Position numbers and translations under genes: made by a program. From positions 1 to 41,988 of IMG/VR virus record IMGVR_UViG_3300011335_000320: a stretch of DNA of 41,988 bases; one strand, written 5' to 3'. A model generated the notes under the pieces. It worked only from the letters and a program-made list of their open reading frames with translations. It ran no database searches and was not told the origin of the DNA. Below are positions 1 to 41,988 of the stretch, one piece after another. Every line of letters begins with the position of its first letter. Positions within the stretch are counted from its first letter, which is position 1. The stretch is from a virus (lineage: Duplodnaviria > Caudoviricetes).

Positions 1-2
1 CG

Positions 3-533
3 TGTGAACAGGGGACTAGTACTCTTGTTCAGGGCACTGCTACGTACAACTTACCGGCAGACCCAGTTGATCTAATGGAGCAGGTGATCCGCACGGGCGC
101 GGGCAGTGCATAAACTCAGGCAGATCTTACTATCACCCGCATTAGTGTTTCTACTTATGCAACCATTCCCAACAAATTACAGCAGGCCAGACCTATTCAG
201 GTGTGGATTCAGCGCCTTCAGGACATTCCTACAATTACCGTTTGGCCTGTGCCAGATGGTTCGCAAACCTACACATTTGTGTACTGGCGTTTACGCCGCA
301 TAGACGACGCAGGAACTGGTGTAAACACAATGGACGTTCCTTTCCGTTTCTTGCCATGCATGGTGGCCGGATTGGCTTATTACCTTGCATTGAAGGTCAA
401 GGGTGGTACAGAGCGCTTACAGATCCTGAAGCAGCAATATGATGAAGCTTGGGACTTGGCAGCTACGGAAGACCGCGAGAAGGCTGCTGTGCGATTTGTG
501 CCCCGCCAGATGTTCATTGGTGGGAGTATGTAA
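3..533 (+). CDS. Virion head-tail adaptor / tail tubular protein A-like, 5' truncated by the window edge, with an in-frame TAA at 111-113
   Basis: The frame of ORF 201..533 continues upstream as plausible protein (EQGTSTLVQGTATYNLPADPVDLMEQVIRTGAGSA*TQADLTITRISVSTYATIPNK). The C-terminus DVPFRFLPCMVAGLAYYLA resembles podovirus adaptor proteins. Function is inferred. Confidence 0.55.
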
Positions 534-916
534 TGGGTAATCGGTTCGCAAACGGCATACGGGCGATTGCCGAGTGTGATCGATGCGGCCAACGTTTTAA
601 ATTAAAACAGCTCAAGACTGAGATCATTAAGCAACGTAAATACGAACTTCTTGTTTGCCCTGCGTGCTGGGATCCAGATCACCCGCAGTTAATGTTAGGT
701 ACATTCCCAGTAGACGATCCACAAGCCCTACGCAACCCGCGTAGAGATACAACTTATGTAACGGCTGGTGTAAACGTTGCGGGTAATCCAACGGGGGGTA
801 GTCGAGATATTCAATGGGGTTGGTCACCAGTTGGTGGAGCCAGTCAATTTGATACAGTTCTAACACCAAACTACTTGGTTTCTAGAGCAATTGTTGGTAC
901 AGTCACTATATCTTAG
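533..916 (+). CDS. Conserved phage protein with CxxC...CxxC zinc-finger motif
   Basis: ATG at 533 overlaps the upstream stop (TAATG); contains CDRC and CPAC. Confidence 0.7.
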   Translation: MGNRFANGIRAIAECDRCGQRFKLKQLKTEIIKQRKYELLVCPACWDPDHPQLMLGTFPVDDPQALRNPRRDTTYVTAGVNVAGNPTGGSRDIQWGWSPVGGASQFDTVLTPNYLVSRAIVGTVTIS

Positions 917-926
917 GAGTTTAAAC

Positions 927-1112
927 ATGGCATATACAAAATCAGCTGATGGCGTTGCTAAAAAAGGCAAAACCTCTGTTCAAGTCTTCCCCAACAGTGG
1001 CCCGTCAAAAGGCGCTGATAAGGGTGGTAAAAAGTCTTCTGGCGTAACTAGCGAAGCCATGATGAAGGTTGGCCGTAACATGGCACGTGTAAACAACCAA
1101 CGTGGTGGTTAA
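927..1112 (+). CDS. Small basic hypothetical protein (structural module)
   Basis: AGGAG Shine-Dalgarno, then GTTTAAAC, then ATG; Lys/Gly-rich. Confidence 0.65.
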   Translation: MAYTKSADGVAKKGKTSVQVFPNSGPSKGADKGGKKSSGVTSEAMMKVGRNMARVNNQRGG

Positions 1113-1114
1113 TC

Positions 1115-1387
1115 GTGGCTAAGTACAGTCAAAAATTAATGGGTAAAGAAGTTGGCCAAGCCAGCGTTTATGCGGAGCCTCACACTATGACCGGTAAAAA
1201 AGTAAAAGCATCAACCACGCCCGGAAAATCTTCTGGGTTAGAGACTTTGTCAGCCATGCAGCCTCGTATGAGTGTTGGCATGTACAACAATTCTCAAGGT
1301 AAAGATCAAACCAAAACCAGCGGTATTAAAATTCGCGGCACAGGCGCTGCTACCAAAGGTACGATGGCTCGCGGCCCTATGGCTTAA
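1115..1387 (+). CDS. Small basic hypothetical protein (possible core/DNA-binding virion protein)
   Basis: Tightly packed ORF; basic C-terminus KTSGIKIRGTGAATKGTMARGPMA. Confidence 0.65.
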   Translation: MAKYSQKLMGKEVGQASVYAEPHTMTGKKVKASTTPGKSSGLETLSAMQPRMSVGMYNNSQGKDQTKTSGIKIRGTGAATKGTMARGPMA

Positions 1388-1394
1388 GGTTTAT

Positions 1395-2063
1395 ATGGCA
1401 ACACTAGGTTCGTTGACTTACGCACAGTTGGTGACTGCGGTAACTGATTACACGCAGAACACTTTCGACACGACTGACATGAATACCATGATTCAGCAGG
1501 CGGAGCAGCGCATCTATAACACGGTGCAGCTGGCTAACTTACGTAAAACATCGACCACGTCTTTAACGCCCAGTGTAAACACCTTTAATGCGCCTACAGA
1601 CTTACTGTCCGTGTATTCGTTTGCTGTGATTGACGCTAGTGGGAACTACATTTACTTGCTGAGTAAAGACCCAGCGTTTATGCAAGAGGCGTATCCTAAT
1701 CCTGCTACAACAGGGACACCAAAGTACTATGCACTCAACGGCCCTGCATCACCTATAACGCAGTTACAGTTCATCCTTGGGCCTACCCCTAGTGCTGCGT
1801 TGGTAACAGACTTAAGTTATTTCTACATGCCTGAGTCTATTGTTACCGCTACGACAACATGGCTTGGTACTAACTTTAGTTCTGTATTGTTGTACGGAAC
1901 TTTGTGCGAAGCAGGTACATACATGAAGAGCGGGCAAGATGACGGCATGTACAAACTGTATCAGGAGCGATATGTACAAGCGATTGCGTTGCTTAAAAAC
2001 CTTGGCGATGGTAAACAGCAAACTGACACCTACCGCAGTGAATCAAGGACAGAAGTCTCATGA
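1395..2063 (+). CDS. Virion structural protein, adaptor/tail tubular-like
   Basis: ATG at 1395 chosen because it follows the previous stop. Motifs TYAQLVTAVTDY, IQQAEQRIY, GTPKYYA and TTWLGTNFSSVLLYGTLCEA resemble phage adaptor-type proteins. Confidence 0.6.
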   Translation: MATLGSLTYAQLVTAVTDYTQNTFDTTDMNTMIQQAEQRIYNTVQLANLRKTSTTSLTPSVNTFNAPTDLLSVYSFAVIDASGNYIYLLSKDPAFMQEAYPNPATTGTPKYYALNGPASPITQLQFILGPTPSAALVTDLSYFYMPESIVTATTTWLGTNFSSVLLYGTLCEAGTYMKSGQDDGMYKLYQERYVQAIALLKNLGDGKQQTDTYRSESRTEVS

Positions 2064-2479
2064 GCATAGTTCAAGGTCAAACCACAAGTTTCAAAGCGGA
2101 GTTGTACCAAGGTATACATGTGCTTACCACAGACGTTATCAAGATTGCCTTGTACACGGCGAGCGCCGATCTGAATGCGGATACCACAGTGTATTCGAGT
2201 TCAAACGAAATAACGGGCGGCACTTACTCGGCTGGTGGTCTACAACTAACGCCGGTGACTGTTTTGTCCTCTACATCTGATGCAACTGCATATGTAGGCT
2301 TTCCCAATGTTTCGTGGTCTGGTTTAATGACTGCGCGGTGCGCATTGATCTACAACTCAAGCAAAGCTAATCGGTCTATTGCCGTATTAGATTTTGGTAG
2401 TGATAAAACTTCTACAACGTTTACAATCACAATGCCTGCCAATACATCAACAACAGCGTTGATTCGCAGCTCATACTAG
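2060..2479 (+). CDS. Virion structural protein
   Basis: ATGA overlap; TSFKAEL...KIALYT...YSAGG...AVLDFGSDK beta-rich pattern seen in phage tail-region proteins. Confidence 0.6.
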   Translation: MSIVQGQTTSFKAELYQGIHVLTTDVIKIALYTASADLNADTTVYSSSNEITGGTYSAGGLQLTPVTVLSSTSDATAYVGFPNVSWSGLMTARCALIYNSSKANRSIAVLDFGSDKTSTTFTITMPANTSTTALIRSSY

Positions 2480-2488
2480 GGGTAATAA

Positions 2489-3154
2489 ATGACCACCGCA
2501 TTTTCATCACTGATTGGTTTAGCTTTACCCGTAGAAGGGGAGCTTGACGGCACATGGGGCGACGTTGTCAATAATGCCACAACCAGCTATTTAGATATTG
2601 CTATTGCTGGTACACAAACCTTGTCTACCAACGCAGATGCCACACTGGTTCAAACTTTTGGTACGGATTTAGCTACCAACATTGGTTCTACTACAGCGCA
2701 GTATGCTGTTATCAGGTGGACAGCCAGCAACGGAGCCACTACACGTAACATCAACGTACCTAATAGCAGCAAGACTTACGTAGTCATCAACGACGGTACA
2801 GGCTCAATTGTTTTGCGGGGTGTAACAGGCCCAACAACAGGCATTACGATTGTTTCTGGTGAGAAATGCATAGCGGCTTGGAATGGCTCTGATTTTGTAA
2901 AGATTTCTACAAGCACTGCGTTGACTGGTACAGTACCTGTTGCCAACGGCGGTACAGGGCTTACTACAACGACCGCATACAGTGTGGTCTTTTCGGGTAC
3001 AACTGCTACTGGCAATTTCCAAGCGTCTGCTGGCCCCGGTACAACTGGATACCTTCTTACAAGTAATGGTGCTGGAGCGTTACCAACGTTCCAAGCTAAC
3101 ACAGGTATTACAACAGGTAAATCTATCGCTATGGCGATGATCTTTGGCTTCTAA
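2489..3154 (+). CDS. Tail fibre-like protein
   Basis: Thr/Gly-rich; contains the VPVANGGTG and LTSNGAGALPTF fibre motifs. Confidence 0.6.
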   Translation: MTTAFSSLIGLALPVEGELDGTWGDVVNNATTSYLDIAIAGTQTLSTNADATLVQTFGTDLATNIGSTTAQYAVIRWTASNGATTRNINVPNSSKTYVVINDGTGSIVLRGVTGPTTGITIVSGEKCIAAWNGSDFVKISTSTALTGTVPVANGGTGLTTTTAYSVVFSGTTATGNFQASAGPGTTGYLLTSNGAGALPTFQANTGITTGKSIAMAMIFGF

Positions 3155-3163
3155 GGAACTGAA

Positions 3164-3556
3164 ATGGCAAATCCAAATATCGTAGCCGTAACGACAATCT
3201 ACGGCACAACCACGTACTACACACCAACAGGTACAACTGCTGTTGTGTTGCTACCTAATGCAGCATCAAGCGGTAAGGTGTTTAAAATTAACCAAATTGT
3301 TGTTGCAAATGGCACGGCTTCAGCCGCTAATACAACTGTTTCAATTTATAGCAATGGCGCGGTAGCGCAAGGTTCAGCCCCATCAGGCGGTACAGCGTAT
3401 CCAGTGGTAAATACAGTTTCAGTACCCGCCAATGCGTCTTTGATTGCTGTTGATAAGACCACTGCTATTTATTTGATGGAAGGTACTTCCATAACCATTA
3501 CATCAGGCACGGGCAGTGCGCTGTCTTACACAATTAGCTACGAAGACATTTCATAA
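3164..3556 (+). CDS. Tail-associated structural protein
   Basis: AAGGA Shine-Dalgarno; beta-rich 130-aa protein located between fibre genes. Confidence 0.55.
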   Translation: MANPNIVAVTTIYGTTTYYTPTGTTAVVLLPNAASSGKVFKINQIVVANGTASAANTTVSIYSNGAVAQGSAPSGGTAYPVVNTVSVPANASLIAVDKTTAIYLMEGTSITITSGTGSALSYTISYEDIS

Positions 3557-3564
3557 GGTCTGAC

Positions 3565-4569
3565 ATGAGCAGGCGTTACAAAGGCGGGGTAATTTCCGCT
3601 ACCGCTCCCATAACATCATCTAGCGAAGCAAAAGGTGTATGGACGCTTTCGCAACAACTTCAAGCCACTGCGGGTAGTGGGTGGCCAAGAGTGGCTGGTC
3701 AACAAGCTTATACGTCAGCAGGAACTTACACATGGACTTGTCCAGTAGGTGTAACTTCTATTTGCGTTGTTTGTATTGGCGGTGGAGGTTCTGGTGCTAC
3801 TGGAAAAACATCTACCAAAACTAATGGCGGTGGCGGTGCTGGTGGCGGTCTTTCTTATCTGAATGACTACGCTGTCACAGCAGGAAACACTTATACAGTT
3901 GTTGTGGGTGCTGGTGGTGCTGTTGGTTCTAATGGAACTGAGGCCAATGGTAACGCAGGTGGTGATAGCTACTTTGTTAGCGGTAGCGTTGCAAGAGGTA
4001 CAGGCGGTGGCGGTGGTGTCGCTGGTGGATCAGGAGGCGCAGGAGGCACTAATGGCGCAACTGGTGCATCTGCTGGTGCTACTGGCGGCGCAGGTGGAAA
4101 TGGCGGTACTACCAATTCCCTTTATTCAACATTATCATATGGGGGTGCAGGTGGTGGTGGTGCTGCTGGTTATTCTGGTGCAGGTGGTGCAGGTGGTACT
4201 GCTGGAAGTATTGATGGTGCTAATGGTTCTGGTGGTGGCGGTGGTGGTGGTATGTCACTACCTGTAAGTGGTGCTAGTCCGGGTGGTGCTGGTGGCGGTA
4301 CTGGAATCTTAGGGCACGGAACTGGTGGGGCTGGTGGTACGCGCACTATTTATGACTCAGGTGGCCTTGGTGGCTTTGGTGGTTCTGGTGGTACGGATGG
4401 AGGTGCGTATGGTGGTTCTGGAGGCTCTTATGGCGGTGGTGGTGGTGGTGGCTATTGGTATCAATTTGGAAGTGGCCCAATCATCGGTGGAGTAGGTGGT
4501 GGTGGAGCAGTAAGAATTATTTGGGGCACTGGACGATCCTTTCCCTCAACAAATACAGGTGATTTGTAA
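3565..4569 (+). CDS. Glycine-rich tail fibre / receptor-binding protein
   Basis: WTCPVGVTSICVVCIGGGG ... GGGGAVRIIWG glycine-rich domain, preceded by a ~40-aa N-terminal module shared with the next gene. Confidence 0.65.
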   Translation: MSRRYKGGVISATAPITSSSEAKGVWTLSQQLQATAGSGWPRVAGQQAYTSAGTYTWTCPVGVTSICVVCIGGGGSGATGKTSTKTNGGGGAGGGLSYLNDYAVTAGNTYTVVVGAGGAVGSNGTEANGNAGGDSYFVSGSVARGTGGGGGVAGGSGGAGGTNGATGASAGATGGAGGNGGTTNSLYSTLSYGGAGGGGAAGYSGAGGAGGTAGSIDGANGSGGGGGGGMSLPVSGASPGGAGGGTGILGHGTGGAGGTRTIYDSGGLGGFGGSGGTDGGAYGGSGGSYGGGGGGGYWYQFGSGPIIGGVGGGGAVRIIWGTGRSFPSTNTGDL

Positions 4570-5940
4570 ATGAGCGCAAGATACCCCGGCGGGTTTATCA
4601 CAAAAACACCTACAGCACCGACATCGTCGGCTGCTCCGGGGATATGGACGCTAGATCAGGCCATGCAGAATCAGAAAGCTGGCAACTGGCCCGTACCTAT
4701 TACATATTGGATTGGGCGTAGCACTAATGCGTCGGCATCTCAATTTCTTGGTAATGGCATTGCTCAAGATACTAGTGGAAATATCTATACTACGGGGTAT
4801 TTAACTATTACTAATTTAACAATTTTTTTAATTAAATTTAATAGCGCTGGCGTTATTCAATGGCAAAGAAATTTAACCGGTTCAGGTAATTGTTTTGGTT
4901 GGGATATTGCAGTAGATTCAAGCAATAATATTTATGTTAGTGGTCTTTCAACAAATTCTAATCAAGAGGGGGTAGTGGCAAAATATAATAGTTCCGGTAC
5001 TTTGCAATGGCAGAAAAAAATTGGTACTAGTGGATTAAATAGTGATTTTAGAGGAATAGCAGTAGATTCAAGTGCTAATTCGTATGGTGTTGGTTATGCA
5101 AACTCTCGCGCTCAGATTGTAAAATACAATACAAGCGGCACTCTTCAATGGCAAAGAAAATTAAATGAAGTTAGCGCTTGGTATGGTGCTCAAGTTGATT
5201 CTACAGCCGCAAATGTGTACGTTGGTGGTTACTATCAAACTGGAGCTGATGATTTTGGTCTAATAGCTAAAATAGATAATTCTGGTACTTTGCAATGGCA
5301 AAGATCTTTGGGTACTGCTGGAAGATATACTTCCATTAGAGGTTTAGTTTTGGACAGCAGTGATAATGTTTATGTCGTTGGGCGCAGTGGTGTAGGTTTT
5401 GGAGCTGAGTCAATAATAATAGCTAAATACAATAGTTCTGGAACACTCCAATGGCAACGGTCGCTTAATAGCGCTAGTGCAGATCTAAGTAATAGCATTA
5501 CAGTAGATTCCAGCGGCAATTCGTATATTTCCGGTTATCAAACTAGTACCAACGAAGTAATGATATTAGCTAAATATAATTCGTCTGGCACTATCCAATG
5601 GCAAAGAAGTATTAGCAGTAGCGGTATTGATGTTGCGGCAGGATCCAATGGTGGTGTTTCGTTGGATTCTAATTTAACACTTTACGTTAATGGGTATACA
5701 ACACAGGGCGGCAGTTATACCCAGTTTTTTTGTAAATTACCTAATGACGGGTCACTCACTGGAACTTATTCATTAAGCGGGACAAACTATGTTTACGCGG
5801 CTTCTTCATTAACTGATGCCGCAGGCACTTTGACAGATGCTGCAGGGACTCGGACTGAAGCAACTACAACTTATACAGATAATACTGATACATTAACTGA
5901 TGCAGCAACTAGCAGTGTTACCACCATTACTAATTTATAA
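4570..5940 (+). CDS. Beta-propeller repeat protein, putative receptor-binding protein
   Basis: About 6-7 repeats of IAVDSS.NxY...AKYNSSGTLQWQR; the DNA is visibly AT-richer than its flanks. Confidence 0.7.
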   Translation: MSARYPGGFITKTPTAPTSSAAPGIWTLDQAMQNQKAGNWPVPITYWIGRSTNASASQFLGNGIAQDTSGNIYTTGYLTITNLTIFLIKFNSAGVIQWQRNLTGSGNCFGWDIAVDSSNNIYVSGLSTNSNQEGVVAKYNSSGTLQWQKKIGTSGLNSDFRGIAVDSSANSYGVGYANSRAQIVKYNTSGTLQWQRKLNEVSAWYGAQVDSTAANVYVGGYYQTGADDFGLIAKIDNSGTLQWQRSLGTAGRYTSIRGLVLDSSDNVYVVGRSGVGFGAESIIIAKYNSSGTLQWQRSLNSASADLSNSITVDSSGNSYISGYQTSTNEVMILAKYNSSGTIQWQRSISSSGIDVAAGSNGGVSLDSNLTLYVNGYTTQGGSYTQFFCKLPNDGSLTGTYSLSGTNYVYAASSLTDAAGTLTDAAGTRTEATTTYTDNTDTLTDAATSSVTTITNL

Positions 5941-5952
5941 AGATGCAACACC

Positions 5953-6045
5953 ATGTGGGACTGGATTGAAGCATTTATTGCCGCAGCCTGTGTAGCCTGC
6001 TTTATCATAGCGGGCAGTTATCTTGTTCTTTGGGCGTTCCCATGA
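5953..6045 (+). CDS. 30-aa single-pass membrane peptide
   Basis: Hand-translated as MWDWIEAFIAAACVACFIIAGSYLVLWAFP; its stop overlaps the next ATG (ATGA). Confidence 0.5.
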   Translation: MWDWIEAFIAAACVACFIIAGSYLVLWAFP

Positions 6046-6533
6046 TTGATCCGATTACAGCTCTAGCTGGCATACAGTCGGCTGTCAAACTCATTAAGCA
6101 GGCTTCAAAAACTGTTGATGACGTAGCCTCGCTTGCCCCTATGCTGGGCAAATACTTTGATGCCAAGTCCACCGCGTCCAAGGCCGCTGTAGAGGCTAAG
6201 AAGAAGGGTGGCTCCAGCATGGGAACAGCCCTGCAGATTGAGATGGCGTTGGATCAGGCGGTTTCCTTTGAGAAAGAACTGCAACTTCTGTTTTTCCAAG
6301 CAAACAAGGTGGACGTATGGAACAAGATCAAAGCCCGCGCACAGGCAATGGATGTGGAAGACGCACACAATGCTAGGCGTGAAAAAGAAGCTAACGCTAA
6401 GAAACAGGCCAAAGAGCAAGAGCAGTTAGAGATGGGCCTGTTGTTTGGTGGGATTGCGCTCATACTGTTCTTGGTGTATGTGGGTATTTATGAAGCAATG
6501 GAACACTGCGCTCAAGTAAAGTGTGGGCGATGA
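6042..6533 (+). CDS. Hypothetical membrane-anchored protein in the lysis region
   Basis: Starts MIDPITALA; coiled-coil followed by a C-terminal hydrophobic helix. Confidence 0.65.
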   Translation: MIDPITALAGIQSAVKLIKQASKTVDDVASLAPMLGKYFDAKSTASKAAVEAKKKGGSSMGTALQIEMALDQAVSFEKELQLLFFQANKVDVWNKIKARAQAMDVEDAHNARREKEANAKKQAKEQEQLEMGLLFGGIALILFLVYVGIYEAMEHCAQVKCGR

Positions 6534-6679
6534 ATGAGTACCAGAAGCAAGCAGATATGGCGTTCAAGATTGTCGGTGCGTGGTGGGGTGCTAACTTGTT
6601 TTTGGATGTAATTACAGTGTTGCCAAACTTTTTGTCGGACAGAATCGTGAATTACCTGTTGTCTTTACTTCCTTTTTAA
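6530..6679 (+). CDS. 49-aa hydrophobic peptide
   Basis: Hand-translated as MNEYQKQADMAFKIVGAWWGANLFLDVITVLPNFLSDRIVNYLLSLLPF; ATGA-coupled and fills the gap exactly. Confidence 0.5.
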   Translation: MNEYQKQADMAFKIVGAWWGANLFLDVITVLPNFLSDRIVNYLLSLLPF

Positions 6680-6688
6680 GGTTTAAAC

Positions 6689-7204
6689 ATGTTGACTCTA
6701 CTCTCAACCCTTATCAGTTTCTTAATGGGTGGTTTGCCCAAAGTTTTGGATTTCTTTCAAGACAGGGCTGACAAACTCCACGAGTTGGCGTTGGCTCGGC
6801 TGCAAATTGAACGTGAGTTAGAACTGCGTAAAGCGGGCTTTGAAGCTCAAGAGCGGATTGAACACATTAGGTCAGAACAGTTGGCAACGGAAAGCGCGGC
6901 CAATACCCAACAGGTTTTGATTGGGGCACAGCAAGCCGAGATGCAGGCAATCTACGCCCACGACACCTCGCTCAATGAAGGCACATCAACTTGGATGAGA
7001 AACCTCCGCGCCAGCGTTCGCCCAGTCATTACATACGGCTTCTTCTTTTTGTTGCTGTTTGTGGATGTGGGACTGTTTGCCTACGGTTGGCACAGCGGTG
7101 TTACTTTTGTAGAGTTGGCTGAGATGCTGTGGGACTCTGACACCCAAGCCCTGTTTGCTTCAATCATTGCGTTCCACTTTGGTGGTCGGGCGTTTGGCAA
7201 ATGA
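6689..7204 (+). CDS. Putative holin (3-TM GTA-holin-like)
   Basis: WMRNLRASVRPVITY and IIAFHFGGR motifs, hydrophobic helices, and direct coupling to the lysozyme gene. Confidence 0.6.
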   Translation: MLTLLSTLISFLMGGLPKVLDFFQDRADKLHELALARLQIERELELRKAGFEAQERIEHIRSEQLATESAANTQQVLIGAQQAEMQAIYAHDTSLNEGTSTWMRNLRASVRPVITYGFFFLLLFVDVGLFAYGWHSGVTFVELAEMLWDSDTQALFASIIAFHFGGRAFGK

Positions 7205-7677
7205 ACATCTCTGACAAGTGCCTGCACATGATTCGCCACCACGAGGGGGTTCGGGTAAACCCGTATAAATGCCCAGCAAAATTGTGGACAGTGGGCGTTG
7301 GGCATGTACTTTTTCCAGAGCAGGGTAAGCTAAAAATTGACGACCGTGACGCATTCCAACCACCCGCTGAAGCCATGCGGAAATACAGCATGGAGGAAGT
7401 AAATGCAATTCTTAGAGCAGATTTGGACAGATTTGAGCGGGGAGTGGAACGTTACTGCCCTGTTGCACTTACACAAGGGATGTTTGATAGTCTCGTTAGT
7501 TTTAGTTTTAATGTTGGGCTGGGAACGCTACAGCGCTCTACGCTTCGTCAAAAGGTTATTAGAGGCGATAAAGAGGGCGCAGCAGAAGAACTCTTGAAGT
7601 ATTGCATGGCGGGGGGTAAAATCCTCAAAGGGCTGCAAAAGCGTCGTATAGACGAACGCGCCTTGTTTCTATCCTAG
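7201..7677 (+). CDS. Endolysin, GH24 phage lysozyme
   Basis: HEG...PYKCPA..WTVGVGH catalytic region; FDSLVSFSFNVGLG; GLQKRRIDE. Confidence 0.9.
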   Translation: MNISDKCLHMIRHHEGVRVNPYKCPAKLWTVGVGHVLFPEQGKLKIDDRDAFQPPAEAMRKYSMEEVNAILRADLDRFERGVERYCPVALTQGMFDSLVSFSFNVGLGTLQRSTLRQKVIRGDKEGAAEELLKYCMAGGKILKGLQKRRIDERALFLS

Positions 7678-7685
7678 GACTGCCG

Positions 7686-9779
7686 ATGCCATTAAAGAAG
7701 CTTGCACTAAAGCCGGGGGTTAACCGGGAAAACACTCGGTATACCAACGAAGGCGGCTGGTATGAGAGCGATAAAGTACGCTTTCGTCAAGGTACTCCTG
7801 AAAAACTTGGTGGGTGGGTGCGTCTTTCCGCCAGTACATTTAGAGGTGTTTGCCGTTCTTTGTGGAACTGGGTAACACTGGGTGCGCTGAACCTAATTGG
7901 TGTGGGCACTAACTTAAAGTTTTACATCTCACGCGGTGGTGGTTACTACGACATTACGCCTATTAGAAGAACTGTAACGCTTAGTGCAAATCCATTTGTT
8001 GGAAACGGTACTACTACAGTCACCATTACAAACACAGCGCACGGCTGTTTAACAGGTGATTTTGTAACTTTTAGTGGCGCTACAGGCACATACGACACCA
8101 CGTTTAATGCGGAGTTTCAGGTTACCGTTGTTAGTGTAAACGTATACACAATTACAACTGGGATAGCAATTACTGCTGGCTCTTATGGTGGCGCGGCTGT
8201 GTCAGCGGCTTATCAAATTAATGTTGGCCCTGCATACGCAGTTCCATTAGTTGGTTGGGGTGGCGGAACATGGGGCGGTGGCACATGGGGTATTGGCGGT
8301 ACATCCATTTCTTCTATCCGTCTGTGGAGCCAAAACAACCTTGGTGAAGATTTAGTGTTTGCGCCATACCTTGGGAAAATCTATTACTGGGATGCCACTG
8401 GCGGTGTAACAACTCGCGGTGTGTTGTTGTCCAGTATTGGCGGCATAGTAACTTTAACTATTGCTTCCCCTTGTGTTATTACATTGACCAACGCACTACC
8501 TGCGGGGTCTGCAATTACTTTGGCTACAACTGGCGCATTACCAACCGGTTTGACTGCGGGCACTACATACTACCTATCTAACGTTTCTGGTTTAACAGCC
8601 AATCTTGTGGATTCTGCTGGAGCAACAATTACTACAACTGGATCCCAATCTGGCGTGCAGTCAATCTCTGTGTTGGGTGATGTTCCAACTATACAAAACT
8701 TTATTTTTGTATCCGACGCTAGTCGTTTTACGTTTGCTTTTGGATGTAATGACTACGGCTCTGCTGTGCAAAATCCAATGCTTGTGCGCTGGTCAGATCA
8801 GGAAAATCCAACCATTTGGTATCCAGCCAGTACAAACCAAGCTGGAAGCATTCAACTATCACATGGCTCCGCAATCGTGGCGGCTGTACAAACACGTCAA
8901 GAACTTGTAGTTTTTACTGATTCATCATTGTATTCGTTCCAATACCTTGGCCCACCCGTAATTTGGCAAACACAACTCTTGGGAGACAACATCTCCATCA
9001 TGGGACAAAACGCCGCAGTACTGGCTTCAGGTCGCGTGTACTGGATGGGTATTGATAAGTTCTATGTATATGACGGTCGTCTTCAGACTTTAAACTGCGA
9101 TTTGCGTAAATTTATTTATCAAGACATTAACTTGGCTCAAGCAGCGCAGGTTTTTGCTGGAACAAACGAAGGTTTTAACGAAGTGTGGTGGTTCTATTGT
9201 TCTGCTGACAGCACGGTAATTGACAGGTATGTCATCTATAACTACGCAGAAAATGACGGTAGAGGCGTTTGGTATTACGGCACTATGTCTAGGACAGCAT
9301 GGCTAGATTCAGGCTTGCGGGATTACCCAATTGGGGCTACATATACAACTGCAACTACGTCTGGCAATCTTGTTGATCATGAAAATGGTAATGACAATAA
9401 CGAAAGTGGCACTCCCATTGCAATTGAAGCTTACATATCCTCATCTGAGTTTGACATTGATGATGGCGACAGGTTTGGTTTTATCTGGCGTATGTTGCCG
9501 GACTTAAGCTTCTCCGGTTCTAACGGAGCATCCCCTGCGCAATTAACGCTAACTCTTTACCCAATGCAAAACTCAGGCTCTGGTACTGGTACTGCGGTTA
9601 CTGCGGGCGTAACTCAACTGACGGGCGCGTCATACCTCATTACTGAGGGCTTCACTGGCCAAGTTAATACACGGGTGCGTGGTCGTCAAATGATTCTCAA
9701 AGCATCTTCAGCAGATCTAGGCAGTGCTTGGCAGTTGGGTACAACTCGTATTGACATTAAACCGGATGGCAGAAGATGA
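7686..9779 (+). CDS. Tail nozzle / DNA-stabilisation-like protein (P22 gp10 or T7 gp12 functional class)
   Basis: 697-aa beta-rich protein with VRWSDQEN, YWMG and NEVWWFY motifs, located before the ejection-protein genes. Confidence 0.6.
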   Translation: MPLKKLALKPGVNRENTRYTNEGGWYESDKVRFRQGTPEKLGGWVRLSASTFRGVCRSLWNWVTLGALNLIGVGTNLKFYISRGGGYYDITPIRRTVTLSANPFVGNGTTTVTITNTAHGCLTGDFVTFSGATGTYDTTFNAEFQVTVVSVNVYTITTGIAITAGSYGGAAVSAAYQINVGPAYAVPLVGWGGGTWGGGTWGIGGTSISSIRLWSQNNLGEDLVFAPYLGKIYYWDATGGVTTRGVLLSSIGGIVTLTIASPCVITLTNALPAGSAITLATTGALPTGLTAGTTYYLSNVSGLTANLVDSAGATITTTGSQSGVQSISVLGDVPTIQNFIFVSDASRFTFAFGCNDYGSAVQNPMLVRWSDQENPTIWYPASTNQAGSIQLSHGSAIVAAVQTRQELVVFTDSSLYSFQYLGPPVIWQTQLLGDNISIMGQNAAVLASGRVYWMGIDKFYVYDGRLQTLNCDLRKFIYQDINLAQAAQVFAGTNEGFNEVWWFYCSADSTVIDRYVIYNYAENDGRGVWYYGTMSRTAWLDSGLRDYPIGATYTTATTSGNLVDHENGNDNNESGTPIAIEAYISSSEFDIDDGDRFGFIWRMLPDLSFSGSNGASPAQLTLTLYPMQNSGSGTGTAVTAGVTQLTGASYLITEGFTGQVNTRVRGRQMILKASSADLGSAWQLGTTRIDIKPDGRR

Positions 9780-10429
9780 CCTACGTTGTTACGTCAGACA
9801 CTGTGCTAACAGAATTTACTGCGCCTAACTTACCGTTAGCGCCATATACCTACGATTCTAAATACCATGAGCAGCAGAATAACGTTTTGCGTTTGTACTT
9901 CAACCAGATTGACAACATTGTAAGACAGTTAACTACATCTACAGATACGTCTGGTTTACGTGTTCCTTACGGTGCGTTTTCTAGTGATCAAGACCAAACT
10001 ACAACAGCTAATACAGCTACGCTGATGACGTTAAACACCACGGACTTTGCCAATGGTGTCAGCATTGCCAGCTCTAAAATTACTGTGGCAGCTGCTGGTA
10101 TTTACAATTTGCAGTTTAGTGCGCAACTACAAAATTTAGATAACGCACCGCAAGACGTTTATATTTGGCTTAAGCAAAACGGAACAGATATTGTTGGTTC
10201 AACGGGCTTGGTTGGATTGCCCGCTAGAAAAAGTGCCGGAGTTCCTTTTCACGATATTAAAGGATGGAATTATTTTCTGTCCATGAACGCCAATGATTAT
10301 GTAGAAATTTACTGGTCACCTACCATCGCCACGGTAACTATTGAAACCTATGCGGCTTCGGGTTCCCCTACTAAACCATCGACCCAGTCTGTTGTTGCAA
10401 CAATGTCGTTTGTTTCGGCTTTGCCTTAA
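9776..10429 (+). CDS. Virion structural protein with a C-terminal beta-sandwich domain
   Basis: ATGA overlap; LRLYFNQID helix followed by a GIYNLQFSAQ...DYVEIYW C1q/BclA-like pattern. Confidence 0.55.
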   Translation: MTYVVTSDTVLTEFTAPNLPLAPYTYDSKYHEQQNNVLRLYFNQIDNIVRQLTTSTDTSGLRVPYGAFSSDQDQTTTANTATLMTLNTTDFANGVSIASSKITVAAAGIYNLQFSAQLQNLDNAPQDVYIWLKQNGTDIVGSTGLVGLPARKSAGVPFHDIKGWNYFLSMNANDYVEIYWSPTIATVTIETYAASGSPTKPSTQSVVATMSFVSALP

Positions 10430-10438
10430 GGTATAAAC

Positions 10439-13400
10439 ATGGCAGTCACCAACAAACAAATCTTTGATTTTTTAGTTAATAATCCAAACATTAGCGATGC
10501 CGAACTTGCTGCTGTTATGGATGCCTATGGCGTTAGTCCAGAACAAGTTGCACAGGCAACAGGCACAAGTGAAGTGGCGGCTAGAGAAAGATACGAAGCT
10601 GTTGCCCCACCCCCCGAACCTGTATATACAGCGCCAGCTCCGGTATATGAGCCTGTGTATGAACCCGTGTACGAGACACCAGTCTATACGCCTCCCGCAA
10701 CCAATGCGTATTTTCAAGCCAATCCCGATGTAGCCGGTGCTTACGCCGCCAATAGTTACGGAATGAGTGCGGATGACTTTGCAAGCTTTCACTACAACAA
10801 CTACGGTAAAAACGAAGGTCGCTATTCTCCATCTGGCGAACCGCCGCCCAGAGCAGTAGTTGAGCCGCCTCCAGCACCTGTTTACACACCCCCTTTACCT
10901 CCTCCGGAGCCTGTTTATACCCCTAAACCCGTATATACTCCCGAACCTGTCTATACGCCGGAACCAGTGTATCAGCCAGCGTATGAACCGCCTCCTGAGC
11001 CTGTTTACACGCCTCCCCCTGCTCCAACTTATACGTCGTATGAAACAGAGTCTGGAACTGTATACGAACCTGTTTACACACCTCCTGCGCCAATAGCTCA
11101 GGCTCCAGTGGCTACCCCTTCTGTTATTGACACGATAACAGCTGGGCCGCCAACTACAGTAGAAGAACTTATTGCTATTACTGAGCCGCCAAAAGCTAGT
11201 GAGCCGTCAGCAGTTGAAAAGTTAACCCAACAAATTTTAGCCCAAGGCACAACCAGCCAATGGAAGGGTGAAGGCTTTGGTTCTGCTGAAAAGAACGCCG
11301 CAGACATGGCTAAAATCTTGGCTGATACGGGCATTACAGACATTAGCCAGTTTGGCAAAGTTACTAAAACTGTTGATGCCGCTGTCCAGCCTGTATACGG
11401 ACAGGGCGACTTGGTAACAGACAATGAAGGCCAAACTTTCTACTCGCAAAAGATTATTGGTTACGTAGACCAAACCGGAAAGCCTGTTGACCCAAGCTTA
11501 GTTAAACAAGATACAGTGTATTCTGCTGGTGGTGAAGGTGGAAATGCTGAAACTTTCTATACCGCGCCAGTGGGTACAAAAGAAGTATTTGGCAACAAAA
11601 CCACAGGCCAAACTGTAGCTTCTACTTATGGCGAACGTCAAACAGGTAACGCTTTTGGCGGAACGTATGCTGGTGACGGTAACACTGGCTATCGTGTGCA
11701 GTTTGATGCGCAGGGCAATCCAACCTTTTACACCACGCAGGCATCAAGTAGCGACATTGGCGACCTTGCTCCTATCCTAGCCGTTGCCTCGTTTATCCCT
11801 GCTCTAGCTCCGTTTGCACAAGCTATTAATGCTGCAATTGCTATTGATCGTGGTGATGTACTGGGCGGTATTGCTTCGTTAGCTGGCGTAGGCGGAATGT
11901 CGGAAGTAGCAACCGGGCTAAAAGTTGTCAAAGCAATAGAAGACAGCAATGCAATGGGTATTGTTGGCGCTTTGCTGTCAGATCCTGATTTAGGAAAATT
12001 AGCATCTAACACAATGATTGCTGATGGCATTTCCTTTGCTGACGCAGGGAAAACTCTTAAGATTGTTAATGATTTAAACAACAATAACTTGTTGGGTGCG
12101 GCATCCACTGCGGCGGATTTGTCTGGCAGTGCAGATGCTAAGACTGCGGCGGCAGGTTTAAACCTTGTCAATGCCATTAAGAGCGAAGACCCTACCAAAA
12201 TTGCAGCGGCGGCAGGTGGTTTTAGTAACACGGTCAATGCCACCACCAATGTAGTAAAGCAGTTGGAAGATGCAGGCTTAGTAGATCAATCTGTTCGCAA
12301 CATAGCTCAAGACACCAGCTCCAGCATTACCGCCGACGGTGACATTGCCAAGTTACCGGAGACTAATTTAAACAACATTTTAGACGGCAGTTTTGTAACA
12401 GAACAGCAAGGCCAAGACAATGTCGCAAGTGTGGATACGGCAGTTGTAGCACAACCCCCTGTAGATACTGTAGCTCAAGCACCCGTTTCTACGCCTTCTG
12501 TCATTGATGAAATTACATCTGGGCCGTCCACAACCGCAGAAGAGTTATTGTCAACTGTGACGCAATCGCCAGTCAGTACGCCGGATACGTCCACTCAAGT
12601 TCAAACGCCTGAAAAGGATGAGTTTACAGGTGTGGACGCTGCCGTTGCAGCTCAAGCTGAAGCGCCAGCAAAACAAACATCTTTTAATGATGCGTATGCT
12701 GCCGCTCGTTTAGCTTACGGGCCTAACGCTAACTTTACATGGAATGGTAAACAGTACAGTACCGCCTCCGCCGCAGAGCGTCCTGATCTTTCTACTGCGG
12801 TTAAGCCTGCTACAGATGAATCTGCCGCAGAAACTCAAAGGTTGCTTAATCAAAGTAATGCTTTGGTCACTGCAAATGCGCCCAACCAAAGCGCCGCAGA
12901 AACACAAAGACTTGCTAATCAAAATAAGGAAGCTTTTCTTAACACAACCGCAGAGAACGTTAACAAGTCACCTAGCTCTGACTACTGGGCTGGCACTGAC
13001 GGGGCGGATGCGTTGGGTAATTTACTAGGAACCGCTCAACAAGAAAATCCTATTGTTCAGCAAAATTTAGCCGAAACACAACGGTTGGCTAATCAAAATG
13101 CTGAAGCCGCGTTGAACAGTCCATCTTTTACAACTCCGGTAGATCAAACAGCCGCAGAATCTAAACGTCTTTTTGAACAAAATAATGCACTTGGATTGGC
13201 CAAAGCCCAACAAGATGCAGATGCTGCCGTCAAAGCCATTACCAGCGTTTTTGGTGAAGACACACAATTATCTACTACGGTTCAACAGGGTTTGGCAAAT
13301 ATTCACCAAGCCGCTGGTGGAATTCTTGAAACCCTTGGAGGATCTGCGTCAGCGTTGGGGTTAACTGGCCCAGTTAATACCTTAACTAATGCTGGGCAAG

Positions 13401-16171
13401 CCGTGTCTCGTGCTGGAGATGCTCTGCAAACCAAAGATGTTAACGAAGCAATTCAAAACGTTGTTCAGGCTGTAAGCAATGCCGAAGGGTTTGATAAAGT
13501 TATAGCCGGTGCAAAAGCTGTAATAGAAAACCCACTGGCTTTAAACGTTGTAGCTGTTGAGGCGTTGCAAGAAGCTTTGCCAATTGGTATGGCAGTCTCC
13601 GTTATAAAAACAGCAGGCAAGGCTGCTGCGGTAGGTGTTGATGTTGGTTTAAACGCATTAGAGTCTGGTGGAGCTGCGTACAACGACACATTACGCAAAT
13701 CCCTTGCAGGTAATAAAACCCTAGAAGAAGCCGACAACTCAGCTACGACATCGTTTGAAATAGCTGCGGCTGTTACAACTGTAACTCAAGGTCTTGTAGA
13801 TACTGCGGCGGTTAAGAAAATTAGCGACGCACTTGAAAAAGTTGCCACAAAAACAGCAACCAATTACACAAAAGAAGGTAGCAGTGAGTTTCTGGAAACC
13901 CTAACAACTGGCATTATTACCAGCGCAGCTCAAGGCAATCCTCTTGATCTTAATGACGAGCTTACAAAAGCTATTATTGCCGCTGGTGTGGCTGGCAAAA
14001 CCGCAACGGCGGTTAATGCATCTGGCGTACAAACTGCGGTAATATCAACCCCCAGCGTTGCCAACGCAGTTAATGAAGCTCAAACAACATTAAAAGAAGA
14101 ATTAAATAAGGTTGGCATTAAATCAAGTGACGACAGCGGCCAATTAACTTCGTTAGTTGACACCAAAACTGGCAACTCTTTAATTCAACAAGATGTTGCT
14201 CAAAATCTAACAAACGCAGGCTTAACTGAACAGCCTACGCCTACTCTAGAAGAAGTTGTTGCAACACCAGAGGTTGTCACACCCGCAGAAACCCCTGCTG
14301 AAGTGGTTACAGAAAACACTGGCCAAGTTGTTGCCGCAGATCCTGACACCGGAACCGCATTGGTAATAGATAACTCTGGTCAAACGCAAGTTATTAGCGT
14401 TCCAGAGGGTACAGAAGTTGGCTCAACAGTTAATTTACCTGAAGTTCAAGCGCCCGTAGAGTCTGTAGACACAACGCCGCCACAACCAGTTGTTACAGAA
14501 ATCACTCCAGAAGTTACTCCGGAAGTTATTCCAACGGTTACACCAGAGGCTACTCCAGAAGTCACTCCAACAGTTACCCCAGAAGTTACCCCAGAATTTG
14601 CTCCAACAGTTATTCCAGAGAATACCGGCACGGTAGTATCATCTGATCCAGAGTCTGGTACAGCATTAATTGTAGATAATTCCGGTGCGGTACAGGTGGT
14701 TAATGTTGAAACTCCTGTTGAGCAGGGATCTCAAGTTACTCTTAACACCGATGCAACTACTGGCGCAGTTTCAGTGGCCCCCGTTCCAGAAACTACCACT
14801 GAAGCCATTGCTTCACCAAGCACTGGTGTTGTTATTGCCACCGATCCAGAAACTAATACTGCGTTAGTTTTAAACAATGCCGGTGAAGCTCAAGTCGTGT
14901 CTGTAACTCCTGACACTAATGTTGGATCAACTGTTAATTTAAACACGGATACAGATACTGGGACAGTCATTGCTTCACCAGTTACACCAAAGACTGCTCC
15001 AGAAACAACGCCAATCATAGAAACGGTTACACCAGAAGTTACAACGCCCACCACAACTCCAGAGGTGGTTTCAAACGAAAATACAGGCATTGTTTTAGCA
15101 ACAGATCCAGAAACTAATACAGCATTGGTTATAAACAATACTGGTGAAGCTCAAATAGTTAATGTTGAAGGTAACCCTGATGTTGGCTCAACCGTAAACA
15201 TTAACGCTAGTCCAGACACAGGAGTGGTGGTTGCTACGCCCGTGGATACCACGCCTGTAGTGGAGGCCGTTGCTACGCCAGAGGTGGTCGCAACTCCTGC
15301 TGTTACTGAAAGTCCGGCTGTTGATGCTATTTTGAATGCTGAACAACAAGCTACTCCTGAAGTTGTTACCACTCCTGTGGTCAACCCTGAAATAACAACA
15401 AGCCCAGAGGTAGTGACCAGTCCAGAAGTAAGCCCTGAGGTTGTCACGACACCTGAAATAGCGGTTAACCCAGAGGTGGTTACCACCCCCGTTGTCAATC
15501 CTGAAATTACAACTAATCCAGAAATTATTACAACTCCAGCTGTTAACCCTGAAGTAGTGACAAATCCCGCCATTAATCCGGAGGTGGTGACCGACCCAAC
15601 GGTAAACCCGGAAGTTGTGACTACCCCCACGGTTAACCCAGATGTCAACACAACGCCGGTTGTTACTCCAGATGTTAATGTTTCTACTCCTGACATCATC
15701 AATGTAGAAGGTGTAGACATACCCGGTGTTTACACGCCACCAGAAGTTATTCCGCCAGCCGTTACTCCGCCGGTGGTGCAGCCGCCTGTGACACCGCCGG
15801 TAACTCAACCGCCAGTCACTCAGCCACCTAAAACGCAGCCTAAACAGCCTACGTCAGTGCCAAGCTTTGGTGCTCCCGCGACAGGTGGTGGAATGTCCAT
15901 TCCTGAGTTGGCTAGTGTTTTTTACTATGGCAAGAATTTTGGTGGGCAACAGCAGAAGCTTTCGCCAACTGGTGAACTGATGATGAGTCCGTATCAAGAG
16001 TTAAGCGTGGTCAAAGCTGGCGCAGAGCCAGAGTTGCCAGCAATTCCTGTTGCGCAAGAAGCAAAACCAGAGGAAAATGACATATCGGCGTTAATACAAC
16101 AAATCATGTCTTCGGGAGACAATAACATGACCACCGAAGAATTAATGCGAATTATTCAAGCAAGAGGTTGA
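10439..16171 (+). CDS. Giant low-complexity repeat protein (1,910 aa), putative internal virion/ejection protein
   Basis: Uninterrupted ORF with PVYTP, AAETQRL, 42-aa beta and VNPEVVTTP repeats. Confidence 0.75.
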   Translation: MAVTNKQIFDFLVNNPNISDAELAAVMDAYGVSPEQVAQATGTSEVAARERYEAVAPPPEPVYTAPAPVYEPVYEPVYETPVYTPPATNAYFQANPDVAGAYAANSYGMSADDFASFHYNNYGKNEGRYSPSGEPPPRAVVEPPPAPVYTPPLPPPEPVYTPKPVYTPEPVYTPEPVYQPAYEPPPEPVYTPPPAPTYTSYETESGTVYEPVYTPPAPIAQAPVATPSVIDTITAGPPTTVEELIAITEPPKASEPSAVEKLTQQILAQGTTSQWKGEGFGSAEKNAADMAKILADTGITDISQFGKVTKTVDAAVQPVYGQGDLVTDNEGQTFYSQKIIGYVDQTGKPVDPSLVKQDTVYSAGGEGGNAETFYTAPVGTKEVFGNKTTGQTVASTYGERQTGNAFGGTYAGDGNTGYRVQFDAQGNPTFYTTQASSSDIGDLAPILAVASFIPALAPFAQAINAAIAIDRGDVLGGIASLAGVGGMSEVATGLKVVKAIEDSNAMGIVGALLSDPDLGKLASNTMIADGISFADAGKTLKIVNDLNNNNLLGAASTAADLSGSADAKTAAAGLNLVNAIKSEDPTKIAAAAGGFSNTVNATTNVVKQLEDAGLVDQSVRNIAQDTSSSITADGDIAKLPETNLNNILDGSFVTEQQGQDNVASVDTAVVAQPPVDTVAQAPVSTPSVIDEITSGPSTTAEELLSTVTQSPVSTPDTSTQVQTPEKDEFTGVDAAVAAQAEAPAKQTSFNDAYAAARLAYGPNANFTWNGKQYSTASAAERPDLSTAVKPATDESAAETQRLLNQSNALVTANAPNQSAAETQRLANQNKEAFLNTTAENVNKSPSSDYWAGTDGADALGNLLGTAQQENPIVQQNLAETQRLANQNAEAALNSPSFTTPVDQTAAESKRLFEQNNALGLAKAQQDADAAVKAITSVFGEDTQLSTTVQQGLANIHQAAGGILETLGGSASALGLTGPVNTLTNAGQAVSRAGDALQTKDVNEAIQNVVQAVSNAEGFDKVIAGAKAVIENPLALNVVAVEALQEALPIGMAVSVIKTAGKAAAVGVDVGLNALESGGAAYNDTLRKSLAGNKTLEEADNSATTSFEIAAAVTTVTQGLVDTAAVKKISDALEKVATKTATNYTKEGSSEFLETLTTGIITSAAQGNPLDLNDELTKAIIAAGVAGKTATAVNASGVQTAVISTPSVANAVNEAQTTLKEELNKVGIKSSDDSGQLTSLVDTKTGNSLIQQDVAQNLTNAGLTEQPTPTLEEVVATPEVVTPAETPAEVVTENTGQVVAADPDTGTALVIDNSGQTQVISVPEGTEVGSTVNLPEVQAPVESVDTTPPQPVVTEITPEVTPEVIPTVTPEATPEVTPTVTPEVTPEFAPTVIPENTGTVVSSDPESGTALIVDNSGAVQVVNVETPVEQGSQVTLNTDATTGAVSVAPVPETTTEAIASPSTGVVIATDPETNTALVLNNAGEAQVVSVTPDTNVGSTVNLNTDTDTGTVIASPVTPKTAPETTPIIETVTPEVTTPTTTPEVVSNENTGIVLATDPETNTALVINNTGEAQIVNVEGNPDVGSTVNINASPDTGVVVATPVDTTPVVEAVATPEVVATPAVTESPAVDAILNAEQQATPEVVTTPVVNPEITTSPEVVTSPEVSPEVVTTPEIAVNPEVVTTPVVNPEITTNPEIITTPAVNPEVVTNPAINPEVVTDPTVNPEVVTTPTVNPDVNTTPVVTPDVNVSTPDIINVEGVDIPGVYTPPEVIPPAVTPPVVQPPVTPPVTQPPVTQPPKTQPKQPTSVPSFGAPATGGGMSIPELASVFYYGKNFGGQQQKLSPTGELMMSPYQELSVVKAGAEPELPAIPVAQEAKPEENDISALIQQIMSSGDNNMTTEELMRIIQARG

Positions 16172-16172
16172 A

Positions 16173-16943
16173 ATGAACTTTGATGAATTAAATTTTGGTG
16201 ATTTTGAACCAGTTGGCAATACCTCTAACAACTATGTCATGCCAGACGCTTATACAAGCGACGGCTACAAGGGTGAATCTGGCAACAGTTTGCTAAGTAG
16301 CCTTGGCGGTATTCTGTCCGGAAAGTCTGGCACTATGGCTCAGTTAGCCAGTCTTGGCGGCATTGGAGCGTTGCTTAATTCTATTGGTGGATCCAGCGGT
16401 GGTGGCTTTAAAGGTTACCAAGGAGGCATACCAAAGTACACAGCTACCCGCACAATGAACGCAATTCCAACCACCATGACTAACGCGGCAGGTAAAACTG
16501 TGCCCCGTCGTCCCGGCTCAGGTGGTGTTAGTTACTTCTCACCTATGGTTTACACGCCACAGGTAGCGCCCGCAGCCCCCGCCGAACCAGCGGCAGCTAC
16601 GCAACCCAATCCAACCATTGTGGATCAATACGCCGCAGGCGGCATGGCTTACGGCGGCTTGAGTTCTTTAGGTAGTTACTCTGACGGCGGTCGTTTACTC
16701 AAAGGGCCGGGCGATGGTGTATCTGATTCTATCCCTGCGATGATTGGAAAGAACCAACCAGCCCGTCTGGCCGATGGGGAGTTTGTTATCCCAGCCCGCA
16801 TTGTTTCTGAGATTGGTAATGGATCTACAGACGCAGGAGCACGTAAACTATATGCCATGATGGATCGCATCCAGAAAGCTCGTGGCAAGACTTTGAAGAA
16901 CGTTGCAGCCAATACCAAGGCTGACAAACATTTACCAGCCTAA
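16173..16943 (+). CDS. Putative internal virion protein
   Basis: Contains the GPGDGVSDSIPA...LADGEFVIPA motif common in phage virion proteins. Confidence 0.65.
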   Translation: MNFDELNFGDFEPVGNTSNNYVMPDAYTSDGYKGESGNSLLSSLGGILSGKSGTMAQLASLGGIGALLNSIGGSSGGGFKGYQGGIPKYTATRTMNAIPTTMTNAAGKTVPRRPGSGGVSYFSPMVYTPQVAPAAPAEPAAATQPNPTIVDQYAAGGMAYGGLSSLGSYSDGGRLLKGPGDGVSDSIPAMIGKNQPARLADGEFVIPARIVSEIGNGSTDAGARKLYAMMDRIQKARGKTLKNVAANTKADKHLPA

Positions 16944-16952
16944 GGAAATATC

Positions 16953-17834
16953 ATGGCCGCACCAATACCATCAGCGCCCACTAGCGGAGGAAGTAACCAA
17001 CAAACGTTGTCCGAATGGGCTGGCCCGTATGTAACGGATATGTTGGGCAAAGCCCAAGCCATTTCGGAGCAACCATATCAGGTCTATGGTGGCCCACAGA
17101 CTGCGGGTGAGTCAGGCTTGCAGTCTAAAGTCTTTGAAGGTTTGGGCAACTTAAACTTCCCCTCCAGCCTTGGGCAGACATTTAGTTCTTCGGGGGCTTA
17201 CGCCCCGCCTCCTATGGGTGTGTACCAACCGATGGGAACAAACGGTAACGTAGGAACTCCCGGCGGGCCAATGGGCGGTAGCCAGACTGGCGCTCCTCAG
17301 GGTATAGCTGCCCAGTACATGAATCCATATCTAATGTCTGTGCTAAATCCACAGCTGGATGAATTGCGCCGCCAGAACGACATTACCAACATGAAAACTA
17401 ATGCGGGCATGACCGCGCAAGGTGCTTTTGGTGGTGGCCGTAATGCCATTATGAACGCGGAGAACAACCGCAACATGATGCAAGAAATGAACAAAACTGT
17501 AGGCCAAGGGTACGCAAATGCGTACGACAAGGCTATGGGTCAGTTTAATACTGAGCAAGGACAAGCCAAGACTTTGGCTGACATGATGTCTGAGGCTGGC
17601 GGGCAACAGCGTAACATTGAACAGCAAGGCATCAGCGCAGACTACAACGAATTCCTTGCACAACGCGATGATCCAATGAAAAAAACGCAGTACTTGCAAT
17701 CTATGCTTCAGGGGTTGCCCATTTCTACGGTTAGCAACACAGCCGCCCAACAAACTGGTTTGGGTTCATTGGTTAGCTCCATTGGCGGCATGGGTTCCAT
17801 CATGGACTCCCTCAAGAAATTTAATTTGACCTAA
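16953..17834 (+). CDS. Putative DNA ejection (pilot) protein
   Basis: Gln/Gly/Met-rich helical protein with YMNPY and GAFGGGR motifs. Confidence 0.6.
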   Translation: MAAPIPSAPTSGGSNQQTLSEWAGPYVTDMLGKAQAISEQPYQVYGGPQTAGESGLQSKVFEGLGNLNFPSSLGQTFSSSGAYAPPPMGVYQPMGTNGNVGTPGGPMGGSQTGAPQGIAAQYMNPYLMSVLNPQLDELRRQNDITNMKTNAGMTAQGAFGGGRNAIMNAENNRNMMQEMNKTVGQGYANAYDKAMGQFNTEQGQAKTLADMMSEAGGQQRNIEQQGISADYNEFLAQRDDPMKKTQYLQSMLQGLPISTVSNTAAQQTGLGSLVSSIGGMGSIMDSLKKFNLT

Positions 17835-17843
17835 GGGTTTAAG

Positions 17844-19595
17844 ATGAATCTACTCGAAATACAAGAAGATCTTAAAGACCAGCCCATGAGGGTAATCATG
17901 GGTTATGCCAACGGCGCTAACCCTGAGGTTCCTCCATATCTAGCTTTAGGTGAACTAAACCGCCGCAAGCGTATGGAGCAAGCCGCCAAGACTGGTGCAC
18001 CTCCTGATGGCACAGTCAAGGACAAGCTTGAGAAAGAACTAACTGGACAAGCCGCTGACCTTATGCAGGCCGGTGCAGCTCGTCAAGCGCAGTCTAATGA
18101 ACAGCTTCAGCAAAGCCTAATGGGTCAACCCCAGCCAGTTCCTGAAGGTACACCGGAGCCTCCACAGCCAGAGGAAGAGATGCAGCAGATGCCTCAGATG
18201 GCTGCGGGTGGATTGACCTCCCTGCCAACAGGTGGCATGTTTAAATTTGCAGGTGGCGGAGGCGTTGTAGCTTTTGCCGATGAAGGTCTGGTTGTAGACC
18301 AAGCCGAGCAAGCCGCTAGAGATGCTAAAGCCGCCTTACGTCAGTATGGTTTGCGTCAACAACAACAAGATCCACAAGGTTTTGCTGCAGCGCAACAAGC
18401 CGCTGCTGCGGCTGATGCTGCTTTAAACGATGCAAGACGTGCGGCGTTTAGCAGCGATACTGGCCCTGCTGGTGCAATGGGTCAAACCATGGGCATCCCT
18501 ACCCGCGATGCTAAACAACAAGCTGCGGCTCGTGTTCAACCTACATTCAGCCCTGATGATCAGAGCGCGGCAGAGACTGCTCGTTTGGCCCGTCAAAACG
18601 CAGGCCCACCTATGGGTATTGCGACAGGCACAACTCCTGACGCATCTATGATGCCACCACCTATGCCCGGTGGCGGTGGCGGGATACCATCATTAAGAAT
18701 ACCCAAAGGCCCATCATTTGAAGCGCCTGATGCAGATGCTTATGACAAAAAGCTTGCTGCGTTTAAACAAGCCAACCCCGGTTTAGCTGGCAGCGAGTTC
18801 CAAAAGTTGTTGGACAAAATTGCTCAGCAAGATGAGGCTGATCGCGCTCGTTTTGTTACCCAAGAGAAAGGCCGTACACGTGCTGATTTCTGGAAGTCTT
18901 TAATCGAGGCGGGCGAAGCTACCCGTGGACAAAAAGGCCTAGGTGCTTTGCTAGGTGGCTTTGGTAAATCTGCTGGCGCTTCTGAAGCAGCGGCGGCTGA
19001 CCGTGCCGATGCACAAGCCAAAATGCGTCGTGAGCAAGAGCTGGGCATGGCCAAGATGCGTGCTGAACTTGAAGCAGCTCGTCGCGCAGAAGCTCGTGGT
19101 GACTTTGAAGCTGCGTTTAAACACAAGCAGGATGCCGAGAAGATTGGTCGTGACTTGCAACAAACAGAGTTTGCCAACTCCATGGAAGGTGCTAAGTTGG
19201 CTGAACAGGCGCGTGGTCATAGCATTCAAGCGGCTAATGCCAATCGTGATCCTGAGCTTATTAAGATTGCTAGGTCGCTTCACAAGCCCGGTATGTCATG
19301 GGAAGAGGCTCTGGATCGTGCCGCTCATTACGCACGTGGTGCTCAGTATGAAACTGTGGCTCAACGTGAAAGACAAGCCATGGCTAAACTCTTGGCAGAT
19401 AGAACCAAAAACATTGACGTGCAATTAGATTTTGCCAAGCCCGGCTCTAAAGAGCAAAAAGAGCTAAGCGCTTTGAAAGATAAGGTTCTTAAAGAGTTTA
19501 TGGCTCAACAGCAAATGTTGAGTGGTAAAGGCGCTGCACAAGATGTCAACACGCCCAGCCCCGGATTTGGTACATTTAAACCTGTTAACTCTTAA
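17844..19595 (+). CDS. Putative DNA ejection protein
   Basis: Ala/Gln-rich coiled-coil; lies immediately before the largest virion gene. Confidence 0.6.
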   Translation: MNLLEIQEDLKDQPMRVIMGYANGANPEVPPYLALGELNRRKRMEQAAKTGAPPDGTVKDKLEKELTGQAADLMQAGAARQAQSNEQLQQSLMGQPQPVPEGTPEPPQPEEEMQQMPQMAAGGLTSLPTGGMFKFAGGGGVVAFADEGLVVDQAEQAARDAKAALRQYGLRQQQQDPQGFAAAQQAAAAADAALNDARRAAFSSDTGPAGAMGQTMGIPTRDAKQQAAARVQPTFSPDDQSAAETARLARQNAGPPMGIATGTTPDASMMPPPMPGGGGGIPSLRIPKGPSFEAPDADAYDKKLAAFKQANPGLAGSEFQKLLDKIAQQDEADRARFVTQEKGRTRADFWKSLIEAGEATRGQKGLGALLGGFGKSAGASEAAAADRADAQAKMRREQELGMAKMRAELEAARRAEARGDFEAAFKHKQDAEKIGRDLQQTEFANSMEGAKLAEQARGHSIQAANANRDPELIKIARSLHKPGMSWEEALDRAAHYARGAQYETVAQRERQAMAKLLADRTKNIDVQLDFAKPGSKEQKELSALKDKVLKEFMAQQQMLSGKGAAQDVNTPSPGFGTFKPVNS

Positions 19596-19607
19596 ATAAG
19601 TTTAAAC

Positions 19608-22600
19608 ATGGCACTGTACAGAATTACTGCCCCTGATGGCCGCACGTATGAAGTTGAAGGCCCAGCGGGGGCAACTCAGCGCCAAGTAGAAGCTGAATTG
19701 CTTCGTCAAAATCCTATGGCGGGAAGAACCACCAAGGAATTAGAAGAAACAAAAAGCGCACCAAGCACCATTAAAGACATTGGCCTTGGTGGGTTGGGAG
19801 CATTAGCCGGTGGTGTACAGACACTTGCCAACATTGCTGGCGTAGATAACCCAGTCTCCAAAGGCTTGGGGTCTATACAACAGTACGCACAGGAAAACCT
19901 CAGCCCTGCTCGTCAGGAAGAGTTAGCCATTCAAAGTGAGCTTGAAAACCGTGCTCAAGGCACGGGCTTAGGCAATGAAGTGGGCACTGGCATACGTAGG
20001 TTCACACAGGCTCCTGTGCAAGGTACTATCAACGCCTTGCTAGGTAGCGCACCCATCATTGCTGCGGGTTTAATTCCCGGTGGTCAAGCTGCGGCAGGCG
20101 CAAGCCTTGGTGCGCGGCTGCTTGCGGGCGCACGTGGAGCCACTGGTATTGGCGGCCTTATGGGTGTTGGTGGTCAAAAAGGCCAAGACTATGAGGCAGT
20201 TAAACAGGCGTTACTAGACAAAGGTGTTGACCCAGCAATTGCCGAACAAAGAGCGCAAGAAGCCGCCGCCTATTCATTGCAAAATACTCCACGTCAACTT
20301 CTCGCGGGTGGTGCTGGTGCAATGGAGGGCATGTTTGGTGTTGAGCAAGCCTTGGCTAATGCTGCTAAGAAAGTTGGCGCAGCTAAAGGCGTATCATCGC
20401 TGGATGCTCCAACGTTTAAACGGGCTGTTGGAACTTCTGTGCTGGGTGAAGGCGTGCCCGAAGCAATTCAAGCGGGCGTTGGTCAAATTGGAACCAACGT
20501 AGCTTTAAACCAGTCAGGCATTAGCACTGACCTCACTGAAGGTTTGGCCGGTACGGTTGCACACGATGCATTGGTTGGCTCAGTCTTAGGCCTTGCTGTT
20601 TCTCCAGTGCAGATGTCTAATTTGCAACGTGAATACAAACAATCACAAGCCAATGAACAAGCTAAGAAACAGGCTGAAGCTGATGCAAAAGTACAAGCTG
20701 AGACACAAAAGGCAGAAGCCGAGCGTGCTGTTCTTCAGAAACAGACCGATGACATTCGCCAAAAAATGGAGCAACAGCAAGCTATTGCTTTGCCTGCGCC
20801 GTCTGAGGAAATGCCCGTTGAAGAAGTACAGGCCGATCCGCTCAAGAATCCTCTAGGAAACATTCGTAAGAACGAAGTACCCTTTGACATCTACAAACAG
20901 ATCGATGAATACCGCAAGCAAGCTGGCCTTCCCAAGCTCAAGGAGTACTCGATTGAGGACTTTGTGGATGCTATGCCGGGAACCAACCCTAAGGCAGAGC
21001 AAGGCCTGTTAGATGAACTCATTACAGCCAAGTCAGGCTATACCAATGAAAAGTACACCGCACAGGACATCCTAAACCAAGCCAAGCTAAAGAACGTAGA
21101 CACCACCACTAAAGGTTTTAAAGACTTCTTAGCCAGAACTACTGGTGCAAACGCACTGGAACAGATGTCCCAGCCGCAGCTACATGCTGCGTTTAAATCA
21201 TTAAACAGCCTGCCCGTATCGGAAGGTTTAAACATCCTGCCCGAAGGCACGAACGCACGCCGGTTTGATGAGAAGCAATACGATCGCGCCATCAAGGGCG
21301 TGGACATGTTGCTCAATGAGTTGGGCGCTCCTGTCGATCCTTTAGAGATCATCAAGACCATCAAGGAATACACGAACCTTACAGAAGACTCCCATGCCGG
21401 AGCTATTCTAGATACAGCCATTAAGAATGGTGACGTTGACCTGATCAAGACTCCTCGCTATGAGATCTATGATCCCAAGACTGGCGCTGTTATGCCGTCT
21501 ACCTACACATCTAGGACTGCTGCCCGCGCTGCGGCGGCCAAGCGTGGTTTAAACGTTAGGCAGATCACAACTGATGCCATTGCTGCGCCCTCCACCTCGG
21601 TGACGCTGCCCGAAGGATTTGACATCCGCGAAGGTGCGTTTAAAGAGGGTGAGGCTCCCGCAGGTTACGAACTGTATGCCGGTGACACGCTGCTTTCTAA
21701 AGTCAACACCGTAGACGAAGCCAACGCCAAGAAGGCAAGTTTTGAGCGCACTCGCGCCGGTGCAGCAATGCGTTTTGAAAATCAAATTAAACAGTTAAAC
21801 AATTCTATTGAAGCTGGTCAAAAGCGTTTAGACAGCAGTGAAGCTAAGGGCGAAGGCCAGTCAACCAACTTCCAAAAGGCGGCTGGCCGTCAAGCTAAAT
21901 TAGTTGCAGAAACGCAGGCAAAAATTGCCGCCCTAACAGAACAGATTCAAAAGCTTGACCCCAAGGTTACGCCTATCGAAGTTAAACCAACCGCCAATAA
22001 GGCCATTGGCCGTAAGGGCTACACGGTGTTTGAACAGGCTCAGGCAAGGGCTACCTACCCATCCCGTCGGGCTGCTGAAGAAAGCATCCTGTCCGAGATG
22101 TCTGACAAGCAATTGCAAGAGTTGGCTCAACAGCAAGGCCGTCGGGCTATCGGTAAGAAAGCTCAGGCTGAACTAGAACGCAGAACTCCCAAGGCTCCGA
22201 CTGCGGCTGAAGCTAAACGCTTTGCCGAGCAGAAGCCTGTCTCTGAAGTCTTGGAAGGTATTGAAACCGAAGCCAAAGCCCAGAAGGCTAAAGCTGAGGC
22301 GGCCAAGGAAACACCCGGCCTTAAAGAGAAGATGGCGGCTGTCGAGGCAGAACTTAAGCCTTTGCTAAAACAATTCGGACTTGGTGGTGTCAAACTCAAC
22401 TTTGTCGAGAAGATGGATCAAGAAGGCTCTTACAACGAGAGTCTGATTACCCTTGCTTTGTCAGAGAAAGAGCCAGTGCGCATTTTGCGTCATGAGTCTT
22501 TGCACGCCCTGAAGGATTTAAACTTCTTTACACCTCAGCAGTGGACTGCGCTTGAGCGCATGGCTAAGGATCAGTGGATTGACAAGTATCTAAAGAAGAA

Positions 22601-25600
22601 GGCTACCGAGTACAAGGGTCAGCCAATGTCTCGCTATGACGCTTATGTTGACCTCTACAACGGTGACATGGCTAAGGTTACCGAAGAAGCCATCGCTGAT
22701 GCGTTTGCTGACTTTGCCAATAACAAACCGCCAGCAGGAATGCTGGCTGCACTGCTCAAACGTTTAAACGACTTTTTTACTGCGCTGCGTAATGCTTTGA
22801 ACGGAGCTGGCTTCCAGACTGCTGAAGATGTATTTGGCAAGATTGAGCGTGGTGAGCTGGCGCAAAACCCAAGCTCATGGAAAGCTACGGCTGAAGTCAA
22901 AGATGATGCAACCAAGTACTCCATGGAGTTTGGCATTGATCCGTACACCTCCGAAGGCCAGATCAACGTGCCATTGGATGGCGATAACAAACGCTTCTCA
23001 ATTAAGCAACCCTATGACCAGAAGAAGCTGGACAAGGACGAAACATTAAAGAACGACCCAATTACAGGTCTGCCTTTAAACGCTAACGGCACAGTGACGT
23101 TGTACTACCCAACGACCAACGAGTTGGCTAGGGATCTTGCTGAAACCCGCAAGCTCAAGGGCCACTCGCCTACAGCCAACCGTATTTACCTGACCAACGA
23201 GTCTAGTTCTGCTGCGATCACCAACAAGCCCGGCATGATTGACCAGCCTGTAGGTGGTGCAAACGTATTGCTCCAAGTGGATCCATCTGTGATCCATTTG
23301 TTAGAAGAGCACTCAGATGGCCGAAAAGACTTCTTCATCCCAATCGCAGAAGGTAAGGCGTTTGAGAAGAAGATGGCTCAGACCAAGCTGTTTACACTCA
23401 ATGCGCCGCGTACCAAAGGCCTGCACCCTGACCGCACCTTGAAGCAAGTCACGACCGCAGTGAACGATGCAGCCACTAAGTGGGCTAACTCTTCTGCGGC
23501 AGATCGTCGCATCATGGCGCGTAATGCCAAAGATGTCCTCCGCGCAGAACACAACATTAGCCGCCTGTTTGGTGCTAACTCCAAGTTAGAGAAGACCAAC
23601 ATTGGCGAGTACGGCCTGACATACAACGGCAAGAAGGTCATGTCTACAGGACTTGGCTTTGCGTCTGCTCAGAAGATCAACGATGAGCAACGTGCTACTA
23701 CGTGCCCTCAGTCAGGCATCTGCGAGGACTTGTGCCTTGGAGAAACCTCCGGACAAAACTTGCTGTATGGTGGCGAAGGTCAGTGGCGCTCCGGCCCACG
23801 CCTATCTCAGTACTTAAAGACTGAGGCTCTAGTGGTAAACCCTGAGGCGTTTGCCATTGCAATGATTAAGCAGATTGAGTCATTCCGTAAGGCAGCACGA
23901 GATTTGGATTACCACCCTGCTATTCGTTTAAACGTTACCTCTGACTTTAATCCTGCTACGTTTGAGAACATCATCAACATGTTCCCTGACGTGACTTTCT
24001 ACGACTACACAAAACTTGATACCAAGCCAATAGCTCCTAACCATCACTTGACCTATAGCTCAACTGGTGCATCTCAGGTTGTTGGCAACAAGACAATCTT
24101 TAACAAGTTCTCTAACTGGGATCGCATGGTAGACAAGATTTTGCCTAGCGGTCGCAACGTGGCTATGGCTTTTACAAGCCGTTCAGCCATGCCTAAGTTT
24201 GTCAAAGATGAGCGCACTGGCAAGACGTTTGAAGTGTGGAACGGTGATGAGTACGATGCACGATTCCTTGATCCTGTTCATGAGAGCGGTGACGGCTGGA
24301 TCATTGGCCTGACCAATAAGGACAACACCACTAAGCCTGAGGATGCGGCGGCAAAGCATAACGGCTTCTTCCTTGACTACGACCCCCAGCGTGATGGCGA
24401 TACATTGGTTATCCCCAATCAGGAAAAGCTCAAGGCCGATCAAGGCCAGCCTGTTAAGTTTACCAAGCAGGCTCGCGCTAGTTTACGTGCTGCGCCAGAA
24501 ACGCCTGAGTTTAAACAGTGGTTTAGCGGCAGCAAGGTGGTAGATGAAGATGGTAAACCTCTTGTTGTTTATCATGGCTCACCAGATTTCAAAGGTAATG
24601 AATTTACCGGCAAGGTTGAGCGTAAGAACAGGGCGGGTAACGTAGGGGGTTATTACTTCACTCCATACGCAGACGAAGCATCTGACTATGCCGCAGACAG
24701 AAAGACCAGACAATACCAAGAAGGTTCACAAGTCCTTCCTGTGTATTTAAACATCAAACGGCCTTACATTGCTGGTGAAAGCCGTGTTACTCCCGCCATG
24801 AAGGATGCGTATCTCAAAGAGATGATTGCATCTAATCAGCACATGAGTGATGAGCGTGCGGCAGAATGGGCTAAAAATAAAGTCCCGTTCTTTACTGATG
24901 GCAGATTGCCTAGCGCTGATGCTTTAAACGGTGATGGCGCTGCCATGCAGCGGATCTTAAAGGCTGGTGGCTACGATGGCTTTAAAGACGGCAGACATTG
25001 GGTTGCTTTTGAATCCTCACAGATTAAATCTTCTATCGGCAACGTAGGTACATATGGAAGCGGCAACCCCGATATTCGTTACAGCCTACGTCAAGCCCCT
25101 GATACGCCTGAGTTCCAAGAATGGTTTGGTGACAGCAAGATTGTGGATGCAAAAGGTAAGCCATTAGTTGTTAGCCACATCTCCAAGGCCGAACCCACTG
25201 TCTTTGACAACAAGTACAAAACCGACTTGTCCAGCATGGGCTTTCATTTTGGAACCAAAGAACAGGCTCAATTTAGGGCTACTCAGTACGACTTTGAATC
25301 AAGTTCACCAACGATGGGCGACTACTACCTGTCGATCCAAAACCCGTTGGAAGTCAGTCACATGGCATCTTTTGCGCCAGACCATCTGGCAGATCAGATG
25401 ATGGATATGGACTTAATCACCGAGCAGAAGTACGAATCATTTAGAAACAAGTACCGCGACGAGCCAGATATTGGTGCGGCCCTTGTTAAGATTCTTCAAA
25501 AAGCCGGTTATGACGGGCTTGTTTACAGCAATGAAATGGAAGGCAAAGGCAATTCGTATGTGCCATTTGAGCCAACTCAAATAAAATCTGCTACAGACAA

Positions 25601-28193
25601 CACTGGCGCATACAGCAAGTACAACCCTGACGTTCGCTACAGCCTGCGTGATTCAACTGACCCGGCCATTGTTAAACGTGTAAACGAGACAACGACTACC
25701 CGCGAAGAGAAGGGTTATGCTGATCGCATTACTCAAGCTTTGAGCGGTGACTCATTCTCTGAACTGCGTGCTCAAGCCCTAAACCGCTACAACCGACTGT
25801 CCGATGTGGATAAGGCTGTTGTTAAGAAGCGTGGTGGCGCGGCCTTGATGGCTGATGAAAGCGCAGAAGCTGGAGCCTTGCAGTCTGACTTGGCCGCAGG
25901 CGTTACCGCATCTGTGTTGGGCGTGCATGACCGCAACGGCGGTATCCCTATCTACGTCAATGGCGTGACCAAAGCCTTCAACGACAAGGGCAAGATCAAA
26001 GGCCCGGTGGCTATCTTTGCACCGTTGTCAAAATACAACGATCCTTATATCTACCAGCTCTATCAGTTCTGGGGAGGCGTTAAGCGTGGTTCTCGTTTAA
26101 ACGCAGAAGGCAGGCCAGACATCTTTACCGAGGATGACGTTAAAAGAGCGGCAGCTTTGGAAAAGCAATACCCTGAATTTGTTCAAATCCAAAAAGAATG
26201 GACAACGTTTAACAATGGATTGATGCAGTACCTAGTGGACACAGGCGTATTGTCTGAAGGCGATCGCGCTAAGTTCACTGAGCATTCTGACTACATCCCG
26301 TTCTATCGTCAGATGGAAGGCGAGAAGACTATTGGCCCCAACATCTTCCAGTCCATCTCTGGTGTCAAGAAGCCTAAGAAGCTTAAGAAGGGCGAAGACA
26401 AAGCACCGCTGGCTGACTTCCTAGAAACCGTTGTGCGCAACACGCAGTCTTCTATTCAAATGGGTATGAAGAACGTGGCGGCGCAACGTGCCATTGACCG
26501 AGCCATGGAAATTGAGATGGCCGAGCGTTTACGCCCCAATGCTCCCACGGGATTGGACACTGTGCAGGTACTAGAAAAAGGTCAGGTCGTTACCTATCAG
26601 GTGGCTGATCACCTGTTCATTAACGCTGTTAAGAGTTTAAACATGCCTGACCTGCCGTTTATTGGCATTTTGTCCGGCCCAGCTAACCTTTTGCGGAACA
26701 TGGTGACCAAGGATCCCGGCTTCATGTTGGCTAACATGGTTCGAGATTCAATGGCGGCATACGTAACTAGCGGAGTTAAGATGACTCCGATGGTTGACAC
26801 AGTCAGTAACTTTGGCAAGGCCATGGCCGGTACGTCACCAGAGTTTGAAGCGCTTTTAAACGCTGGTATTGGTGGCGGATACGAGTTCTCTCAGAACATT
26901 GAGACAAGCGCTAAGGCGTTTGAAAAAGAACTGAAGAAGAAATACGAGGGCAAGTCTTTATTCCAACGTATTCTTAATCCCATGAGCGCACCCACAGCTT
27001 TGTGGGAAGCTTTAGAAAAAGGTACAACTGCGTCTGATATGGCGACAAGGATGGAGGTGTATAAACGCACCCTAGCCGAAACCAAGAACGAGGCAGAAGC
27101 TCTGCACCGTGCGCTTGAGGTGATGAACTTTAACCGCAAGGGTAGCTCTCCTGTTATCCGTGTACTGACAGCGGCCATCCCATTCTTAAACGCCCGTATG
27201 CAGGGTCTGGATGTGCTGTATAGAGCGTCGTTTGGCGAGATGAATAACAAAGATGCCGCCATGATTCAGAAACGTTTCATTGTCCGTGGCCTGACTATGG
27301 CCGCTCTATCAGCCATGTACTGGACTTTGACTCATGATGATGAAGAATACAAGAAGCAAGAACAGGAAACCAAGGACAACAACTGGCTGATCCCATCCTT
27401 GGGCATCAAAATCCCAATCCCGTTTGAGATTGGTGTGATCTTCAAAGTCATACCTGAGCGGATCATGGCTCTAACGCTAGGCCAAGATACAAACAAAGAC
27501 TTCATGGACTCCATGGCTAGGAATCTGCGTTCAACACTGGCGATTGACTACTTACCGCAAGCCATCAAGCCTTTCGTGGAGACAGAGACTAACTTCTCCC
27601 TGTTTACACGCAGACCTATTGTTGGCCAAGGCTTAGAAGGAGTTGCCCCGGAGTTCCAAGTCGGCCCCGGAACTTCATCCGTTGCCGCCGCTTTGGGTTC
27701 TAACTTGGGCATGTCGCCCATGAAGATTGACCATTTGATCAATGGCTACACGGGCACGATGGGTATGTACATGGTCAGCGCCTTGGATGGCATCATGAAC
27801 ATGAATGCCGAGAACCCCAATGCGTCTAAACGCTTTGAGCAGTTGCCATTCATCAAACGATTTGCGTTGGATCCAGAGGCCAGAGGTACGGTCACTGGCT
27901 ACTACGATCTAAAGAACGCCACAGATGAGGTGGTCAGAACCTCTAGCTTGCTTGAGCGCACGATGAACTTTCAAGAGCGTGGCAAGTTCATGCAAGAGAA
28001 CATTAAGTTGCTTGCCAACAAGGACTACATCCTTGACCTAGAGAAGACCATGAAAGAGTTCCGTCAGGCTCAGGTCATGATCCGTAGCTCTAAGATGGAT
28101 GCCGATGCCAAACGGGATGCTCTCCTGAGAATCAATCAAGCTCAGAACGCCATCACCGCTAACATCAACATCCTTAGAGCTAACATAATGTAA
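19608..28193 (+). CDS. Large polyvalent (injected) protein, 2,861 aa: zincin-like HExxH domain, Gp88-like Cys-cluster domain, two ART-PolyVal-like domains, LPD38-like C-terminus
   Basis: HESLH at 22491-22505; CPQSGICEDLC, IRLNVTSD and FYDYTK; two copies of TPEFxxWFxxSKxVDxxGKPLVVxH...GYDG...QIKS; IPFLNARMQG and IPIPFEIG. Confidence 0.75.
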   Translation: MALYRITAPDGRTYEVEGPAGATQRQVEAELLRQNPMAGRTTKELEETKSAPSTIKDIGLGGLGALAGGVQTLANIAGVDNPVSKGLGSIQQYAQENLSPARQEELAIQSELENRAQGTGLGNEVGTGIRRFTQAPVQGTINALLGSAPIIAAGLIPGGQAAAGASLGARLLAGARGATGIGGLMGVGGQKGQDYEAVKQALLDKGVDPAIAEQRAQEAAAYSLQNTPRQLLAGGAGAMEGMFGVEQALANAAKKVGAAKGVSSLDAPTFKRAVGTSVLGEGVPEAIQAGVGQIGTNVALNQSGISTDLTEGLAGTVAHDALVGSVLGLAVSPVQMSNLQREYKQSQANEQAKKQAEADAKVQAETQKAEAERAVLQKQTDDIRQKMEQQQAIALPAPSEEMPVEEVQADPLKNPLGNIRKNEVPFDIYKQIDEYRKQAGLPKLKEYSIEDFVDAMPGTNPKAEQGLLDELITAKSGYTNEKYTAQDILNQAKLKNVDTTTKGFKDFLARTTGANALEQMSQPQLHAAFKSLNSLPVSEGLNILPEGTNARRFDEKQYDRAIKGVDMLLNELGAPVDPLEIIKTIKEYTNLTEDSHAGAILDTAIKNGDVDLIKTPRYEIYDPKTGAVMPSTYTSRTAARAAAAKRGLNVRQITTDAIAAPSTSVTLPEGFDIREGAFKEGEAPAGYELYAGDTLLSKVNTVDEANAKKASFERTRAGAAMRFENQIKQLNNSIEAGQKRLDSSEAKGEGQSTNFQKAAGRQAKLVAETQAKIAALTEQIQKLDPKVTPIEVKPTANKAIGRKGYTVFEQAQARATYPSRRAAEESILSEMSDKQLQELAQQQGRRAIGKKAQAELERRTPKAPTAAEAKRFAEQKPVSEVLEGIETEAKAQKAKAEAAKETPGLKEKMAAVEAELKPLLKQFGLGGVKLNFVEKMDQEGSYNESLITLALSEKEPVRILRHESLHALKDLNFFTPQQWTALERMAKDQWIDKYLKKKATEYKGQPMSRYDAYVDLYNGDMAKVTEEAIADAFADFANNKPPAGMLAALLKRLNDFFTALRNALNGAGFQTAEDVFGKIERGELAQNPSSWKATAEVKDDATKYSMEFGIDPYTSEGQINVPLDGDNKRFSIKQPYDQKKLDKDETLKNDPITGLPLNANGTVTLYYPTTNELARDLAETRKLKGHSPTANRIYLTNESSSAAITNKPGMIDQPVGGANVLLQVDPSVIHLLEEHSDGRKDFFIPIAEGKAFEKKMAQTKLFTLNAPRTKGLHPDRTLKQVTTAVNDAATKWANSSAADRRIMARNAKDVLRAEHNISRLFGANSKLEKTNIGEYGLTYNGKKVMSTGLGFASAQKINDEQRATTCPQSGICEDLCLGETSGQNLLYGGEGQWRSGPRLSQYLKTEALVVNPEAFAIAMIKQIESFRKAARDLDYHPAIRLNVTSDFNPATFENIINMFPDVTFYDYTKLDTKPIAPNHHLTYSSTGASQVVGNKTIFNKFSNWDRMVDKILPSGRNVAMAFTSRSAMPKFVKDERTGKTFEVWNGDEYDARFLDPVHESGDGWIIGLTNKDNTTKPEDAAAKHNGFFLDYDPQRDGDTLVIPNQEKLKADQGQPVKFTKQARASLRAAPETPEFKQWFSGSKVVDEDGKPLVVYHGSPDFKGNEFTGKVERKNRAGNVGGYYFTPYADEASDYAADRKTRQYQEGSQVLPVYLNIKRPYIAGESRVTPAMKDAYLKEMIASNQHMSDERAAEWAKNKVPFFTDGRLPSADALNGDGAAMQRILKAGGYDGFKDGRHWVAFESSQIKSSIGNVGTYGSGNPDIRYSLRQAPDTPEFQEWFGDSKIVDAKGKPLVVSHISKAEPTVFDNKYKTDLSSMGFHFGTKEQAQFRATQYDFESSSPTMGDYYLSIQNPLEVSHMASFAPDHLADQMMDMDLITEQKYESFRNKYRDEPDIGAALVKILQKAGYDGLVYSNEMEGKGNSYVPFEPTQIKSATDNTGAYSKYNPDVRYSLRDSTDPAIVKRVNETTTTREEKGYADRITQALSGDSFSELRAQALNRYNRLSDVDKAVVKKRGGAALMADESAEAGALQSDLAAGVTASVLGVHDRNGGIPIYVNGVTKAFNDKGKIKGPVAIFAPLSKYNDPYIYQLYQFWGGVKRGSRLNAEGRPDIFTEDDVKRAAALEKQYPEFVQIQKEWTTFNNGLMQYLVDTGVLSEGDRAKFTEHSDYIPFYRQMEGEKTIGPNIFQSISGVKKPKKLKKGEDKAPLADFLETVVRNTQSSIQMGMKNVAAQRAIDRAMEIEMAERLRPNAPTGLDTVQVLEKGQVVTYQVADHLFINAVKSLNMPDLPFIGILSGPANLLRNMVTKDPGFMLANMVRDSMAAYVTSGVKMTPMVDTVSNFGKAMAGTSPEFEALLNAGIGGGYEFSQNIETSAKAFEKELKKKYEGKSLFQRILNPMSAPTALWEALEKGTTASDMATRMEVYKRTLAETKNEAEALHRALEVMNFNRKGSSPVIRVLTAAIPFLNARMQGLDVLYRASFGEMNNKDAAMIQKRFIVRGLTMAALSAMYWTLTHDDEEYKKQEQETKDNNWLIPSLGIKIPIPFEIGVIFKVIPERIMALTLGQDTNKDFMDSMARNLRSTLAIDYLPQAIKPFVETETNFSLFTRRPIVGQGLEGVAPEFQVGPGTSSVAAALGSNLGMSPMKIDHLINGYTGTMGMYMVSALDGIMNMNAENPNASKRFEQLPFIKRFALDPEARGTVTGYYDLKNATDEVVRTSSLLERTMNFQERGKFMQENIKLLANKDYILDLEKTMKEFRQAQVMIRSSKMDADAKRDALLRINQAQNAITANINILRANIM

Positions 28194-28467
28194 GGTGACC
28201 CCGCTCAAATAACCATCCAATGGTTTTTCGGTGGGCTTCATCCCATTTCTCAAACTTCTCTTGTTTGCTTAGGGTTTTCCCTTGGTCTATATCTGCGTGG
28301 CATGTATAGCACAAGGCGGCAATCCGGTAGTCATGGGCTTTGATGCCCATTCCTTTTCCGTCGCGTTGTTGGTTAGAGTGTGCGGCTACCACCGTGCCAT
28401 CCTGTGCCCCACAGATCTGACAGGGTGATTCCCGCACTAGGTCAAGCAGTTGCCTATTACGGTACAT
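28180..28467 (-). CDS. Zn-binding HNH-like nuclease family protein (DUF1364/DUF968-like)
   Basis: PCQICG...VVAAH...GKGMGIK...ALCYTCH pattern. Confidence 0.65.
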   Translation of the reverse strand: MYRNRQLLDLVRESPCQICGAQDGTVVAAHSNQQRDGKGMGIKAHDYRIAALCYTCHADIDQGKTLSKQEKFEKWDEAHRKTIGWLFERGHLTLC

Positions 28468-28666
28468 CTTGCTTGCTTATAAAGTCAATGTAAACAGCAA
28501 TCTCTTTACCGGTGTAGTCAATGTTTCCGTAGCTGCGGAATCTCTCAGCCAGTCGTTTAAACACAGCCTGCTGGGCTGCCTGCCAAACTTCGTAGCTCCA
28601 TCCGCCGTCGTCTTCAAACGCCTTGCTGCCGACGAAATCGCAGTACTCCTGTTTACACTCATTCAT
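28457..28666 (-). CDS. Hypothetical protein
   Basis: Overlap-coupled ORF in the leftward operon. Confidence 0.6.
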   Translation of the reverse strand: MNECKQEYCDFVGSKAFEDDGGWSYEVWQAAQQAVFKRLAERFRSYGNIDYTGKEIAVYIDFISKQDVP

Positions 28667-28893
28667 AGCAAGGCCTGAAACTCTGCAAGCTTCTGCGCGT
28701 AGTGACGGGCTTTATCGCTATCGTGAGAACCTTCCTTGTGCCCTTGTCGCATTGCATATTTAATAATGTTGCCCTTAAGGAATCCTACAAACTCCTCAGG
28801 CGTGAGTACTGCTTCCATCACAGACCATGGTTGCATCTCCATGTCTTTGTAATGGCGGCCATCTATTTGGTAATCATCAGCTCTTTGAATCAT
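28663..28893 (-). CDS. DUF3310-family protein (T7 gp1.7-like putative nucleotide kinase)
   Basis: QIDGRHY...GFLKGNIIKYAMR.GHK...D..KARHY motif. Confidence 0.75.
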   Translation of the reverse strand: MIQRADDYQIDGRHYKDMEMQPWSVMEAVLTPEEFVGFLKGNIIKYAMRQGHKEGSHDSDKARHYAQKLAEFQALL

Positions 28894-29062
28894 TTTGTTC
28901 CTTCAGTTTTAACATGTAGTACGTAGTCGGAAACTTCGCTTTCTTCTTGACCAAAGTGCGGAGCCAGTCAGCCCCGCCAAGATCTAGAAACATCAGCCAC
29001 TCAAGATCAGACATTCTGACCTGACGGCCTATTAAAGGCATAGGTGGTTTAGGTCTAGGCAT
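28877..29062 (-). CDS. Small putative DNA-binding protein
   Basis: MPRPK...QVRMS...LGGADWLR, a ribbon-helix-helix-like pattern. Confidence 0.5.
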   Translation of the reverse strand: MPRPKPPMPLIGRQVRMSDLEWLMFLDLGGADWLRTLVKKKAKFPTTYYMLKLKEQNDSKS

Positions 29063-29240
29063 TCTTTGGCCTTCGCGTTGCTTTGTTAGCCCAGCAAGAA
29101 GCGCAGTACCATCTGTTTAAACTCAGCTGGATACCGCCTTCCGGGGGTTTGTCCTGCTGGCATTTGCCACATTGTTTAAACTGATGTGTGTTGGGCTGCA
29201 TCCCATTTAAAGCTAACTGTTGCTTCACAAACCCATTCAT
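29055..29240 (-). CDS. Small zinc-finger protein
   Basis: CGKC...CASC. Confidence 0.6.
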   Translation of the reverse strand: MNGFVKQQLALNGMQPNTHQFKQCGKCQQDKPPEGGIQLSLNRWYCASCWANKATRRPKNA

Positions 29241-29434
29241 TTCTTCATGCTCCTTACATAGGCGGCAAAGCTTGCCGTGGTGTTGCCACCGTTTTTCATT
29301 GCATCAAACTCCTTGGCAACTTCCTCAAGCACTTGGTTGCGAATGTTGGTGTAGTCACGAGCAAGGTTTGCTTCAACCATCTGACGCTTTCGCCAGCTCA
29401 TTGCCTTTTCCCAACCGCTAAGTTGTTTAATCAT
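29237..29434 (-). CDS. Hypothetical protein
   Basis: Start moved to ATG 29434 (MIKQLSGWEK); contains an RNQVLEEVA motif. Confidence 0.6.
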   Translation of the reverse strand: MIKQLSGWEKAMSWRKRQMVEANLARDYTNIRNQVLEEVAKEFDAMKNGGNTTASFAAYVRSMKK

Positions 29435-29436
29435 TT

Positions 29437-29520
29437 TTATCCCAATAGTTTTAAAAAAGTCCAACCCCAAAACATAGCAACCGTCACAATTAAAAATACC
29501 CATACTTCACGGTTGCTCAT
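29437..29520 (-). CDS. 27-aa membrane peptide
   Basis: Hand-translated as MSNREVWVFLIVTVAMFWGWTFLKLLG; ATGA-coupled to the upstream gene. Confidence 0.45.
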   Translation of the reverse strand: MSNREVWVFLIVTVAMFWGWTFLKLLG

Positions 29521-29669
29521 GGCTTATCCTTCAGTAGTGCCTCAAGATTATCTAACGCCTTGTCCCAACGGTCATAGTCCAACTCGTTGGTAAAAGCTTT
29601 TACCAAAGCTTGTGCAGATTTTTCTACACGCTCAAGGTACTCCATCCGTTTTTTTTCTTCGTCTGTCAT
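29517..29669 (-). CDS. 50-aa hypothetical protein
   Basis: Hand-translated as MTDEEKKRMEYLERVEKSAQ...; GGAGG Shine-Dalgarno and ATGA overlaps at both ends. Confidence 0.55.
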   Translation of the reverse strand: MTDEEKKRMEYLERVEKSAQALVKAFTNELDYDRWDKALDNLEALLKDKP

Positions 29670-30121
29670 GCACGGGCCTCCTCTGCATTACTAGCACGTT
29701 GCCTCAAGCTTTCATCTAATTGAACAATTAAATCTGCGATGTCTGAGTCAACTAGGTGCAACTTCTTAGTCCAACGGGCGATAGTCAACTGAAGGTCGTG
29801 GACAAACTCCTCTTTCATTGAAACGCTTGTCATTACATCAGCAACCATCCTGTAGCCACCACCCGTTTCACGGTCTGATGGCAGGCTTACAAATGCCCGT
29901 ACATGTGTTGGCTCATCTGACAACACAGTGATTCGACATCTTTGGATCAGGGTTCTAGCCTGTTCCCTGCGGTATTGAACAGCCGCCTCTGAGTCATCCC
30001 ATTCAAAATGACTGTGCAGAATACTGCCTTCGTTTTGAGCCTCTTTGATAACGTCATCAATCATCAGCACCCCGCCATTGCGACGTGCCATCTTCTCTAA
30101 CAGTTTTCTTTCTTCGTTCAT
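29666..30121 (-). CDS. Conserved phage protein directly downstream of the GGY-NN array; candidate accessory protein of the RAMP/array system
   Basis: AAGGAG Shine-Dalgarno; motif LHSHFEWDDSEAAVQYRREQARTLI...VRAFVS...GYR. Confidence 0.7.
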   Translation of the reverse strand: MNEERKLLEKMARRNGGVLMIDDVIKEAQNEGSILHSHFEWDDSEAAVQYRREQARTLIQRCRITVLSDEPTHVRAFVSLPSDRETGGGYRMVADVMTSVSMKEEFVHDLQLTIARWTKKLHLVDSDIADLIVQLDESLRQRASNAEEARA

Positions 30122-30149
30122 AGTTTCTCCTTAGTGTTTAAACATAAAT

Positions 30150-30778
30150 GCCTGCTTTACCATGCCCAACCGATCCTTGCCGATACGAGCCGCTCCATGC
30201 CTGCCATACTGCGCCACGCTGCTCCGAGCCAAGCCCATCCTAGCCACGCCTGCCCTGCCCTACCACGCTATGCCTAGCCGAGCCATGCCTGCCTCTCTAC
30301 TCCAAGCCACGCCGTGCCTCGCCTAGCCTTGCCTGCCTCACCGTGCTTCGCCCAGCCTCGCCTCTCCAAGCCTGCCGTACAGAGCCTTACCAGTCCTCGC
30401 CCTTCCACGCCTTGCCTCCCGTACCAAACCTGCCCATACCTTGCCATGCCTAGCCTTGCCATGCCTGCCAAACCTAACTCCGCCGTGCCCCACTTTTCCC
30501 GGCCATGCCTGTCCATACCTGCTATGCCTAGCCATGCCTCACCTCACAGTGCCTCGCCTTGCCTTGCCTGCCTCACCAAACCTGTCCCGAACAGACCTGT
30601 CCACGACGCACCTCTCCGCGCCTGCTACGCCAAACCCAGCCCGACCGCACCGCGCCATGCCACTCTGATCCCCGCCTGCCATACCAAACCAAGCCGTAAC
30701 GAACCTCGCCGCGCCTAGCCTGCCGTGCCGGAATGAGCCTCTCCGTACCAAGCCGAGCCGCTCCTAGCCCAGCCTTCC
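30150..30778 (-). ncRNA. Array of 13 putative guide-RNA units made of GGY-NN pentamers (VIPR-like guide array)
   Basis: Parsed by hand. There are 14 delimiters (GGCAGGC or close variants) at + positions 30150, 30199, 30248, 30287, 30331, 30370, 30414, 30463, 30517, 30566, 30620, 30674, 30718 and 30772. Spacings are 49,49,39,44,39,44,49,54,49,54,54,44,54, all of the form 5n+4, giving 114 pentamers. The repeat structure is directly visible; RNA function is inferred. Confidence 0.8.
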
Positions 30779-30790
30779 TTGGTTTAAACG

Positions 30791-31453
30791 TTACTCAATG
30801 CCAAACTTAGCTTTGATTGCGTTTTCTCGGTCACTCTCTACAACTTGAAACAAACCGAACCCACATCCGGCACTAGCCTTACTGTCGGGTCTGCCTGCTC
30901 CAATCCCTACTTGCAAGCCACAACGGCTAATCAAGTTAATTACATCCACAGTTTTAAACTGATCCATGTCAAAACGAATACGCAGTTTGACTGCCCACTC
31001 CTTGTACATAGGGCGTGAACGCACATCTACTACGCCCGTAGCATTACGGGTGTGTGCCGTATAGGTGTCGCTCTTGCCGTAGACCCGAACAAGTGGAATT
31101 CCATCCTGTTGATCCCAACCATCAGCTTCCACAAAGGTGGATAGCTTTGCAAGCGTCATCTTGAATCCAACTAAACGACACGCAGAAATCATCGCAGCAC
31201 GAAACGATGCAGCGTTTACACCTTCCCAGCCCTGCATACTGCGGTAACGTGCATCCTCTGCTTCCTTCTCGTAGTCCCGTGCATCACGAACCTTTTTACT
31301 GCCTGCTGATTTGCCCTCTTGCATCTTTGCCATCAGTTCTGCTTTCTTGCTGAACCGTTCAACTACTAGCGGTGCAATGCCCTCTAGGTAAACGTCCACA
31401 GTTGCAAACTTTGGTGGGGAAATAACGTATGTTGTTTCAATTTCTTTAGCCAT
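30791..31453 (-). CDS. Stand-alone RAMP/Cas7-like RNA-binding protein (Vipr-like)
   Basis: RAMP hallmarks: first strand VDVYLEGIAPLVV, GVNAASFRAAMISA (compare the IPGSSLKGALR motif), and a C-terminal glycine-rich loop GLQVGIGAGRP...GCGFGLFQV. Confidence 0.75.
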   Translation of the reverse strand: MAKEIETTYVISPPKFATVDVYLEGIAPLVVERFSKKAELMAKMQEGKSAGSKKVRDARDYEKEAEDARYRSMQGWEGVNAASFRAAMISACRLVGFKMTLAKLSTFVEADGWDQQDGIPLVRVYGKSDTYTAHTRNATGVVDVRSRPMYKEWAVKLRIRFDMDQFKTVDVINLISRCGLQVGIGAGRPDSKASAGCGFGLFQVVESDRENAIKAKFGIE

Positions 31454-31477
31454 TTTGATACTCTCTCTTTATAAAAT

Positions 31478-31684
31478 TTAATGATTTAGTTTATTTAACA
31501 TTTCGTCTGTCAGTTCTCTCACTCGCATCAACGCCGCTTCCATATCTGCTTTGTGTTTAAACTCACGTGTAATGGCCAGCTTAATGTTGGCCAGTGTTGC
31601 GTACATATCTGCGCCTTTGAGGGCAAACATTAGTTTGTTTTCATCTTCCGGATAATCAAACTCCAAGATTGCTTTAGGCTTCAT
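31478..31684 (-). CDS. Hypothetical protein
   Basis: Start moved to ATG 31684 (MKPKAILEFDYPED), giving an ATGA overlap. Confidence 0.65.
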   Translation of the reverse strand: MKPKAILEFDYPEDENKLMFALKGADMYATLANIKLAITREFKHKADMEAALMRVRELTDEMLNKLNH

Positions 31685-31884
31685 GGCGTGTAAACATTCA
31701 TTACAAGAACAATTACCGCTATAGCTAAAACGCAGATGCAAGCCCAAATTAAGTTTTCATCATGGGGTGAGTCACCCAGTAGCGTGGACTGAATCCACAA
31801 CTCCTCAGGTGTAACCTCGTGAACTGGTTGCTGATACATACAACCAATCAAAACCTTGCCAGTGTTATACGGTGTTTTTTGCAT
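31681..31884 (-). CDS. Small membrane-anchored hypothetical protein
   Basis: TPYNTGKVLIG N-terminus and a hydrophobic C-terminal helix. Confidence 0.65.
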   Translation of the reverse strand: MQKTPYNTGKVLIGCMYQQPVHEVTPEELWIQSTLLGDSPHDENLIWACICVLAIAVIVLVMNVYTP

Positions 31885-32080
31885 ATGTCTCTTCCTTACG
31901 TGCGCGTCTAAGCCAAAACCCCCGTTGGCTCTTAACCATTTTCTTGATTAACATTTCCTCAGGGGTGGCACAACGTCTATCCTTACCATGTTCGCCAATG
32001 CGGTGCATATCAAACGACTCATTGCTAGAAAAGTATTCATTGCAACTTCGGCATTGGTTCCTTGTTCCATTAAGTTTCAC
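31865..32080 (-). CDS. FDxHR-motif zinc-binding phage protein
   Basis: GTG start with GGAGGT Shine-Dalgarno; CRSC...FDMHR...RRC. Confidence 0.65.
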   Translation of the reverse strand: MKLNGTRNQCRSCNEYFSSNESFDMHRIGEHGKDRRCATPEEMLIKKMVKSQRGFWLRRARKEETYAKNTV

Positions 32081-32378
32081 TTGGAACCTCCAATCTGCGT
32101 TCGACTGCAAGCTCTTCAACAATCAGTTCAGCAAATGATTTACCTGACGGGAACCTCATCTTGGCCGCATTGTTTTGATTGACCACCGCAATGGCCTTCT
32201 CAATCCCTGCGTTAAACCCTGATGTGTATGGATCCCCGCTGGACATGCGACTGTCAATCGCCTCCCGAATCATCTGAGCCATCGTGATCTTTTTAAGCTT
32301 GGCAAACTTCTTCATACGCAGATGCTCGTCTTCTGAGACATAAGTCATGAACGGTTTAAACTTCTTAAAATGGGTCAT
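32070..32378 (-). CDS. Ribbon-helix-helix (CopG-like) DNA-binding protein
   Basis: FMTYVSEDEHLRMKKFAK...TMAQMIREAID. Confidence 0.55.
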   Translation of the reverse strand: MTHFKKFKPFMTYVSEDEHLRMKKFAKLKKITMAQMIREAIDSRMSSGDPYTSGFNAGIEKAIAVVNQNNAAKMRFPSGKSFAELIVEELAVERRLEVPSET

Positions 32379-32757
32379 CGACTACTTTCGGTTTTTTGTA
32401 TTCATGGAGCAGTGCATCAAACTTAGCTATGGCCGCTGTATTTCCATGCAGCTCAGTACGCGACTCAATATCACAACGTTTACACAACATGTGTGTAGCA
32501 TCGATCTCGTTATCGCATAACAGAAACTCTTGGAAGTTAGGGTCGCGGCACAACATCCCAGCTTTAGCAACTCGGTTGTCGTACTGCACAGGTGATTCAT
32601 CATCATTGATGCGAACCACCGCACAGGCGTATCTCGCCCCAACAAAGTCACGCAGAATCTCTTCCGGTACTTCGTCAGGGTGCAGAGAGAGCGTCAAGAT
32701 AAAACCAGTACGGTCTTGCTTGAGCGCTACCTTGCGGGCTTCAAACTGAAGCGCCAT
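32365..32757 (-). CDS. Conserved hypothetical phage protein
   Basis: GGAG Shine-Dalgarno before ATG 32757 (MALQFEARKVALKQ). Confidence 0.65.
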   Translation of the reverse strand: MALQFEARKVALKQDRTGFILTLSLHPDEVPEEILRDFVGARYACAVVRINDDESPVQYDNRVAKAGMLCRDPNFQEFLLCDNEIDATHMLCKRCDIESRTELHGNTAAIAKFDALLHEYKKPKVVDDPF

Positions 32758-33112
32758 TTTTCTCTCCAAGGCGTGATTCAAGGTAGGAAATGACGTACTC
32801 CAGTCCTGAGTGATGCAATCTCAAATCTTTAATCTGTTGCGTCAAGTTTGTAATTCTTTGCTCATTGAATTCAGCTAAATTTTTCCATTTATCCAGCTGA
32901 CTGTTTAAACGAACAATTTCTTTGCGCAATGTTTCTTGACCGGCAGTTGGTGTTGGGTCTACAGGCTTTGCCACTTTTCTCTTATTTTGTTTGTCAGCAT
33001 GTAACACTTGGTAAACATATGTGGTTTTAACGCCACAGGCCTTGGCAACATCGCTTGGCTTGTGTGTGGGATTGGCTTGTTTGTAGCCACGAATCTGTTC
33101 TGCTTTATTCAT
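32741..33112 (-). CDS. HTH plus coiled-coil protein
   Basis: AAGGAG Shine-Dalgarno before ATG 33112; KPSDVAKACGVKTTYVYQV helix-turn-helix. Confidence 0.6.
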   Translation of the reverse strand: MNKAEQIRGYKQANPTHKPSDVAKACGVKTTYVYQVLHADKQNKRKVAKPVDPTPTAGQETLRKEIVRLNSQLDKWKNLAEFNEQRITNLTQQIKDLRLHHSGLEYVISYLESRLGEKNGASV

Positions 33113-33122
33113 AACTCTCTCC

Positions 33123-33452
33123 TTAAAATGGAATGCTACTATCATCCTCAGGATGAGCCTGAGCTTGGTTCTCATAGCGCTTGCCGCCCTGTTCCTCAGG
33201 AACAAAACGGTTCACTGCCAGTGACAAGTAAGTCTTGCCGTTGGTTTCACTAACCTTCTTCCATCCGGACAGCTTGATCACCGTCAACCCGTTCACAGTC
33301 TTGATGTTGGTCAAGTCTTTTAGGTTTAAAGCGATACTGCCAAAGTAATCGGGGGACTCAGCCGATTTCTTAATTTGCGTAGCATGTAGGTTGCCGGAGT
33401 CGGGACGCTCCTCAAAGGGCTTGTTGTAGGTCTTCTTTGGGTAATTGCTCAT
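33123..33452 (-). CDS. Putative single-stranded DNA-binding protein
   Basis: PDYFG...LSGWKK...GKTYLSLAV core with an acidic EDDSSIPF tail; adjacent to the annealase. Confidence 0.7.
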   Translation of the reverse strand: MSNYPKKTYNKPFEERPDSGNLHATQIKKSAESPDYFGSIALNLKDLTNIKTVNGLTVIKLSGWKKVSETNGKTYLSLAVNRFVPEEQGGKRYENQAQAHPEDDSSIPF

Positions 33453-34153
33453 TTTGTTTCCTCAGTTAGTTGTTGCTTCAAGGTTTTGAAGCGGCTTAAA
33501 ATCTCCTCGTACAGAGGAGGGTGCGTGACCTTCAGCGAATCAAGCTGAAGTTCATTGCTCTTCCAGTAGCTGTTTAAACCTGCTACTGTGGTGCAGTGGG
33601 TAGTCCACTCAATCATTCCTTCGGTAAACAACTTGCGGCTCTCGTCAGAGGGATCCCATTCGGTCGGTTGGGCTTTGACCTTAGGCGCAGTCTTGGCAAT
33701 GATCTTCTCGTACTTAGGGCCGTCTTCTTTCTTGGTCAGTTCGCCCATGGTCGATGGCTTGGCATCCTCTTCCGGTAAATCTTCTCCGGCATAGATGTAC
33801 AAAGAAAGGCCATGCAGTGCAAGCGCCTTGGTCATGCAACGCATGATGGCCGTATTGACCTGAAACGCATCAGGATTAGGAATGGGTTGGTTACGGTGGT
33901 TCATCACTGGCAACATGCATGTGCGTGCTTGGCCAAGCATCGTCACGGTGACCCACACCATGCCTGTGCCATTCACATCCATATAGGGCATCTGCGTGTA
34001 TTGATCACGGGCAAATGTATGTACAGTAAATGTAGCGGTAGGGTCGGCTTTGAGAGCCTCAGCCCATCCCCACGCCCATGAAAGGTACGTCAGGCCATTC
34101 TTTTTTTCAGTGTGCTCATTGACGTTAATCTTGAGTAAATCATGCGGTGACAT
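33449..34153 (-). CDS. Sak3/DUF1071-like single-strand annealing protein
   Basis: LLKINVNEHTEKKNGLTYLSWAW, LPVMNHRN, NTAIMRCMTKALALHGL.LYIYAGEDLP; start moved to ATG 34153. Confidence 0.8.
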   Translation of the reverse strand: MSPHDLLKINVNEHTEKKNGLTYLSWAWGWAEALKADPTATFTVHTFARDQYTQMPYMDVNGTGMVWVTVTMLGQARTCMLPVMNHRNQPIPNPDAFQVNTAIMRCMTKALALHGLSLYIYAGEDLPEEDAKPSTMGELTKKEDGPKYEKIIAKTAPKVKAQPTEWDPSDESRKLFTEGMIEWTTHCTTVAGLNSYWKSNELQLDSLKVTHPPLYEEILSRFKTLKQQLTEETK

Positions 34154-35006
34154 TGATTTCTCCTTGGTACTGTTTACACCACTTGCTGACTCCACAGAAA
34201 TCTCCTGTGCAGCGCTTGGGTTCTCCTTGGCGGGTTTCGACATATCCTTTTTCCTTTTCTGCCAACTCTGTGGCTTCTTCAATAGTTTTAAACAAACGGA
34301 TCGCAGACTTGCGTCCCTCTCTCTTCACAGCAAAGACGGCTTCGGTCATCCATCTTTCCTCATCGGTGCAAGCCTGTAGCTCCTCACCAAATTCATGATT
34401 AACCTTGGCGTTGCGGTGCATCTCTAAACGCTTACGCACATAGGTTTCTGTGGTCACTGAGTCCCACATCGGTATATCAATCATCACTGCCTCAGCTTCG
34501 GGGTAGCCTTCTGAGGTGTCGTAGGCTGAGTAATCCTTGACGATCGCGCAGATCTGTAGCCCCTTCACAGGCACACGCTTAACAGATTCCACAAGCCACT
34601 TGTAGATATTCAACTGCGTTGTCCAGTCATCCTTGCCCTGCTTGACCGACCAAGCCTTGACGAACTTGTAGTCGATGATCACGACCCCGCCCTCAACTTG
34701 TTGTTGGAGGTCAATCGCACCGCTGATCACCACGCCATCAATCTCTGTAAAGATGCGCTCCTCGTTGGTGTAGCCCTCACACTCCTTGGCTTCAAGCTTG
34801 CCGTGCATGAACGTGCCTAGCTGAGAGGCGATCATTTTGGTAACGTCAATCTCCATATCAGCATCGTACTGTTCGCGCAACCTTCTGATCTTTGGTGGCG
34901 ACATTAGCTCTGTTACGCTATACTGTGAAGCACCCTTGCTGTAGTAGTTACGTGAGAGCAAAGCCACTAACGGTGCGGGTAGGTTCTGCTTGTTGGTTAT
35001 CTTCAT
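34140..35006 (-). CDS. PD-(D/E)XK (Cas4/RecB-like) exonuclease
   Basis: SVTEL, GTFMH, ISGAID, IIDYK, QLNIY and a C-terminal Cys cluster; start moved to ATG 35006 with GGAG Shine-Dalgarno. Confidence 0.8.
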   Translation of the reverse strand: MKITNKQNLPAPLVALLSRNYYSKGASQYSVTELMSPPKIRRLREQYDADMEIDVTKMIASQLGTFMHGKLEAKECEGYTNEERIFTEIDGVVISGAIDLQQQVEGGVVIIDYKFVKAWSVKQGKDDWTTQLNIYKWLVESVKRVPVKGLQICAIVKDYSAYDTSEGYPEAEAVMIDIPMWDSVTTETYVRKRLEMHRNAKVNHEFGEELQACTDEERWMTEAVFAVKREGRKSAIRLFKTIEEATELAEKEKGYVETRQGEPKRCTGDFCGVSKWCKQYQGEINVTA

Positions 35007-35024
35007 CTTCTCTCCGAGGTTGTT

Positions 35025-35462
35025 ATGAATCCGAATCTCAATAATAGTGATGTTACTACAGAATTGCAAGTGCTATCACAAATTATTTTTGGTGAGCCAG
35101 CCTCAAAAGCAAATTCTCGGAGGGTTGTGCGCTATGGAGCAATGTCCCGACTGATTAAGTCTGCTAAAGCATTAAGTTACAGTGATGCTTTTAGACAACA
35201 GTGCGGGAAACTACCTACACTAATGACGGGGGATCTGCGGGTTACTCTGCACATTTTTTATGCGTCAAGGCGACCCGACTTGGATGAGAGCCTGATCCTT
35301 GACCTGATGCAAGGGTTGATCTATGAGAACGATCGTCAGGTTAAGGAGAGGCATTGCTACTGGGGGCTAGACCCTGAGAACCCAAGGGCTGAGATCATCA
35401 TTGAAAAGATCCCTGAGGTAGCGCCCAAAAAAAACCCCACCAAGCGAACTCGGAGGGGTTAA
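35025..35462 (+). CDS. rusA: RusA-like Holliday junction resolvase (true start may be GTG 35070)
   Basis: GEPASKANSRR, RRPDLD, LILDLMQG.IYENDRQV. Confidence 0.75.
   Translation: MNPNLNNSDVTTELQVLSQIIFGEPASKANSRRVVRYGAMSRLIKSAKALSYSDAFRQQCGKLPTLMTGDLRVTLHIFYASRRPDLDESLILDLMQGLIYENDRQVKERHCYWGLDPENPRAEIIIEKIPEVAPKKNPTKRTRRG
35041..35069 (-). promoter_or_regulatory. Sigma70-type promoter for the leftward operon, which contains the RAMP gene and array
   Basis: Minus strand TTGCAA-N17-TATTAT, about 35 nt upstream of ATG 35006. Confidence 0.55.
35427..35460 (-). terminator. Rho-independent terminator
   Basis: Minus strand AACCCCTCCGAG-TTCG-CTTGGTGGGGTT followed by a T-tract. Confidence 0.7.
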
Positions 35463-35704
35463 CTCAACATAGGCAACTGCTGAGGAGAGAGTGAAACAAT
35501 GGGTTGATTATACGGGAGTTTCGTCAGCTCCGAAATTCTCCTTTTCCTCCGTTTTCGGCGATTCCCGGTGAGACATCTTGTGTTTAAACGCATAAAACTA
35601 CACGCCGGGGCCATCTTTTTGATGTTTAAACGCTAACAGCAAAAGCGGCAATAAGTACTTGTGTCACGCTAACCGGCTAAGGTGAAAATATTTTTTGATA
35701 CCGC

Positions 35705-35735
35705 TTGACACAACCAGACTAGTTGTGCTTATAAT
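35705..35735 (+). promoter_or_regulatory. Sigma70 promoter with consensus hexamers, a 19-bp spacer and an overlapping dyad
   Basis: TTGACA at 35705-35710 and TATAAT at 35730-35735; dyad CACAAC-N7-GTTGTG at 35709-35727. Confidence 0.65.
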
Positions 35736-35740
35736 TAAAA

Positions 35741-36155
35741 CGTTGCCGTAGGAAGCAATGATTTAAAGCCGTTACACATGCTCTCGCCCTTGGTCTTTAC
35801 CTTTGGGTTCCTACCGAGGGCAGTTGTAACGGCTTTTGTCATTTTGAGACTAGGACTGTGCAATGGGTTAGCGCCATTGCATCTGCTCCTTTCGTTTTGA
35901 AACACACTGCTTTATGTGAAGCAGTCCTAGTCTCACCCCTCCTACGACAACCGTACTCCAGACGTTACTAAGGGGTAGACATCTGCCTGCGTGGAAGCAA
36001 AGGGTTACGTGGTATGCGCAAGCTAGGGGGCAGTTCCCGAACAATCCACGGTGCTGGTCGTATCTGCAAGCACAGGGGTTAAGAAATTAACATGCAGAAG
36101 CCCTAACGGGCGGTGAAACCATCCCTCCTTACTCCTTGGGGTAGGGGGGTCTATG
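35741..36155 (+). ncRNA. Structured non-coding leader or ncRNA(s); the first part resembles c4-antisense-type RNAs
   Basis: Perfect stems AAAGCCGTTACA/TGTAACGGCTTT (35765-35836) and TGAGACTAGGACTG/CAGTCCTAGTCTCA (35845-35935), plus further hairpins; no ORF in the track covers it. Confidence 0.55.
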
Positions 36156-36201
36156 GGTGAAAATTAACAAAAGCCCCGCCAAGGGGCGTAAAGGAGAGAG
36201 C

Positions 36202-36462
36202 ATGAAATACAACGCAGAGCAAGTAGCCTTTATGTTGCATGAGGCAATAGACCAAAACCGTGAGTACAAGTCATGGCACTGCAGTACTCAGCACCTGATG
36301 ACCCTTGTTGAAAGGGTTGTTGCTGAAGAGCGTGATGCGTGTGCGGATTTAAGAAACATGCTCCACGGCTTTGATGGCAAAGGACGACAAGAAATGGTTG
36401 ATGCAATGAACAAAGGGCTTGACGAGTATCAAGCCGCCATCCGAGCAAGGGGCAACTCATGA
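36202..36462 (+). CDS. Hypothetical protein
   Basis: AAGGAG Shine-Dalgarno before ATG 36202; AEERDACA...AAIRARG motif. Confidence 0.65.
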   Translation: MKYNAEQVAFMLHEAIDQNREYKSWHCSTQHLMTLVERVVAEERDACADLRNMLHGFDGKGRQEMVDAMNKGLDEYQAAIRARGNS

Positions 36463-36749
36463 CACAAGATGAAATCATTGCGATGCTGAGAGCATCGTGC
36501 GATAAAGACAAAGTAGACCCTGAGCAAAATGGCTTTTGGGTAATCCATACTGAAGAATTGGAAGCTTTTGCCAAGTTAGTAGCACAGCGCACATGGGTGG
36601 GGCTGACAGACAATGAGATGCTTGAATGTTTAAAGTCCGTTGATGTTGCCACTGCGGTCAATTTGCTAATGAGCCAATATGAGATGCCTCCGACATTCAA
36701 AGTGTATGCCGAAGCCATTCAAGCTAAGCTTAAGGAGAAGAATACTTGA
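36459..36749 (+). CDS. Hypothetical protein
   Basis: ATGA overlap; RTWVGLTDNE...AIQAKLKEKNT motif. Confidence 0.65.
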   Translation: MTQDEIIAMLRASCDKDKVDPEQNGFWVIHTEELEAFAKLVAQRTWVGLTDNEMLECLKSVDVATAVNLLMSQYEMPPTFKVYAEAIQAKLKEKNT

Positions 36750-36979
36750 GCAAATCCAAAACACCTGAACCACTGTACCGACAGTTTACGCCCGAAGCAG
36801 ACCAAGGCAAGACAATGGTCAGCAAGTACTACAGAGTGAATCAAAACATGGATGGGTTGGGTGTAAGCCTGCATCCATATCTTGTTGAGTGCAACATACG
36901 AATTGACTTTGGCTTGGATGGTGGCATCTACAAAGTTGAGTGGAGCAATAAAGTTCTTGGCGAAAGAAAACCCAAATGA
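36746..36979 (+). CDS. Hypothetical protein
   Basis: Overlap-coupled ORF with a TTG start. Confidence 0.5.
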   Translation: MSKSKTPEPLYRQFTPEADQGKTMVSKYYRVNQNMDGLGVSLHPYLVECNIRIDFGLDGGIYKVEWSNKVLGERKPK

Positions 36980-37179
36980 AACAACGTGTTTACACGGTAG
37001 GCGTAGGTGATCAGGTCAGACTGGTCAGGGCATCTAACCGCAGACAAGCGATAGCGCATGTGTCATTAGGGATTATGACAATACGAGTTGCAACGCAAGA
37101 AGATATTATTAACCAACTGAACCAAGGAGTACCCATCGAGAACTACACAGCACCTGAGCAAATTGAATTAGAACTTTAA
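36976..37179 (+). CDS. Hypothetical protein
   Basis: ATGA overlap; RLVRASNRRQAIAHV. Confidence 0.65.
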   Translation: MKQRVYTVGVGDQVRLVRASNRRQAIAHVSLGIMTIRVATQEDIINQLNQGVPIENYTAPEQIELEL

Positions 37180-37198
37180 TTTAAACGAGGAGAGAGAA

Positions 37199-37696
37199 AT
37201 GCAAATGGATATAGATTTTCCTGAGGACATGTGGCTAAGTGTCGCAAAGGCCAAGCTTGAACAGGATCGTGAGAAGGGCACACACTGCCCATGTTGTGGT
37301 CAATACGCAAAGATCTACAACAGAAAACTTAATTCCGCAATGGCAAGATCACTAATTTTGGTGGATAAATATTTCAGCAGACCGGACGCAGAAGAATATT
37401 TACACGTCGAAAATTATTTGGCTCGATATACACGCGCCACAGACTTTTATAAACTCAGATTTTGGGGTTTAATTGAGTCTAAGGGTGAGCGCAGACAAGA
37501 CGGCTCACCTCATGCGGGATTTTGGAAGATGTTACCTAAAGGTCGTGAGTTCGTACGTAATAACGTACGTGTTCCTATGCGTGTAGCTATATACAACGAC
37601 GAGTTTATGGGTGAGTCTGCCGAAACCATCAACATCATTGAGTCGCTCGGTGAGCACTTTGATTACCATGAACTTATGAAGTCAGATCTTTTTTAA
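37199..37696 (+). CDS. Hypothetical protein (CPCCG motif, possible winged helix)
   Basis: GAGGAG Shine-Dalgarno; KLRFWGLIE...GFWKMLPKGREF. Confidence 0.65.
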   Translation: MQMDIDFPEDMWLSVAKAKLEQDREKGTHCPCCGQYAKIYNRKLNSAMARSLILVDKYFSRPDAEEYLHVENYLARYTRATDFYKLRFWGLIESKGERRQDGSPHAGFWKMLPKGREFVRNNVRVPMRVAIYNDEFMGESAETINIIESLGEHFDYHELMKSDLF

Positions 37697-37704
37697 GGAC
37701 TAAC

Positions 37705-37956
37705 ATGCCACGCAACTACCGACAAGAATACGACAACTACCAAGGCACTGAAGCCTCCAAGAAGGATCGAGCGCAGAGAAACAAAGCAAGGCGCATGATG
37801 GAGCGTGAAGGCGTAGTCAAAAAAGGCGACGGCAAAGACGTTGACCACAAAAAACCCTTAAGCAAAGGGGGCACAACTATCATGTCGAATCTCAAAGCCA
37901 AGCCCGCTGCGGTCAACCGTTCGTTTAAACGTAAACCAGACGGCAGCATGAAATGA
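37705..37956 (+). CDS. Small HNH-like endonuclease
   Basis: KDVDHKKPLSKGG...SNL...NRS. Confidence 0.7.
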   Translation: MPRNYRQEYDNYQGTEASKKDRAQRNKARRMMEREGVVKKGDGKDVDHKKPLSKGGTTIMSNLKAKPAAVNRSFKRKPDGSMK

Positions 37957-39635
37957 ACACAGCCTTTGTGGAGCAATTCCACTTCCACGAGTCAACGAGG
38001 GTAGCTTGCCCTTACTGCTCGACAGAACGAAAGAAGGCTAATTCAAAAGATATGACCCTAACCCGCAAAGAAGACGGGGCGGTCGTGTTTCATTGCCATC
38101 ATTGTCAGACAAGCGGCTCAGTACAACCACAACAGGAGAGAACATTGTTAGCAGTACCCAACCCCATTATCGTTTCGCATAAGCTTGAGCGTTTACACTA
38201 CGACTGGCTGGAGCAGCGAGGCATTTCACAACAGACCGCAGACCTCATGAAATTGTTTGCGGCTGAGAAGTATTTCAGTAAGCTAGGCAAGAACGCAGAT
38301 GCCATAGGCTTTCCTTATTACCGCAACGGTGCATTGATTGCGGCCAAGTACCGATCATTCCCTGACAAAGACTTTACCCAAGATGCCGGAGGTGCTCATG
38401 ATTTCTTTGGCATTGACAATGTCAAGAAAGGTGAGCCTCTGATCATTGTCGAGGGAGAGATAGACTGCTTGACCCTGCTCGAACTAGGCATTGAGAACGT
38501 CGTAAGTGTGCCTAGCGGTGCTCCAATCAAGGTCGCAGATGGTAAGGTACTGCCGTCCGAGGATAAGAAGTTTGCCTATGTATGGAATGCAAGAGAGATC
38601 ATTGAGGCCGCACCCTACGTAGTATTAGCCACCGATCAGGACAATGCGGGTCAAGCACTCGCAGAAGAACTAGCCCGAAGGATCGGCAAAGAGAAATGCA
38701 GGCTGGCCAAGTTCTCAAAGAAAGATTTAAACGAGGTACACCTTGACGACCCAGCACGGACTGGTGAGGTGTTTAAAGTCATAGACTCCGCCGCTGCGTA
38801 TCCAATTTCAGGAATCAGTGATGCAGGCACATACTTTGATCGTTTAAACGATCTATATACGAAGGGCACGGGCAAGGGATTCTCAACAGGTTACTCGTCC
38901 GTTGATAGCGTTTACACAGTAGCACCAGCACAGCTCACAGTTGTGACTGGTTACCCATCATCGGGGAAGTCTAATTTTGTAGATCAAATTATGGTGAATC
39001 TGGCACGTGCCCATGATTGGAAGTTCGCGGTCTGTTCATTTGAGAATCAGCCTGAGATCCATATCAGTAGGTTGATGGAGATTTACACTAAGCGCAGATT
39101 CTTTGAGGGTAAAGACAGAATGACGGAGCAGGAAAGGGACATCGCGTTTAAATTCGTTAAGGATCATTTCTTATTCATTGATACCAATGGCGAAGAGCCA
39201 AGTACTTTGGACTCAATCTTGGATCGGGCACGTGCGGCAGTCAAACGCATGGGAGTTCGTGGGTTAGTCATTGACCCGTATAACTATATAGAGTTACCAA
39301 GGGGTGATGGCACAGAGACTGCGGCCATCAGCGATATGCTGACGAGGGTTCAGAAGTTCTGCAAGGCACACGACGTTCATACTTGGTTCGTTGCTCACCC
39401 ATCTAAGGTGACCCGACACGGAATGGAGCAACCTCGCCCCGATGGTATGTCGATCGCGGGATCAATGGCGTGGTGGGCAAAGACGGACTGCGGGCTGACT
39501 GTCCACAGAAAAGAGCACCACGTGGAAATCGCAGTGTGGAAGTGCCGCTATCGTTGGGTCGGTACACAAGGGGAAACAACAATGCTTTACAACAAAACGG
39601 CAGGAACTTACTCGGAGAACTTAGATGCCTTCTAA
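37953..39635 (+). CDS. DNA primase-helicase (T7 gp4/Twinkle-like)
   Basis: Zn finger CPYC...CHHC; TOPRIM VEGEID and ATDQD; Walker A GYPSSGKS; Walker B VIDPYN; VAHP. Confidence 0.9.
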   Translation: MNTAFVEQFHFHESTRVACPYCSTERKKANSKDMTLTRKEDGAVVFHCHHCQTSGSVQPQQERTLLAVPNPIIVSHKLERLHYDWLEQRGISQQTADLMKLFAAEKYFSKLGKNADAIGFPYYRNGALIAAKYRSFPDKDFTQDAGGAHDFFGIDNVKKGEPLIIVEGEIDCLTLLELGIENVVSVPSGAPIKVADGKVLPSEDKKFAYVWNAREIIEAAPYVVLATDQDNAGQALAEELARRIGKEKCRLAKFSKKDLNEVHLDDPARTGEVFKVIDSAAAYPISGISDAGTYFDRLNDLYTKGTGKGFSTGYSSVDSVYTVAPAQLTVVTGYPSSGKSNFVDQIMVNLARAHDWKFAVCSFENQPEIHISRLMEIYTKRRFFEGKDRMTEQERDIAFKFVKDHFLFIDTNGEEPSTLDSILDRARAAVKRMGVRGLVIDPYNYIELPRGDGTETAAISDMLTRVQKFCKAHDVHTWFVAHPSKVTRHGMEQPRPDGMSIAGSMAWWAKTDCGLTVHRKEHHVEIAVWKCRYRWVGTQGETTMLYNKTAGTYSENLDAF

Positions 39636-39972
39636 TCGTTTAAACAAGGGTAGCTCATCTGGTGAGCTTGCAGGTGAGCTGGCCAGCAGTGAGCGTTTAA
39701 ACGAGTTACGGGAATATCTGGGGTCGATGTTCGAGGGCTTGCTTTTTTTGAGTGAGCCTGAGTTCGATCAAGCGATCGTTGGCTTGGCCGATCGAATCGG
39801 CATGAGCACAATGGTTGTCTATGACACGTCCAAGATCATTGACATACTTTGTGAGCGGGATGGTATGGATCGAGAGACGGCCACTGAATACTATGAATTC
39901 AATATCTTGGGGGCATACGTTGGGGAACAAACCCCGATGTTCATCACCTTGATTGATGATTTAATTCTGTAA
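39625..39972 (+). CDS. Conserved hypothetical phage protein (start uncertain)
   Basis: FDQAIVG...VVYD...EYYEFNILGAYVGEQTP motif. Confidence 0.65.
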   Translation: MPSNRLNKGSSSGELAGELASSERLNELREYLGSMFEGLLFLSEPEFDQAIVGLADRIGMSTMVVYDTSKIIDILCERDGMDRETATEYYEFNILGAYVGEQTPMFITLIDDLIL

Positions 39973-39997
39973 ATAAAAAGGGGGCTAAATGCCCCCT
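39971..39997 (-). terminator. Rho-independent terminator at the convergence point (possibly bidirectional)
   Basis: AGGGGGC-N5-GCCCCCT stem with a T-tract on the minus strand. Confidence 0.7.
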
Positions 39998-40041
39998 GTT
40001 TAAACGTCAACAGCAGCCAGCAGCGGCCGGCAGCAACAGCG

Positions 40042-40284
40042 TCATCTGTTTAAACGCGCATAAAAAGCTGCACGCATAATCGAATCGTAATGTCCACAGT
40101 AGCGGGGCACTCGGTCTTTTCCCATCTTATAAACTCGGAAACCCTTAGGCGCGGCATACGTAATGTAGGCCTCGCCAATGTCAATGAAGCGTTCATGATT
40201 CATAAGGTCGATGATGTTTCCGTGTTTGTAAGCGGCTTTGAGAAAATCGGGTGCGTGATGGGTGATGGCCTTGACCTTGAACAT
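40042..40284 (-). CDS. Hypothetical protein
   Basis: ATG overlaps the upstream TGA. Confidence 0.6.
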   Translation of the reverse strand: MFKVKAITHHAPDFLKAAYKHGNIIDLMNHERFIDIGEAYITYAAPKGFRVYKMGKDRVPRYCGHYDSIMRAAFYARLNR

Positions 40285-40523
40285 CAATGCACTTCGTTAG
40301 ATTTGGGACGCATCGCAAGTTCCATCTCATAGGTCACGGCCACCACTTCTAGCACGTCATCCCTAGGTAGATGATTTGTCACGGCCAAGGCGACTGCGGC
40401 CTTGATCAGTAGGCCGAGGGTTTCCTGACCATCAACGTCATTGCCCCCGATCCACTCGATCAAACCCGCATAGGCCTTGTAGATCCTTTCAAAGTCTTGG
40501 TCTTTTGGGTTTCTAATCCTCAT
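40284..40523 (-). CDS. Hypothetical protein
   Basis: Coupled ORF with GGAG Shine-Dalgarno. Confidence 0.6.
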   Translation of the reverse strand: MRIRNPKDQDFERIYKAYAGLIEWIGGNDVDGQETLGLLIKAAVALAVTNHLPRDDVLEVVAVTYEMELAMRPKSNEVH

Positions 40524-40758
40524 GGCTTTTCTCCATGTAGGCCACCAAGGCCATGGCCTCAGCGTTGCCGTGCATCTTCTGAATGATCTCGTACATCTGC
40601 GGGGCGATCGCTATCAGGCGGGCATTAGCCCGCTGAGTCATCATGGGTGTGCTCAGGCTTTTGCAATTGGCAACACGCGGGTAACCCCATTGATCTTGAT
40701 AACCCCAAACAGTAATGTTTGATGAGTGCCACGGGTGCGGTGTTATGTGTTTAAACAT
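40513..40758 (-). CDS. Hypothetical protein
   Basis: TPHPW...ANARLIAIAP motif common in small phage proteins. Confidence 0.65.
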   Translation of the reverse strand: MFKHITPHPWHSSNITVWGYQDQWGYPRVANCKSLSTPMMTQRANARLIAIAPQMYEIIQKMHGNAEAMALVAYMEKSHED

Positions 40759-40759
40759 A

Positions 40760-40852
40760 TCATGGCCTCCAATAGAACAGGTCGAGCATCAAAACAATGA
40801 TGCCGATCAGGAGCACGACACGCTCCAACTTTTGCCAAGGTGTGAAGTTCAT
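40760..40852 (-). CDS. 30-aa membrane peptide
   Basis: Hand-translated as MNFTPWQKLERVVLLIGIIVLMLDLFYWRP. Confidence 0.55.
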   Translation of the reverse strand: MNFTPWQKLERVVLLIGIIVLMLDLFYWRP

Positions 40853-41001
40853 TTTGCGTCCCTCAAAGCTTGCAGATAGCCTTCAACCCATATCATGCGA
40901 TCGTCATCTGATAGGTCGGACTCATCGCCATAGTCCCTCTCCCATTCATAGAATGCCGCATTGGCTTTCGCCCAATTGGTTTTAATGTCTTCGTTGCTCA
41001 T
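40849..41001 (-). CDS. 50-aa acidic hypothetical protein
   Basis: Hand-translated as MSNEDIKTNWAKANAAFYEWERDYGDESDLSDDDRMIWVEGYLQALRDAK; AGGAG Shine-Dalgarno. Confidence 0.55.
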   Translation of the reverse strand: MSNEDIKTNWAKANAAFYEWERDYGDESDLSDDDRMIWVEGYLQALRDAK

Positions 41002-41171
41002 TTTTGCTCTCCTGATTTGTTTAAACGTATTACGCGCAGTACATCTTTGCCAAACTGCACGTCAAGGTGTACGTGCTCGATCCATGAGCCGTCAGTGACG
41101 TATCGATCTGCTGACTCGACTAGGTTTTTGAGTGCGGTCGTAAGGTAGACCACCCTTTCGCGGTCAGTCAT
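40998..41171 (-). CDS. 57-aa hypothetical protein
   Basis: Hand-translated as MTDRERVVYLTTALKNLVESADRY...; GAGGT Shine-Dalgarno; overlaps both neighbours. Confidence 0.55.
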   Translation of the reverse strand: MTDRERVVYLTTALKNLVESADRYVTDGSWIEHVHLDVQFGKDVLRVIRLNKSGEQK

Positions 41172-41346
41172 TGGTCACCTCGCGCACTGAGTCAATAGAC
41201 CAGTCACCACCGATGCCCTGATCCACAGGGATGAACGCGCCTCCGTCCATGTCCTTAGCAAGGGCATAGGCTTCGTCTTCGCTATTGGCCTCTACGTACT
41301 CAAAAAAGTACGTTGTCAATGATGCAATCACTTTGTAGGTTTTCAT
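41164..41346 (-). CDS. Small hypothetical protein
   Basis: MKTYKV...VEANSEDEA motif. Confidence 0.6.
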   Translation of the reverse strand: MKTYKVIASLTTYFFEYVEANSEDEAYALAKDMDGGAFIPVDQGIGGDWSIDSVREVTND

Positions 41347-41576
41347 TTCCATTGCTCCACGTCAGTTATGGTTAATTCAGTTACAAGCATTCCCTGTATC
41401 TCGACTCTGTCGAGGGCTAAGGCTTCGGCCTCTTCCTTACTGGCGGCATCAAGGGAAATGTCCACGTAGCCTTCAACGGCCACTGACACGGTAAAAGTCT
41501 TGAGGCGCGGTCGCGCATTCTGCTTGCGCTCATTGGCAACCCAAAGCGCAGAATAATGATTGTCTAAGCCTTCCAT
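41343..41576 (-). CDS. Small hypothetical protein, similar to its neighbour
   Basis: KTFTVSV...LDAASKEEAEALA; AGGAG Shine-Dalgarno. Confidence 0.6.
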   Translation of the reverse strand: MEGLDNHYSALWVANERKQNARPRLKTFTVSVAVEGYVDISLDAASKEEAEALALDRVEIQGMLVTELTITDVEQWK

Positions 41577-41600
41577 GGTTTCTCTCCTGTGTTTAAACGC

Positions 41601-41849
41601 TTACTCTTGAGTGGGTTGGAATGTGGGGGTTGTATACCCGCCACTGTCCTTAGCGCGGAGGGTTTTAAGGGGCACTGAGTACTCATGCACCACGTCACCC
41701 GCCTTGTTGTAGACCAACAGTTGCACTGTTGCGTTTTCCATGGTCGAGTCAATGAATGCCTCAACGTAGCCGTTGTTTTTGCCGATGTTGATCACGGCAG
41801 AGTTGGTGAAGTTATCCAGTGTGTCCACTGTTAATTTAATGTTGCTCAT
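41601..41849 (-). CDS. Hypothetical protein
   Basis: AGGAG Shine-Dalgarno before ATG 41849 (MSNIKLTVD). Confidence 0.6.
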   Translation of the reverse strand: MSNIKLTVDTLDNFTNSAVINIGKNNGYVEAFIDSTMENATVQLLVYNKAGDVVHEYSVPLKTLRAKDSGGYTTPTFQPTQE

Positions 41850-41898
41850 GGTTTTCTCTCCTATGTTTAAACAACTATCATGCAAGGGGTAACCCCCC

Positions 41899-41988
41899 TC
41901 AGGCGGCAAGCTTAAGCTTGGTGAATGTGACGTGACCTAGATCCTCAAGAGAATCAATTTGCACGTTGTTGGGGTATACATGCGACAC
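41899..41988 (-). CDS. C-terminal fragment of a gene running off the window (possibly vWA/CobT-like)
   Basis: Open frame VSHVYPNNVQIDSLEDLGHVTFTKLKLAA*; the family guess rests on only 29 aa. Confidence 0.35.
   Translation of the reverse strand: MSHVYPNNVQIDSLEDLGHVTFTKLKLAA

Follow-up and report, generated by a model that had tools for sequence, protein, structure and literature searches.

Thirteen tandem units on the minus strand of this phage genome very probably encode 13 abutting guide RNAs, which would direct a filament of the RAMP-like protein Vipr to bind and silence integrase genes of mobile elements. A Vipr-like gene precedes the array, a conserved partner gene follows it, and the variable dinucleotides (NN) of several units match integrase genes of other mobile elements when one base is skipped after each pair, so that it is likely to be a guide array. 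At two letters per codon, at least three of the 13 guides (U1, U3 and U12) read as conserved integrase motifs belonging to such elements. VIPR is a CRISPR-related DNA silencer published in 2026 (bioRxiv 10.64898/2026.04.26.720920), and the assignment of the array to VIPR with a staggered architecture, not to type II, is well supported. The window, by which we mean the whole stretch of DNA analysed (41,988 nt), is the whole 42-kb virus record, and its relevant features are the following.

30148..30778, minus strand: predicted staggered vrRNA array of 13 guides with 7-10 GGY/NN pentamers each; a 4-nt (G/A)GCA break opens each guide, and AGCAGGCAT closes the array.
30791..31453, minus strand: vipr, coding for a 220-aa RAMP-like protein, the predicted subunit of an RNA-guided DNA-binding filament (profile match, glycine loop, AF2 model, phrog_4652).
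29666..30121, minus strand: candidate vap, 151 aa, mostly helical, directly 3' of the array (phrog_15946; AF2 pLDDT 89.7).
30725..30778, minus strand: U1, putative guide against the region of the catalytic tyrosine (HTVGDSVKEAYQRTD) in a family of P4-type integrases found on PICI-like elements.
30681..30724, minus strand: U2, member of a family directed against integrase motif NKVEAAYRR, with a single mismatch in the window copy (13/14 core).
30627..30680, minus strand: U3, putative guide against integrase motif KTKHRAAITDP.
30470..30523, minus strand: U6, with a small ORF of one U1-type element as a weak candidate target (window copy 16/18, a relative's copy 18/18).
30255..30293, minus strand: U11, 7 pentamers, retained close to the 3' end in many related arrays.
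30206..30254, minus strand: U12, matching motif GHKPSATAEKHYT in a different family of tyrosine integrases (16/16 when the last NN is left off).

Read on the minus strand, starting at 30778 and ending at 30157, the array parses into 13 units with 114 pentamers, every unit being 5n+4 nt long (from U1 to U13: 54, 44, 54, 54, 49, 54, 49, 44, 39, 44, 39, 49 and 49 nt), and a terminal AGCA-GGC-AT follows U13 at 30156-30148. These 13 abutting units of 5n+4 nt constitute the staggered architecture. A preliminary description of the locus had listed 13 units, 114 pentamers and 13 NN strings, with which our re-parse agrees exactly, and had predicted a period of 5 with variable NN positions. Autocorrelation of the array is 0.48-0.49 at lags 5, 10 and 15 and 0.48-0.52 at lags 39, 44, 49 and 54, against 0.24-0.30 at the same seven lags in two flanking controls, so that the period is present (about 0.49 versus about 0.26 in the flanks); no comparable GG periodicity was found anywhere else in the window. 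Entropy over the five pentamer positions is 0.52, 0.26, 1.47, 1.87 and 1.92 bits (114 pentamers), the last two, and most variable, being the NN. The triplets are GGC in 60 cases, GGT in 22, GGA in 16 and others in 16, GGY thus making up 82 of 114. Two breaks are odd in the window: GGAA in U1 (position 30776) reads GGCA in contigs from 4 of 4 public DNA runs, and GGGA in U8 (position 30418) reads GGCA in 3 of 4, the fourth being without coverage. A promoter scan found 4 candidates against 8.5 expected, none of them informative. The palindrome GTTTAAAC occurs at 30782-30789 and at 30136-30143, on either side of the array, and its copies pair in the predicted fold; array flanks resembling TTAAAC or TTAAC are seen in many relatives, though not in all.

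A repetitive region of this kind could be degenerate satellite DNA or low-complexity coding sequence, whose matches to integrases would arise by chance. The longest NN run common to two units is 3, and the NN autocorrelation exceeds that of shuffles at only one of the 7 lags tested (lag 10, p=0.04, uncorrected); this near-shuffle level indicates that the NNs are not copies of neighbouring pentamers. No open frame runs through the array, all six frames containing stops, and array length modulo 3 splits evenly, 30/29/26, among 85 loci. The lack of NN duplication and the stops in all frames argue against that explanation, and bear out the earlier statements that the array is not slippage-derived satellite DNA and that the region is noncoding.

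The only PDB match of a 92-sequence profile of the 220-aa protein was SUSP1 Vipr (36pp; E 3e-7), with an alignment spanning the thumb to the G-loop, and SUSP1 Vipr was also the best match of a single-sequence PDB search (E 0.0047). The protein has an invariant glycine loop (G179/G183/G187/R188/G196/G200); its R147 and R188 align with SUSP1 R138 and R179, and A186 and G187 stand at the positions of the SUSP1 G-loop residues D177 and W178. In SUSP1, mutation D177A abolishes silencing (10.64898/2026.04.26.720927), and the different residues here count against the assignment. The AF2 model (pLDDT 77.6, pTM 0.74) has a long beta hairpin at 120-162. No Pfam family was found for the protein, and an Atlas search with Vipr gave only matches at 0.85 or below. 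Together, these data are consistent with a stand-alone RAMP homolog (Vipr) with a glycine-rich loop and a thumb. Homologs numbered 5089 among 5223 candidates, and representatives at 50% clustering 2063. Vipr is matched as well by 30 Mycobacterium and Gordonia phage records, and in Cyanophage Cy-LDV1 (L463 2501-3933) a 51%-identical homolog adjoins a putative excisionase, and a gap of 224 nt separates the homolog from the hypothetical gene that comes next.

The array begins 13 nt past the 220-aa ORF (30791-31453) and stops 27 nt before the 151-aa ORF (29666-30121), whose product has no Pfam, PDB or named Atlas match. The order vipr-array-partner is kept in 84 of 85 related loci other than the window, the exception (L013) being truncated, and this fixed gene context also speaks against the satellite explanation. 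The window thus holds the elements of a minimal VIPR locus, a vipr gene, one accessory gene and noncoding repeats, in a phage. Its other genes include virion, endolysin, Sak, PD-(D/E)XK, RusA and primase-helicase genes; an integrase-profile search of 738 window frames gave no match, and no cas genes were found among the proteins scanned. The window also codes for a 2861-aa polyvalent protein (19608-28193) with two copies of ART-PolyVal and with GP88 and LPD38 domains, and for a 1910-aa ORF with coding tandem repeats of 12, 18 and 30 nt at 14496-14619 and 15497-15639.

When the NN strings were reverse-complemented and read as codon positions 1 and 2, those of U2, U3 and U12 gave peptides that we took to be integrase-like; these three units were picked for scanning after that recognition, and were then tested by collection scans. 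The target rule applied was NN, one skipped base, NN (10.64898/2026.04.26.720920), a decoding rule that is absent from the preliminary description and already published.

Among the metagenome matches listed for the 9-NN pattern of the U1 family (about 180 overall), 99 of 119 fell in one integrase family. The full 20/20 match occurs at 32 sites, and the tenth NN, held out of the search, matches in 90 of the 99 integrase loci; furthermore, GC and GA variants of the guide family mirror Ala and Ser variants of the targets (61 and 37 of 99). The single match in the U1 viral scan lies in a polyvalent-like gene and is probably due to chance. None of 401 genomes from one Burkholderiales-related family contained the pattern, and a plasmid search gave only integrases less than 60% identical. 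Three U1-type loci, read fully, carry integrase, AlpA-like and RepB-primase- or helicase-like genes together with small proteins, and such elements adjoin host genes such as tctC and moaC. The label PICI-like is ours, assigned from the gene order in the loci read. Two of five AlpA-like genes score above the Pfam AlpA cut-off, and no tRNA insertion site was found in 35 loci. In one U1-type element next to moaC (L369 1163-2638), the integrase is interrupted by a second, XerC-like integrase, which is itself matched by another guide family.

For U3, 99 of the 121 loci among the matches listed are integrases, all matched in antisense and 98 with the skip at codon position 3; the GTDB scan took 120 of about 450 stretches. 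The window copy matches 20/20 in 3 loci, and the single viral match is a Pfam-confirmed P4-type integrase. For the U2 family pattern, 42 of 68 viral matches are integrases, and longer copies in relatives go on matching past the searched pattern (24/24 in L258 and 22/22 in L282). Eight of the 22 viral matches of U12 carry the GHKPSATAEKHYT motif, 5 of them confirmed by the integrase profile. Since the matches of U2, U3 and U12 are conserved motifs in unrelated hosts, they define motif classes and not the actual target elements. The earlier proposal that constant triplets with variable dinucleotides specify unique sites is supported.

The nine units U4-U11 and U13 had no convincing target in the pooled loci. 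The viral matches of U7 (25) and U6 (9) form no coherent gene family, and 5 of the 9 for U6 lie in one terminase-like gene, outside its wobble frame; matches of U9 (12/12) and U13 (15/16) to single U1-type loci are too short to call. The NN string of U11 is identical in 7 other loci and near-identical in many more, with Vipr identities of 82-100%; no target for it was found among 238 pooled loci, and it could be a structural or regulatory unit. No self-targets were found under skips 0-3, the best one-skip self-match reaching at most 12/14 or 15/18, and 402 guides compared with 1.06 Mb of flanking DNA from related phages showed no excess of matches, whichever skip was used. The predicted targets lie on competing mobile elements, without self-targets.

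Held-out guide families follow the same code. A first test, with 92 ORFs, gave a weak result: 6 families matched, and shuffles had a mean of 2.45 and a maximum of 6. When 244 non-anchor families were compared with 139 integrase ORFs, 7 matched with at most one mismatch, all in antisense and in wobble phase, against a mean of 0.1 and a maximum of 1 in 40 shuffles and 0-1 for other skips or strands. Against 99 U1-type loci, 17 of 246 families from relatives matched with at most one mismatch, 9 of them perfectly; shuffles gave 0.8 and 0.05, and other skips at most 1 and 0, respectively. Perfect 8-NN cores were found in the 238 pooled loci for 14 of 150 families at skip 1 and for none at skips 0, 2 or 3, in a test that includes the anchor families and in which 10 shuffles gave 0-1. 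These matches are thus described by a code in which one base is skipped, the one at the wobble position of the codon. Conserved integrase motifs are abundant, so that some gapped patterns will match, and most units are without a target, as a chance origin would have it; enrichment of held-out families only at skip 1 and in wobble phase contradicts chance, and we give the satellite explanation practically no credence.

In all, 18 families are integrase-directed, 4 of them anchors and 14 held out (three integrase families, mis-assigned by the longest-ORF rule in the pooled test, were assigned from the 139-ORF and U1-type-loci tests), and at least one such family is present in 73 of 86 loci. All 18 match in antisense, that is, they are complementary to the mRNA, as expected if the guides acted on integrase mRNA and not on DNA. 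At least four families, however, match other genes of the same elements in sense orientation and codon phase: an AlpA-like gene, an HGGxSTGP small protein, a primase-like ORF and a 125-aa ORF. The sense matches to the AlpA-like, HGGxSTGP and primase-like genes argue for DNA as the target; they are seen although the integrase and AlpA-like genes share direction in L334. A global test of conservative (synonymous) NN swaps, a point against the guide-array reading as a whole, lent the antisense orientation no support (90 swaps, p=0.47). Since published VIPR binds double-stranded DNA on either strand (10.64898/2026.04.26.720920), we regard action on RNA as very unlikely and retain DNA silencing.

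The position of an NN within its unit bears on where guides would end. In the 18 families, which were selected on internal NNs only, the first NN matches the target in 15 and the last in 4, and last NNs are skewed to AA, AC and AT (229 of 376). The sequence NGCA stands at 841 of 855 parsed breaks, with a parser that rewards GGCA and a unit-splitting procedure from which the 5n+4 length partly follows. Both observations lend indirect support to the boundary role given to GGCA in the preliminary description, and the mismatching last NN fits a short constant 3' end at what may be the GGCA boundary. It is also conceivable, with targeting unchanged, that Vipr loads one long uncut transcript on which the GGCA phase shift only ends and starts filaments. 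The predicted RNA fold of the array is no better than that of shuffles (z -0.73), Rfam searches of the window and 7 loci found no match, ribozymes included, and no nuclease has been identified in the locus; this absence of a structured tail, ribozyme and nuclease would suit an uncut array, as would the published RNA-seq confirmation, which covers ribozyme and single-guide arrays and not staggered ones (10.64898/2026.04.26.720920). Nevertheless, the legend of fig. S18 in that preprint speaks of 'individual processed vrRNAs' (10.64898/2026.04.26.720920), and the constancy of the break exceeds what a phase shift needs. An uncut array is accordingly the less probable option, and we consider it unlikely; processing into single guides is the reading we prefer.

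The scaffold may also be shaped by the host. The rarity of CC among the NNs had been ascribed to avoidance of pairing with GG; this does not hold in relatives, where CC makes up 4.1% of internal NNs and CA, CG and CT 3.9-4.1%. CCWGG is absent from the genome (0 against 73.5 expected, both strands counted), as is GGWCC (0 against 30.2, both strands counted), and related phages are depleted too (0.44 and 0.20 of expectation, respectively), which suggests host restriction systems for these sites. GGC before CA-GG or CT-GG occurs at 23 of 146 sites in relatives' guides, against 80.9 expected, and at 0 of 6 in the window. As the scaffold avoids CCWGG, restriction-site avoidance probably explains part of the triplet variation; no paper dealing with it in connection with Vipr or vrRNA was found in the literature. 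GGA makes up 74 of 662 triplets in guides with strong targets. Changes of GGY reportedly abolished silencing in SUSP1, and GGA is among the constructs in the legend of fig. S12 (10.64898/2026.04.26.720920).

Viral scans for relatives gave 17 loci and then 326, of which 80 were kept; the parsed set comprises these 80, 5 loci of the first scan and the window. The parsed arrays contain 555 distinct guides in 376 families. As the preliminary description had anticipated, whole units are gained or lost: L016, with an identical Vipr fragment, has U1-U7 in common with the window and 2 other units in place of U8-U13. L001, whose full-length Vipr is 99.5-100% identical, has only a U11-like unit in common with it. 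That description had named NN invariance among relatives as an observation at odds with its reading; such invariance exists for some units (U1, U7, U11) only, and it reflects conserved targets. Comparison of homologous guides in held-out halves (207 non-independent pairs) gives 0.20 differences per site for the third triplet base, against 0.07 and 0.10 for the NN letters; given this faster drift of the triplet base, selection appears to act on the NN. One contig of run X13 (depth 7) lacks 137 nt (30229-30365) between 7-nt repeats in U9 and U12, and its junction creates an in-register hybrid guide; 21 pairs of families, mostly U11 variants, are listed with only the 5' or the 3' half in common. 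Deletions, insertions and in-register recombination would seem to remodel the arrays without disturbing the order of the units. In Class 1 CRISPR, a Cas7 RAMP-type protein assembles on an array-derived guide, and units are gained and lost with their order kept. The array described here is similar in its RAMP-type protein and in the gain and loss of units with order kept (858 concordant against 49 discordant pairs among 67 distinct arrays), and differs in having no contiguous spacers, long repeats, cas genes or leader-end polarity, the shared fraction being 0.60-0.73 across all five position bins. In some relatives an atypical GGTG break splits one unit into 6+2 pentamers (L001 offsets 177-225; L002-L004 after vipr), and in L059, L065 and L094 the main array lies 200-300 nt past vipr instead of the usual 5-35 nt, something being inserted between the two.

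The closest published counterparts are the staggered VIPR arrays, which share with this locus a vipr gene with one vap, GGY/NN pentamers, and abutting guides with a one-base phase shift in which the end of one is the start of the next (10.64898/2026.04.26.720920). The text of that preprint names no boundary sequence, targets or type for them, which its figures and data files S1-S4, like this clade itself, may show (10.64898/2026.04.26.720920). In the present array (G/A)GCA forms the boundary, the number of pentamers per guide is 7-10, compared with a typical 9-16, and targets are mapped (10.64898/2026.04.26.720920). The type II system of SUSP1 (10.64898/2026.04.26.720920; 10.64898/2026.04.26.720927; PDB 36pp; 10.64898/2026.10.15.759431), has a homologous Vipr and the same one-base-skip code at codon position 3, and its guides hit the recombinase gene of a satellite. 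SUSP1 has four separate vrRNAs of about 100 nt with a pseudoknot tail of about 40 nt and is directed at F5 satellites, whereas the array here is tail-less, with 13 guides between vipr and vap, and its predicted targets are P4-type integrases on PICI-like elements. Furthermore, it uses GGA in 16 of 114 triplets, and A and G replace D177 and W178. The separate vrRNAs with structured 3' tails that define type II (SUSP1, P. fulva) were not found in the array, which has 4-nt breaks only.

The layout, the homology to SUSP1 Vipr, the one-skip matches with the skip at codon position 3 and the absence of both self-matches and a phage integrase come from the present analysis, and can be placed in a working scheme borrowed in part from the SUSP1 papers. 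The operon would be transcribed on the minus strand; each pentamer would be bound by one Vipr subunit with its GGY hidden, and the NNs would pair with double-stranded DNA; silencing of the integrase would then prevent the element from excising and exploiting the phage. Two further steps are suggested by the sequence itself: the transcript may be cut into single guides at or near GGCA, and the last pentamer plus GGCA may form a short 3' handle replacing the SUSP1 tail. For the phage, the likely use of the array is to confine satellite-like parasites to the host chromosome. A more extended reading is possible, and we offer it tentatively, as one that may well be wrong: this widespread phage clade could be a distinct tail-less VIPR branch in which the 4-nt GGCA alone sets guide ends, the cuts being made by Vipr, by the 151-aa partner or by a host RNase; in which the changed G-loop (A186/G187) accepts GGA and other triplets, the scaffold thus dodging host restriction sites; and in which arrays are a recombination-edited library saturating one PICI-like family at more than 10 sites.

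The 2026 preprints already describe VIPR, its skip code, staggered arrays and the targeting of recombinases. To these the locus adds computational evidence that a staggered array follows the published skip code, a dense target map on PICI-like integrases (the 18 guide families in 73 of 86 loci), a position rule by which the first NN is read and the last, as a rule, is not, and indications of an influence of restriction-site avoidance on the scaffold. Should processing at GGCA be confirmed, the compact, tail-less array of 13 guides would be a practical scaffold for multiplex silencing; and if the reading as a tail-less branch is true, the clade would provide a ready system for the study of vrRNA processing and of the origin of new guides.
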